Positions 1 through 64,000 of a stretch of DNA of 64,000 bases are shown here, piece by piece. Origin of the DNA: Botryllus schlosseri (Eukaryota); contig CM119371.1 of the NCBI GenBank assembly GCA_051294905.1, positions 994,001 through 1,058,000 on the forward strand. The letters run 5' to 3'. A program made the translations under genes and the position numbers. The notes under the pieces are model-generated. The model was given only the letters and a program-made list of their open reading frames with translations. It made no database searches and had not been told where the DNA came from. Positions within the stretch are counted from its first letter, which is position 1, and every line of letters starts with the position of its first letter.

Positions 1-827
1 ATAGTACAAACTTTTTACTTAGCTAGCCAATGTATTTCCTGCCTGTCATTATCAGAAAATAGTTGCCTATGTGTGACGTGGGCGTTCCCAAGTCATGAAA
101 GGTTTAAAACCTTATAGAACTGGATTTCATTCTCCTAGTCAACACATTAATTTCACTTTCTCGGAAATATCAGACATTGAATCGAAATGTCAAAAAAGAC
201 GGGGTTTTGAGTTTGAAATGGGAGAGATTCCTGCCCCAAAAAGTCACCTGCTGTTCGCAGTGAGGGCTCTAAGCGAGCAATGGCTGCACAAACATCGTTC
301 AACAGAATACCGGCATGTCAATTCGCCTAAAGCAACGACATGTGTTTTCTAGTTGTTCGGCAGCTAATTTTTTTTTTTCAAAAGTGCAACTAGAACTAGA
401 ACTACTAAATTTTTAAAATCTGCAACTACGGCTAGAACTAGAACTACTCTATTTTCCAAATCCGCAACTAGAACTAGACTATAACTACTCCAAAAATCGA
501 TAGTTAGTTGTCCATCAACTAACTATATGTTTAGTTTGTACAAGTCCGATATGACTTGGTTCGAGTCATGCGTAATGACTCGAGTCTAAGTCGAGTCAAT
601 ACACAGCTTGGCTCGAGTATAGTCGAGTCATTTCCGTATTTCAAGAAAATGGATCATGTCAAGTCTACTCATCAGAAAATCGCGATTCGAGTAATGACTT
701 GAGTCATTACAACTTTGTCCCAGATATACAAGACCTATTTTGACTATGTGTGGGAGCTGCATTATGGGACATTTGACGACAATGACCATTGATTTTATAA
801 AACAGGATGCACAGATAAAACACTCAC

Positions 828-968
828 GTTGGTCAGGTGGAATTGCCTGAATTCCAGAATTCATATTGTAGTTGATGGTCTTGTGAATTTGATCTCCTGC
901 CACAACGTTGACCGAGCTGTTTATGATCCGTTGATTGATGTTTTCGCCTTCCGCCAAACTTGCAGATC
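828..968 (-). CDS. Internal coding exon (141 bp, phase 1-1): GSASLAEGENINQRIINSSVNVVAGDQIHKTINYNMNSGIQAIPPDQ; paralog of exon 11145-11288
   Basis: Acceptor tctcag at 969-974, donor gtgagt at 822-827, open frame, clear protein similarity to the 11.2-kb exon (GSAxLAxGEN(I/V)N...VNxVAG(D/N)Q). Confidence 0.75.
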
Positions 969-1160
969 CTGAGACACGCGAGAATATTACGTCCGGTATT
1001 CCGATGCATATTCATTAGTAACCACCAAGTTACGATCATGGAAACTTTCCAGAATTTCATATTAATATTAGATTATGCAGCTCCCGAATATTATTATATA
1101 TTTGAAAAATTTAAATAGATGGTTCGTGGTACAGAACCTGAATATAGCTTTTAATTCATA

Positions 1161-1312
1161 TATTGTAGTATAACATTTATTGAACTCAAAGACTTTGAGG
1201 GTGCCTTTTCAAAAGTAAACGGCACACCAAAAGGATTTAAACAGATTTAAAGGTAAAACCAAAAAGGCTAGGTATGACGATACAATCAAAATCACAGACC
1301 ATGAGATTCTCA
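1161..1312 (-). repeat. Dispersed repeat, probably the 3' end of a non-LTR retroelement/SINE; other copies at ~24041-24193 and ~47706-47785
   Basis: Direct similarity among the three copies; minus-strand end has AATAAA and a short AT-rich tail. Confidence 0.5.
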
Positions 1313-2094
1313 AACACAATATTGGTAGTTGATTAAATAGTGAGGACATGCAGATAATTTATATGCTTATTTAAAATGATCCAAACATTGCTTTGATGAT
1401 ATCGCACACGCTTCAGAACAGTGGCGAGATTTCATAGGCTGGTAGACCTCAATAACCAATTTGTCAAAACTATAGAGATGAAAGTCGGTGGTCCCGCTTC
1501 TTAGAACATGATTGAAATTTAAATCTGTGCGCAGCAATCAGTTCATATATTTAGTAATCCCACTTTGGGTTCAGTTCCAGGACATAAAATGTCATCATAA
1601 CCAAATTAGCCCTGATAATACGCATACATAGAACGAATCTACGTAAGACACGCACTGAAATAATTAAAACTGGAGTGACCAATCTGAAATCACACCCGTG
1701 ATCCGAATTACGTCAATCTCGCCCCCCCCTCCTCTACCCTTGATGGTAAAAGATTTCGCGCTAATTTTATCGTCATAGCACAAAACGAAACCATGATGAT
1801 CGCAAACCTAACTGATAGTTTGATGGCATGGAAGATTACGACTGTGTATGAGAGTTTTTTAAATATGAAATTCAGAGTAAATACAGAGCATGAATGGGTT
1901 ATAAATCGAGGTGAGCGCGATTTTTTTAGTTGAGCTCAGCTTTGCGCTCAGCTTACATCAGTGGTTCCCAACGTGGGCGATATCGCCCCCCCCCCCCAGG
2001 GCGCGATTTGGCGGTCTAGGGCGGCGAAAATAACTGAGCTGTACTACAAGTCGGCTGCAACGGAATAGAAATGAAGGAAATGCTGGTCTGGCGT

Positions 2095-2470
2095 CAATCA
2101 ATCAATCGATTTATTAATATTTTCATGATTTTAAAACATCACAAGACTGCGATGCAATGAAAAATGACCATAGTAGTCAACAAACACAATGAACACCCCA
2201 AAACAAACAATATATGTAGCAAGTCTGCGAAGGGTGCTTATAGTTTATAAAATTGATATAAACACTGCATAGACGTCAAATGTAAAACATTTATCATGCG
2301 TAGCCTACGGGATATATTTTGATTGGATTCCTGATGAGGGTGTTGGATATCCTGTATAACTTGTTTTTGACATACTATCTGGCGCAAGTATAGAAACTGG
2401 TGTTCCACTCCCAAGAATAGATCAGTTCAGTCTAGCCGATTCCTCGTTGACATTTTTGGCAAAGCGACCG
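2095..2470 (-). mobile_element. Decayed LINE 3' end with (ATTG)n tail; tail copy on + strand at ~54610-54673
   Basis: caatcaatcaatc...ttattaatattttcat matches the reverse complement of 54610-54673; weak CxxC..EES remnant near 2440-2465. Confidence 0.4.
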
Positions 2471-3065
2471 AATATATTGATTCGGTGTAATTATTATAGC
2501 ATTCAATTGTTCCAGTGAATGTATTAGGGGGCATTTGAAAGTCAGCATGTACTTCACCACTGAGGCATAATATGTCCCGAGATAATGTAGCCGCGGCCCA
2601 AGTCTGCCGAGATTTCCCACTACTTGCTTACTACGTCAAATTTTACTGACTGTATGTTTTAATATACGTGTCTGTATGCGCATTGCGCAGCGTGCGAGAG
2701 TGGAGCTTACGCGTAAGTTCGTTGAAGCGAGAAGACTTGCAATATCGGCATTTACAATGTACTCAAGCCTAATGTCGTTTGTTGTAATCATGGTATTTGT
2801 CGACTACAATGGTCATTTACACCAGGCTGATATTTCTTATTTTTGATTTCGTACCCGCCGACTTGTAGCACGGAAAATTTGGAAGATAATATTCAAACTA
2901 CTCAAACGTGTGAAGTTTCCGTAGATTTTGAACTCATAAATATGCTACTGGTTCAACTGTCTAAAACTACGAGGTATCCTTGTTTTATTTGTGAATGGGA
3001 CAGTAGAAATCATTGAATTAAATGTAAGTGGCCAATGAGGGAGTATCTTGCACCAGGCTCTACAA

Positions 3066-3374
3066 CAGTGGTTCCCAACGTGGGCGATATCGCCCCCCAG
3101 GGGGCGATTTGGTGGTCTCGGGGATAGGGGGGGGCGAAAATGACGGTGGCGATAGGGAGGGAGGGATGACGCGTCTAAACGACTGACCTTTTTCTTTAGT
3201 CAACCCACGGAAATTTAGTTACAAAAGTGTCAAATTAGACATCGACCCGATAAGATGACCTTTTTTTGTTTTTGTTTTTTCAGTCAACCTGCCGGTGATT
3301 ACAGTTGGTGTTGGCGATGATCGGTGTTGAGCTTGAAAAGGGGTCGATGGGTCGAAAAAGGTTTGGAACCACTG
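3066..3374. mobile_element. Non-autonomous hAT (Buster/Charlie-type) MITE; same family at 25273-25617, 59480-59875 and a fragment at 1959-2035
   Basis: TIR CAGTGGTTCC(C/A)AAC; exact 8-bp TSD CTCTACAA (3058-3065, 3375-3382). Confidence 0.9.
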
Positions 3375-4416
3375 CTCTACAACGTTGCAGAGCCTGCTCT
3401 GATCGACATATGTAACGTTGTATTTCCCCAATGATAGCCTATATATCAAACCATCTCATGAAAAAGTTTTCAAATGCTGTTTTCAAAAAGAGTTCACGTT
3501 GTTAATGCATCCACGAAAAGTTTCCTCTCTCGAGTTAATACAATAGAGTCTGTAAGAGTATATTTGTTGTACCTCAGAACACTCACCAAAACCCCATATT
3601 TCTTATTAGGAATGCGTATTTGGAAAAATACTACATGACTATCTTTCATGCAAGTTGCATCCAAATTTCCTAGAAACACCAAGTATCGTGAGGGCGTCAG
3701 TGCCTCGCCAGCCATGAACCTCACCGGACGTCACTCGTGTACCATAATGTTTTAAGTGTGTAGTACTAGGATTAGGTTAGCCCGGTGCTTTTCAACCTGT
3801 GTGACGGTTCGCACTTGTGCGAATGAAAAAAATGTAGTGCGAATGACGAAGGTGGTGCGAATGGTGCAAATGAAAATCCGGATCAAGTGCGAATGAAAAT
3901 CGTCATTAATTGTAAACTTTTTTGACGTGGAATAATTCAAATAAACCTAATTTAGGAAATTTAGGATCATTGTAACTTTCGTAGTTGCAACGCAATTGTA
4001 AACACTTAATACGACACACCATTAATCGTAGCTCTTACAAGCCGTAGGGAATTAACATTCCCGCACTATAATTATTACGTAACCAAAAGCCTGATTTGGA
4101 AGCTGGTGTATAGTGGCAGTATGGAGATCTCTACAATCTAGATCTGCTTTCTTTCGCTAAACAATTATTAGATTTTCGTAATAACTGTTCGATTAGCGTG
4201 AGGCACGAGAATAGTAGTAAATAACATCATTACAGACACACATTTGCAAGTTTACTGTAACCCAAATTTTGACCCCTTCAAAGACCATAAAGGGTATAAT
4301 TTTGGGTCGACATGGTGCCAGAGCTATCGGTTAATTGTAATATTTATTGAATTTATTGCAAAAAATCCTGCGATCGTTTTTATATATCCAAGGTCACTGT
4401 GTTCGACACTCTAGCC

Positions 4417-6291
4417 CAGTGGTTCTTAACCTTTTTTCCTCCAGCGCCCCCTTTCAAAGATTATCGTGCTCCAGCGCCCCCCAACCTCATATTGTAAGGA
4501 ATGTAATAAAGACAATGAGTAAGAGGGAGGGCCGTAACAGCACTTCGTCAACTCCCCAAAAAACGATTGCCTTGCGCACCCATACCTTGATAAACCAAAA
4601 TTCTGAAGGCTTCGATCCCAAGAACCCCGTAGCGTGATTTCGATGGTCAGCAAAGTTTGTGTGGCCTGGTCGCCCTAGGTGTCAAAATTTTCTATAATGC
4701 ATGAATGAATAGGTGGTAATTACATATATACGTCGCTATGAACATTTTATCCTCTCAGCCCACGTAATCAGATTTACCAGTAGCGCTGAGTGACCTGTTG
4801 TATTGGAAAATAAAGGTCACGTAATTGATAATTAAACATATTCGGGCGTGCCCGTAGGTACAATTAATTCGTTACCAGGGCCGTAACAGCACTTCGTCAG
4901 CCCCCCCCCCAAAAAAAGGGTGTTCTAGGGCCTCCCATAGGGTGATAAACCAAACTTCCTAGTGGCTTCGCCCCCAGACCCCCCTTTGGCTATCCGCTAT
5001 TTGCTGATACTGGTCATCTACATTGGGTGTCCTTTTACTGAGCCAGCTATTCTCGCCCAGACGCGCGAAGCGCGAAAAATTTCACTAATTATTTATTGAA
5101 TTGGTCAATATGATCGGAAATTGCATATATGTTGATATAAATTTTTATCCTCTCTCTGCTAACGTAAACAGATTTACCGGTAGAGCTGAGTGATGTGTGA
5201 TTGAAAAGGTAGGACCCCTCAATAATTATTATGCATCTTCGGGCGTATACCCGTTGGCAGGAACGAAACGACGCTTCGTCTGGCCCCCGGAAAAAACTTG
5301 GGTCTTGGGCTCCCATATGGTGATAAACCGACAGCCCCCCTCACGTTGTTCGCTTTTGCCACGAAAGCAGCTGTACTGTTTAGCGAGCCAGTGCAAAGCG
5401 CGAAAATTTTCGATAATTCATGATAAAATCGGTCAATAAGATCGGGAATTGCATATATATTGCTATTAATTTCTTGTTCTCTCTGCTCACGTTACCAGAT
5501 TTACCGGTGAGAGCTGAGTGAGGTGAAATGTTCCCTCTAAGCTGCGCACGTGCGCAGTGCTGACACGGTCTCTGCGCACAGAAAATCTACGTTGCGCACA
5601 ACAAATCCGATGTTATGAACTTTTTTTATTCGCTACGCACTGTTGTTCAAGGGTCTGCGCAGTGAGTTGGTGAGTGTGCGCAGACTCGTCAAAACGTAGA
5701 GGGGACATTGTGAGGTGTCTTGGAAACTGTAGGGCCCGTAACTAATAATTAAACATATTCTGGCGGGCGGACCCGTTGGTATGACTTCGTTGCATGATGT
5801 TATTTCGTGACCTCCTGTCTGCTATATCAAAAAATATAGAATCGCCCAACAGGGATATCGCCCAACAGGGATATCTAGTTCTATATATCCCTTCGCCCAA
5901 TCGTACTAAACTAAAAGACGCACATGATTTCAAATTGGTATTTCTTCACTGGCATATAATTTTTCCCAGCCAGATGGAATTCGTCTTCTGAGGTTCAGAT
6001 TGCCAAGACAGGAACATTTGGTGCCAGTCATTTAGGCGCCCATGGACAATTAAACCTATATGTCTTTTGTAGGCTATATATAACGAAGTTTTCGATGTTA
6101 ATTCGCTCTGAATACTCATTAAGGATATGTCCTACTACCACATCATCTACTGCGAAGCCATTTTTCTCCAGCGCCCCCCATATCGCCCCCCTGAGCCCAG
6201 CGCCCCCCATATCGCCCCCAGAGCGTTTCCGCCCCCTTCAAAATCGCCAGCGCCCCTTGGGGGGCGCTGGAGGCAAGGTTAAGAACCACTG
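4417..6291. mobile_element. Nested non-autonomous hAT element containing tandem MITE-derived units and a further small insertion (~5527-5710)
   Basis: TIR CAGTGGTTCTTAACC; exact TSD CTCTAGCC (4409-4416, 6292-6299); AGCGCCCCC subterminal repeats. Confidence 0.9.
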
Positions 6292-6299
6292 CTCTAGCC

Positions 6300-7133
6300 A
6301 ATAAGCGAGACACGCAGTAAATATGGCTTTATCATGAGAATTCATGATAAGATTTGTCCGACTGTTTTTTTCTGGAAAACATGGTCGAAGACCGTTGGGA
6401 TGAACTGGTGTACTGTAGACTGTAGAGGTGCGCAGCGAGCGAGTTCAGGCCTATGAAACTCACTCATTTCGAGGCCAACCCCTTCTGCGTCGGGGTCACA
6501 AGAAGACGTAAAGTTTTGGAAAACAAAACGCTGATAAAATACGGTGCCAAAAACATAAGCAGTGACAAAACCTCGGTCTAAAAATGACCGATGCTGGATG
6601 GCCAAACCGTTCGAAATGGATTGGACATGATCCGTTGTCGGCACGGAATAGTCCCGTTCTTGCAATCTGTGTATAGGCAGTAGTACAACCGCGATACGCA
6701 GAGGAATTTGATCCGCTGTAATTTGAAATCGCGTGCGTCAGTCATGTTTTGTAGAGCTGTGTTGGGTAGAATTGTGATGTGCGCGTTCTGTATGTCGTAC
6801 ATGCCCGTAAAATCGTAGCATACAGCTGTACTAATAAAAATATATTCATTTTGATGGGTGAGGTTCGGGTCGCGAGATGCCACAAAACTCTGATTTTGGT
6901 GGTAGTCTAACTGCTTTACCGTTATTAAACTGTTATGAATTCTCAAGTTAGATTGAGCTAAAGAGTAGAACACACAGTACCGTGAGGTATTTGGTCTTCT
7001 CGTAATCTTGTGAGATAGAAGTTGGAGCAACGTATCATCAGGTAGCGAGCTCTAATGTGTTTACTCTCCTTGATCGTTTTGCACCTTGACCTTATGTACC
7101 AAAGACATAAAGCAAAAGCCTCAACACAAACAT
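6300..7133 (-). pseudogene. Intronless decayed ORF inside hAT 3783-7573, possible F-box-like N-terminus
   Basis: Overlapping ORFs 6578-7030 and 6342-6665 joinable by frameshift; N-terminal GAKRSRRVNTLE/SLPDDTLLQLLSH...FYSLAQSNLRI; reading appears to continue across the nested insertion to AATAAA near 4345-4360. Confidence 0.35.
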
Positions 7134-7586
7134 GTTGGTTTTTCATCCTTTTGGCGAACTGGAGCCTCGCGGGACCTTTGTGTCAGCTCTCAAAAACGAT
7201 TTCTGCCAGCATGCATTTTTCACTCGCGAAAAATACGCTGTATTTTGGATAGGAGTGCAGAACAGATTTTGAGGCCAGGTCATTCAAGCACTAGTAGACG
7301 TTCTTGTACAAATTTTCAGCAACATTGTTTGGCCGAGAAGGGTTTTAGTCAAATAATTTAAAGCGAAACGAGCGTAAAAAGTTCCCTTTTTAATGAGACA
7401 CTTGACAGCTTAAGCTACATATTTGCCAATTAGTTGCATATCGGAAAGAACATGCTGTTAAGTAGGCTTATCTTCATCTTGTTTTTGTATAACAGTTTTG
7501 GATTAGTTTGTGCGAATAAAATTTATTTCACAAAAAAAGTGCGAATGGAGCTCAAAAAGGTTGAAAAGCACTTGGTTAGCCTATAT

Positions 7587-9226
7587 CAGTGGTTCTCAAC
7601 ATTTTTGACCTCGCGACACACTTTGAAAACGAAAAATAGTTCGCGGCACACTAGCACAGTGGTTCTGAACTCTTTTGGCTTACGGCACAGGCAAACTACC
7701 AGAATGCGTATAGCAGCAACCATAGTCTTACAGAGGTGGTCACTGACGAAATATTTCTACCTTTTAGGAGCACTCAAGCAGGCTTTTCTCTGCTTGAGTT
7801 TTCTTGTATCTCAGCGGACATCTCACAAATACGTATGCGAATGGTATCATTAGACATGGGAATCGTTTACAATTCTTCCCAAACATTTCTTTACAATTTT
7901 ATTGCAGGCCGGAAGAATAACTTTCTCCACTTCCGTGCGAAGTTTTGAATTATCCGCTTACCACATAACTGGCCTGCTGAGATCTCGTTTAAACTTTAGG
8001 TTGAGCTTAATTTCATGAGATTGGCTTGACAATAAAGTCTGTCCACTAACGCATTGTCGATGTAATTAACCGTCGCATCGAAGAGTCCAGTCGCGATCGC
8101 CACTAACCGATACAGATGCGTAGAAGTGTATTATGCCAAACGCATTTCCACGCAAATCGTGTAATGGCACCTGTGGGGATAGTAGGCTATATACCTCAAT
8201 AGCGTTGCTGGCAGCCACCCGCAGTTGAATTGCAGTTCCAACAAACCGGAATAATAAACCTCCGCGGCGGAGAAATTTGTAACTGATTATAATTTTATTA
8301 ACTTTATTGTCAATTCTCGAATTTGCCGCCTGCAATATAACTCTGCGCCCTGAGCCTACATTTTACCTCCAGTGCTGGCACGCTACCTACCAATCGCATA
8401 GTGAATGGCTATGTTGGTAATTCTAATTTGTAAACATGAACATCACTTCCAAATGAGTTCATTTCTCGATGGTGAGAATGCCTTCCTAGGTGTTGGAGGT
8501 TTATGTAGGCTGCTACTCGTCATCCGACCGCAAAAGCAGTGTCTTACAAAAAGTGGGAGGCCGTGCTATAAGTTGGCATCTCAGGAATCAAAATAAGTAA
8601 TATCGGTATGGTGTAAAATGATCATCGATTACAAAGACATGGCAAGAATACGACTACAAATAGAAACAGAAAAAGATCATCAACCTGCGTCATGTCCCTG
8701 TTCTGCATCCGATTCTGATGGGGGTGACAAGTATAAGGTGAACACCTTCAGCCACACCTCAATATCACGGTACAATGGCCCGAGTTTAGTTATCACCGTT
8801 CTAAATGCTACTATGCGTGGGCAAACTAGCGTATCACCCTCATTGACGGTGGAGGCCCCACTTTGATTCATGGCAGTGCAGTAGCAAGTTACGAAGAATC
8901 GCAGATTTATTAGATTCTCCGCCCCTATACGTTGCTGTGCTCAGAGCGTCTTTACAGTATGAAGCCCAGAGAAATACCCAATCCATGACCTAATGGGGAT
9001 GTCAGATTGAGATACGGTCGCCTCGACATCCTTATATCTGTTCACTGCATCGTATTGTGCATCGCGTGTCTTGATCGGGTAAATTCAACAGAAAAACCGA
9101 CAATGACACACTCAAAATTTGGATTTTTCTTATACTTCGACATAATTTACCACATTTGCTCGTGGCACACCGGAGCAGTCCAATTGGCACACTAGTGTGC
9201 CGCGGCACACGGGTTGAGAACCACTG
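7587..9226. mobile_element. Decayed hAT (Buster/Charlie) element
   Basis: TIR CAGTGGTTCTCAAC; exact TSD GCCTATAT (7579-7586, 9227-9234); GCGGCACAC subterminal repeats; frameshifted IPFA.TYLCE dimerization-domain remnant on minus strand near 7820-7850. Confidence 0.85.
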
Positions 9227-9987
9227 GCCTATATGGATTGGGTATACTGGGGATTTCCAGATCCACAGCACAATGGACTCGCCATCACAATCCATATTAC
9301 AGTGGATCACCTCGAACCTTTGTCAAAAGTCATGTGTGAACAAGTATGTGATCTTATGACGTCACGTGATGTCATATTGCTGATTCCAACCCTACATTTC
9401 AGTATTCACGATTCCCAGTGACAACTCAGGCCAGATTATGCCATAATGCTTTAGTAAGCTACGTGCCGACAGCAATCCCGACAATGTATTCGGCATCTAT
9501 TTCTCTAATCACGTCACAATTTTTCGCAAAAATCGAATTACATTTTTTTCACAAACGGCTATGATAAATGTCTTGTGTTTCTAAGAACATCGTATAGCTC
9601 TCACCGAAATAGCATTAAAAAGCTGCAACTTGCAAAAGATCTATTAATTCAAGCTTCGCATGCTCAAATAAGACAAGCAGCGTGATTAGTGCAGGTTTTA
9701 CGGACCATATGTGGCGCACACGACGAATATCATGTATATTGGGATCGAATTAGTTCTAGCATGACGTCACGGTTTTCAATTATGACGTAGAAGACATTGA
9801 CATGAATGGCTCTTTGGGAGTTTGAACGGGAAAATAGGGTCAATATGGCTCCCCGAAAAAAAAGAGGTTTCCGACCCCTGCTTTAAACATTTGGCCACAT
9901 GATCGAGCAATCGCGGTACTTCATCCGGGCTATACTGATGGCTTCCATTGCGTTTAATCGAAGTATCAACAAGATGATGCCCATAAC

Positions 9988-11027
9988 CAGGCCGTGTTAT
10001 TTTTGGCATATGCCAAAACTGCCAAAAAATAACTTATTTTTGGCATTTTTCGATTTTTGTTTTTGGCAGTTTTGGCATCGTCCTCTAAATAGATAGTTTC
10101 CGCCTCGAATTAGTCACAAAAACGTTGTATTTGGGCTAGTTTGTCAAAAGACACCACAAAATGGGCAGCATCCACGTATAATCAGTGCCAACAAACAATA
10201 AGAATAAGAAAAGAACTAATGATTTCATAGGTTAATAATATCAAACGAAACCACAAAATTCGCCAGTGCCATCGATCTCATCGCGGAAAGAATTTCCTTC
10301 CCGATCCTTTTCCGGGAGTTTCCTGTGTTGTCTCTCAACACATTCTATTTAGTAGCCCGACTATCATTTCTCCTACAGTCTACCGATATATTTTCGGAGG
10401 ACTTTTGTCACTTCAGGTGGCTTTAATAATACCAAATCGCATGGAAGAGTTCTGGCTTGTTTAAGAACTTTGACGCAACAAGACTGTCTGGCAAAACGAT
10501 ACTATACAGCTCAGAAATAGCCAGACAGTTTGTTGCGTCACAATATTCAACTCGATCACAATGCAAAAATCGTGGTTGATTTTGGGGGATCCAGTTCCGT
10601 GAGAAGAATATAATTTATATTTCAATAATCAGTACTGCGGCAGCTTCTCATTGATACCCGTTTTATAAAATTTAGCGCTCGACAAACCGGTTAAAAATGG
10701 TCGTAAAATTGCCTTTGGACAAATGGAAAGTATGACGTAAACCAAACGTAGTCAGCCGTTCAATCTCGCTGTGCCCACACCATTTAGAACGCCATGCTTT
10801 CACTCCTAATGGGTGGGCTGGACCGAGAATACGAAACCTGCCTTTCACTAACGCTCTTCTCGCTTGTAACGCGGTCCTATTAACACAACACCATGAACGA
10901 AATACACTATTTGGCCGGCCGTGTTATTTTTGGCATATGCCAAGAATTGCTTATTTTTGGCATTTTCAAATTTTTATTTTCAAATTTTGGCATTTGGCTT
11001 CGGAAATGCCAAAAATAACACGGCCTG
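9988..11027. mobile_element. Non-autonomous hAT-like element
   Basis: TIR CAGGCCGTGTTATTTTTGGCAT; exact TSD CCCATAAC (9980-9987, 11028-11035); TTTTGGCA repeats. Confidence 0.88.
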
Positions 11028-11144
11028 CCCATAACACTAACAAAATTATCATGTCTACTTTTTCACACATTTTGCCAGTTCTTGAAAAAGTGCCTCGAGG
11101 TGGACCAGTCTCTCCCATATAGGATGAAAAACCATTCAACTTAC

Positions 11145-11288
11145 CATGACTCGATGGAGTAGCTTCTCCTTCAGAACTGGTGAAGTTGAACACATTTTTT
11201 ACGATCGTCTGATTTCCGGCCACAAGGTTTACCGGGCTCTTGCTGAACGTCAGATTCACATTTTCACCTTGAGCCAAAGTTGCAGAAC
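11145..11288 (-). CDS. Coding exon 2 (144 bp, phase 1-1): GSATLAQGENVNLTFSKSPVNLVAGNQTIVKNVFNFTSSEGEATPSSH
   Basis: Acceptor tttttag, donor gtaagt, open frame, in phase with exon 11483-11558 across a 194-bp intron. Confidence 0.78.
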
Positions 11289-11482
11289 CTAAAAAACAAT
11301 TGAGTAATGTATTACGTGCCCAGTTACATACATGTTCTTTTCATAAAATAAAGTGGGATTCTATTAGGTTCTTCGATACATTTCTGTATATTCTTTACAC
11401 AGCGAGCGAAATGTGCTGAATTTAAATAACTATACAACTGTTTAATAAGTGGTCTGCGCTAAAAACAACAGACATTACTCAC

Positions 11483-11558
11483 CCCTTGCTTGCGGTGATA
11501 ATGAAGTAGGCATTTCTTCAGCGACACCTGAATCGTGATCTTGACCCCCTTCTGCCAT
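11483..11558 (-). CDS. First coding exon: MAEGGQDHDSGVAEEMPTSLSPQAR(G); gene probably continues past position 1
   Basis: gccATGG start context at 11558, donor gtgagt, phase 1 matches next exon; upstream acceptor tttccag near 11603. Confidence 0.72.
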
Positions 11559-13115
11559 GGCATTAATAGCTTGGTACTGATCAGCTAGCGTAAGTAACAA
11601 TACTGGAAATATATATATATATTAACTGGCCTACATTTCGTAAAGAAGGTTTATGTACATCATGTTGTGACTATCAGTTCCAACTGATATGATGCATCTG
11701 ATAAATATGTTATAGATCAGCAGTTCTCAGCCGCCGAAATTGGACCGGTGTCAGTCGGTTTCAAGTTTCTTGCCGGTCTGCCAAATATATTACAATATCA
11801 CATATCAATTGAAAACGCACGAGGATGGTTCCTTGTCTAGAGAAATGAAACGTCAAATTTGCAATTGATCTAGAATTTAGGAATACGGAATCCGTGATGC
11901 TGTAATAGTGTGCATGGCAGTGGCCGCTCGTGACAATATCATGTGGTGGGGCAAGGGGTGTATATGCGATGTTTGTTGTCTAAATGACGTCACACTGGAT
12001 TATTCCGGCGTGAAAATGTGACTTCATGGTGGTCGCACACAGTTTGTATGGGGTATAGCCATTAGGCATGGTTAACTAGACTTACGTATTTCAAATTATT
12101 GGGAAGAAAATATGAATTACAGTAGTTATTACCTGCATATTTTAACGTTTGTACCAGTAGCCTAATGCGCGCGGGGTGATTTCATAGTTGCAAAATGTTC
12201 CTGATGAGATAATCTCGAATACCCAGAATGACACCGCTGAGAAGATATCTTTTCACATCCCGATTCTAAGAAAGGCCCCGGTGCGTGTTAATGTGCTGAA
12301 ACCACGCTCGGATTGTGCAGATAAAATCGGGGTGGAGAATATGGTATTGAAAAAGATAGTTACTGCAGCAAAGTTGATAGAAAGCGATTTTTTAACTATA
12401 GGAATTTTGAAAGTTCACTAGTGGTTACTACTTCGGAAAAAATGTATTGGAACATAAACTCGAGCAAAGCCATGCCGACCATCGGATTATATTGATCAAG
12501 ACACTGTTTGCAGTAGACCACATGCTTCAGATCACGATAACTTATTTCGTTTCAAGTAGAGGAACTGCCTCTGGTACCAGCACTGTAAACGTGTATAACA
12601 AGGCGTCATTATCCTCGCTCATACGTCAGTCATTCATTTTTATCGAAATATGTTAAGAAAAAAAGATAATAGTCCTAGTACCTTTTCCTCCCGCGTACGA
12701 TTAGATCAATGGACAATTTCTAGGCTGATAAGGACCGAGTCTATTTGCCTCTAATTATTGCTCTGAAAAGGAAACTGCACGAACGGCGTATGGATGAAAG
12801 AATCGCGCAATAATCTGTTAGAATGCAATCATTTTGCAACAGTTGACTCATGACACATTACTTTACGGGTACCGAGAGAAAGTTTTTTAACGAAGTTTTG
12901 CAAGAAACGTTGCCGGGTTCAAGCATGTGAATTATGTGGCATATAAGTTGGGAGAGTCGAGGTTACATTATTATATTAAATTTGGTAGAATTTTCTAATT
13001 TGAGAAGGTTGTTAAATAATGACCAGGAAAGTGTCCAATGGACGATTCGCATATGGAGAGAACTGCTACGAAACCCGACCGCCCTATGTTATCTTGTACA
13101 TATGAAATTGTATTT

Positions 13116-14037
13116 GGGGAGATGTGGTACCGATGGAACAAGAATTGCAAAATGATCTCTGACCCTCAAATCTTCAGCCTAAAATAGCGGATCTTTTTCT
13201 GTCTCAACACTTTGATATAAAACTCTACCTATCGCGGGCATTTACATGGATATCCTCCTTTTCGAAAATATTTATAAATGTTTAAAATTTATTGCTCGAA
13301 CTTATCATCGGTCCCCACCGGGTGGGCCCGATAGCACACGACCGTGGTACCTATGAGAAATACGCTCAAAACACAACTTTTTCAACATGCTTCAGCATGC
13401 CAATGAAGAATGTTTCGTCGTCACCTTAAAGAATAAATTAGATTATATCAATTCAAATACTGGGATAAAATCACGTTTTGATTTCTGCGGAAACTTTCAA
13501 AATTAATGCCACATACATATTACCGGAAAATCGACATTGTGACTTTCAAATACCTCGTAATAGCGGTAATACGCAACAGGTAACTATGATTTACAGCCTC
13601 TATATATGTAGGCGTATTTCTGTTGTTAAGTGATTAGTTGGTCCAACTATTTTGCTTCATTTGGCTATGGTACCATAGGTCCCCCACCCCATAAATGTTG
13701 TAATTGAATTGAAAATGGTCCAGTCGAGGATGGTATTGATTCAAAAGATAAGTGTCATTATATACCATATACTTCACATAAAAAGTTATTACGGGTTTGT
13801 TAGTATGGAAGCTGGTATAGAAAAATGTATATGTCCGTCCGAAATTACTTTACACCCCCTAAACGCAAATTATTTGCCACAGACCCCGTAACTCACTCAG
13901 GTCGAATTTTTTGTGCATGTGAGGAAAGATTCTGCCAGCAGGCCATTGTCAACAAGGGTCGCGTACTGTAATCATGGGATTGTCATGGATAATTTTTCAA
14001 GTATTTTCCCAGTGCCTCATCGGTACCACATCTCCCC
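13116..14037. mobile_element. Non-autonomous TIR element, Tc1/mariner/pogo-like
   Basis: 20-bp TIR GGGGAGATGTGGTACCGATG; TA on right flank only. Confidence 0.7.
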
Positions 14038-15055
14038 TACATGATATACCCTTATATATAACTTTAGTTTGTTAACGAACCTTCTTATGCCTTATTCGTT
14101 ATCTTCATCAGAGAATCACAAGTATTCCAACCTAGCCAAAACTCCCATCCTCGGCAAGTGCCGTGCCCGGCAAATGCCCGTCAGACTATATAAAATTTTA
14201 AGACTATATCGTATCTATTGTGTACTACAATTGCACGAAACTCAAAGATTGCGTTACATCGTTGGACTCAACTTCCTGTGCGACTATCGATTTAACATGT
14301 CCTTATTTCAGTATGTAGGATGAATGAGCTTGCAATTGCTACAGTAGTGACAGTAGCAGTACTGTACAGTACAGTAGTGACTGGTCGTTTTGCGAACTGG
14401 GCAATTTCATTGTATTAGTTTGCATTTGCTGCAAACATACGATGCGTCCTGGTAGCTCAACATTCTTCCAAAAATGGATCTTGCTGAACTGCAACACTGA
14501 GGATAATTCTTAATTGATACATAGATGGTACAGCGGGATGTTGTAAGCCATTCCCATTGCAGGCATTTGATAATGGTTATTATAGACACAATGCACGGGG
14601 ATCGGTTAAGTCAGTGGTTCCCAACCTGTGGTACGCGTACCACTGGTGGTACGCGAAGGTCTTCCAGGTGGTACGCGAGCAGATTCTGTTTTTTTTTTTT
14701 CGATCAAAGGGAGTTATTAACTCAGGCGAGGTTGATTTTTAGTTTTTGAAGCCGTCGTCTCCCGCTATTCCCCATAGCTGCTAATTTTCCCTTATAGGTG
14801 GGATTTTCATCCCTGATGATTATCAAGTCGAAGAAACTAAACCGACTTGTTGCGCCCATACATGACTTTCGATGCGCTGTAAGCAAACGTATGTCACGCA
14901 TCGACAAGCTAGTGGAAAATAAACAAATGCAGCCATCGCATTAAATAAATTGACTTATGTTGTGTGTTGGTATTTCATTACGCTGTTCTTCTTGTGACTG
15001 GTGGTGAAAAAACAATTCCATACATCCCATCAACCCTGGCGGATAATGCTTAGTT

Positions 15056-17091
15056 CAGGGGTGTCAAACTCAAATTGCATCGCGGGCCGGATCGAAGTCA
15101 TGAAATCGCTCGTGGCCAACCTGCGGCCGTAAGAGGGAATTGGTGTGGGCGTAGGCACGCAATTCAATTAGTATGTGTTAGCGGCCGCCGACATGAAATT
15201 TTAATTTAGGAATTGACTCCCGATTTCTTGAAAGATTTTCATCAATTTTGAGATTTTCTTCGCGTTGCGCGTGATTCAATGCGATTACATTTTTCAATTT
15301 TACTATAGTAGCACCCTTTGCAATCACAGCCCCACAATACAGCTGCGAACATCAGTGGGAAATGATGCGTCTCACATGGAAATATTGATCAACACGGAAT
15401 CGTGTGCTCCTCACTATGCTAACAATCGTGATGGGAGGTCAAGAAATAACAGCATGCTACAAAGTGACTAATACCAATTGGCCCACCCGAAGATGCATCA
15501 TAATTTATAACTTGCTTTAAATTTTCGAAAACACCCCTACATCAACTCTATACCAGTGAATCTGATCTCACGGGATGAGAAAGGATAAATGTTTGAGGGT
15601 AATATGTAAACCCAGTAATATAAATGACGAAATTCATTGGTGAATCTGAATTTTTTTCGCGCTTCGCGCGACTATGATGACTTCCTTCCTTAACATTTCC
15701 AGTGACCACTCACGATTTTGTGCGCATAGTAAGCCTATCATTAAATAGATTGTTCCGGAGTTCACCGGAAATGGACATAGGCACTTTAACCTGTGCATAT
15801 TTGGCGTCCATCAGCTCGTTCACTTCAACTATGCCCTGGAATGCGGCCGTAGGCTACACGAGTAGTCGAAATGCGGCCGTGAATTGCAAAAAAGGTTGGC
15901 CACCCTTGCTTTAGTCATAATTTGGCGTTAGCCCTGCGTATGGGTTGTGATGAATACAAGATATTTAACTGTCAACGTGGACGTTGTAATTTGGTTTATT
16001 ACTGTGGATGTGATTGATGATATAATCTTTTTTCAGTGTACTAAGAATCAGTGTTGGGATCAAGTCACTACCTTCGAGTCACGAGTCATTCCGAGTCATT
16101 GCACATTTTGACTCGAGTCAAGTCAAGTCAATCGATTTTCAAAGGTGACTAGAGTCAAGTCAAGTCACTCGATTTTTGGCGGTGACTCGAGTCAAGTCGA
16201 GTCAATTCAAGTCAAGTCACGAGTCAAGTCACATTTCAAGTCAAGTTGCCTTTTCGAAGTATGAGGCATGATTACGTCATTGCAATTTGCTAGCTGTCTG
16301 AAATACAGATTATGAGTGATGAATTGATCATTGATTCCGAACCAATGAACGAATATAGAGTGAAATATACCGGCAAGAAGGCGCTGTATCGCTCACATAC
16401 ACGTAGAACTGTTGAGTTACGTAAGTAATTGCATAGCCTTATAGTTTATATAGTTACCAGCCAAAATAGAGAATAGAGAAACGAATTGATAAGATGCAAT
16501 ACATATTACACATGGATATGATTAAATTCCAGCTGGCGATAATGGTTGAGGACAATATACACTATATTCGAATTCAATTTCAATAAAACAAGAGGTTCGG
16601 TAAAGGTAAGAACAGAGAACAGAAATAGATATTTTTCTATTTTACTACTTTACTACTAGAGTTTACGACAACGTAACTGTAAGCTTCGATCACTTCGTTT
16701 GCGATCCATTTATTTATGAGAGAACAGTCGAGGCTCAGTGAAACGCTCGATCATTGAATGATTGGTCGCTTTCAAGGGTTACACATGCGTTTCGTAAACA
16801 ATCCGAACATATGCAAGATACAGTGATTTTTATCGGCTCCGATTACTTGATGACTTGAAATTGACTCGTGAATTTTGCTCCGAGTCACGAGTCAAACCGC
16901 ATTTCTGATACGCCGAGTCAAGTCAAGTCAAGTCATTTTAGCAAAGTGACTCGAGTCAAGTCAAGTCATTCGAAAAAAGTGACTCGAGTCTGACTCGAGT
17001 CAAGTCATGACTCGAGTCATCCCAACACTGCTAAGAATTGCCATGCGGGCTGGATAAAATCGTCTGGCGGGCCGTATATTTGACATCCCTG
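15056..17091. mobile_element. Nested hAT MITE
   Basis: Termini caggggtgtcaaa / tttgacatccctg; TSD GCTTAGTT/GCTTAGAT (1 mismatch). Confidence 0.8.
16049..17030. mobile_element. hAT MITE with GACTCGAGTC/CAAGT subterminal arrays (abundant family)
   Basis: TIR CAGTGTTGGGAT; exact TSD CTAAGAAT. Confidence 0.92.
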
Positions 17092-17463
17092 GCTTAGATG
17101 GAATTTGTTAATACACCTCGCATAGATCAAATACGTGAGTATGACGTCATAAATGGTGGAAACGCGCGTGACTTATATAGGTGGTACGCGGGCACTGCAT
17201 AAAACCTCAAAATGGTTCGTGGGTGGAAAAAGGTTGGGAACCACTGGGTTAAGTGGTCTGACTAGCAATGAATATGTATAATATGCATTGTATATAGCAT
17301 TGGTCGCCAACTCAAACGGATCGCGGGCCACTTTTCAAAATAAGTAGCGGGCGCTGGTCGCATAAATTCAATATCGATATAAACTATAGGGAATTACGTT
17401 TTCAAATGCATTAACATATTTTATGCGTCACTCAATTAATCCAGGTTTTCCAACCTCAGAAAA

Positions 17464-17667
17464 ATGGTCATGAAACTACTTGTTCTGACCCGGTTTATAT
17501 TCATTAACGAGCGGACATTATTGACGATGAACATTTATAAGACAAGGCTGCGTTCCAATATAAATGATGTTCCCGTGCAGTCTTTGCTGAGGGTTTCTAC
17601 ATCCGACACGCAGCCAGAGATTAAAGAACTTGTTTACAACTTTGATCGACGACATATGTCTGATTGA
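17464..17667 (+). pseudogene. hAT transposase C-terminal remnant
   Basis: MNIYKTRLRSNINDVPVQSLLRVSTSDTQPEIKELV resembles the end of the GTF2IRD2/SPIN-like hAT dimerization domain. Confidence 0.65.
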
Positions 17668-18020
17668 CCTCAGCAGTTATTTTAGTAGGCTACACTACAT
17701 TGCTAAATTCATTAAATACTATTTTTGTCCCTTATGCTTTAAACGCGTCATTGACTCTGATTTATTTCCTGTATAAGTGAACGATTACGCGATTATGCGC
17801 GAGCGAGATAGATTATTATCGCATTTTCATTTTGTGATTTTTCGCATTTATTTCTCGTTAAAAAAAAAAATTGTCCCCGTCACCGTAAATGGCGGGTATT
17901 GTTCTATATATATGTCATGCATATGTATAAGGGGACCGAAGTCGCGATTATATTTATTTCATGTTGCATTTTCATTTCCATTGAAATTTGCAGAAATAAT
18001 ATATTACAAACAAAAAGTTA

Positions 18021-18255
18021 TGCGTCCGGCTTCTCGAGCGGTAGGTCGTGGGTTCGATCCCCGGCCGGGCCATACCGAAGACTCGAAAAATGGTATCCGC
18101 AGCTATCCTGCTAGGCGCTCAGCAATCACGGATAGCATGGAGGAGAAAAAAAAAACGGGGGCGCAGACTAGATGACCTCATGGGGCCGTATCGCAACTCC
18201 GTCGCCAAAGCATCTCGATGGTGCAGGCGAGAAAGAATATCATCTCTCTCTCTCT
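18021..18255 (+). mobile_element. tRNA-derived SINE, possibly MetaSINE-like core; second copy on minus strand ~31665-31892
   Basis: Pol III B box GGTTCGATCC, shared body ccgaagactcgaaaaatggtatccgcagctatcctgctaggcgctcagca, (CT)n tail. Confidence 0.75.
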
Positions 18256-19979
18256 TATGTATCGATTCTATAACCGTGACTTATCATCTCATTGAAAACC
18301 CGCCTTTACTACTTTAGCTGCCGTGTTTGCTGATAGGTGATGTCAGTCTCTCATCCTGTGAATGCTTAACTTTGACATACACTTTTTCAAATGTGCCGAA
18401 ATTTTAGAATGTTAAACCCAGTGGCGCAGCAGTCACTTGGCGGTTATGGCTCTGCGCCAGGGCCGACAGGCTAAAAGGGTGCGGCAAAATGAGACTGCAC
18501 AATGTACAAAGCCGGCCAAAAGCGGCGTATAATTGGTAGTAGGCCTACTATAGCTCGTGACCCGAGGGCTCAAATTCTCTAACGCACTGATTCCGAAAAC
18601 ACAAATTAAAATGTGAGCATGACGATGGAACCACTCCGAAATAGCCGTCAAGACCGATTGTTCCGGCAGAATAGTGATGTTGGGCACAGGCGAATAGCAT
18701 ATTTTGAAACAACAACAATAATAATATGACACCGAAATCAATTTTAGCATTTTAATACGCTTTACTTCACGTTCTTCCAAATTCACAGATCAGATCGCCG
18801 GCCGCATGTGGCCCGCGTCTAGGTGGCCCCTGATGAGTGCAAAGCGCGCGCCAAGCTTGATGTACAGTGCGTTACCTATTCTGATGGTTATTGGAACGCA
18901 CTGTGATTTAATATGAACTGAACTTAATTTTTGCCGTATTTTTTTTCTCATTCACAATTTCATGCAATTTTCGAGTGTTTTGCGAATTCAGTAATTCTAA
19001 TTCTAATCTAACTTGGAAAAAAATGTGTAGCTTTCAATCTAATTCTAATCTAATTTGGAAAAATTGTGTTGCTTGAATTCTAATTCCAATCTAATTTGGA
19101 AAAAACGCGGCGTCCTCCAAAACTAGTAAATTGGTCCGCAAGCACATTTGAGTTTGAGACCTCTGATCTAAGTCTGCTCCGCACAAAAAAGCAGGATTGA
19201 TGACCTTATTTTTTAGTCGTTTCTCACTATTGTCCAAGCGACCGCGCAGTGAGTTTGTGAGTGCGCACAGACACGTGAAAATAAGTGGGAACAGATGCTG
19301 GAACCCTCGAAATAATCGGTTCGGAAGCTATAGTGCGTATAGTTATAGATGATTGGTACAGAATGAATGTTCTGATGATGATGGTGACCGCCTACCGTAC
19401 AAATGCTGCAAGATGATGCAGTGCTGGTTGAAGATATTTTGGCCCGTATATGACAGGGGTTGGAAGGCTATTTCGTCAAGTAAGCTATGTTTAGGCCTCG
19501 TCGATATTTTCATCTCTGAGTATCAATCGACTATGGTGTTAAGGTGCGTGACGCCGTAGCTTAAAAACAATGAAAAACACGTTTTAAACAAGGCCTTGTT
19601 TTAAAAATGTTTGTTTTAAATTGATTTTTGTTTGAACACTACATAATTATATTACTCGTACGCTATCTCGCCACCGGTGGAACCAATACTGAAACTCACC
19701 CCATGACTCTATTGGACCATGAAATGGTTCGAACACGGCCACTAATAACCTTTTACACCGGAGGTGGTCAAAGTAGTCTGTTGACTGCCGTTCCTCTGCT
19801 CAGACGCAATGACAAAATCTCAAACTTTCCCTGTTTCATTATAGATAACTAGCATCCGTACGTTAGTCATCTGTAGTTTACTTCACCAGAAGACATTTTA
19901 CACCAAGACAAGAACCCTGAATAGTATTTTGGACACAATGGTGAAAGCTGATTATGTATCACAAACTGAATCACTGACA

Positions 19980-20660
19980 GTAAGCCTACCTCAGATATTA
20001 CTAGAAGCAGAGCATCAATATGGCGATGTCTTGTATATCTGCCATGTTCGCGCATTAGGTCGAGAAGCTATGCTTGCACGAGTGTATGAACTGAGAAATG
20101 AAATAGCAACTTTCCTTGAAAATACAAACATCGCCGACTCATAATCTTGTCATCGAAAATGGGTATCTGATATAGCTTTCGTAGTACATTTTACGTCACA
20201 ACTAAACAAATTGAATTTGCAACATCAGGAGGAAAGAACTAAATACATCAGATGTTGAGACGCATTTGAAACAAAACTGCGACTCTGGGAATGTCAACAG
20301 TACAAAGAAAATTTTGCTTACTTTCCTCTGGAGGAGAGTAAACCCAGTACCAGCACTATACTATACATTTTTAATGAGATGCAGTTGAATTGAATGACAA
20401 ATTTCATACAAAGAGCATATCGCTGAATGACTTTGACAAAGAGTACGTTCTTGAAATGGGTCTTCATCCCAGCTTGACCAACAATGCAAAAGAAATGGCA
20501 TCGACTTTTCTTTTCAACAATGAAATTCACAAAGAGCAAGCTAAGATCACGTATTCCAACGCCCATTTAGAATATGGTCTGATTTTTGCTTCATTTGACT
20601 CGTTACCAGAAGTTGAAAACCTTTCACAAAGCAAGCTGCGCCAAGTGTCACATTTATCCC
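19980..20660 (+). pseudogene. Decayed hAT transposase (Buster/SPIN-like); right TIR ends ~20843
   Basis: EHQYGDVLYICHVRALGREAMLARVYELRNEIATFLE matches the YGDLLYxxxVRWLSRG...LRxEI region; stops and frameshifts downstream. Confidence 0.8.
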
Positions 20661-21424
20661 GCGTTGTTGAAGTGTAAATACATGTACTTTGCTCTTTTTG
20701 TGATTTGTATGATTGAGATTACAGCATTGTAGGGTAATATACCGACGTGATCGATAAATATAGGATTAAGAAAAATTCCGGCACGCCAAAATGTCGTGCA
20801 CTCGAAATTTGGCCCGTGACTAGCAAAAGGTTGCCGACCCCTGCCTTAGGGGAGCCCCGAATATTCAACGAGTCACAAAATAAAAGTATACCACATCTGT
20901 GCGTGTTGTAATATAGGACTTCCGGTAAATCTACTCAGACATACTTGTACAAACTACCCATTTAGTCAGTTGATGGTGAACTAACTAACGGTTTCTGAGT
21001 AGATCTAGTTTTAGTTCTAGTTGTGGATTCTGAAAATTGACTAGTTCTAGTCGCAGATAATGAAATTCGGATAGTTCTTGTTCTAGTAGCGGATTTTTAA
21101 AATCAGCCAGTTCTAGTTATAGATGCCAGTTTTAAAAATTAGGTAGTTCTAGTTCTGGTTGCGCTTTTTGAACATTCAGTAGTCTGTACAACTCCGAGAA
21201 CTGACGGTAAATCGCGCGAAACACGAAAAAAATTGTTCAGTTGACCGCATCTTCGCAACCCCTTCAGATGTTTTCATGCCGCCAAAGACTGGCGCGTCGC
21301 CTAGTTCAAGTACGACTGTCCTAGTCCCAAGGTTTTCAAGCGCGGGCCGCTCATCTTGCTAAAGTAGAAAATTATTCAAGCACATTCATTACCAACTACT
21401 AATTTATGAAACCTAATGCACATC

Positions 21425-21547
21425 CTATCCACGTTCCTTTCTTGTTATGAAAGAGATATTGTGTACCGAAGCTGCTGCGATTTCGATTGAAGCTTTTCTA
21501 ATTCCAGGTATCTTCCCTGCTACGAGGCAAAAATACACCGTGTCAAC
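21425..21547 (-). pseudogene. Possible terminal exon remnant VDTVYFCLVAGKIPGIRKASIEIAAASVHNISFITRKERG*, weakly LRR-like
   Basis: Acceptor tttccag and a single open phase-0 frame to TAG; no linked upstream exon established. Confidence 0.25.
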
Positions 21548-23622
21548 CTGGAAACTGTGTTTATTTATACATAGGGAGATAGGAGGCAGTGTTGATATAT
21601 AAGACAATTAAACTACTGATAGATCGTCATCACGTAATTGCATTGTAGGTTAGGAAAGCAGACAGATGTGGCTAATAGCAATATATGATAGCTTCGTAAA
21701 CGTATATGAGAGATTTGTAATGGCTCGAGTCCTGAAAGTACTCGAGTCGAGAAATTTTAGTGACTAGACTTGACTCTGGTCAATTTCTGTAATCTGGAAT
21801 GTGACTCGACTCGGTTTGGGGCAATTTGTGTATTGACTCGACTTGTGCTCGAGTCATCGCGCCTGACTCGATCAAGTCATACAAGTCGCGACTAGGACGG
21901 CCAGACAGGAATTTCATTGTAACTTCGAAGAATAGTACGCAACCACATATTGCTAAGCCCTAAATATCAATCAAATGAAGTTGTAAAAACGTGAATTGAA
22001 CAGGATCAAGCTGGAAAATGAGCTGTGAACGCCACGACTCGGAGTCAGACTCCAGCCTCAACAAGGTGAATAGGACTTGAGCCTTCGAACTCTGGCCATG
22101 ACTCTGACATGACTCAGTGGTGAATTGAAAATGAATTGAATCGACTCAAATCCATTAATATAGAATTGACTACGGACCTTGTGACTTAGTTACAATCCCG
22201 TAGCTTACGGCCCAAGTGCGAAATTTATTGGAAGCGGCTTTATTCGAAAGCTATACTGCCGCGGCGCTGATTTCGAAACTCAAAATTATAATCTTGTCAG
22301 GGTACTGTAATATGCTCAAAATTACCCTAACATTGGTAGAAATCGACATGGTGTGGCAGCAACAAAATGATTATAAAATGACCTAATGTGTCGTTACAAA
22401 GCCCGAGTTTAAGATTTGTAATCAAGTCACAAGGTTCCGAGTCCCATGTCAATCTTACTTTTATAATTTTGACTCGAGTGAGTCATTTTCAATTCATCAT
22501 CGCGTCAGCTAGTCATGTTCAAACCAATTTTCTACAACTATGCTTTGGTGATATCGAAGGCTTCACATTCCTGATATGCTGATTTTCATCATTCCTAACA
22601 AGTTTTAGGCGATAATATTATATACGAGTACTTATAGACGAAGTACCAATAATATGGAACTTTACTATTTTCAAGTTGCAATGAAACGCCATTTCGGTCA
22701 TGTGACTTGGTAGAGTCAAATGAAATGACTCGAGTCATTTTCAGCATGTAAGAAATTGGCTCGGGTGAAGTGGAGTCAACCACAAATCGTGACTCTAGTT
22801 ATTTCAAGCTTCGTATGGTGTACAATCGTGCAGCCACGCACCGTGCATGTATCAGTAGGTTAGTTGTGCATAGCGTCGGTAGAAAAGGACAACTTCCAAA
22901 CCAGTCGCACTTGGAACCATTTTCCGCGGGCACCTTTTTCAATTACAATTTACTGGATAAGACGTGAGCGTATTTCGAAACGTGATCGTCAAACAATATG
23001 TGTCTGCCAATAGCGTCTTCCTTTTGATTTCCTGCCCTCTCCCACGAAGGCTGTCTATTCTTGCTTGCCTTTTGCTCTCAATAGTTTTTCGTGACTTTCC
23101 GCTCTTCGGACTCAACTGTTGAGTTTTCCGTTATGTTGCACTTCTGCCACAATCTTGCTCTTCTCGGTTTTGCATGATTCATGAACGCTGGCTGTCGTAC
23201 CGACTTTGCCTTGAAACGGAAGTATAGTCGCATCTGAGGAATATGTAGATCGAATATTTTTTCCCATTCTGCAATTCGGAGTTCTGCAACGTTCTGTCCT
23301 TTCATGTGAGCGACTTAATATTCCTATGACTTTGTCTTGAAACTTGGCAGTTTGGGTTGATGTAACATCGGTTTCATTCGACGAGTCGATTTCCTGTTCT
23401 TAGCTTCTGCTTTGAGAGAAATCTCGCTTTACGCTGTCCTTTGATTTCGAGAGCTTCCCTAAAAGGTAGGAATCGGTTGAATTTAGCGGGAAAAATTGTC
23501 CTCGTATCACAGTAACTTGATCTATTTTCTAAAACAGCACTAATTATTGAGCTAGGCATCTGAAATCAGTATTAACTCAACCAATTTGAATCAACTAGAG
23601 AAATGATTCGAATCCTTACCAA

Positions 23623-24336
23623 TAGGGTTGTGCAAAATGAAGTACGCGAGTGATTCGATACTGAATCACACATTAGGCTTCGCACGCAGTGGAGTATTCG
23701 AGTATCCCTCATTATGACGAAATACCAGCATGTAAGATGTCAAAGTTCATATATACCTTTTACGTTACTGCAAAGAATATCATGTCCGTACTTTGATAGT
23801 TTATCAACAATACTTATCTAATTGCACTTGATGACAATACAGTGGGTCGGTCATGACTTCAGAAATATGTTATTCTCAATATCATTCATAGCTTTTTACT
23901 GCATGTTCCGTAGGCTCCGATACGGCCAGTCGAGGTTTCAATGCTCCCACAGTAGAAATTACCGTCGAAACTGTAATTCTCATTAGTCAATTACATTTCA
24001 TAGGCAAGGAGTGTATAATATCAGCACTTTCAATACAATATCCATTGTAGAATAATATTTATTAACTCGAAGACTTTTCGGGTGCCTCTTTTCAAGAGTT
24101 ATCGGCACACTAAAGGGATTTAAACAGATTTAAAAGCAAAACCAAAAAGGCAAGGTATGACGCAACAATCAAAATCACAAACCATGAAATTCGCATTGTA
24201 CCAATGGTACTATAGTAGCAGCACAATTTGTAAATAAACAATAACACGCACTCCAAAAATTTCACTACTCGACTTGAATCATTATATATATTATTCGAAG
24301 CAGATTCGAGTATTCGTTTCATCGTGACCAGCCCTA
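23623..24336. mobile_element. hAT-like MITE with TAGGG termini
   Basis: tagggttg / cagcccta termini; TSD CTTACCAA/CTAACCAA. Confidence 0.6.
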
Positions 24337-25272
24337 CTAACCAATAGGTGTTCATTGCTCATTTATTAACTAAACTTATCATTGCGATCGTATTTCCACT
24401 GTGGAGGCCTTGGAACTTTCTTGTACATATAACAGTATACGAAAGCTGTTGTACAAAACTACGTTAGCAGAAATATCTGTAACCCCGCAGCATTTGCAAT
24501 GAAATAGGCATGGTCGACAAATATCACTTCATGTTTAATATGACGTAGACCCGGCATTATATTCTTTGTGGTTGCATGAAAGGTACGTATTTGCACTTTC
24601 CTTCCAAACCCCTATGATGACGTAAGTGATGGTACTTGACTCGACGCCTAATATCCGATTCATGGTCAAATCACTCAGGCACTCGATTATCACACTACCA
24701 ATGAACACTACAAGGAGATCGTCAGCGGTCATCAACTCTCACAAAACATCATGTTTCAATCATGAGCGGCAGTATCTGAAAATCTATTCGGGTGGCCAAC
24801 AAGTTCTAAATCACATTATTAAGAGCGCATTCTTTCGCATATTATTTCGGGCTTCACGGCGTTTAATATGATTGTCTGGTATGCAGACTTGTACAAGCTA
24901 CCAATCTAGTTAGTTGACGCCTGTGTGTAAATTAACGTCACGAAATATCAGCATCACTTGGAAGTTTTACCTGTTTTCCAATCACAATTTTGAAATTCTT
25001 CAGACCTCGCATCACTCATTTCGTGATAACTAAGCCACGTCGAACTTTTCATTGAGACAGAATAAGTTCCTGAAAATACAACGGCATCAGTTTATCGAAG
25101 TGCTCATAGAGTAAACGTGTAGGTCAATCGCAAAGAAAAGCTATACAGTCGAATTTTGGATATCAAACCATTCCATAAATACTGTATTATTGTGTAACAC
25201 AGGCATATAGGTGTCAAATTGTACTTTTTGACATCCAACCCACTGTCGAACTGTCAAGCAAGCAGTATATAA

Positions 25273-25617
25273 CAGTGGTTCCCAACCTTTTTCGACCCAT
25301 CGCCCCCTTTTCAAGGTCAACACCGATCATCGCCCCCCAAATTTTGTGCACCGATAATTGAGCATACAAACTGTAATCACCGGCGGGTTGAAAAAGGTCA
25401 TCTTTCTCCGCTCAGAGCTGAAAATAACGTTTTTTATCTCCGAATTGCTAGGTGGATGGCTAAAAAAAAAAAAAAGGTCAGCCGTTTTGACGCGTCATCG
25501 CCCCCCTATCGCCCCCTTCGCTATTTTCGCCCCCTTTGTCCATTTTCACCCCCCTATCGCCCCCTTCGTCATTTTCGCCCCCCTAGATCGCCAAATCGCC
25601 CACGTTGGGAACCACTG
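25273..25617. mobile_element. hAT MITE (family of 3066-3374, opposite orientation)
   Basis: TIR CAGTGGTTCCCAAC; TSD GTATATAA/CTGTATAA (2 mismatches); ATCGCCCCC repeats. Confidence 0.88.
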
Positions 25618-25768
25618 CTGTATAATGTCACTTTATATGCTGGACTTCTTTGTACCAATCTATTCTACCAAATTAAGTGTGACTATGAAACTGACACCAC
25701 CTTGTATGAGTTCATTGTTGAATGTTACTGCAGTAGTGCATGGATCATCATTGTTTCACTATAATTAC

Positions 25769-27096
25769 CAGTGTTGAGATGACTCGAGTCATGACTCGAC
25801 TCGAGTCAGACTCGAGTCACTGTTTTCGTATGACTTGACTTGACTCGAGTCACTTTGTGAAAATGAGTTGACTTGACTCGACGCTTCAAAAATGCAGATT
25901 GACTCGAAGCAAAATTTACGAGTAAATTTCAAGTCATCAAGTAATCGATGTTGACTAGATCGCCGTATCTTGTATAAGTTCGGATTGTTAAACGATCACT
26001 CAACGATTGTGAGTTTTACCTAGCCTCCATTGTTGCATAACTAATGAATTGATCGTTAACGCAGAGATCTGAGCTTATAGCTTACGTCGTCGTAAACTTA
26101 CTCACCTCAACCAGCCTTCTTGCGTGCTTTAAATCGAACGAATATCATCCATACGTTTATAATTGTATATCATGGATAGATATGTTGGTAGGGTATCGCT
26201 CCATATCATTTTATGAAATTTTCTGATACTTCATATGCTATCCTATATTTCGGCTGATAATCATAGATCAGGGGTGGGCACTGGGCAAAGCTGCTTCACA
26301 CACGAGCCGCATTTCAAAAATCACTACACAAAAATGTATATATACTGATATATTTCGTTATAAGGAATTGTAGGGTATCGAACGAAGTTCATTATTGTGT
26401 GGTATAAGACGATGCGTCTCCCCCTGGGCTGCAAGGTGTTTGAAATCGGACTGATAGTGCGGAGCTCGGTAATCATAATACTTCGAAAATATGTCGATTT
26501 CGGGTGAATCTTGGCTATTATGCTTTTGGTGTTTGGTTTCGTAATGACGTTTCAATTCTTGCTTTGTGATTATTGGTCGAATCTTGGCGGAAAAGGCACA
26601 GTTGCTTACGTTCATTATCACTGAATGTACATTGCACACTCATTGTAGAGCCGCAATCAAAGAATCAAAGAGCAGATTGCGGCTCGCGAGTCGCAGCTTT
26701 CCCACCACTGTTATAGACTGAGGCTATTCCGCTGTACTTGCATAGTTTGACAGTTCTACTTGTGCATGAGCGATAGAACGCCTTCTTGCGTGTATAATCC
26801 CTCATTCGTTCCTTGATTCAGTATAAATGGGGATTCCATCTGTATTTAAATCAGTTAGCAAAATGCAACGAACTTGAATCATATATCGTACTTAGAAAGT
26901 TCAACTTGACTCGACTAGTGACTTGACTTGTGACTTGACTTGACTCGACTCGACTCGAGTCACCTCCAAAAATCATGTGACTTGACTTGACTCGAGTCAC
27001 CTTTGAAATTCGAGTGACTTGACTCGACTCAAGTCAAAATCTGCAATGACTCGAGATGACTCGTGACTCGAAGGTAGTGACTTGATCCCAACACTG
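25769..27096. mobile_element. GACTCGAGTC-family hAT MITE with nested hAT derivative 26269-26710
   Basis: Exact TSD ATAATTAC; nested element has TSD TCATAGAT/TTATAGAC and a LKRHYETKH BED-finger-type remnant on the minus strand. Confidence 0.9.
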
Positions 27097-27942
27097 ATAA
27101 TTACTCGATTTGTTATGAAACGAGCGAAGTATTGTGTTTGTGCCATACAGGAATTGCAACCCTGTGTTATTGCTTACATGCCATTTAAGGGCCAAAAAGA
27201 GCGATTGCCCGGGTGACCAGGTGTCCTCATTAGAGAGATGTTTCAATGTGCACTGGGCCGGTTTACAAAACTGCTGCAAGCAAAAGTACAGGACAGTGCT
27301 TTTCAACTTGATCAGCCGGCGTGGCGGTAAAATTTCCAAAAATCAACGTCAACAAGGAATGTGATCACAAAAGTATGCGATTCAAAACAAAGAATCTGAA
27401 CATTAATTTAGTGAGAAATTCGGCGCTATCCTTTTGATATCACACACTTGGACTAGATAATTCTAGTTGTCAAATTTACTAATTAGAAGAAAATACCAGT
27501 AATCGAATTTTAATTCTAATCAAATTTCTGTTTTTTTGGAAAATGCTACAAGAGAAGTGTATCGTGTGAAACGAGTCAAGGTTGGTGTGCAGACATTTGT
27601 CATTGTCATGCTGATCAGAATGAGGTCTGATCTGATATAAAGCGAACACCATTCCATGTCCAAGTTTTCGTGAATTGAGTGGTTCTAATTTCAATCTTAT
27701 TTGGACAAAAATGTGTAACTATAACTCTATAACTAATCTAAGTTGGAAAAGAATGTCTAGTTATTATTCTAGTCTGATTTGTAGCTACCATTCTAATTCC
27801 AATGAAATTTGGAAAAGCTAAAAATGATCTAGTTGTCCAAATCTGGCTTAGAAAATACCCGGGGCTATCGTGTAAAACCCGGTAAGGAACCACTGCTCTA
27901 AGGTAATTACTATGTATGATGATAGTTGTGATTCCGACATAC

Positions 27943-28076
27943 CTTAAATTTTTTACAGATTACACTTCTAGGATTGTGAACTCAGAGTCGAGTTGTGGAG
28001 AAAAAGACTCTTGAATATCCCAGTTTGACACGTTTCTTCTATTCTGTTGCGTTGAGACTTTCAGCGGCTAGCGTTC
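27943..28076 (-). pseudogene. Decayed paralog of the CARD-like exon at 41137-41280
   Basis: Nucleotide similarity including intron flanks; in-frame stop (LNATE*KKRVK) and deletion. Confidence 0.55.
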
Positions 28077-29796
28077 CTACACAGAAAACCACAAGTGGTG
28101 AATGTAGTCAATATTGCAATTTTTTACAAGTGGTAATTGGTTAACCGGAGTTGGCTACTTTCAAAGTAGCTTCACGACGAAAGCAAAATGATTCATGACA
28201 CTAACACACAATACACAGGTAGAATATTTGTAATATTTGGAATTACCTAGACACAGGGGGCTGTAATTCACCGCGATAAGTAATGCTACTTACCCCAAAA
28301 CTACTTTCTACTTTTTAATATATAAATTGCAAAAGTAAGTAGTCTGGTCTGAAAGAAGAAGTGGAAATAATTTAAAAACATAAGCAGTTGAACTGCTAGT
28401 TCAAGTAGACACTATCTACTGAAAGTTTTCAGGACACAAAATGGAGTCAGATGCCAAGCGATTAGTAATTTTCACAGCCGATCAAAACTTCGAGTTGAAA
28501 CAGCGACCGTGAACTTTCAAAATTAGTAAATAATGGCTGTAAAAAGTAGCAGGTCAGTCGTTTCGTTTGGATGTTATGATGATTCGTTATGATACAAACG
28601 TATCGGAACGTTACTTTGATAAAACAAGTTATTCAAAATTATATTATACCGTACAATGCCAAAGGCCGCATTGCAGGTCTGCCAAATATACTACGATTTT
28701 AAATCTCAATTTCCGAAATGAAACAAGTTGTACGCCAGCTCATTAGTTACTGAATTGATTTAGAAATTTGGAGCAAAATTTCTGCATTGTATCATGGCAC
28801 AGTGGATGACCTGCTTTGGACTTGGCATACATCACAATTCACAATGCTGCAATTGCTGTGCCATACTGTTTAAAAGTAGCCTCCCCTGCAACTGGTTCAA
28901 GAATATTTGCTGGTGAAACCCAAGGCTGTAGCCAAGCCACAAGGTTCCTAGTCTCAAGTCCATTACACGGTTATAGCTTCGACTCAAGTCAAGTCGGACT
29001 TCACGTCAGGGAGCAATGCGCGGAGTCTGAGTCATTGTGTTAACACTCGAGTCCGGGTTTAAGTCATGGTGTTTATTGTTCAGTGTCGAGTTCAAGTCAG
29101 GTTCAACTCACTTCTATAAAACTGTTGGGTGATATTTAAGGCATATAAGTCACAAGATACTCAATTTTATCACTCTAAATACTGTATGCTTATTGAATCA
29201 GATAACAGACAGTTACCGGGTCAATTTTTCAGTTATCAGTATGCTACTGACATAAGAGATTTGATTACGTGATATATAATATGTCGAGTCATGCGCAATG
29301 ACTCTAATATAAGTCAATTCGATACAAAAATTGACTAGAGTAGAATTAAGGCATTTTTCATTTCTAAGAAAATGACTCGGGTCAAGTTAAGTCAACGAAA
29401 AATTGTGACTGGAGTCATTACATTCCTGGCCAAACCTAAAAAGACTTGTTAAAAAAATTGTTACATTTTTAACGTACCCTTTTGAGACATCTGAGAGTAT
29501 GATAGAGTCCAGTCCACACCAAGGCCGCAGTAATTAGATAATAAATCAGAGAATCATGTTATTGGTTTTCACACTTTGCGTCGCGGTAACTTCAATACAA
29601 CCACATAAAACACACGTAATATCAAAATGGCACCAGCAACTTTTTCATTCGATTAAACTTTCAGATATCAACTTTCAATTTGCACATAATTGCCATAAAT
29701 ACATGTTGGTATGATTTCAATTCTCGATGACTATTCTGGAGTATGTCAGTATCACAACATTGACAAGCTTGTACTGAATATTGGCCCCTAAGTACC

Positions 29797-30600
29797 TGGT
29801 CACACGAAACCTTCCCAGTCGAGATACAAATTCCTCTAGTCATTCATTTCATTCTTCTGCTTCGTCTGTTGAGTGATCATCCAGTTCGGGATGCTCTGAA
29901 ATGGCAGTCACACACATGGTTAAAGGCAGACTTGTATAAATCACCAAGCTAGTTGACGGTAAATTAACTACAGGTTATCCTGTAGTTCTAGATGAGGATT
30001 TCGAACATTGAGTAGTGCTAATTTGGCATTTTAAAGATAATTCAGTTGTGAAACAACCAGAAAATAGGTGCTATTGTTATGTGTTTTGTTGTGTGATGTT
30101 CTTGCAGCCCACGCTAGGTCAGACTCATAGTTACTAACAGTGGCATAGCCAGGGGTCGGTTTTATGGGTACAAATGACTCTCTTTTCAAGCTCCAACCTC
30201 CTTCCTTACGAAATGCCGATTCTATACCAAATATGTCTTAGCTCATTTGCAATTCGGTAGTTCATATTATTTACAGATACGAGTTTTTAGTAGGTTGGTC
30301 CAGACTTTTAAACGTCGTTGGTTGTAGATCTAGTTATAGCTGAGAGTTTTGAAAGATCAGTACCGATTTAGCAGATCCAATAGTTTGTGCAAGTCTGGTT
30401 GCACCGCGGAACAGTGGAATGAATTAAGTATAGCCACGGCAACATACGTTATCCTCACCATTCAGCGCATTGAAATTTTTTTCCATCTTAAGAGGTCTCG
30501 AATTGGATGAAGCACATCTGTTGGACAATTCAATGGCGGAGTTGATGAAGATCTGAATACATGACGTCAAAAACGTGACAGCAACTTATGCAATTTCATG
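29797..30600 (-). repeat. Segmental duplicate of ~37870-39130 (two pseudo-exons plus a shared CTAGAA-family transposon)
   Basis: Collinear similarity; the same element (29928-30397 and ~38016-38520) sits at the homologous position in both copies. Confidence 0.65.
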
Positions 30601-33600
30601 AATACATGGACGAATTGTACAATGTGCTTGCACCTTATCACTAGGCCTATACAACTAATACTCAGGTAATATAGAGACACTGCAGTGAATATATTGATCT
30701 GGGATATATCTATCCCTTGATGGCGTGCATACTAGTTGAAGAGCCATGAGAGGCCAATGTTTAAACAACAAACATAAGATTATATTGTCCTTTATAACAT
30801 CTGTAGGCTACTTATCGTGGACCAGGTTTTGTAAAACTTTTTTAGACACGGTCCCTCTATTTATGGTGAGAAATTTCGCGCCCTCTTATCGTGATATCAC
30901 AAAATATCGAAGAGAGCAATGAGAATGTAAGCAATCTCAAAGGATAGTTTAATGGCATTGAAACGTTACGAGATACTTCTCAAATATGAAATCCGGGACA
31001 GAGCAATAACCACGAATTGTACGTAAATCGCAAGGAACACGAAACATTTTCAGTCAACAGCTAAATTCGATTATGGTCAAGTAATGGAGTGCCACTCGAT
31101 GTTCAAATATGTACTGTTTATGCTACTACAATGAATATAATCCCTGTTATCCATCTCATAAAAGATACTTCGATAGTTTTTCGACCATACCGATTATATT
31201 CCGCTTGCTGACTATGTTGTAAGATAATCATGATTTTGGGAATGGGCTACGTTCAGTCCCCTTCGTAGCTTTGCAATATCCTATATGTTTCGTAAGCTAA
31301 GATACAGCCAATCAAGGTTTCAACAGTAAAAATTAGTATGGAAATTTTAATTCTTGTTGATAAATTAACTATCAGTGTCAAGGATCGCATATTTTCAGTG
31401 CTCGAATCATTGTGCCTAGCCTTATTTATTGGTCATCACGTGTCATAAACAGGAGTGTGCAGAAGTGATCAATTTCTATTTTTAGTCATCATGATACCAA
31501 CTTTTGTCGTTAGGGGTCGACGCAATGACAGGACAAGATTTAGGGGCCCATACACTAGCTAGATAAAAGGTTAAAACACACAGCACTAGACTCTGGGATT
31601 AATCCAATATAATGTAACAGATTATCGAGAAGTGAAATAGTTGGCTTTCGGAGATACCAGATTCATTTTTGCTAGCACCATCGAGATGCTTTAACGCTGG
31701 AGTTGCAATTCGACCTGCAAGCAAGGACATCTAGTCTGCACCAACCCTTCTTCTCCTCCATGCTATCCGTGGATGCTGAGCGCGCAGCAGGATAGCCACG
31801 TATACCAGTTTTTGAGTCTTCGGTCAGACATGGCCGATGGTCGAATCCACAACCCGGACGCATCACCATTGCGTTATCTAGCTCGGAGACCAGGGCTGAT
31901 ATGAGGCAGTAGACTAAAAATGATTGAAAACATTTCAAATTTATGTAGTCAAATGTAGCCTGACCTATTTCTTTGTACAGAGATAGTCTACTTCAACGCT
32001 TCGAAACACATTTTCAAGGAGACCCTTTAACAAAACTAATTAGAATCCGTAAAATATTTTGGCCAAAACAAATTGAGGGTTCTTATATTTGGTGTCAAGG
32101 TCAAGGACTGCATCGCGCATATTACTCACCACCGGCAACTATACCGACGTAAGAGAAAAGACGGTAATTTTCGTTTTTATATTCATATAACGTTGAATTG
32201 CATAAAATCTTGAGATGGTTTCACGATATCTGGAAGAATAGGTCAAATATTTGTGAGGGATGTATAGAGCAGACAACCGAATGGATATTGATGCAGACAC
32301 TGATGCTACTAACTCAGAATAATGTGACATCGGAAGTTAGAGACGAGATAATAGTCTCTAGTAGAGTTGAGATTGTGGGTACCGTTGATGCTATTCAAGT
32401 AGATTGGTGAAATGGTTATTGGAGTCGAGATTGTTACCAAAATTGTTGCTACTCAAGTATAGTTGACGACATTGTCAATCAGTGGCATTGTCAACATTGA
32501 GGACATAGCTACATGCGCCTTTTAACGGGTCTCCACTGTCACTTTGAAAGTAGATTTTGCGGTGGCGAGAGAGACACCTGAAAATGTGTAGTTTGTGAAT
32601 ACAAGAGTCATATATATATATATGAAGAGGTCTTGGGAATGTGTTATGAGCTAGAGAATCACAGATTGTTTTCACGCAGCTATGCACTGCATCATAATTA
32701 CTGATTCGAACAAGGAGAGAGGAAATCCTTCGAATAATGCGAGTTTTTTGTTGTCTTGACCCAAGTCATTTACTTGGAAAATGGAAATGGCAAATGACTC
32801 AACTCAACTGGAGAAACTTTGTGTATTGACTCAACTTGAACTCGAGTCATGGAGCATGATTCGACAAACTACTATGACTTGAAAAATTCTATATGACTCG
32901 AATCAAGTGTGGCGTAACAGGTTGTGGAACTGTTTGAGACTCGTGTCTAGTTATGAATCGAGTTATTACAAGTCTGCTAAATGTTCATTATCAGTTAACA
33001 GAGATTCTTACAATTTTGAAAAATTACTGGCAAATTAGTACCAAAAGGCAAAGCAAAAGCCTGCAGCACATTGTCTCAATATGCCTAATAATACTACTGA
33101 CACCGGCACTGTTCAGAAATACTGAATTTAAATATAACTTCAAAAGTAGTTGATGACAAGTCTTGTAAATGGCTTGTAATTGCCTAAAAATGAACAGCAT
33201 TACTGCTACTTCAATCGCCAGACAGTGTAAGGCTAGAGCCAGGTTTGCAATGACTCCAACCGAGTCGGACTCGAGTCAATATCTTAATATTGGATATCGA
33301 TTCGAGTCACTTTGTCTGTTGACTTGAAGCGAATCATTTTTTTATTTCAAGATAATGACTGTAAGTCATTTAGAAAATTGCAAACCTACCGTTTAGTGAA
33401 TTTATTGGAAAGTTTGAGAACCACTGGGTTACAAGATCATAATTGTAATGCAGCTTCAATGTCGATGCCAATCCCAATTGTGTCTTGAGAAGTATGTCAC
33501 GGTATTAAACTGACCTGGTATTACAATGGAAAATGCCGTTACTTGACAGTTGAAAAATTGCTTGGATCTGATCCATAGAAAGACCTCGTCTGTAATGGCA

Positions 33601-35292
33601 AAGAAAAGACATGTCGGTCAATAAGCCATTCAAATTCAAACTTTACAGTCAGCCAATGTGTTGAGACTTTTTGTAATAGGCAAAAGCAATCATATCAGAT
33701 GTGGCGTCACATAATGAAAAAAAGACTCCAATCCGGAATCATTGATATGGCGATGAAAGAAAATCAGAACTTTCCCGTACGGCACCTTTCAGCCTGTTAG
33801 ACTTTGATGTTCGTCAGATTGATCGGCTGAGATTGCCGTAGGAATGTCTTTTTTGATCCGACTGATGAAGCATCGGGGGGATAGGACTTGAAATGAATGT
33901 CATGTGATGATCTTCCATGAGCAAGGTCTCTATTAGAAGAATCAGGACATGGAAATTTGACAAGGTCATGTAATTTCCCACACACATGATGTAGGCTACT
34001 ATGAGAAAGTATGGCATAATTGGATATGGAGAGGTGAGAGGTGTGCAATATGACTTCTTACTGACAGTGATAGCATACATTAGCACATTGTATTCGAAGA
34101 CTCAAAACACCATGAACAGCACACACACAACTTACATTCTAATAACAGTAGTTTCATATAGAGAATGTTACTAGTATGACTACTTACACTCATTGGCAAC
34201 CATGAGATGCACTTCATCCTTTTTTAAAGTTTCAACTGGACGTCTTTCCTGACAGTTGGAGAGAAACATCTGAGATTATCAAGTGCATTAAAGATGAATA
34301 GCTCTTATATGAATGTGTTCTGATCAATAGATCCACTGATTGTTTCCAGAACTCTATGCACTGCATTACTTACACTGATTTATAGTGGAGAAAAGAAATG
34401 ATTCACGTATTTCGATTTTTTGTCAACTTGACTCACCTTAAGTCATTTCCTTTGACAATGGAAATGGCAAATGTCTCCACTTCACTTGAGACACTTTGTG
34501 AGTGGACTCAATTTGTAGGCCTACTGCAGTCATTACGCATGTCTCTATGAATTTATATGACTCAGACATTCCATATTACTTGATTCGAGTCTCTTTTATC
34601 AGGATCAATACTTGAAAAATAGGCGTTAAATTGTCAGAGACTCGAGTCAAGTCAAGTCATGACTCGAGTCACTACAAGCCTGAATAAAGCCAATGCATGA
34701 TTATAAAAGGATGGTGCATCGAAAATCTTGCCTATTTGCGTTGCTGTTGTTCATTATCAATTAATCGAGAAGATGATTCTAGTCATTTCCAAAGCTAATA
34801 CTGGCAAATTATTATTAAAAATCTGCAAAACATTCAGTCAATCTATCCAGTAAAACAACACACTGGGATGCTTAAAAGAACTTCTGCTTTTGAATATTAC
34901 TTCAAGTAGTTGTAACAAGTCTCAAAACGCTCATAATTTATTAGAAATTACGGGGTCGACTCCAGACTTACTACCTTAGTGTTTGAGGTTTATCTCGCCT
35001 CCTCCTCGTGATATCATCTGTGTAAACGGTGTCTCATAAAAGCCCAGACGTGAGCCGTGCGACAAGTCGGCAGGTAAAGGATAGAAATGAAGAAAATTGG
35101 CCTGGTCTAAATGACCATGGTAGTCAACAAACACCATGAACACCACAAACAACAACAGAATTACTTCTACTTCAACCACAAGATAGTGCAAGGCTAGAGC
35201 TAGAGCTAGAAACTGTGTTTACCTGTAGTCATACACATGTTAGGAGTGAAAAGAATGAGTATATCATTGTTTTTACTGGTACTGCCAACAAC

Positions 35293-35859
35293 CAGTGTTG
35301 GGATGACTCGAGTCACTTTTTTCGTATGACTTGACTTGACTTGGCGTGTCGGAAATGTGGTTTGACTCGTGACTCGGAGAAAAGGTTTCGAGTCAATTTC
35401 AAGTCATCAAGTAACAGTGTCGATAAAAATGGCTGATCTTGCATATATTCGAATTGTTCTCGATACGCTGGTGTGACATGTAAGAGTGAGCAATCACTAT
35501 TTTGAATGATAATTATAGATTGAGGATATACGGTTATTTGAGTACTTCATCAGTTCTACCAATGTGTGGGCGATACGAAGCCTTTTTTTACATCTATTTT
35601 AAACTAGGTATAGTCGTCCCACGGTTCCAAACTAATGGCAACTTCCAAACAGCTACCGGTATCAAAATGCGATGATGCAATTATGCTTCGTACTTCAAAA
35701 AATCAACTTGAATTGAACTATGACTTGACTCGTGACTTGACCTGACTCGACTTAACTCGAGCCACCTTTGAAAATAGGATGACTTGACTTAACTCGAGTC
35801 AAATGTCAATGACTTGAAATGACTTGTGACTCGAAGGTAGTGACTTGGTTCAAACACTG
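35293..35859. mobile_element. GACTCGAGTC-family hAT MITE
   Basis: Termini cagtgttggg / caaacactg; TSD CCAACAAC/CCGACAAC. Confidence 0.85.
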
Positions 35860-38576
35860 CCGACAACACGCCACTATTCGGATCTGAAATCATGGATTTG
35901 CCAAAATAATGTAATTTATAATTTACTCACTTTTCACCTCCTCGTGTGTCAGTTGAACATTTATGTTTGTCAGATTCCGACTGATCGGTTGAGATTGTCA
36001 TGCAAACGTCTTTCACGAAAGAAATTTAGATATATCGGAGGAACAGCCTCTCAAATGAGATGTTATGTACAATGATATTCTGATGGCAATCCGCTGTAAT
36101 AAAAGCAAGAGTTGTTGTATAAAGTAGATTCAGTAAATGTAGCCATCTATAGAAAGCACAGCAGCCGACCACATTCATCTATTTTCTATAGTCACAGGCT
36201 GAAATGGTCAGGTTGTCCTCAGTGTTGCTCAGGTAGAAGTAACATCATACGTTTCTACTCAAGTGCAATTTACAAGTAACTTGAAAGACAAATGCCAGTT
36301 TTGCCAGAAAAATGAAAACTGTTCAGGTAGAAGTGTAACTATTTCTAAATCATAACAACTCGAGTACGGTAATTAGTACTAGCATGCAAAACTTATTTGA
36401 GATTTAAGTACTTTATGAAAAAATTTAGATGACTTCATTACTGACCACCACTGCTTGCACAGGACCTGATTTGGTTTTCTAGTTTATTTCACGTCCAAGC
36501 TTAGCAATGGACGTGTGTGCTTGAAGCGAGATGAAATATATTTTGAGCATCGGCGGCTACATCGGAATGATCAGCAAAGGTTTAGTTATCGGTTTGAGGG
36601 GTAGTTCATGAGATATCCGGTAATAGTCAGGCTCTAGTTCAACACACAATGGCAGGGGGCAGACTAGTACACCATACTCAACCAACCATTGGACCGGGAA
36701 CAACTTAATTTTCAAAACAAGCAGCTATAACTACTCATTTTTCAAAATTCACTATGAGAAATAGAAATTTAATTACTCAATTTTTAACAATTAGCAACTT
36801 GAGTTGGAACTACGCGATTTTTAAAATCCGTCACTAGAACTAGAACTACTTATTTTTCAAAACTAGCAATTAGAACTGGAACTACTCAAGTTTTCAAAAC
36901 AAGTAACTAGAAATAGAAGTATAATCACTCAATTTTCAAAAATTAGCAACTCGAGTTAAAACCGTAACCACGATCTTTTCAAAATCCGTAGCTAGAACTA
37001 GAACTGGCTTCTAGGGTGGAGTGAAAAATGGAAAATTTTGAATTTTAAAACGGACACTTGATATGTGGTACCAAATTGAAAAAAATATTCTATAATAATT
37101 TTGGGCTCGTGCACCCTCTAGTTGTCGAAATTGATTAGACTTTACTATAGTCAATCTGTATAATGACTCAGTTTGAACGTGAGTCATTGCGCATGACTCT
37201 GACCAAGTGATATGACTCGAGTCTGAAACGGCCAAGACCAACATACCATTGCAATTTCGAAGAATAATGAAGTAACCACAGTGTTGGTATTCCATCAATT
37301 GCTACTGGTACTTGAAAATGCAATCTGAAACTGTACAAAATGCGAAAATCAGTTTATATGTTTTAAATGTTAACCATTCAATATCGCCAGATATCGTTAT
37401 AAAAAGTAGTTTTAACAAGACTAAATCGAAACCGAGCAGTCAACGCAATGACTTTGACTCGGACTCGAGTCATAATTTCATGACTTGTACTTGACCCTCT
37501 GCTCGCTGACTTGGACTCGGAATGACTCGATGGTGAATTAAAAATGACTCGACTTGACTCGACTTGACTCGAGTTGAAACTATAAAAGTAAGATTGACTT
37601 GTGACTCGGAGCCTGCATGGTTGTCACTAAATGATTAAGAACTTCAACGTCACAAGATTTGAGAATAACACTTTCTGTTTTGGAATGACCGCAAGATCAG
37701 ACTACAGCTTCAATGACTACATCTACTTGCTCAACCTTGTAAATTGTGAATTTAACACTCACACACATACCTACACACAATACGGAAGTCTGTAAAATAC
37801 ATAAACAGAGCACGTCAGCACCACAATACCGACAAGTTTGTGCTGAATATCGAATATTGGCTCTCACGTACTTGGTCATAGGCGGTCGTGACACAAATTA
37901 CTCTTGTCCTCCTTTTGATTCTTTAGTTTCTTCTGTTGAAGCACATTGATAGCTTTGAATCTCACTCCCGTTCATGATCTTGCCCTGAAACAATACCCAA
38001 ACACACAGTTACAGCCAGATTTATACATACTACGAATCTAGTCAGTCGACGGTCATTAACTACTGGTTATCCCGTAGTTCTAGTTCTAGTTACAATATTT
38101 TTAATGCGAGTAGTTCTAGTTGCATTACGGAATAAGTTAGTTGCGAAACTATAAAACATGTGTCACCGTTTTGTGAATCGTGATATCGGTGTTCTATTGT
38201 GCGTTGTTTTTGCATTGCTAGCTAAGAGTCATCACTACTAACGTGGTTAAGCCCGGTGGTGGGTTTTGATTCACGGAACCCCTTTCATCGCAAGCTCGAT
38301 ATCCTGGCCTTTTGTAATGCCGAATCTATCTCCAATATTTCTTAGGTTGTACGTGATTCAGTAATTCGTATTATCCATTATTAGTCAGCTCTGTTTTAGT
38401 TAGTTGGTTTCAAGTTATCAAAGATAGTTAGTTCTATAAAATATAGTCTAGTTGTGGTTGCGAATTTTGGAAAATGAGTACCGTACAGATTTTGCAAATC
38501 CAATAGTTAGTAAAGGTCTTGTTGCAGCGCCGTAACAGTGGATTGAAAGTACCACTTAGCATGGACGCATATACAT

Positions 38577-38949
38577 TAGTGCGGAGCATGGACCGGAGCC
38601 GGGTTGGATATCCGGCCGGATTTTTTAAATTTTGGTTGGACCGGATCGGAGCCGGATCAGTACTTCTTTGATAATGCCAGAATCTCTATGGATAAGCATG
38701 ACGTTTGTAACTAAATAACTACCAACCACCAACACGAAAGTAACCGCCAAGCCAGTGCGAAAGGAAACCAGCTATATTTTAAAATTCATGGAACCACCGT
38801 ACCGTGTTAGGTCGGATTTCCAGCAGGACTTTTTAATTTTTGGCTGGAGCCGGGTCAGTACTTTTTCCTGATACGCCCGGAGCCGGACCAAAGAATTGAC
38901 AAACCGGATGGGAGCCGGACCAGAGAATTAGTCGATCCGCTCCTCACTA
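38577..38949. mobile_element. hAT MITE with CCGGAGCCGG repeats
   Basis: Termini tagtgcggagc / gctcctcacta; exact TSD ATATACAT; absent from the paralogous segment near 30440. Confidence 0.88.
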
Positions 38950-39342
38950 ATATACATACGTTTAATCGCCATTCAGCTCGCCGATACAATTTGTCGTTTC
39001 TTCCGGGGTCTTGGATTGGACGTAAGCACATCTCTTGGAGTGGCTGATGGGCTATCGCAGAATTGCTGACGAACTAAACAATATATATTGAAAATGCGAC
39101 AGAGACGTATTCAAATACACAAATACATGCAGAAAAACACGAGTTATACAGCGTATAAGGAGTCTTCAATTTTTTTTCAAATTCAACTGACTACATGATA
39201 AAGTTGTTAGTTTGGCTATAAAAACTCACTACACCAAACTTGGTTTAATACCAATCAGTAGCCGCGTTGCTACAAGAGATGAAAGGTTTGGATATAGCCT
39301 AATATATAAAAATTAAATATTTTTTTAATACTTTCTGATCAC

Positions 39343-39927
39343 CAGGGTTGTAACCAAGTCACAAGGCTCCGAGTCACAAGTCAATCTCACTTTTATAGTT
39401 TTGACTCGAGTCAAGTCGAGTCATTTCAATTCACCACCGAGTCAAGTCCGAGTCCAAGTCAGCGAGCAGGGTGCCGAGTCCGAGTCATGGAATTATGACT
39501 CGAGTCTAAGTCCAAGTCATTGTGTTGACTGTTCAGTTTCCAGTTGAAGTCTTGGTAAACCCACTTTTTATAGCTCTGTTTGGTGATATCCAATGGTTCG
39601 CATGTATAATATGCCAATTTTCCTCACTTTCACCAGTTTATGGTCGCATTTTCAAGTACCAGCACCAACAGACGAAATCCCAATAGTGTGTTGGCTTCAG
39701 AATTACAATGAAATATCGGTTTTGGCCGTCTGAGTCTCGAGTCAATGACTTGGTTCGAGTCATGCGCAATGACTCGAGTCCAAGTCGAGTCAGTACACAG
39801 AATGACTCGACTCGAGTCGAGTCATTTCCGTATTTTGAATAAATGACTCGAGTCAAGTCGAGTCATCAGAAAATCGTGAGTCGAGTCGGACTCGAGTCGA
39901 GTCATGACTCGAGTCATTACGACTCTG
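39343..39927. mobile_element. GACTCGAGTC-rich hAT MITE (second subfamily; older fragments at ~550-715, 21715-22200, 22420-22800, 28920-29430, 37130-37610)
   Basis: Termini cagggttgtaa / ttacgactctg; exact TSD CTGATCAC. Confidence 0.88.
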
Positions 39928-41136
39928 CTGATCACCCCATGAAATTTATAGTTTTTCGACAGAAACGCTGCCAAACAAATTTGGTCAATTCCAACCAATG
40001 GAAGCGGAGTTATTGCAGTTGAAAAATTAGGATATGAAAAAATTAATAACCTGCCCACCGTGAATACGACACCAATTATTCATATCCAAATTTCCGACTG
40101 CAATAACTCCGCTTCCACTGGTTGGAATTGAGCTAAATGTAGGATTGACGTTGAAACTTCTCAAAGCTTCAAAAGCGTGTTCGACTTTTCATGCTTGAAA
40201 TTGATGAATGCGTATCAGAGCTATTTTCTAACTTCCAATATTTACGCAGGGATTTATCAGATCTTGTATAACTCGAGATTCAGTGATAACTACACCGCGT
40301 CGATCTTTCTATTGGAACAGAAGTTGCTGAAATAGGATGGCATCATTTTATCAAAGCAATATTGTTAGCCGATACCAAAAAAGAGCAACACATTCGAGTC
40401 TGCTGTTTTGGACACTGCATTTCTGCTCCCTTTTGACCAAATGCAGTCGAGACAATGCTTTGTTAAGGTTAACCGGAAATTTAATTGCTCCTTCATGGCT
40501 GTGCATTACTGTATTAGGACTGTTCAAGAATAAGCTTTTTTCTGGATTCCAGCCATTCGGTGAATAAATAGTCAGGTTACCCTAAAAAACGCTGCACACC
40601 AAATTTGGTTCAATCCTGACAAGTATAAGGCTCCGCAGATCCAATTAAAATTTTCAATTTGCTAGGGAAGATATAAAAAAAAAAACCAAGGATAATAATC
40701 AGAGAATTATCAACGAAAAACTCGAATAACTCTTCTTCTACTAGTTGGAATTGACTGAAATTTGTTTTGCATCGTTTTTGAAGACAGCTCAACAATATCA
40801 CGGGGTTGACAGTAAAAATTCGAATTTTTTTTTCAATTTGACCTAATAAATTAAATATTTGAATCTAATTTTAAAAAATTGTGTAGCTTTAACTGTGATT
40901 CTGATCTAATTTGAAAAAAAAACAGTATATTTATAATTCTAAATGTAGTACAATTTGTACAAAAAAACGGTAGCTTTTGGCTATCATTCTAATTCCAATC
41001 TAATTTGAATTTGAAAATGATCTAGTTGTCCCAATCTGGCTGAGAAAACCCAGTTATCGTGTGAACCCCGGTTAGGAACCCCTGCTGCAAGTTAGCTTAA
41101 TGAGAAAGTATGCTAATAGTTGTGGTTATGACATAC

Positions 41137-41280
41137 CTTCAGCTTTTGACACTTCTAGTAAAATTGTCAGCACATAATCGAGTTGTACGTCTGCATTTTT
41201 CAGTTTGGCCCGATTTGCATTTTCAATCTTCACACGTTTCTTCCATTCTGTTGCGTTGAGACCTTCAGGGGCTTGCGTTT
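41137..41280 (-). pseudogene. CARD-like exon ETQAPEGLNATEWKKRVKIENANRAKLKNADVQLDYVLTILLEVSKAE; acceptor mutated to GG
   Basis: 144-bp open phase 1-1 frame, donor gtatgt; the paralog retains AG; NRxxL...DYVLxxLL resembles CARD helices 1-2 (by eye). Confidence 0.45.
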
Positions 41281-42244
41281 CCACACAGAAAAATCACAGG
41301 TGGTCATGCAGTCTGCATCGCACTTTTCTACAAGTGTTAATCGGGGGTGGCTACCTAGCTTCACGCTGGGTTGCTATGACTCGATTTACCGGTGACTCGA
41401 CTTGACTCGAGTAATTTTTTCAAATACCTCTACTCGAATAAATTGATGTGTTGAAACAACTTGCCTCGAGCAATTTCTTCAATAGACTTGACTTTAGGAT
41501 TACCATATTCTGGAATCGGGAAAGGGGGACACTTTTTCAAAATATTTAAACTTGGAGAAGTCAAAATTATGTCAAAATTGTAGCGTTAGGCCAAAAATTG
41601 TCTAAATTGTTTACAAAGTAATAACTTTTTTGCAACCTGCGTTTCGTTCATTTTGTATATTTTGCAGTGTCTGTGAACTTGTCATTTGACATTTCACCGC
41701 TTGTAGCCTACTTTATAGGCCTGCAGTTGTAGACGGCACATGGTCTGCTTATTGTGAATCGTAAACATTCAAATGAAACAAATAGGTCAACATGGTGCTC
41801 AACGTACCGCAATATCCCAACTGAAGCTACACTGCGTGGACATTGCAAGGTTCTTATTTCAAGAAGTGTTGTGCTACTAAACATTTCAATTATCTCTACC
41901 ATAATCCGTGGTGTAACTTCTGCAATTCTTCATAGGGCCAGATTTTGTTAAAATAAAGTTGGAAAAATTTTCAGTTATCGATGCAAAAAAGTTATTTTCA
42001 GGCCTTACTACTTCGTAAGGAAAGACAGTTCCAACCGGAAATGAAGACAATTCTAACGTTATGTGGGAAAACACCTCATTTGTATACATTATTTTTTTTA
42101 AATCGGTCAAAAATGTCAAAATATTGATTTTTAGCTCAAAATCGTTCATTTTTAGGTTAAAAATAAGCCTAGTCAAAACCATACACGTCATCAAATTCTC
42201 CGTTGGGATTGCCAGCATTCTGATTGCATTTGCATTTTCCTTAC

Positions 42245-42334
42245 CATTCAGTGAGTCGATACAATTTGAAACTTTGTCGGAGGTAAGGTCTTGAATCGGA
42301 CGAGAGCACATCGCCTGGACATGCCAATGGCGAT
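42245..42334 (-). pseudogene. 90-bp phase 1-1 exon DRHWHVQAMCSRPIQDLTSDKVSNCIDSLN; decayed paralogs at ~30458-30552 and ~38970-39073
   Basis: attcag acceptor, gtaagg donor, three recognisable paralogous copies. Confidence 0.5.
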
Positions 42335-42988
42335 CTGAATAGAAGATGTCATAAATGTGACAGCAACGTATTGAATTTGAAACATATGAATACAAGCAGG
42401 AAAATAATGTTCATGCATCTGAGATCTTATGATCATACATACAACACACTTGATATCAAAAAGAAACCATCAAGTTTCTCATTAAATTCAAATTTCTGAT
42501 ATTTATTTATTTATTTTATATTTTTGTTATTTGGCATCGCCATGACCCAACATATCCATCACTGTTTCAATTCAATAGTGAAAATCGCCTAATAGTTTTA
42601 TGGTCTTGTTCTACGTTCACTTTAGTTACAGCAAGTAGTAGAGGTGGACCGATATCGACCTAGCCGATGATCGAGGCCAATGTTTGGAACATCGCTCCGA
42701 GTTCTCAGTCCCAGGAAATCGACGACACAAAGGGGGCTTGCGTGACAGATTGCCCTTGCAGGACAAGTTGAACTGGGTGAGCATGCAGTGAAACTATGCT
42801 TCCTGCATCACAGCCTACCTCTACTGGACTGATCTGTGATTCTGCATCATCTTTTGCTCTTTGGGATATCCCACATTTCACTGAATGTGCACAATTAAGC
42901 AATAATTGTTTTCTAGTTTGTTGATCAGCTTTCTGTGTCATGTACAAGAGACAACTGCCCTAATCTTACAGAACAGAATAGAACAGTA

Positions 42989-43598
42989 GGGCTGTTCGAA
43001 AAAATCTTCTTTTTCTGAATCTTGTTGGCTGCATCATTAAATCATTAGTTTGGCTCAAAAAACGATGTACACGAAATTGGAATTCATACCAACCGGTAAG
43101 CGCGGACTTTGTACAGTTTGATAATTTTGAATGTACCCAAAAATGCAAAAAAAAAATTTCAAATTTTTGGTCAACCCCAAGAAATTGTTGCACTGTCTTC
43201 AAAAACTATCCAAAACAAATTTGACTCAATTCCAACCAGTAAAAGCAGGGACATTTGAGTTTTTCTTTGATAACTCTGGGATTATCCTTGATCGGTGGAT
43301 AATCCAAGAATTATCAACGAAAAACTCGAATAACTCTGCTTCTACTAGTTGGAATCGAGTCAAATTTGTTTTGCATCGGTCATTCAGTCCGCGCAACAAT
43401 TTCACGAGGTTGACAGAAAAATATGGAAATTATTTTTTATGGCATTTTTGGGTAAATTCAAAATTTTCACACTGTACGAATTCCGCGCTTACCGGTTGGA
43501 ATGAATTCAAATTTCGTGTGCATCGTTTCTAAGGCAACCCAATGATTTAATCACATGGCCAACAAGATTCAGGAAAAAAAACTTTTTTTGAACGGCCG
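42989..43598. mobile_element. Fold-back MITE (whole element an imperfect palindrome), Tc1/mariner-like
   Basis: Arms of ~300 bp centred near 43293; TA on both flanks. Confidence 0.85.
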
Positions 43599-44133
43599 TA
43601 CTGCGCAGTTTGTCGTAGTGGTATGGCGGAAGAGAGGGACATGGCATATTTTGCACCATTCACCCATGATTCGGCGACTTCAAAATACTGCACTATAGTT
43701 GTTCCAGACGCAAATGAATAGCTTTGCAGAGCATAGAGGCAACTAGAGTGGAACATGGCGTAACTAAAACATCATGACTTTGCACTCCCCATGCATTAGT
43801 TTTCTGAAGAAAATAGCTACGGCCGAAAAGAAATCATGATTTATCTTTAATTTGATACCACATCAGTTTTAGAGCAAAATGACCCTTCCAAACAATAATT
43901 TTTGAATATGTTTATATGACAACATATTTCAACAACTGATACTTCAGCAATCACGTGTTAAGACCATGCACACACAGTATCCGGCCGGAAATATCGTTTT
44001 ACTGGCCTTTTATGAATGTATCTATTTTTCCAATGTCGCTATAGGCTACAACTAGAGTAGCAATAATCGGCAGCTTTATCAACGTGAGAGACACGAAGAT
44101 AATTTTTGTTTGGGTCTTCATATAACGTTGAAC

Positions 44134-45029
44134 CAGTGTTGGGATCAAGTCAAGTGCTACCTTCGAGTCACGAGTCATTACACATTTTGACTCGAGTCAA
44201 GTCAAGTCAATCGATTTTCGAAGGTGACTCGAGTCAAGTCAAGTCACTCGATTTTTAGAGTTGACTCGAATCAAGTCGAGTCAAGTCAAGTCAAGTCGCA
44301 AGTCAAGTCACAATTCAAGTCAAAATGCCTTTTCGGAGTATGAGGCATGCTTATGTCTTTGCACTCTGCTAACTGTCTGAAATACAGATTAAATGGTCAT
44401 TGATTCCGAACAGATGAACGATTATAGACTGAATATACATGAAAGAAGGCGCTGTTTCATTCACATATAGCCTACGTAGAAACCCTAAACTACGTAAGCA
44501 ATTGCATAGCCTCAGTTTATAGTTACCTGTCAAAATAGATCATTGAGAAACGAATTGATAAGATGCAATACATTACCCATTTACAAATTGATATGATATG
44601 ATACAAACTCAAGACTGCGCGAATAATTCGGGACTATATGAGCTATATTCGTATTCAATTTTAAAAAATCAAGAGGTTCGGTTATGACAGCGCAAGCTTC
44701 ACTTCGGTTGTGGTCAATATATTTATGAGAGAACGATGGAGGCTCAGTAAAACGCACGATCATTGGATGATTGGCCGTTCTCACGATTTAACGTTTCGTG
44801 AACAATCCGACCATATACAAAATACTGTGATTTTTATCGACGTCTATTGCTTGATGACTTGAAATTGACTCGTGAATTTTGCTCCAAGTCACGAGTCAAT
44901 CCACATTTCTGACACGCCAAGTCAAGTCAAGTCATTTTAGCATAGTGACTCGAGTCAAGTCAAGTCAAACGAAAAAAATGACTCGAGTCTGATTCGAGTC
45001 AAGTCATGACTCGAGTCATCCCAACACTG
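44134..45029. mobile_element. GACTCGAGTC-family hAT MITE inserted in a pseudo-exon
   Basis: TIR CAGTGTTGGGAT; exact TSD CGTTGAAC; paralogous empty site at ~32183-32208. Confidence 0.93.
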
Positions 45030-47306
45030 CGTTGAACTGCATAAAATGTCGGGGCAGTTTCATGCTATCTGTAAGAAAGGGTGCCGTATAATAATTGTAA
45101 GGGATATATACAATAGACACCCAGGTTGAGATAGATGCCGACATTAATGCCAATCAATTAGAATAATTAAATATTTTCAGGCGGAGTCATGGTGGTAGCA
45201 AACATTGTTGCTACTCAAGAACAGTACCGATACCGTACTGAAATATTAACTGGGAGAGTCCAGAGATTATTCATAACATTGATGCTAATCAGTATAGTTG
45301 TCAAATTTTTCAATTTGTGGCAAAAATTTCCAAGTAGATAGAAATGAGAGGGAGAATCCGATAATAATGTCACACTTAACTGATTTCTATAGACAATGAC
45401 CCATAACACGAGCTACATTCAGGGCCGAGTATCAAAAATAATTAGGGCTAACCTCTTACTTACATGACAGAATAGACCAAACTTTATACCATACCGAAGT
45501 GAACAGGGTTTCAACGTCAAAATAGCTCAATTACAGACACAATTTCAAATCTTCCTTGAAAAAACCTTTCAATTTCACAGTTGAATGATAAATGATCATT
45601 AAAAGCTTATTTTTCATCATGCTATAACTTGGACACTATACTTATGGTATGTAGGCTATTTCATTCAAAATATATTGATATTTACTAAGATATATTCCAC
45701 TAGGTTATGAGCCAAATTTATGAAAAATATGAAACTAGATGGAATCCAAATCTATTATCATGGCACAAGCAATCCGTTACGCTGGATTGATCACAACTCA
45801 AGGTTAAACTTGATAAGACTCGCAGTATTGTTTTACATTGAGGTACATATTATCTATAGGACCGTGGTACAATGATTTGCGTACCAGTACTCGAATCTGA
45901 ATCTAGTATCATCAACTCTACTGATTCGAGTTAGCAGTGAAACATGATTTTTTTGACTAATGAAGCTTTACGCCCAGTTCCATCAAAAAATTATTAATTG
46001 CATAAATTTTCTGAAACTTTGATTGGTCGTATCGCAACATACGAAATATGTTGTACAAAGCTATGAACGTTAGCGGAAATGACATTTCTGTGTAACTGTG
46101 ATTGACTTACAACATTGTCACAAAGACAAATAAAGTATTTTCGAAAAATACCAAATCATCATTATGCGGTGAGGAGGCGGCCTTATGTTACGTAGTTGCA
46201 TGAAAAGTAGGCTACATATTCAAGCTTTTGGGTCTCCCATATACTTATATCATCATCATAAGTGATTATCAAATACTCGGCGTGAAGCCTAATACTTATT
46301 CAGAATAGAATCTCTCAGGTACCGGTAGGCTATTCGAATTTGCCCAGATGTAAGCCTAGTACATACCAGCAAATCTTTTTCCTGCATGATTTCGTCTTCA
46401 GCATCATCGTCCATCGGTAATTCCATTTCAAGTCAACAGCACAGTAACCCACTAGGTCTTAGATTTTCATGTTATTGTAGGATTACATCTGGTATCTAAC
46501 ACTGAGTGTGGAAAACATTATATTTGCAATATTCAGACACTGAAACCATTATGTGCTCACTCAACGATGAAGTTTAATTAGTTTCACATTCCCTGTTAGA
46601 GTAAAGGTCATAAAACAGCATTATGAAGTAGTGAAGAGCAGATTATGCTGTCTAATAACAGAATACAAGAAACTCTTGATACTCCAGAGAAAATTTTCAA
46701 CAATGAAATAGGGTCAGGGGTCAATATCAGTCTTAGTAGCCTACCTCTTTCAAGATCGATTATGTGTGACATAAACTTTTAAGGAACATTTTAAGCGCAA
46801 TTCTGTCCACACAATAATTGGGAAGCAACGTGTTGAACGCTGGTTGGGGAGAGAAATATGGCTAACATGTTTTGGTTAATAATATTTGATTGGTAGTCTA
46901 GCAGGCCTAGTCTCAATAAACTTCATACTTACGGTATATACTTCTGAATCCAATCTGTAATTCAATTTCAAATCAAACAAAAATTAGATAGGGTATCAAT
47001 AAAGTTTCAGATTTTGCAAATATTTGGATCAAGACATTATGAAGTATGAGTTGATATGATTGAAAAGCAATTTATTTTAACGGAATACCATTAGGCCAAC
47101 ATGAGCGTTATCAGGTTATCACATATAAAAAAAAACTTTTTCTGCTCATTTAACCTTGAAATGGAAGTTTTTCAAGCTGATGTGAAATTTTCTGTAAATG
47201 AGATACTTTTGCAATAAATAGTTGTTCTCATTGTGATGTTACATAAGTTGATTGATTTTATCATGCAAGAGTTGAGGTAATAAGTTTAGGTACTAAGCCC
47301 ATAATG

Positions 47307-49435
47307 CAGTGTTTCTCAACCCCGAGTCCGCGGACTCAAATGAGTCCGCGGAAGGTCCTTGGTGAGTCCGCGAACACAGGAATTTTCAGTAACTTAATCG
47401 GCTCGGCACACTTTTTCTTCCACTTCCGATATTATTTCGGAACATGTAATTGACAGACCTACGGGGCTCGCTCACTTTCGGACCAATGTCATTGTAGCCT
47501 TACGGAGAAAATAGCTTTTTGGTCCGAAAGTGAATGAGCCCCGGTCCGGTTTCGTCAAATTCCGATTTGAGAATTAGGCTGAGTGATTTGCAAAATACCT
47601 ATTTTGAAAGGTTAGTAACCTTTAATAGCTGTCATAAAAAATGCATAGATACCTCAAATATGTGACTGGCGGCACTCAACTTCAATAGTGCTTTCAGAAC
47701 TACATTCATTGCAGTAGAATTTATTACCTCGGTGACTTTTCGGGTTTCCCTTATCAAGAATTAACCGCACCATAAAAAGGATGAAGAGTTTGTATACAAT
47801 CTTTCAATATTCCATTAATATATTCCGCTGATTGTCTGTGTAACGTCTTCTGAGAATTGTATAATTTGATTCTCTATTATCCCTTTATTATGACTACCGG
47901 AGTACCGGTACAGCTGACTTTGGCCAGCTACCGTTCCTTTCTATCATTGCATTGTTACGTCATAATTTGCCCATTTGGATTTTGTTTGAATCTCTTTCTC
48001 TATGCTTCTTATTGTGCCGTTACCTCTTGTTGATAAGGGGCATGCATACGAAATTCCGGCAAGTTAATAAATTATACTGCAGTGAATGTAGTTTTGAAAG
48101 CAATATTAGAGATACCTCAATAAGGGATGTTTGGCCTCATATATTTCAAACGCAAGAACAACGAAACAGCACTACTACAAATTGATCAGCATTCCAAGCA
48201 TTATTCGTTCTCCTGAGATTTTCTGTGTCTTGGGCAAACCAGTTGGTTGCAAGTATCACAGGCAAAGCGGGTATGCTTTGCACATCTGTCGCATCATCCT
48301 GGTTTGATACCAATCACGCCAGGTATAAAACCCCTATTATCGCCAACTGGAATTTTTCAAAATGCCCTACATTTATGTTCGAGGTAGCCTATTGCTAAAA
48401 TTGTCATAAGCAATTCTATCACGGTCATAAACTCTACAATTTTGGTCGGATTGACTTGAATTTAGTACGAATGGACTCGGAATTCAATGCTGCGTGTTCA
48501 CTATTAACAATTCACATAGAGAATATGCCAGGTATAAACCTCTGGGACAGCTGTTTATACACACGTATGCGGGACCGTAACTGCCGTACATCAAACCGCC
48601 ATAATTGAGGGCGGACCTCGAAGGGGGGCCAAAACTATTCGTGAATTAACATAAATTATAGAGTGTTTTTTGAAAATTTATGCAACTTTTTAGAAAAATT
48701 ATATCATTATATCATATTCCGAAACGTCTCACTCAGCTCGACCGATAAATCTGAATGCATGAGCAGAGATAGCATAAAAAATTTACAGCTATATATATAT
48801 AGATGCAATCCCCGATCATGTTGACCGATTCAATCATGAATTATGGAATATTTTCGCGCCTCGCGCGGTTTATTCGAAACAAAACGACTGAATGAATGGT
48901 ACAAAAATTTCGCTGAGAAGTAGCGGTAAAAAGGTATCGGAAGGGGGGGGGGGTCTGGGGGTAAAGCCCACCAGTAGTTAGGTTTATAGCCTGTGTGGCC
49001 CAAGACCAACGTTTTGTTATTGAGGGGGGCAGACGAAGTGCTGTCACGGTCCTGCACGTAGGCACATTGCACTGGTTTCCGGCGCGATATACGCTGAGTG
49101 CTGGTAATTGATTATGGCGACTTGTTCACTTACAGACTATCTGGAAAATTACAAATCGTAGGGACATGTGCTAATCACAGAAACAATCTATAGTTGTCTA
49201 ATATAAGTGGAACTCGAGATGTTGACTGCATTACTGAATAGTTGCTTGAATTGCAAAGCCAACAGATGTGGAAAGCCAGATTTAAGAAAGCTTCCTTAAC
49301 TCAATTTTGGCTCATTTTTTTTTGTTGATACCGTATGATACCGTAAAATATTTTTCAGTAATATATAGCTTGAGTCCGCGGGTATACTGGCGAGCTTGAG
49401 ATGAGTCCGCGGGTAAAAAAGGTTGAGAACCACTG
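47307..49435. mobile_element. Non-autonomous hAT (Buster-type) with nested MITE 48570-49054
   Basis: TIR CAGTG(T/G)TTCTCAACC; exact TSD CCATAATG; GAGTCCGCGG repeats; nested element TSD CACGTATG/CACGTAGG. Confidence 0.9.
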
Positions 49436-50677
49436 CCATAATGTCTCCCACTCATATCTGTCTATATCGCAGGCCTACTTCAAAACTTTTGTGAAGGGTT
49501 TCACATGAATTCTGTTACGACATGGAATATATACTTGAGTACCATAAGTTAGATGTCAAAATTCTGTAACTAGAATATGGAGCATAATTTTCAGCTAAAT
49601 CACCACATTTTTATAATCTGAAATATTCCCTGTAGTCACAAGTTCGTTAGTAAATATTACCTAAAAACTCATTTCCTAAAGATTCTATGCTACAGCAGTA
49701 TACAACACTATTTACCAAAAAATTCAAGTAAACAGAAATGATAGGGAGAGTTATGAATTATTTTTACACGCAGCGATTTCCATGGGCTTCACCTTCAGCT
49801 ACATTCTTGGCAGGGCACCAAAGATGAATATTTTCTCACTGGCTTGCTGAATTCACCAATTTATACAACATGACAACATTCTCAGGTATAATTAGCTCAT
49901 TTATAGAGACACAAGTTCAGATCTGCATAAAAACAGCACTTGGATTTCACGGTTAAATGTGCAGAAAGCTTGTTTTCATCACGCGATAACTTGAAAACTT
50001 CATTCAAAATGGATACCGGTAGCTATCTACTCAGCTATAGCATTTTACAAGGTGATGAGTCAAATTTCAGCAAAATCTGCAACTTGATGGAGACCGAATT
50101 TCTCTTTGGTTCATTTCACATAGAATTATCTATATACAGCAGTCACAAACAATCCAGTAAACTGGCTTGATCATGGCTTAAGGTTGAACTTAATCAGACT
50201 TGCAGCATCATTTTAATTCAGTAATTTCATTCTCAAGTGAGGCAGGAACGAACGATCGATACTCCATGGAAACTCGCAAATCATGTTTGATAGAAGCTGT
50301 AAGCCAATATGTTATCGGTGTCTCGTACGGACTAAAGACTCTACTGAATACACACAGGTGTGAAGCAAGACGCTGAGAACCGTCTTGGCACACCAAACAT
50401 ATTACTCTAAACGTATCAGGATTCCATTTTCGGGCATAAACACTACTTCCTTGGCGAGAGCGATTTTTAGAGTCCGGGGTTACCGGTATTGACTATCAAG
50501 CCATGTTACCATTTCAAATGATTTCACATCACACCAAACCTTTCGTAACAGACAGATGCAGCCAGAGGCCATCACAATTTCGAGTTGGTAACCTCTACTC
50601 CTATCGATATACGAAGACTGTACTGTTGTATGTGAGCATAGTAGAAGCGATTAAATAGTATATTCATATTGAAATGA

Positions 50678-50711
50678 ACCCGAATATTTTCGGCTGACAC
50701 TCGTCAGGGGT
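50678..50711 (-). ncRNA. Minimal type I hammerhead ribozyme (left-arm copy)
   Basis: Reverse complement of 53573-53606. Confidence 0.8.
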
Positions 50712-50812
50712 AATCGTCAGCAACTAGTAGAGAATTGGAAAGAACATTGTATATCAACAATCGTATCACAAAATATGACGTCACCAGCATGAAATTTCGA
50801 ATGAGAGAGCGT

Positions 50813-52129
50813 TCAATGTACTATTTTTAGGTGATACACGAACTCCTTTTGTTGACAGAGTTTTGGTTGGTGTATTTTGATAAAAGTTGATTCCAAGGCA
50901 CACAAATGGAATTGTGAACGGCCTCGACCTACGATTCGAAATCGGTCGTCTCGATAATTATTCGCACAAATCGGATTATCCAACAGATGTTTGCCGATGG
51001 CAGAATTAATTGCCTTTGATCGATCAGCATCAATCTTAAGTGGATGAGTTAAGGGTGAGCTTTTCACATCGCGTGACGCACGTGTTCTGATAAATCTGGG
51101 GACATGTTGGTTAATGCGGTCCTGCAGACGTCTTGACGTTCTTCCCACGTAGCCACAATCACAGTGGCACCTATATTCGTACACTACATTACTTTGTTGA
51201 AGTGCAGGAAGCACGTCTTTGCGTGTTGAAGGGAGCAGTTGTGTTGTTGTAAAAATCACATTGGTTTTGACTGTATCGTAACATTTACCGACAGCAGAAA
51301 TCAATTGTTTTTCAAAGCGGGTGGAAATGGGGCCAATCCAAGGTAGATGGATATAAACATCTTTTATTGTTCGTGCGGTGGGCTCTGTTCGTTTTTCTGC
51401 GTTGAATTGCGTTAATTTCCTCTCCATGCCGCGGCTGATGACGTGTTCAGGGTAACCGTTATCAAGTAAGATTTTTCGGATGTAGTCAAGTTCTAAACTC
51501 AGTTTGTTACCCGAACATATCATCAACGCTCTATGCACGAGTGTGCCTATGAGGTTAATTTTTCTGCGCCGAGGACTAAATGAATTCCAGCGAAGGTATT
51601 GGCCTGTGAATGTCGGTTTTCTGAAAACAGACGTTTCAAATTTGTTGGTATTGCGCTTTTCAACTAATACGTCCAGAAATGATAATGAGTTATTGCGTTC
51701 TTTTTCTATTGTGAATTGCAAGGCCGGGTGAAGCGAGTTTAAGCGAATGAGAAATTGGTCACACTCCGATTCATTCCTGAAAATGACAAATGTATCATCT
51801 ACGTATCGGCGGTACAATAGTGGTTTGGCGGACTCACGCTGGGACAGAAGCTCGACCTCGTAATACCCTACGAAAATGTTGGCCGAAATAGGTCCCAGGG
51901 GACTTCCCATGGCTAAGCCGTCTATTTGGCGAAACATGACCTCGTTAAAGCTAAATTCCACGCAGCAAGTTGCCGCTTGTAAAAGTTCAACAAAGACGTT
52001 ACGCGGGATTGATGGTGGCGGTAACTTACCACCGTACAGCGCGTTGGCACAAATATCAATAGTCTCATGCAGCGGAACGTTCGTAAAAAGACTAGAGATA
52101 TCAAATGAGCTCAGAAACACGTCTGGATT
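50813..52129 (-). CDS. 5'-truncated PLE reverse transcriptase + GIY-YIG endonuclease (left arm)
   Basis: Mirror of the + copy; differs by ISANIF vs ILANIF. Confidence 0.9.
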   Translation of the reverse strand, partial: NPDVFLSSFDISSLFTNVPLHETIDICANALYGGKLPPPSIPRNVFVELLQAATCCVEFSFNEVMFRQIDGLAMGSPLGPISANIFVGYYEVELLSQRESAKPLLYRRYVDDTFVIFRNESECDQFLIRLNSLHPALQFTIEKERNNSLSFLDVLVEKRNTNKFETSVFRKPTFTGQYLRWNSFSPRRRKINLIGTLVHRALMICSGNKLSLELDYIRKILLDNGYPEHVISRGMERKLTQFNAEKRTEPTARTIKDVYIHLPWIGPISTRFEKQLISAVGKCYDTVKTNVIFTTTQLLPSTRKDVLPALQQSNVVYEYRCHCDCGYVGRTSRRLQDRINQHVPRFIRTRASRDVKSSPLTHPLKIDADRSKAINSAIGKHLLDNPICANNYRDDRFRIVGRGRSQFHLCALESTFIKIHQPKLCQQKEFVYHLKIVH

Positions 52130-52154
52130 TGCCTGGATTTGCCTGGATTTGCCG

Positions 52155-53471
52155 AATCCAGACGTGTTTCTGAGCTCATTTGATATCTCTAGTCTTTTTA
52201 CGAACGTTCCGCTGCATGAGACTATTGATATTTGTGCCAACGCGCTGTACGGTGGTAAGTTACCGCCACCATCAATCCCGCGTAACGTCTTTGTTGAACT
52301 TTTACAAGCGGCAACTTGCTGCGTGGAATTTAGCTTTAACGAGGTCATGTTTCGCCAAATAGACGGCTTAGCCATGGGAAGTCCCCTGGGACCTATTTTG
52401 GCCAACATTTTCGTAGGGTATTACGAGGTCGAGCTTCTGTCCCAGCGTGAGTCCGCCAAACCACTATTGTACCGCCGATACGTAGATGATACATTTGTCA
52501 TTTTCAGGAATGAATCGGAGTGTGACCAATTTCTCATTCGCTTAAACTCGCTTCACCCGGCCTTGCAATTCACAATAGAAAAAGAACGCAATAACTCATT
52601 ATCATTTCTGGACGTATTAGTTGAAAAGCGCAATACCAACAAATTTGAAACGTCTGTTTTCAGAAAACCGACATTCACAGGCCAATACCTTCGCTGGAAT
52701 TCATTTAGTCCTCGGCGCAGAAAAATTAACCTCATAGGCACACTCGTGCATAGAGCGTTGATGATATGTTCGGGTAACAAACTGAGTTTAGAACTTGACT
52801 ACATCCGAAAAATCTTACTTGATAACGGTTACCCTGAACACGTCATCAGCCGCGGCATGGAGAGGAAATTAACGCAATTCAACGCAGAAAAACGAACAGA
52901 GCCCACCGCACGAACAATAAAAGATGTTTATATCCATCTACCTTGGATTGGCCCCATTTCCACCCGCTTTGAAAAACAATTGATTTCTGCTGTCGGTAAA
53001 TGTTACGATACAGTCAAAACCAATGTGATTTTTACAACAACACAACTGCTCCCTTCAACACGCAAAGACGTGCTTCCTGCACTTCAACAAAGTAATGTAG
53101 TGTACGAATATAGGTGCCACTGTGATTGTGGCTACGTGGGAAGAACGTCAAGACGTCTGCAGGACCGCATTAACCAACATGTCCCCAGATTTATCAGAAC
53201 ACGTGCGTCACGCGATGTGAAAAGCTCACCCTTAACTCATCCACTTAAGATTGATGCTGATCGATCAAAGGCAATTAATTCTGCCATCGGCAAACATCTG
53301 TTGGATAATCCGATTTGTGCGAATAATTATCGAGACGACCGATTTCGAATCGTAGGTCGAGGCCGTTCACAATTCCATTTGTGTGCCTTGGAATCAACTT
53401 TTATCAAAATACACCAACCAAAACTCTGTCAACAAAAGGAGTTCGTGTATCACCTAAAAATAGTACATTGA
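52155..53471 (+). CDS. 5'-truncated PLE reverse transcriptase + GIY-YIG endonuclease (right arm), probably Penelope/Poseidon type
   Basis: RT motifs SFDISSLFTNVP, GLAMGSPLGP, RYVDDTF, FLDV, thumb FRKPTFTGQYL; endonuclease NVVYEYRCHCDCGYVGRT..RL..R..QH...SAIGKH...LE; no Cys-rich linker between RT and endonuclease. Confidence 0.93.
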   Translation, partial: NPDVFLSSFDISSLFTNVPLHETIDICANALYGGKLPPPSIPRNVFVELLQAATCCVEFSFNEVMFRQIDGLAMGSPLGPILANIFVGYYEVELLSQRESAKPLLYRRYVDDTFVIFRNESECDQFLIRLNSLHPALQFTIEKERNNSLSFLDVLVEKRNTNKFETSVFRKPTFTGQYLRWNSFSPRRRKINLIGTLVHRALMICSGNKLSLELDYIRKILLDNGYPEHVISRGMERKLTQFNAEKRTEPTARTIKDVYIHLPWIGPISTRFEKQLISAVGKCYDTVKTNVIFTTTQLLPSTRKDVLPALQQSNVVYEYRCHCDCGYVGRTSRRLQDRINQHVPRFIRTRASRDVKSSPLTHPLKIDADRSKAINSAIGKHLLDNPICANNYRDDRFRIVGRGRSQFHLCALESTFIKIHQPKLCQQKEFVYHLKIVH

Positions 53472-53572
53472 ACGCTCTCTCATTCGAAATTTCATGCTGG
53501 TGACGTCATATTTTGTGATACGATTGTTGATATACAATGTTCTTTCCAATTCTCTACTAGTTGCTGACGATT

Positions 53573-53606
53573 ACCCCTGACGAGTGTCAGCCGAAAATAT
53601 TCGGGT
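53573..53606 (+). ncRNA. Minimal type I hammerhead ribozyme in the PLE 3' UTR
   Basis: ACCC-CUGACGA-G UGUCAGC C-GAA AAUAUU C-GGGU: complete core, stem I ACCC/GGGU, 1-bp stem II, palindromic stem III; predicted cleavage after C53602. Confidence 0.82.
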
Positions 53607-56600
53607 TCATTTCAATATGAATATACTATTTAATTGTATATTGAAGTTCTGTACCTCCAAGAAGCTCTTCAAATAGTAGAAGCGCGAAACGGTATGCCAA
53701 TAAAGCACTGGTCTACAACCAATCAACGCTTTACCCAGTAATATAAGTGAATCAGCCTGTACTCTGAAACATATTAGCTATATCTCCAACGTCCGATCGA
53801 ATTAAAACTGATATTAGTACACTCAATCAGCTGATTTCATTCCATGTTTTGACGGAGAGCCATTCATGCACGTGAGACATTAGCTCCACCACGCGGAAGA
53901 ACGAAAGGCGTTAAATCGATAACATCATGCAGTTCGATATTGCATTTCCTTCATAACCTATTTGGTTTCGTCATCTCTCCTAATTTTATTCTCCTGTACA
54001 TGTCGTTATCATCGGATAAGGCGATAAAGCGCACACTCGAATAGGGTACGTATTATAAGCATTTAAAAGAACTATACTGCTGGAAAAGTTAGGAGCCATC
54101 GATGCATGACGTCCTTGGAAGCCAAGGAGACCGCTTGCCTAGTAACCACTGTATATATCGTTTTGCATTTGCCCTAAGCCAGGGATGGGCATTGGGCAAC
54201 TTGTCCGGTCAGTGAGCCGCATATGGGAAAATTAGGCACTTGGCGGGCCAGATTACAGAATATATACAATTATATATTATACCTTAATCGCGTATTTATC
54301 CACCGCTACAAGGAATCAATTGTGTTTAATACCAGCTATCCGACAGTCGTCGAGCATGTCCGCATTCAAGTCGAAATCAAGCAATTTCTCCTAAATCAAT
54401 ACTAGCCAGTCTTCGGGATTACCGAACCACGACCTAACATCGACCTCGCCCTTCGCCACATGCCACCTCATTTTGTCGCTTGCGTCTTATATTCTCTGCA
54501 TTACTTTTCAGTCAGTATGTCCATTCCTCTTATTTACTTCGCCTATAGGCTAAGGTTTGTGTCTGATCTTAATGGCTGCTTCAAGTTGTTTCGACACCTT
54601 CCTATCTTCGCATTGTATCGCAGTCTTGTGATGTTTTGAAACGATGAAAATATTAATAAACCTGATTGATTGATGTAAACTTCAAGTTTAAAGCATAGAA
54701 ATCAAAAAGAGTATTTCATGAATTTATTTACAACAGCTACTGAAGTCAATTAGGCATCTATGGTCAGTGACCATTGGTCACTCAATACTAGATTTTTGTA
54801 CTCTGATTGCATGTCATATGCAAATACCCTTAGTGAAGACTGCTAATGTTCGTGGCAGTGTTGGGATTTAGTCACTGCCTTCGAATCACAAGTCATCTCG
54901 AATCATTGCACATTTTGACTCGAGTCAAGTCAAGTCACTCGATTTTTGGAGGTGACCCGAGTCAAGTCAAGTCAAGTCACGAGTCATTCAAGTTGAAATT
55001 TCAAAGTAATAGATATGATTCAAATTCATTACTAGGGCGATTTTTTTTGACACTTCAAAAAAAGTTAAAATTTTTTTCACATAATGAGTTTGATTTATTT
55101 AGCTGTTCTTGTGTAAATCACACTAGCATGTAACTTAGTTACTCCCGCCATTTACCGGCTTCAAAAATCTAGCGTTTTTCGGCTATAACTCGTTTTGTGT
55201 TCACAATAGGGAAAACTTACTTCTTAAGACTGATAGAAACATGATGTTTTGGCAGCTTTCATGACCCCATGACTAGTGGTTGTCGAGATGGGCAATTTCA
55301 CCCCCTCTCGCACAGACATTGGGTAATACCGGCTGGAAAATGGAGGCAGTCCCCTAAAACCAATTTTTATTGAAGTTTCAATTCATTTTTCGGGACTTGA
55401 AAACCCCCTTTTAGGATTTGAAAAAAGTCATTTTCACTCCACCCTACAACGCATGCCTATTAACATTCCAACATTTAACGACAAATGACGATACATATTC
55501 TCACATCTTCACCAAGTCTACCTACCTCTCATTCGAATTAAGTTCTGATACTCGAAACAATTGTCTGGCATATATCCAGATTGCTATACAATCTTTTATC
55601 AAATTGTTCGCGTTAAATAAACCAAAGAAAATGCAAGGCTCAAATAACTGATTAATATTTATTTCAAATCGATTCTATACATTTCATAACAAGAAAACGC
55701 AGCCCAATACAACATAAAATCACGGAAATTTCAGCCACTACTTTCTAAGTCTAAGATGCAGATACTGATTAGCAGTCATTAACAATACTCTTGAGTTATA
55801 ATGAGTTGCGGATAATGTCAGTATAATTGCAAATTAGTCACAATGGACGGTAAGCGTAATTTATAGAATGTCAAGTAGCAAATCATAATATCTCAGTAAA
55901 AAGGGAACATTGAATCACATCCATAAGATTATCTGAAATCTCGATTGTTATGGATTAACAATTTGCCTCTTTTTCTGTTAACTATGGCGTAGATAGTCAT
56001 TTAGAATCAATTTTTCACATATCAATAATAAACGAGGTCATCAAGAGAAATGAGCCAATTATATTATGCTCGAAGCATTTAGAATCACCAAGGTAGCAGA
56101 AAACTTGGTCATTGGTCATAAAAGCCAGAAAAATCGTTGGCTCGAAGTATACAGCGACAGTCATTCTACAGAATAATATCAAGGCCTTGAAATATTTTGG
56201 TAATAAAAGTTTTAAACTCGGTAAGTATACCTTTCAACATACTCCAGAAGTCAACTGTACTAAAGATATAGAGAAAGATCACTAGATCATGATGGAACAT
56301 GGAGAATCCTACATAATTGACATTACAATGGATTTCATATACTACACTACATTCATTTTCGACAAAATTTTTAATTTTATATTTTTTGGGTTTTGTGAAG
56401 TATTTAATTTCTATCATAATCCATCACACAAAACGTAAAGACAGTACACTGTACACACTGCACATCTAAGAATATGTCACTTTTTTTTATTTTTCCATAT
56501 TTATGATTTTTATGTAATTTTTATTATGATCAATTATTTTATAGGTGTAGTACGATGGTATATATTTATTTTATCCCGCGAGTCGATCCCAACTTGCGAG

Positions 56601-59479
56601 TAAATCCTCATAATAGCAAATAATTCAACAGGATGACGGCTTGAACTCTACTGTAGTCAAACGACCTTCGCATTCAAATCCATTCAACCAGTAATTTGTG
56701 CCGTAAAACATTCCTCTTCGGAAATATGTAGGTTTGACGTGACATTTATGACATTACTTACCATCATTTTCGTCGATTTGTGAAGCTTTATGCAACTGTT
56801 TTGGTTACTTAACTGTAAAATGCATATTAGAAATAGTTTCGTGAAATTGCATCGATTGAACATGTAATAGTCAGTTTGAATTCTAAAACGAATAGCAGTA
56901 ATTCTGCTCTGCACGTCTCAATTTTGTTGATGACGATTGGCTCTTGTACACGAGTAACAATGTTGCATCTACTGCCATCTTTTCTCCCACTCCCTGAAAA
57001 ACAAATACCTCTTAATAAATCACTATCCCAGTTAATCAATTACGTCAGCAAACTATCCGGACTATGAGCAGAAAATTAACTGCACGCACGGGTATGTCAT
57101 AACAATGCACAAAATAGAATTCGACTTGCTGTAGCGTACCTGGGATCAGAGTTGGGTGAATCATAGTGATTGAATCTAAAGGACGATTCGGCATTTAAAT
57201 TTTCGCGAGGCGATTCTCACGTATCGCCGGCACACAATCCAATATACGATAACATATTTAGTCAGTACACGAATTTCATGAAAATAAACCTGCAGACAAC
57301 ACACCGTATCGCAGGAGCGGTATTGGCTGGGACGGTGTACTTGCTAGAGGACTTTGTTAACAGTTAACATTTCGATTACGGAAATTGCAGTGCAGTTAAC
57401 AATATCGAGTATCAATGACACTCGAAAAGTAGTTATCGGCTTGTTTTATGGAAAGCCTAAAATATTGGTGACGATAAGCGTACTTCTGTCCGAATTGGAT
57501 AATTAGATAATTCTAGTTGTCTAATTAGACTAATTAGAGCAAATGCCGGTAATGTAACTTGAATCTATTTTGTGAAGTGATTCTCTGCACTAATTCTAAT
57601 ATAATTGGTAAATAATTTATATTTTCTCATTTTAATTCAAACCCTGTCTCTGGTTTTCCTGTAAATGCTACTGAGAGAATTGTGTAGTGCGAAACGAGCC
57701 AAGCTTGTTGGACAGACATTTGCTATTATCATGCTGATTTGATAGTAACGGAACTGGATTCAATGACCTAGTTTTTTGCGGACTCGGTAATTCTGATCCC
57801 AATCTAATTTGGAAAAATGTATAGCAATAACTACAGTCTTAATCTATTTTGAAAAAAGTAACGCGACAATTATAATTCTACCATAAGTTGGAAATAACTG
57901 TGTAGCCTCAATTCTAATTCTACTGTATGTTGAAAGAAAATTTAACTACAATTATTATACTAATCAATTTTGCAAAAGCAGGAAATCTTCTAGATGACCG
58001 AATCTGACTTGAAATAATCTGAAATCTTGTCGATCTGCAGCACAACTATTAAGCACATTCAAGACGAAGTTTACGAAAAATTTGTAAGTTGTCACTTGCG
58101 ATTACCTAAGAAAAGTATTCGACAACCAGTCCCAGTAATAATATTTGAAATGCACATACTCCAGTACTTTTCAAACTTTCATTTACACGATTGCTACATG
58201 CAGCCGAGTAAAAACTGAACGGGATCACTCCAACTTCTGTTCGAGTTTAACCAATGACTATTTCGATAGTTTCTTTAAAAATTATGCGACAACATATTAC
58301 AACCAATAACTATATTTATTTCACCCCAAGCAGCTAAATAATCCGGACGCAATATTTCTCGACCTACACTGTATTGATATTTAAATTCTTCGAGGATCTC
58401 ATCAAATCTCAGTTTCATAATGCAACAAATATTTCCCTCAATAAAATGAAATCTTGTGTGGTCTGAATGCAGCAAGTAATCATGAATTGAATGAAGTGAC
58501 GCATTACTGCCGAAGATCAACTTTAGTATATATTGACAGAGGTGGTCAGTAACCAACTAACTCCACTTTTTTAAAGTATAAAAGTACGTTTTGCCCACTT
58601 ACACTACTTACTTAAGTAGTTAATAATAGTTCAGACTACTTCTACTTCTATTCGACAACTTTCATTTTTTCAGCAAAACTAGGAGTGATGTGAAAAGTAT
58701 GTTGCGACTCGATGTGAAATGATGCATGACAGCGCTATTATATTCTTGCAGAATAAACGAAGTCTTTTTTCCACAAAGCTACGTGTGATGCATCGCGTGT
58801 CAATGTTATATGATGTCACTATCCGATATCATATCAGTTAATATTGTATATTAATTTATATATTAAACAGTTTGCGTCACAATATTTCTAAGCTGTTGTT
58901 TGAAACCAGATTTGCATGTGAATGGATGGACGATGTAATGGAAGAATAAATCTCAACTCTCATTTTGGAACGGTCAGACTTCGTAACATCTACTCACCAC
59001 TTATAAAATTCGTAGTCGAGTCGCGTCCAGGCATCCCTTTCTCGGATCACTGAAATAGGAAATAAGTTATATAGCTTAAAATGCTTGTTAGCAAAAGATG
59101 TATGCATCCTATGAATTGTGCTCTGTTGCTGAGCCTATTGCGTAATATCTGAAACAGTCATCAGGCTCAAATAGAGTTCAAATCATCAAAAATATAAATG
59201 AATGTTATCCTACGATACACGGTGGTTTAGTTATGGTAAGTAAGCGTACGGAACTTAAGCTTATCTACAATTTTAAATACGAATCCTATTCCTGATGATA
59301 CATTCAAATCCAAGTACAAATCCATATTTTAATTTTGTTCCGCGTCCATATCCACGTTCTATTCGGTAATGGCTGAAACTTGATCAAAAAGTCGCATGAA
59401 AATGAAAGCTACATGAAATTCTATGTCAAAGTACGGATGAAAATCAATCTTCGAATGAATCAGAAACCATTATCTAAAG

Positions 59480-59875
59480 CAGTGGTTCGCAACGTGAGCG
59501 ATATCGCCCGACAGGGGGCCATTTGGCGGTCTAGGGGGGCGAAAATGACGAAGGGGGCGATAGCGGGGCGAAAATGCACAAAGGGGGCGATAGGGGGCGG
59601 AAATAGCGAAGTGGGCGATAGGGGTCGATGTCGCGTTAAAACGGCTATTTTGGAATCAAGTCGGAGAAATGAACTTTTATTTAGTCAACCCACGAAAATT
59701 TAGCTGAAAAAGTGTAAAACTTCGATGTCAAGCTGAAAAGTTGCCCGTTTTTGGGTTCTACTCGCCGGTGATTACAGTTTGTATGCCCATTTTTCGGTTC
59801 ACAAAATTTGGTGGGCGATGATCGGTGTGGTGCTTGAAAATGGGGCGTTGAGTTGGAAAAGGTTGGGAACCACTG
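59480..59875. mobile_element. hAT MITE (family of 3066-3374)
   Basis: TIR CAGTGGTTC(G/C)CAAC; TSD ATCTAAAG/ATCTGAAG. Confidence 0.88.
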
Positions 59876-61797
59876 ATCTGAAGCCAGACAAAAGAGATGA
59901 CACGTGACCTCAATACCATAGAGATGCATAAAGTGGAGTCGTAAAACCGTGAAATTACTTGTTATAGTTTCCGTTCAAAAGCGGTGGCTTTCAAAGGGAC
60001 CATTGCTGCGGCCAAAATGTTTTTCACACTCTCCACTTTCATTTCAGACAATGTTATATTTAGAGCGCAGTGTCGTTTTAATGTGTTATAGTTATGTCAG
60101 TGGGCAATGAAATGAGAAATCACACACAATATGATGCCCCTACAGTACAATGCATATTACATATATCTAATCCAATTAGATATGGGAATGAGTGAAAGTA
60201 ACTCTAATCCATTTGTGAAACATTCCCTGTAATATGCAGCTAATTATTTACGTATTGTCAACCGATTCAAATAACCAAATTTATATTCGATTTATATTCG
60301 CACCGGTTCCACATTCTGTGAGATACTCTGAACTCGCATATTCGTTTTCGTATCAAAGGTAAATCGAACAAAGTAATCCCGAATGCTATTTTAAGAATTA
60401 TAGTACTTGATTAGGTTGGACAAAATGATTTCAAAATTATTGCAATGTTGTTGAATATAATTCAGTTCTACCTAAAAGAATGCACAATGAACATGAATGA
60501 TGAAAGCATTCCTATCAACGCCAATATAAAAAGTGGGATGCTGTATGACATAAAACCACGAATCCTACAGAGAGGAGGTCAATAACGAAGTAACTCTACT
60601 TTATCAGACTGCTCAAGTAGTGCTGTCTACTTACATCGCTTAATCAAGGGGTTGTCATTTTAGACTACTTCTGTTTCTACTTCTTGTCACAGTTTTTAGT
60701 CAAAACTACTTACGTCATACAATATTGATTTTGAAAAGTATCAAGTTGTTCCTAGCTGCGTATTCGTCATCGTTTTCAGTGAAATTCTTATGGGAGGCGC
60801 CTTAAATAGCCCATGTATCACGGTGACTGCATGAAGATATTTTAAAAGATTCCACTCACTTGCAGTGTCATTAGTCATTTTGCATTAGCAGCGTAGATAT
60901 ATCTTGGAATTTCGAAAGTAGATATCTCCTATTAACTGCTGAAAGTATGCGGCCCTTCGACCAAATCTACTTTTTGAAACTATTTATTTCACTACATTTC
61001 AGACTAATACATTTTCTACTTCCACCTCAAGTCAATTTGAGATTTCTTGGAAATTGCTACTTCTACTTGTATATCAGCAGCAGCTTACGGCGCTATTTAT
61101 AGTTCTACATGAGTCTTTACTCTGGCTACTTTGACTACCTCCAATCATTCACGAACTCGTGTTAGCAACTCTCAGAACCGATCATAGTCCGCTTGGTCAC
61201 CAGATGTCGTAAATAAGCTGCATGAAGTATTACATTTGTTCCAAAGTTATATAAGTATATGAAAGTGGTTTACAAGTTTCTTTTACTTATCGTCCCCTTA
61301 TCAAGCTCGATATATCTTTATCACGCCCCATAATGGTAGAAGTACTATCAGCAGCGAAGTAGTTGTGCTTTTCTGTAGTACTTATTATTATATACTTGTT
61401 TCGCTTACTCAAGTAGTTTTGTTCGTATACTACCTCTACGTCAACAATTTTTATATGGTGAATACTAATTTTTGCATAGTTGACATTGTCAAGTAAAAGT
61501 AGATTTTGACGCACTTTAACGATGCCTTGCTTCGAAATTGATATGCAAGCTCACAATCAGCAACGTGTGAGAGATAATGCCTGAATAAACTACAACAATT
61601 AATTCGTATTAAGAATGGGATATCGAATGAAACTAAAATTCATGAATACCGTGCGTTATCACATAACCCTGATAACGACACTATGTCATGAATGAAACTG
61701 AAGCCCCATGATTTCTAGCGTTAGTACCAAATTGGACCTGAATTGACCATTTCATTCAAAGTGATCGCGCTTATTTAATATACCTAATAAAACGGAT

Positions 61798-62025
61798 CTA
61801 AGATACGATGCAACCACACAATGACTCACATTTTAAAACTTCCAACTCAGTATCGAGATCATTTACAATCTTCTGGACTCTCTGCAATTCAGCTCCTTTC
61901 AACATATCATTTTCATGCTGGTATATCAATGTTAGTTTCTTCAAGTTAGAATTGTTGACGAGAGACGAAATCTCATTGAGTGAAGCACCACATCCAAAGT
62001 AGAATATGCATCGGATATATTCGAT
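61798..62025 (-). CDS. Terminal exon IEYIRCIFYFGCGASLNEISSLVNNSNLKKLTL...LCGCIVS* of a gene extending beyond the window; LRR-like, possibly NLR
   Basis: Acceptor tttctcactgcag, 76 codons in phase 0 to TAG, ATTAAA just downstream, LxxLxL motif (NLKKLTL). Confidence 0.6.
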   Translation of the reverse strand: MEYIRCIFYFGCGASLNEISSLVNNSNLKKLTLIYQHENDMLKGAELQRVQKIVNDLDTELEVLKCESLCGCIVS

Positions 62026-62377
62026 CTGCAGTGAGAAATAATGATAATATTGTGTATTACAATGATGCTTACCACTATTGTTGACCATTTCACCACAGGC
62101 CATCATGTGTTACAATATACTTTGGATCACCAGTTTGGACGGTTTAGTCTGACCCGCCAGGCGATTCTGAAAAAAGGGCCGTATTATCCGGCACATTTCT
62201 AATACATGTTGAAGTTTTTAGTATGAAACACTTCCATTCTCTCAAGAAAGAAAATGTCGAGCATTTTCGGTTCAGGTCAAATTATAACCATCCGACACAA
62301 ACAAGTCACTGCCGTTTACACTAGTGTTACCGTAAGTCCTCTTTTCTGACTTTTTTGAAAGTGTTCTAGGTGTACGC

Positions 62378-63968
62378 GGGGTGTTCAAAAAAAATTTTTT
62401 TCAAAAAATTTCATCAGCTTACCGGTAGTTGTCAAATCATCAGGTTACCTAAAAAAGTTGCACCCAAATTTGACTCAATTCCAACCAGTAGAAGCCATAG
62501 GTCACTCAAATTGAAATTTCGGTCATTTTTGAAATAATAGTATTCATTGTGACCAATTGACTAAAAATCGTGTTCCAGGCAGGGATGTCTTTTCACTTGT
62601 TTTGATCTTGATACGGACCTACGGTGGGGTTTGGATGAAGACATCGCCAGTAAACGAAAAAAATAGATGACACGGATTACCTGGAAATTGGTCCACTTCA
62701 TTGAAATAGACATGTTAAAACGATGGTGAGATAATTTTCAAATAGAGTAGGCCTACTTTACATACCGAAATTAATGACCACAAAAAGAAAATGAACTGAC
62801 AAGCAGGTAAAATACATGTAAATATATCTCTCAAGTTATCTATATTCTTGGACGGTTCAATGTAAATTTCTTCACGATACAATTTGATATTATAAGATAT
62901 TTTATCATTTGCTCTGTACCACTCATACAGTACTATCACAGGTGAATTATAAGACTTATGGGCACCGTGACAGATCTTCTTCCTATCAAAAGTTATCGTG
63001 CTCTATTTATGTCATCCTTCACCTCCATATTCGGATACTATAATATAATTGTATCCATATATCATGGTAAAACACCAATGACTTTTATGACTCCATGACA
63101 AGGGGGTCTTGGTGATATTGAAAGACCAGAAAATGACCAATGTGCTTTATAAGCTCACTGGGTCACCATTTGGTTTCCCGAATCTCGCATATGTGAAGTA
63201 TCAGAAATGTTTTAAAACTCATAAATACTATTCAGTGGCATAGCCCATTCTGAATTGCAAGCAGTACTATTTTTAACGCCCTGGATCTGTCAATGTGAAA
63301 CAGCAGAGAAATATTCGAACACTGAGCTGCTGAGGAATGCAACTGATGTCTCTGTGGATGAGGTTTTGGGAGTGGCGACTTTGCAATCAGTAGAAACTTT
63401 GAATCAAGGCAGAGAGTATGCCCTGCATAACTGGGATAGATTTCATCAAATCTAAATTTGCTCGACAAAAAATACTCTTAGATATGACTATTACTTGAGA
63501 AATATATTTACCTGTATTTTACATGCTTGTCAGTTCATTTTATTTTCGTGGTCGTTAATTTTAGTGTGTTAAGTACTCTATTTGAAAATTATCTCACCAT
63601 CGTTACATGTCTATTTCAATGAAGTGAACCAATTTCCAGGTAATCCGTGTCATATATTTTTTTCGTTCACTGGCGATGTCGTCATTCAAACCCTACCCTG
63701 AGACCATGTCAAGATCAAAACAAGTGGAAAAGACCTCCCTGCTACTTTGGGCATACCTGAATCACGATTTTTGGTCATGTCGGTATGACGACATCGGTCA
63801 CCGCAAATACTATTACTTCAAAAATGACCGAAATTTCAATTTGAGTGACCTCGGCTTCTACTGGTTGGAATTGAGTCAAATTTGGCGTACAACATTTTTT
63901 TAGGTAACCTGACAATTTGACAACCAAGCCGATAAAATTTGAAAAAAATAAGTTTTTTTCAACACCCC
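62378..63968. mobile_element. Long-TIR non-autonomous element (arms ~460 bp), related to the 43-kb fold-back
   Basis: 62378-~62837 is the reverse complement of ~63493-63968; GGGGTGTT termini; TA on right flank; shares the AAATTTGACTCAATTCCAACCAGTA motif. Confidence 0.85.
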
Positions 63969-64000
63969 TAAGGAGCACGCTCAAATGACCTCTTTTTGAG

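Follow-up and report, generated by a model that had tools for sequence, protein, structure and literature searches.

The 5' end of a putative gene in the genome of Botryllus schlosseri raises the question of what kind of protein begins with two versions of one short, asparagine- and valine-rich peptide and whether such a peptide could act as an amyloid signalling motif in immunity. The window, i.e., the whole stretch of DNA analysed, spans 64,000 nucleotides (assembly GCA_051294905.1, contig CM119371.1, positions 994,001 to 1,058,000), and the three exons concerned lie on its minus strand. Exon 1 (11483..11558) starts with an ATG at 11558, comprises 25 codons (MAEGGQDHDSGVAEEMPTSLSPQAR; peptide MAEGGQD...SPQAR) plus one base, ends in phase 1 and is followed by the donor GTGAGT. 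Exon 2 (11145..11288, 144 nt) encodes the type A motif module, is called A in the following and is flanked by the acceptor ttttag and the donor GTAAGT. Exon 3 (828..968, 141 nt), the type B module or B, is situated 10 kb from A and has the acceptor tctcag and the donor GTGAGT. Both motif exons are of phase 1-1, and as they are open and symmetric, exons 1, 2 and 3 can be read in one frame. The preliminary description of this DNA had reported just this, a start exon encoding MAEGG... followed by two intact symmetric exons, and the two peptides it singled out are the products of exons A and B, respectively. It had also pointed to conservation at the protein level despite DNA divergence, and this holds: the A and B peptides are 40% identical in the multiple alignment and 42% identical over 45 residues by tblastn (E 3.5e-5), and since exon B is absent from the 29 genomic DNA matches of exon A, the likeness exists at the protein level only.

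Relatives of exon A occur at 56 places of the same genome (E<1e-3) and relatives of exon B at 88 (E<=0.01), and pooling of both searches yields at least 102 distinct motif-exon places in 495 Mb. The likeness of A and B to each other and to these relatives is far beyond chance. In all 75 family members that were cut out the exon is open and of phase 1-1; a GTRAG donor follows in 62 of the 75 and a pyrimidine-rich acceptor precedes in 74. The module measures about 47 residues and always forms one phase 1-1 exon between the 25-codon start exon and a large NACHT exon, so that its addition, loss or skipping keeps the frame. Five other copies of exon A, with 89-100% peptide identity, all reside on the same chromosome. 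The closest relatives of exon B (73-93% identical) come from a different NLR subfamily, where each stands as a single motif exon. The start exon, too, recurs ahead of the motif exon: its peptide matches that of exon 1 at 96-100% identity in paralogs L002 and L004-L006 and at 57-76% in L007, L008, L018, L020 and L022.

The arrangement of the paralogs points at NOD-like receptors. A start exon is followed by one motif exon, a large exon matching Pfam NACHT and NOD2_WH (four paralog exons, NACHT E 5.5e-14 to 2.9e-16) and exons of the LRR type. In the gene model for locus L018, which was established base by base, the order is start, motif, NACHT, with the motif directly preceding the NACHT exon, and in the alignment about 115 residues separate the module from the P-loop. 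Among solved structures, the chains closest to the family NACHT exon are NLRP7, NLRP2 and NOD2. A same-strand NACHT exon is present within 50 kb downstream of 75 of the 102 motif exons (the distance to one of the 148 NACHT exons listed is up to 15 kb for 49 of them and 15-50 kb for 26; 150 of 207 candidates were scored for one NACHT list and 94 of 224 for the other). For 23 motif exons none of the listed NACHT exons is closer than 100 kb, although for three of these a Pfam search afterwards revealed one nearby. Single-module genes are found in both subfamilies (A-like in L004 and L018, type B in L032 and L033), and two modules precede one NACHT exon in six cases in the genome, the one assigned to the window included. 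The paralogs thus bear out the suggestion that the motif forms the N-terminal part of immune receptors. Judged from sequence, the motif exons are the N-terminal module of a large, lineage-specific NACHT-LRR (NOD-like) receptor family with more than 100 genes. The support that had been drawn from neighbouring CARD-like and LRR-like exons has to be withdrawn, however: none of the 411 open frames of at least 50 amino acids in the window matches CARD or any LRR family, nor did the family's own NACHT and LRR exons, used as tblastn queries, find a match there.

Why does the window hold two modules? Comparison by blastn with the B-type loci L032 and L033, with L012, which represents the DNA below the A-type locus L002, and with L002-L006 reveals DNA of type-B origin at 549-1312 and DNA of type-A origin from 2029 upward, leaving a junction zone at 1313..2028. 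In B-type paralogs the start exon precedes the motif exon by 1.3-1.7 kb, and the window lacks a counterpart of that start exon. The locus thus appears to be a recombinant two-module 5' end with A and B stemming from different subfamilies: a type-A start exon, motif exon and upper intron would have been joined, within 1313-2028, to a type-B motif exon without its start exon. The intron between exons 2 and 3 has in addition been enlarged by about 6.4 kb of repeat insertions relative to the paralogs. One of about 5.4 kb occupies 3783..9226 (L002 and L003 join 3782 directly to 9227), and another of about 1 kb with inverted ends (9990-10012 and 11006-11028) occupies 9988..11025 (L002 and L003 join 9981-9987 to 11026). 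The preliminary description had left undecided whether the two exons belong to one gene or to two tandem paralogs, and this point is now largely settled. It is true that A and B come from subfamilies that form single-module genes elsewhere and that they lie 10 kb apart, but at this locus B lacks a separate start exon, B-type homology stops at 1312 with A-type intron DNA following from 2029, and a single NACHT exon is available downstream of both. That A and B each head a transcript of their own is therefore very improbable, and B, if used at all, is used together with exons 1 and 2.

The NACHT exon in question is the nearest one on the same strand, 42 kb downstream (C1:952374-953942, locus L025). 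It matches Pfam NACHT and NOD2_WH. No second NACHT exon occurs within 90 kb below the window, a region in which tblastn detected no other motif exon either. The NACHT exon is followed by an LRR-type exon (L025 7427-7771) that is 55% identical to a paralog's exon and matches no LRR family in Pfam. Its identity to the L018 exon amounts to 48%, as compared to 70-77% for the NACHT exons residing beside type A and B motif exons, and it belongs to a third subfamily. It is by position and phase that the window exons may be linked to it. Read as one gene, start exon, A, B, NACHT and LRR would follow each other in frame.

A different possibility is that the window contains dead relics, two leftover NLR 5' fragments in a rearranging tandem array that look intact only because they are young and from which nothing is made. 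The locus is a hybrid with an enlarged intron, the next NACHT exon belongs to another subfamily and its distance is among the larger ones seen in the family, and introns are 90-96% identical among the copies, which means that there was little time for decay. Orphan 5' ends do exist, as two of the five close type-A copies are devoid of a NACHT exon within 65 to 114 kb. Furthermore, RNA depth is zero over 11201-11600, a stretch that holds exon 1 and the greater part of exon 2, in all four bulk RNA-seq runs from the same species of which 6-13% each was read, and no splice joints at the predicted sites are listed in these portions; the reads within 3783..9226 are partial matches to repeats. With only 6-13% of each run covered, this null result is weak evidence. 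Against the relic stand three open exons with canonical splice sites, a downstream NACHT exon that has an intact 522-codon frame and a phase-1 acceptor and is preceded by no further motif exon, and the bias of changes among close copies to synonymous sites: the pN/pS values computed for the family are 0.31 (six type-A copies), 0.50 (11 type-B copies) and 0.44. We consider a relic possible, though doubtful. The preliminary description had looked to transcripts for the link to a NACHT domain; what stands is the intact, in-phase exon downstream, while reads and joints that would tie the exons to it are missing from the shallow RNA sample.

The family alignment gives the consensus SATLAEGENVNQxFxNSSVNVVAGDQINxxKxVxNI... 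with the conserved core V-N-V-V-A-G-D/N-Q. In 73 distinct exons, L4 is conserved in 100%, A5 in 96%, N9 in 95%, A2 in 94% and G7 in 93%, followed by Q26 (90%), V19 and V22 (89% each), N20 (88%) and G24 (82%). In composition, N (13.6%) and V (10.8%) are accompanied by S, A, I, G and Q, and a glycine as well as N and Q are conserved. The motif is conserved to this degree even though identity between the NACHT exons that go with it is only 30-77%. An N-terminal peptide that is kept more strictly than the NACHT domain points to a common downstream step. The disordered flanks proposed earlier find indirect backing in an AlphaFold2 prediction for exon A with a 75-row alignment, which returned a mean pLDDT of 58.5, values below 50 for residues 29-47 and no secondary structure. 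When exon A was modelled as a complex of four copies, the score was 0.01 ('no answer'), which is not usable either way. No Pfam family reached its threshold with any of the 75 motif exons. EAD10 was touched by three of the 75 (best E 0.0098, 16.4 bits versus a cut-off of 24.1) and was treated as a chance match. The module is accordingly predicted to be non-globular.

These properties bear directly on the idea of an amyloid signalling motif in the strict sense, i.e., a cross-beta fold (beta-arch or beta-solenoid) that is adopted on activation and templated in an effector with a related motif as in HET-s/NWD2 of fungi, the BASS pairs of bacteria or the RHIM proteins of mammals, with two modules in one gene then acting like the two HET-s rungs. 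Placement at the outermost N-terminus of NLRs with the NACHT exon next in order, length, N/V-rich make-up, alternating hydrophobic and polar stretches, the conserved G, N and Q and the lack of a predicted autonomous fold would all suit such a motif, and PMC12261475 places motifs of this type at NLR N-termini and effector C-termini. On the other hand, the best-conserved stretch, SATLAEGEN, is small and acidic and unlike an amyloid core, and the C-terminal half is rich in indels.

The core tetrad of RHIM has the pattern (I/V)-Q-(I/V/L/C)-G. Neither this tetrad nor the fungal PP core occurs in any of the 75 motif exons. Pfam families for RHIM, HET-s and other amyloid motifs gave 0 of 75 matches at E<=10 in a search in which the HMMER filters drop most matches above about 0.1, and a profile of the 75 exons run against the PDB retrieved no RHIM or HET-s chain (best E 0.92). 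The RHIM-like reading thus finds no footing in tetrad, Pfam or PDB.

Nor did a partner effector emerge, and no gene outside the NLRs was seen to carry the motif when the motif-exon places were checked against the incomplete lists of NACHT exons. Three short-form motif exons on C3 that initially had no listed NACHT exon turned out to have one as well, a divergent one 5-7 kb downstream in two cases and one 65 kb away in the third. Four motif exons on C8 were considered as heads of NHL-propeller partner genes, since the four best NHL matches are located 4-8 kb downstream of them in what is one tandemly duplicated unit. This was rejected: direct motif-to-NHL splicing is out of frame, a linker-exon model for L020 lacks splice sites in L034, and the copies look decayed, with the start-exon donor gone in L020 and the conserved glycine changed to R in L034. 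Most likely, they are relic 5' ends.

Searches beyond the genome were largely silent. In a word-indexed protein search, in which blanks are weak evidence, exon A found no match, the 75-exon profile retrieved a single assembly-derived open frame of 99 residues, and the NACHT exon found one protein, 27% identical, with PYD, FISNA, NACHT, LRR and SPRY. The profile search of 1.84 billion protein representatives resulted in 16 hits at E<=1e-3, no annotated full-length NLR among them. Thirteen are short open frames (40-124 aa) that run through the exon into intron-like flanks and are thus unspliced calls on related DNA. The remaining three, the only long matches, are proteins made up of many short rung-like repeats, e.g., P0010 with nine stretches, which would again be in line with a cross-beta fold. 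A literature search returned no title on the motif. Weighing these points, we regard amyloid signalling in the strict sense as unlikely.

The reading that we prefer as a whole, and hold to be moderately probable, combines an NLR N-terminal module, a recombinant 5' end in the window and a beta-prone peptide that engages a shared partner. The module would be a non-globular, beta-prone peptide standing where other animal NLRs have a CARD, PYD or death domain. Oligomerisation of NACHT would bring modules together, and the clustered modules might then engage a shared downstream partner via homotypic or heterotypic strand-to-strand contacts, of which amyloid-like templating is one conceivable form. 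As in NLRP, NOD2 and NLRC proteins, a central exon with NACHT and the NOD2 winged helix is followed by LRR-type exons, but the family has no CARD, PYD or death fold and its N-terminus is made up of a 25-codon start followed by one or two motif exons of 47 residues. To our knowledge, it is not known for most invertebrates how NLRs lacking CARD, PYD and death domains transfer their signal. Ascidian NLRs are described in PMC11508797 as being without an N-terminal domain.

With the fungal, bacterial and archaeal NLR amyloid motifs (HET-s/HRAM, PP, sigma, BASS) the module shares its short, N/Q/G/V-rich, non-globular character and the location at the N-terminal tip of an NLR-type NTPase. It differs in matching no Pfam family of this kind and not the PP core (BASS profiles were outside the libraries searched), and no effector with a matching motif was found among the places checked. 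According to PMC12261475, NLR-linked amyloid motifs stem so far from fungi, bacteria and archaea, not from animals. RHIM (RIPK1, RIPK3, ZBP1, TRIF) is likewise an animal immune motif of similar size and flavour, with V/I, N/Q and a central G, but apart from the missing tetrad and database matches the carrier here is an NLR rather than a kinase or adaptor. The cRHIM of fly IMD and PGRP-LC is a comparable animal immune signalling motif. Teleost NLR-C genes, as in zebrafish, form an expanded NLR family with N-terminal peptide repeats, one exon each, in variable number; short single-exon N-terminal modules of variable number are the point of likeness, by description only.

In its most far-reaching form, the proposal would be that in more than 100 NLRs of a chordate invertebrate the death-fold effector domain gave way to a self-associating beta motif, short and of exon size, which signals via amyloid-like templating, with module number, one or two, set by exon shuffling between tandem paralogs. 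To us, this appears unlikely. The window illustrates how a second module may be gained via a symmetric exon and recombination between neighbouring paralogs, and the 47-residue module offers a handle for pull-downs, fibril assays and deletion tests. Should cross-beta templating prove true, the amyloid-NLR systems of fungi and bacteria would be linked to animal NLRs, and animals would have gained their first known case of an amyloid signalling motif tied to NLRs, one that shares no sequence relationship with RHIM. If it does not form a cross-beta fold, it would represent a new kind of NLR effector module.

The 5' end of the window locus consists of three exons on the minus strand. The start exon (exon 1) runs from the ATG at 11558 to 11483 and supplies 25 codons plus one base ahead of GTGAGT. 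It is followed by two motif exons, exon A (11145-11288, 144 nt, between ttttag and GTAAGT) and exon B (828-968, 141 nt, between tctcag and GTGAGT), each in phase 1 at both ends. Their translations are exactly the peptides quoted in the preliminary description, which had recognized two symmetric exons alike in protein and not in DNA. This likeness was borne out: the peptides are 40% identical in A3, an alignment of 75 motif exons (tblastn E 3.5e-5), and none of the 29 places in the genome that match exon A as DNA is exon B.

Both exons have many relatives in the genome examined (495 Mb, 219 contigs), in which the window spans C1:994001-1058000. With the exon A protein as query, we found 56 genomic places at E<1e-3, a number that rises to 124 when E is allowed up to 10. 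For exon B, scoring of 150 of 163 candidates yielded at least 88 places at E<=0.01. Motif exons were excised from the window and 74 further loci as open frames in phase 1-1 bounded by AG and GT or GC; such a frame is present in all 75, with lengths of 114-159 nt (mode 147), a GTRAG donor in 62 and a pyrimidine-rich acceptor in 74. The consensus reads SATLAEGENVNQxFxNSSVNVVAGDQINxxKxVxNIxxxExEAxPxxQ, and conservation among the 73 distinct rows is highest at L4 (100%), A5 (96%), N9 (95%), A2 (94%), G7 (93%) and Q26 (90%), followed by S1, V19 and V22 (89%), N20 (88%), E8 (86%), S17 (84%) and G24 (82%); the second half is variable and contains indels. Expressed as uncorrected proportions, pN/pS is 0.31 among six type-A copies (the subfamily of exon A), 0.50 for eleven copies of type B and 0.44 when all pairs are compared over their first 27 codons. 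A short form of about 100 nt that retains phase 1-1 occupies eight places on chromosome C3 (L095-L102); it stops a few residues past the conserved VNVVAGDQ and is part of a more divergent NLR group.

The kind of protein headed by this motif can be read from other loci. In L018 on chromosome C9, read base by base, a start exon (MAEEGQD...) leads to a single motif exon and then to a large exon 1.8 kb beyond it, which opens in phase 1 and encodes Pfam NACHT (E 5.5e-14) plus NOD2_WH. The large exon likewise carries NACHT and NOD2_WH in L016, L023 and L014, with LRR-type frames after it. A 220-residue piece of the L018 NACHT exon has at least 154 genomic matches, with 150 of 207 candidates scored. 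Each of 102 distinct motif-exon places was then matched to the NACHT exons downstream of it on the same strand, drawn from 148 NACHT places among the matches listed: the NACHT exon lies up to 15 kb away for 49 of the 102, at 15-50 kb for 26 and at 50-100 kb for four. The remaining 23 have no NACHT exon within 100 kb among the NACHT places listed, which is an overcount because the lists are incomplete. Eight weak apparent orphans on C3 were inspected, and all proved to carry the short form of the motif exon, roughly 100 nt in length. When 94 of 224 candidates from a search with Pfam NACHT were scored, two of the eight had a divergent NACHT exon downstream, at distances of 5 and 7 kb (C3:6033682 and C3:7175304). 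The motif is retained even where NACHT exons share only 30-50% identity. The gene reading in L018 and its counterparts, together with the pairing of motif and NACHT exons, shows that the motif forms the N-terminal module in a family of NLRs specific to this lineage. The proposal that it forms the N-terminus of an immune receptor is thus right at the family level, as the order start exon, motif exon, NACHT exon is read in L018 and 75 of 102 motif exons stand no more than 50 kb before a NACHT exon.

The window locus itself has a composite structure. Exons 1 and A with their introns share 90-96% identity with five other copies on C1, the chromosome carrying the window (L002-L006), from which the window differs by insertions at 3783-9226 and 9988-11025, and this type-A homology extends down to position 2029. 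Around exon B (549-1312), the flanking DNA shares 80-83% identity with the region of the motif exon in L032 and L033, two loci of another subfamily. Genes of that subfamily have a start exon of their own (MAEGGEERISGV...), located 1.3-1.7 kb before the motif exon, for which the window has no counterpart. Type-A homology to 2029, B-type flanks to 1312 and the missing B start exon make the locus a hybrid, a type-A 5' end fused to a startless type-B motif exon with the junction between 1313 and 2028. The question whether the two exons belong to one gene or to two tandem paralogs, left undecided in the preliminary description, is thereby largely answered, since exon B without a start cannot form the head of a separate gene at this locus. 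Two motif exons also precede a single NACHT exon at five other places (C1:8521044, C1:11755620, C1:16406635, C1:39574264 and C10:5038656, the last with the two motif exons 34 kb apart), and weaker pairs occur at C2:26859365/26859874 and C2:36040995/36031546.

Neighboring CARD-like and LRR-like exons had been cited in support of an immune function, but the window contains neither these nor a NACHT exon: none of its 411 open frames of at least 50 aa matches a CARD or LRR family, and only two reverse-transcriptase frames exceed the Pfam threshold. With the NACHT exon and the first LRR exon of the family as queries, tblastn gave no match in the window or in C1:964001-994000. Further downstream, C1:904001-964000 contains one minus-strand NACHT exon (L025 8374-9942, corresponding to C1:952374-953942), an open frame of 522 codons with Pfam NACHT (9.6e-17) and NOD2_WH. 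Among solved structures it is most closely related to NLRP7, NLRP2 and NOD2. Its acceptor, ctgcag|GC, is in phase 1, an LRR-type exon follows at L025 7427-7771, and no further motif exon intervenes between the window and this NACHT exon. Its membership of a third subfamily and its distance of 42 kb count against a working gene, as do two close type-A copies for which the NACHT places listed include none within 65 and 114 kb.

Mapping of four bulk RNA-seq runs from the same species (X7, X9, X11 and X12; 6-13% of each read) to window positions 1-12000 gave a depth of 0 over 11201-11600 in all four and of 0-0.98 over 801-1200. None of the predicted splice sites has a listed joint, and the mapped reads are almost entirely partial repeat matches (611 of 613 in X7). 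The window exons show no sign of a transcript in these four shallow runs, which does not prove that they are silent. The locus in the window is a two-module 5' end that arose by recombination, and its activity is uncertain.

The insertion at 9988-11025, about 1 kb with inverted ends and missing from the paralogs, shows a 15-29 fold depth peak at 10001-10400 in three of the four runs, and the fixed differences of these reads from the window indicate that other copies of the element are transcribed elsewhere in the genome. In the stretch separating exon B from the NACHT exon downstream, L009 and L010 (C1:974001-994000) hold long plus-strand open frames of up to 545 codons, probably retroelement genes that enlarge the putative 42-kb intron. 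Two near-identical 535-codon frames at 50813-52420 (minus) and 51864-53471 (plus) face each other with an overlap of about 550 bases and match RVT_1 (E 8.8e-8 and 2.3e-8); 50813-53471 thus represents head-to-head retroelement copies. Sub-threshold Pfam matches on the minus strand are possible traces of a hAT transposon (12256-12414, hAT dimerisation region, E 0.0018) and of another gene (27000-27173, dDENN, E 8.6e-4, 19.8 bits against a cut-off of 26.8). In the type-A paralog at C1:580170, the intron contains a series of long plus-strand open frames (L012 and L013, C1:558654-578653) that by eye are polymerase-, packaging-ATPase-, integrase- and protease-like and resemble a Maverick/Polinton-type element.

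The motif had been described as RHIM-like, a label that should be dropped. Neither the RHIM tetrad nor the fungal PP core occurs in any of the 75 motif exons, and Pfam RHIM, HET-s and other amyloid-motif families match none at E<=10. The Pfam matches obtained comprise 15 unrelated families below threshold, the commonest being EAD10 (3 of 75, best E 0.0098), and the 75-exon profile matched the PDB at a best E of 0.92 with no RHIM or HET-s chain. According to excerpts of PMC12261475, NLR-associated amyloid motifs have been described from fungi, bacteria and archaea and act in receptor-effector pairs. The position of the module before a NACHT domain, a size that fits a beta-arch motif, its richness in N, V, S, A, I, G and Q with conserved G, N and Q, and the lack of any predicted fold would all suit such a role, as would the profile search of 1.84 billion proteins, in which every long match is a protein made up of numerous short, rung-like repeats. 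Features that do not fit are the best-conserved stretch, SATLAEGEN, the indels in the second half of the module and the lack of a non-NLR carrier among the motif exons listed. We consider amyloid signalling in the strict sense unlikely.

On chromosome C8, the four NHL-propeller genes of highest similarity each follow a motif exon at a distance of 4-8 kb on the same strand. The region (C8:3863738-4016207; L020, L021 and L034) consists of four tandem units, each with a start exon and a motif exon followed by a six-blade NHL-propeller gene that has introns of about 53 nt. The 5' exons are decayed, the donor being lost in L020 and the conserved G replaced by R in L034. As heads of the NHL genes these motif exons were rejected, since no in-frame link holds in both copies; they appear relic-like.

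The NACHT-LRR body of the family is of the ordinary vertebrate type, while the N-terminal module matched nothing described in the libraries searched. According to excerpts of PMC11508797, an N-terminal domain is missing from ascidian NLRs, and among literature titles we found none on such a motif in animal NLRs. In B. schlosseri, the motif is real and conserved, an N-terminal module the size of an exon that is shared by a large family of NLRs.

Follow-up and report, generated by a model that had tools for sequence, protein, structure and literature searches.

Here, we propose that the head-to-head structure at positions 50638-53684 of the window (the whole 64,000-nt stretch of Botryllus schlosseri DNA analysed) records a single, recent integration event, in which a 5'-truncated Penelope-like element (PLE) bearing an endonuclease inserted as two target-primed cDNAs joined by a template jump. 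We place the probability of this reading at about 0.6. That the structure is real and stems from a single integration event with one 12-bp target site duplication (TSD) is confirmed by the observations below, and other genomic copies of the family suggest that its two halves were primed separately and not folded back.

The insertion is built of two inverted arms of 1480 nt each (50650-52129 and 52155-53634), which differ in a pairwise comparison at one base (G at 51885, T at 52399), as the original prediction had described. The left arm (50650-52129, minus strand) is a 5'-truncated, untailed copy of unit positions 1175-2654, and its outer end adjoins the TSD. The body of the right arm (52142-53634, plus strand) spans unit positions 1162-2654 and runs into a 38-nt tail (53635-53672, plus strand; unit 2655-2692), a sequence that in tandem copies is no more than the continuation of the unit. 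The two outer ends of the insertion accordingly lie at unit positions 2654 and 2692. The tail occurs once in the window and was matched in none of 100 shuffles, which bears out the earlier claim that only the right arm is extended. Around the whole lies the 12-mer ATAGTAGAAGCG, with exactly two occurrences in the 64 kb, at 50638-50649 (left TSD copy, plus strand) and 53673-53684 (right TSD copy, plus strand). Shuffled sequence gave a mean of 0.01 matches to this word and two matches in 0 of 100 shuffles, in keeping with the single enclosing TSD that had been predicted.

Paralogous places provide the empty state of the site. The contig has 7 distinct places where the left flank runs straight into the right across a single 12-mer, which is exact in 6 and has one mismatch in the seventh, and the paralog alignments end exactly at 50649 and 53673. 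Since the flanks are joined there over one 12-mer, the structure is one insertion, and the empty site that the original prediction had pictured is present in paralogous form. The target itself is best explained as a member of a local host repeat. The insertion is very young, as had also been claimed: the arms show 1 difference in 1480 nt and identity to another copy is 99.7-99.8% (99.73% between the left arm and a natural tandem copy). The change at 51885 is specific to the left arm, with the right-arm base found in 44 of 44 other arms, while a change at 52429 is common to both arms and absent from all others of 41 scored genomic matches, and a second common change occurs elsewhere at only 4 places. 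These shared changes, like the near-identity of the arms, speak for a single event. Both arms are shown to derive from the same template lineage.

Could the palindrome be a product of assembly? A fold-back or chimeric read might have put a false palindrome into what is really a simple insertion, truncated at its 5' end; assemblies are noted to have difficulty with structures of this kind (PMC8557442), and the sequencing runs examined consist of short assembled contigs, none of which crosses the structure or its junctions. Against this, the left outer end adjoins the TSD at the canonical untailed position, one base differs between the arms, a stutter is present at the junction, and the same architecture, with its own TSDs and junctions, is found at 28 other loci, on 12 other contigs and at further places on this one. 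We consider an artefact highly improbable. The same low standing goes to a palindrome made after integration or copied from an older one. Replication fold-back can generate palindromes, but here one TSD surrounds everything, neither arm has a TSD of its own, and both outer ends fall at the two canonical end positions of the family, so that two independent insertions and a later inverted duplication were dropped. Likewise, read-through transcription of an existing head-to-head copy would yield a palindromic template for retro-copying, but a 16-nt word across the junction matches the 495-Mb assembly just once (1 forward match, 0 reverse), which leaves no source palindrome there, and the junction is different in each of 29 family pairs. 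Retro-copying of an older palindrome was dropped on the uniqueness of this word, as was the idea of the hairpin serving as a repeatedly used, identical junction.

The 25 nt between the arms (52130-52154), on which the original prediction is silent, comprise a 12-nt filler (52130-52141), absent from the native unit, which repeats the adjoining 10-mer TGCCTGGATT in the manner of a stutter, and 13 nt of native element (52142-52154) that are missing from the left arm. By comparison with other family copies, the tailed arm starts at 52142 and is 13 nt longer. In runs X2, X19 and X17, contigs likewise depart from the window at 52142 and read on into native upstream sequence. The arms are therefore not cut at exactly the same base, as had been supposed, although both are truncated just before reverse transcriptase (RT) motif A as claimed. 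The junction is located on a native 7-bp inverted repeat, with two stutter copies of the 10-mer there. This repeat would fold in the junction strand as a small hairpin (52143-52161, plus strand) with a 7-bp stem, CTGGATT / AATCCAG, and a 5-nt loop, and its sequence is identical in the natural tandem unit.

Self-priming of the second strand by a hairpin is a classical observation in cDNA cloning with reverse transcriptase, whereby a short inverted repeat gives rise to a palindrome with a small loop, much as at the present junction. Applied here, a cDNA started at the tail would extend to about unit position 1162, fold on the 7-bp hairpin, stutter and copy itself. Palindromes at inverted junctions have indeed led to a proposal of self-priming in Penelope elements (PMC3846280). 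The window copy lends itself to this: its junction lies exactly on the hairpin, and the longer arm is the tailed arm, as copy-back requires, so that the whole-cDNA copy-back of the original prediction is geometrically possible for this copy, a counterpoint to the view that two cDNAs were involved. The near-identity of the arms and the change found in no other scored copy also agree with it; the change at 52429 is slightly easier to explain if one arm copies the other, but does not separate copy-back from two cDNAs made off one RNA. A copied-back strand, however, is expected to reach the end of its template, including the tail, and then the flank, whereas here it would have stopped at 2654, 38 nt short, at the very place where the untailed end of 19 other insertions lies.

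The family data speak to the same point. From about 1400-2900 candidate family places in the genome, we drew a sample of 29 head-to-head insertions, 22 of them with both outer ends visible. In 20 of these 22, an outer end at 2650-2660 is paired with one at 2683-2692; the remaining two combine a tailed end with a 3'-shortened end. Pairs with two tails, or without any, number 0 of 22. TSDs measure 12-14 bp in 21 of the 22. Since the query that retrieved the first 23 pairs included the tail, only the later 6, retrieved with a tail-free query, are unbiased with regard to the tail rule; each of these 6 has a tail at exactly one end. In 9 pairs the tail is on the longer arm and in 11 on the shorter. 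All 29 pairs differ in their junctions, where the arms overlap by 0-4 nt or are separated by short fillers, several of which are stutter repeats of adjoining sequence.

Arm lengths also vary: the arms are offset by 24 nt or less in 8 of 29 pairs (near-symmetric) and by 44-1796 nt in the other 21. The expectation of equal-length arms across the family thus fails, while that of a recurrent tail boundary holds in the 20 pairs noted above. The near-symmetric class is nevertheless in excess, with 5 such pairs among the first 23, where shuffled pairings gave 0.73 on average and reached 5 in 39 of 100000 trials, and this enrichment would favour copy-back. In 5 of the 8 near-symmetric pairs, however, the extra central stretch belongs to the untailed arm, so that the tailed arm cannot be its copy, and the widely unequal arms of the 21 other pairs also count against the idea. 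Hairpin self-priming predicts a copy of the entire first strand, tail included, and is contradicted by the family data. We do not favour it and consider it unlikely as the origin of the window copy, while still giving it appreciably more weight than an artefact or a later event.

In light of these observations, how might two target-primed cDNAs produce the structure? The element's nuclease would nick both target strands 12 bp apart, and from each 3' end reverse transcription would set out at one or the other of two start sites separated by 38 nt, so that one cDNA would be tailed and the other untailed. The two minus-strand cDNAs would halt near unit positions 1162-1175, no more than 13 nt from one another. 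One would then jump onto the 3' end of the other through the 7-nt complementarity of the hairpin, slipping twice, and would copy the other cDNA back out to the flank. The outcome would be a near-palindrome of two inactive half-elements. The dsRNA that the original prediction put forward as a possible siRNA source would require transcripts that enter from beyond the insertion or start at an antisense promoter.

Akin to such a scheme is the twin priming of human L1, reportedly described by Ostertag and Kazazian in 2001, which is said to give rise to 5' inversions. There, as proposed here, the second nicked strand also primes and the cDNAs are joined by microhomology. In L1, however, priming is at an internal site of one RNA, which gives an inversion without duplication, whereas both arms of the window copy begin at the element's 3' end, so that sequence is duplicated in mirror image.

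Support comes from biochemistry. In vitro, a purified PLE protein nicks both strands of the target and extends each of them, and it begins reverse transcription at two adjacent internal sites that are one tail length apart; the protein is predicted to be dimeric (PMC11167929). The protein in question, PAc of the Anolis Poseidon element, resembles that of the window family in that the start sites lie in the early ORF, at 18 and 56 nt past the ATG in the window family and 111-118 nt into the ORF for PAc (PMC11167929). The two differ in site choice: the two target strands did not differ in start-site use in vitro (PMC11167929), whereas the genomic pairs of the window family always have one of each. 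As the strands are equal in this respect in vitro, the strict one-of-each rule is unexplained by published data, a point against the proposed reading. Head-to-head copies are not treated in the PAc report, where "inverted" refers only to a blocking nucleotide (PMC11167929). In the literature outside subscription journals, we found no paper that traces inverted Penelope copies to priming on both strands, and a preprint (bioRxiv 10.64898/2026.07.22.740005) holds no passages on inverted copies or tails.

A further step, which we offer tentatively and with well under even confidence, is that every head-to-head insertion of the family records a two-headed complex. A dimer on one RNA would prime both nicked strands at sites 38 nt apart, hence always one tail; the trailing enzyme would catch the stalled leader and jump onto its cDNA, producing near-palindromes with offsets of 8-24 nt. 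Were this so, the family, very young and high in copy number, would be a natural data set settling the mechanism of Penelope integration and reading out the spacing of the enzymes. The integration mechanism of PLEs has been called undefined (PMC8557442).

The structure itself is ordinary for PLEs. Inverted 5'-truncated copies, one-sided tails of 30-40 bp and the idea of self-priming are already in print (PMC8557442; PMC3846280; PMC11167929), and the original prediction was right both in the Penelope-like identity and in treating inverted copies with a one-sided tail as known for the class (PMC8557442; PMC3846280). Canonical endonuclease-bearing PLEs (Craig et al. 2021, PMC8557442), such as Pen2a_Av of Adineta vaga (Arkhipova et al. 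2013, PMC3846280), carry an RT and, C-terminal to it, a GIY-YIG-type nuclease whose cysteines lie between GIY and YIG, a layout that the window family probably shares. They share with the window copy a strong 5' truncation and an inverted, 5'-truncated head-to-head copy, a tail at one end only (38 nt here, 31 nt in Pen2a_Av; PMC3846280) and an enclosing TSD whose length varies, being 12 bp in the window copy and 9 bp in Pen2a_Av (PMC3846280). They share with the window family an ORF start inside the terminal repeat and the formation of tandem arrays. Unlike them, the window copy has no direct pseudo-LTR part, only two truncated halves, and Rfam detected no hammerhead ribozyme in the unit of the window family. 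What may be useful is the family, with hundreds to thousands of near-identical, fresh copies in a contiguous assembly with clean TSDs. Its scars, namely the pairing, strict within the examined sample, of a tailed with an untailed end and the excess of near-symmetric insertions, set constraints that can be tested and that agree with the priming of both strands, from two start sites, observed in vitro in 2024 (PMC11167929).

With regard to coding content, the frame of each arm stays open from the junction until a TGA stop (left arm, 50813-52129, minus strand; right arm, 52155-53471, plus strand, 438 aa), starts 7 residues before RT motif A (SFDISSLF) and reads through an RT with YVDD into a GIY-YIG-like endonuclease. 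In the right arm, motif A lies at 52176-52199, YVDD at 52479-52490, and the GIY..YIG motif, with cysteines between, at 53097-53147. Pfam RVT_1 matches the arm ORF (E 2.3e-08) and the 860-aa stop-to-stop frame of a natural tandem copy (E 7.8e-09); the GIY-YIG match (E 0.026, 15.2 bits) is under the cut-off of 22.6, and direct reading at 53097-53180 gives VVYEY..C.C.C..YVGRT..INQH. The criteria for PLEs include a GIY-YIG endonuclease with a CCHH motif and two cysteines between GIY and YIG, and a DKG motif upstream of the core RT (PMC8557442). The DKG motif reads KPDKGSG in a natural family copy with a full-length frame, a part of the element that the truncated arms of the window do not reach. 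The RT and DKG motifs support the assignment of the element as a PLE, in which the GIY-YIG-like endonuclease is a probable feature. The first ATG and first 6 codons of the 860-aa frame lie at 53617-53634 (plus strand), at the 3' end of the unit, so that the ORF can only be complete where units lie in tandem. The family does form tandem arrays, with a 2692-bp period; the window copy is without a direct repeat.

Placement within the class is tentative. Direct reading found one cysteine in the roughly 60 residues before the GIY motif and no CX2-5CxxC linker, whose absence before the endonuclease characterises the Penelope/Poseidon clade (PMC8557442), to which the element may belong. A hammerhead motif in the pseudo-LTR is described as typical of the canonical C-terminal EN+ clades (Penelope/Poseidon, Neptune and Nematis) and as absent in Naiad/Chlamys. 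Rfam, whose models may miss minimal hammerhead forms, gave no hammerhead match at E up to 1 (arms and full tandem unit) or up to 10 (53480-53700). Its only matches were chance microRNA-like ones on the central hairpin and weak snoRNA-like ones. By eye, CUGACGA and GAAA boxes can be seen at about 53566-53600, with a proper stem II missing. As leads only, the protein Atlas offers animal clusters with RVT_1 and HTH_animal, and a neighbour cluster that carries GIY-YIG on 27% of its members.

Here, we propose that the head-to-head Penelope-like element (PLE) insertion at 50650-53672 arose from two target-primed cDNAs whose start sites lie 38 nt from each other and which were joined through a template jump (probability about 0.6). 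This is based on near-symmetric pairs elsewhere in the family and on the sharply placed outer ends of its insertions. By inverted-repeat comparison, the left arm (50650-52129, - strand) and the repeat part of the right arm (52155-53634, + strand) each measure 1480 nt, with a single difference between them (51885 G versus 52399 T), as the original prediction had it, and the 38-nt extension that it placed on the right arm only (53635-53672) has no second occurrence in the window. The target-site duplication (TSD) ATAGTAGAAGCG adjoins both outer ends and is found exactly twice in the 64 kb, where chance would give a mean of 0.01 occurrences. With one natural tandem unit of 2692 bp as a ruler, the arms cover positions 1175-2654 (left) and 1162-2692 (right, tail included). 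In each arm an open frame begins at the junction, ends with a TGA stop and matches Pfam RVT_1 (E 2.3e-08), with reverse transcriptase motif A seven residues past the junction, a YVDD, and a GIY..YIG stretch with intervening cysteines that was read directly, the Pfam GIY-YIG model (E 0.026) falling short of the cut-off. The family unit gave no Rfam match to a hammerhead ribozyme; two CUGACGA boxes and a GAAA immediately 5' of the ATG of the open reading frame (ORF; 53566-53606, mirrored at 50678-50718) resemble a hammerhead core that lacks a proper stem II.

Both flanks are part of a host repeat that the contig carries in at least 30 copies (74-98% identity). In seven distinct paralogous places, which are not empty alleles, the flanks are joined over a single 12-mer (exact in six, with one mismatch in the seventh), and paralog alignments break exactly at 50649 and restart at 53673. 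Hence 50650-53672 (3023 bp) entered as one piece with a 12-bp duplication, bearing out the single event originally claimed. The host repeat spans multiple kb (46626-55680), its copies lying mostly in the same orientation across the contig's first 4 Mb (about 0.13-3.8 Mb), and between 44000 and 60000 no ORF of at least 110 aa was found other than that of the PLE. A separate 2129-bp segment (47307-49435), missing from the paralogous repeats, has the 8-bp direct repeat CCATAATG on both sides, imperfect terminal inverted repeats beginning CAGTG and no long ORF; with these features it resembles an inserted non-autonomous DNA transposon of the hAT type.

We surveyed 29 head-to-head insertions of the family, 23 retrieved with a query containing the tail and 6 with a tail-free query. 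For 22 simple pairs the fetched DNA contained both outer ends. Twenty of these pair an end at 2650-2660 with one at 2683-2692, two combine a tailed end with a 3'-shortened one (2594, 2625), and none has two tails or no tail; all six pairs from the tail-free query have exactly one tailed end. TSDs in the 22 pairs measure 12 bp (13 pairs), 13 bp (7), 14 bp (1) and 9 bp (1). A common tail boundary was found in 20 of the 22, but equal arms are not the rule: 5' ends are mostly unequal, with offsets of 8, 10, 13, 13, 16, 16, 18, 24, 44, 55, 60, 95, 97 and 137 nt and then up to 1796 nt, the tailed arm being longer in 9 pairs and shorter in 11. Offsets of at most 24 nt are enriched (5/23 in the first sample versus a shuffle mean of 0.73, reached in 39 of 100000 shuffles; 4/22 with the window left out, 236 of 100000 as extreme). 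At the junctions the arms overlap by 0-4 nt or are separated by a filler of 1-24 nt, and several fillers are stutter repeats. Where the arms of a pair deviate from other copies, they mostly do so together (16/16 in locus L052, with zero inter-arm differences).

How might such a structure be made? A strand consisting of a cDNA followed by its own complement could result from the cDNA folding back on itself, or from a jump to a second cDNA that would have been primed on the opposite strand of the target. Under fold-back, the copy should hold nothing missing from the first strand, and the central unpaired stretch should be the first strand's. In eight near-symmetric pairs, the tailed arm is the longer in only two, the window and L011. 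In five the central stretch lies on the non-tailed arm, untailed in L051, L064 and L068 and shortened in L029 and L069, while the other arm is tailed; a sixth, L058, appears alike, with one end beyond the fetched DNA. These five pairs contradict fold-back, because an untailed arm cannot template a tailed copy. For the window copy taken alone, fold-back is the less likely of the two and would leave the halt at 2654 without explanation. In addition, both outer ends are sharply positioned in all surveyed pairs, which favours specific initiation at both. Two changes common to both arms, one at 52429 that is missing in the other 39 scored matches and a second present at four other places, show that the arms had a common template and are neutral between the two models. 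Thus the original reading stands as to one PLE integration, but copying back of the whole cDNA is not favoured.

The arms are not truncated at exactly the same base, as had been claimed. Directly 5' of the arm, the native unit carries a small hairpin (CTGGATT, loop TGCCG, AATCCAG), and 52142-52154 is this native sequence, so the tailed arm begins there, at 52142, and exceeds the other by 13 nt. Contigs from three sequencing runs diverge at 52142 into the sequence that natively precedes this point in other copies. The sole extra sequence, 52130-52141, repeats the neighbouring 10-mer TGCCTGGATT; we therefore attribute the junction to the 7-nt complementarity of the hairpin and two 10-nt slips. 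The junction word occurs once in the 495-Mb assembly. Fillers in L053, L055, L046 and L065 likewise repeat neighbouring bases, and that of L019, a 24-nt piece similar to another part of the element, suggests by this likeness more than one jump. Arm 5' ends cluster in unit 1128-1209 (window 52142-52190 and its mirror): of the 58 arm ends that belong to pairs, 9 fall within these 82 of 2692 nt, where about 1.8 would be expected. The cluster may mark a site of pausing or breakage beside the hairpin. A solo copy (L059) also starts here, at 1169, and carries a 16-nt inverted piece of 1155-1170.

Could the insertion be an assembly artefact? The arguments against this are internal: a TSD at the canonical end positions, arms that differ by one base, the stutter at the junction, and the same build at 28 other loci. 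The change at 51885 is specific to the left arm (44/44 other arms agree with the right), and the arms are 99.73% and 99.80% identical to the ruler copy. These values agree with the very recent origin first proposed; either the insertion is very recent, or conversion has held the arms alike.

Inverted copies and a one-sided tail are, as predicted, known PLE traits. Sections of one paper describe, as general to PLEs, strong 5' truncation, inverted 5'-truncated copies head to head and a 30-40-bp tail frequently on one end only, and term the transposition cycle undefined (Craig et al. 2021, PMC8557442). Passages on Adineta vaga report the same architecture, where the tail measures 31 bp and the TSD 9 bp, and consider self-priming the best interpretation of palindromes at inverted junctions (Arkhipova et al. 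2013, PMC3846280). Portions of a 2024 in vitro study describe both target strands being nicked and extended, two neighbouring internal start sites whose spacing equals the tail, and a predicted dimer (PMC11167929). From these parts of the three papers, the structure and the main idea of the original prediction were already published. The observation is correct and its architecture known; the family is new and very active, and its main value is as a data set on the still unsettled mechanism of Penelope integration.

The assembly that contains the window (495 Mb, 219 contigs) gave at least 51 matches to the arm at 99-100% identity (40 candidates scored of 2915) and 41 to its last 300 nt, all at 100% (40 scored of 1448). 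The 2692-bp unit, derived from tandem arrays, has one stop-to-stop frame of 860 aa that includes a DKG motif. Since its first ATG lies 18 nt upstream of the untailed end, only units in tandem can supply a complete ORF, in which the tail makes up nucleotides 19-56. In run X1, short-contig depth drops about 60-fold from the arm 3' end to the junction, which fits strong 5' truncation over many copies. One tandem array (G000:C16:20950284-20960757; L002, L003, L005, L025) has at least four 2692-bp units, ends at untailed position 2653 and is preceded by an inverted internal fragment (unit 1325-2196). Two 61-nt matches in opposite orientation, 80 nt apart (G000:C6:28106001-28106202), may represent another near-symmetric head-to-head copy. 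At least half of the words sampled from the stretch also occur in runs labelled as other organisms and in seawater, hot-spring and urban metagenomes, for which the same species under another label, environmental DNA and spread of the element are candidate readings; in one such run, X17, labelled as another organism, a portion of the host flank is covered too, at 99%.
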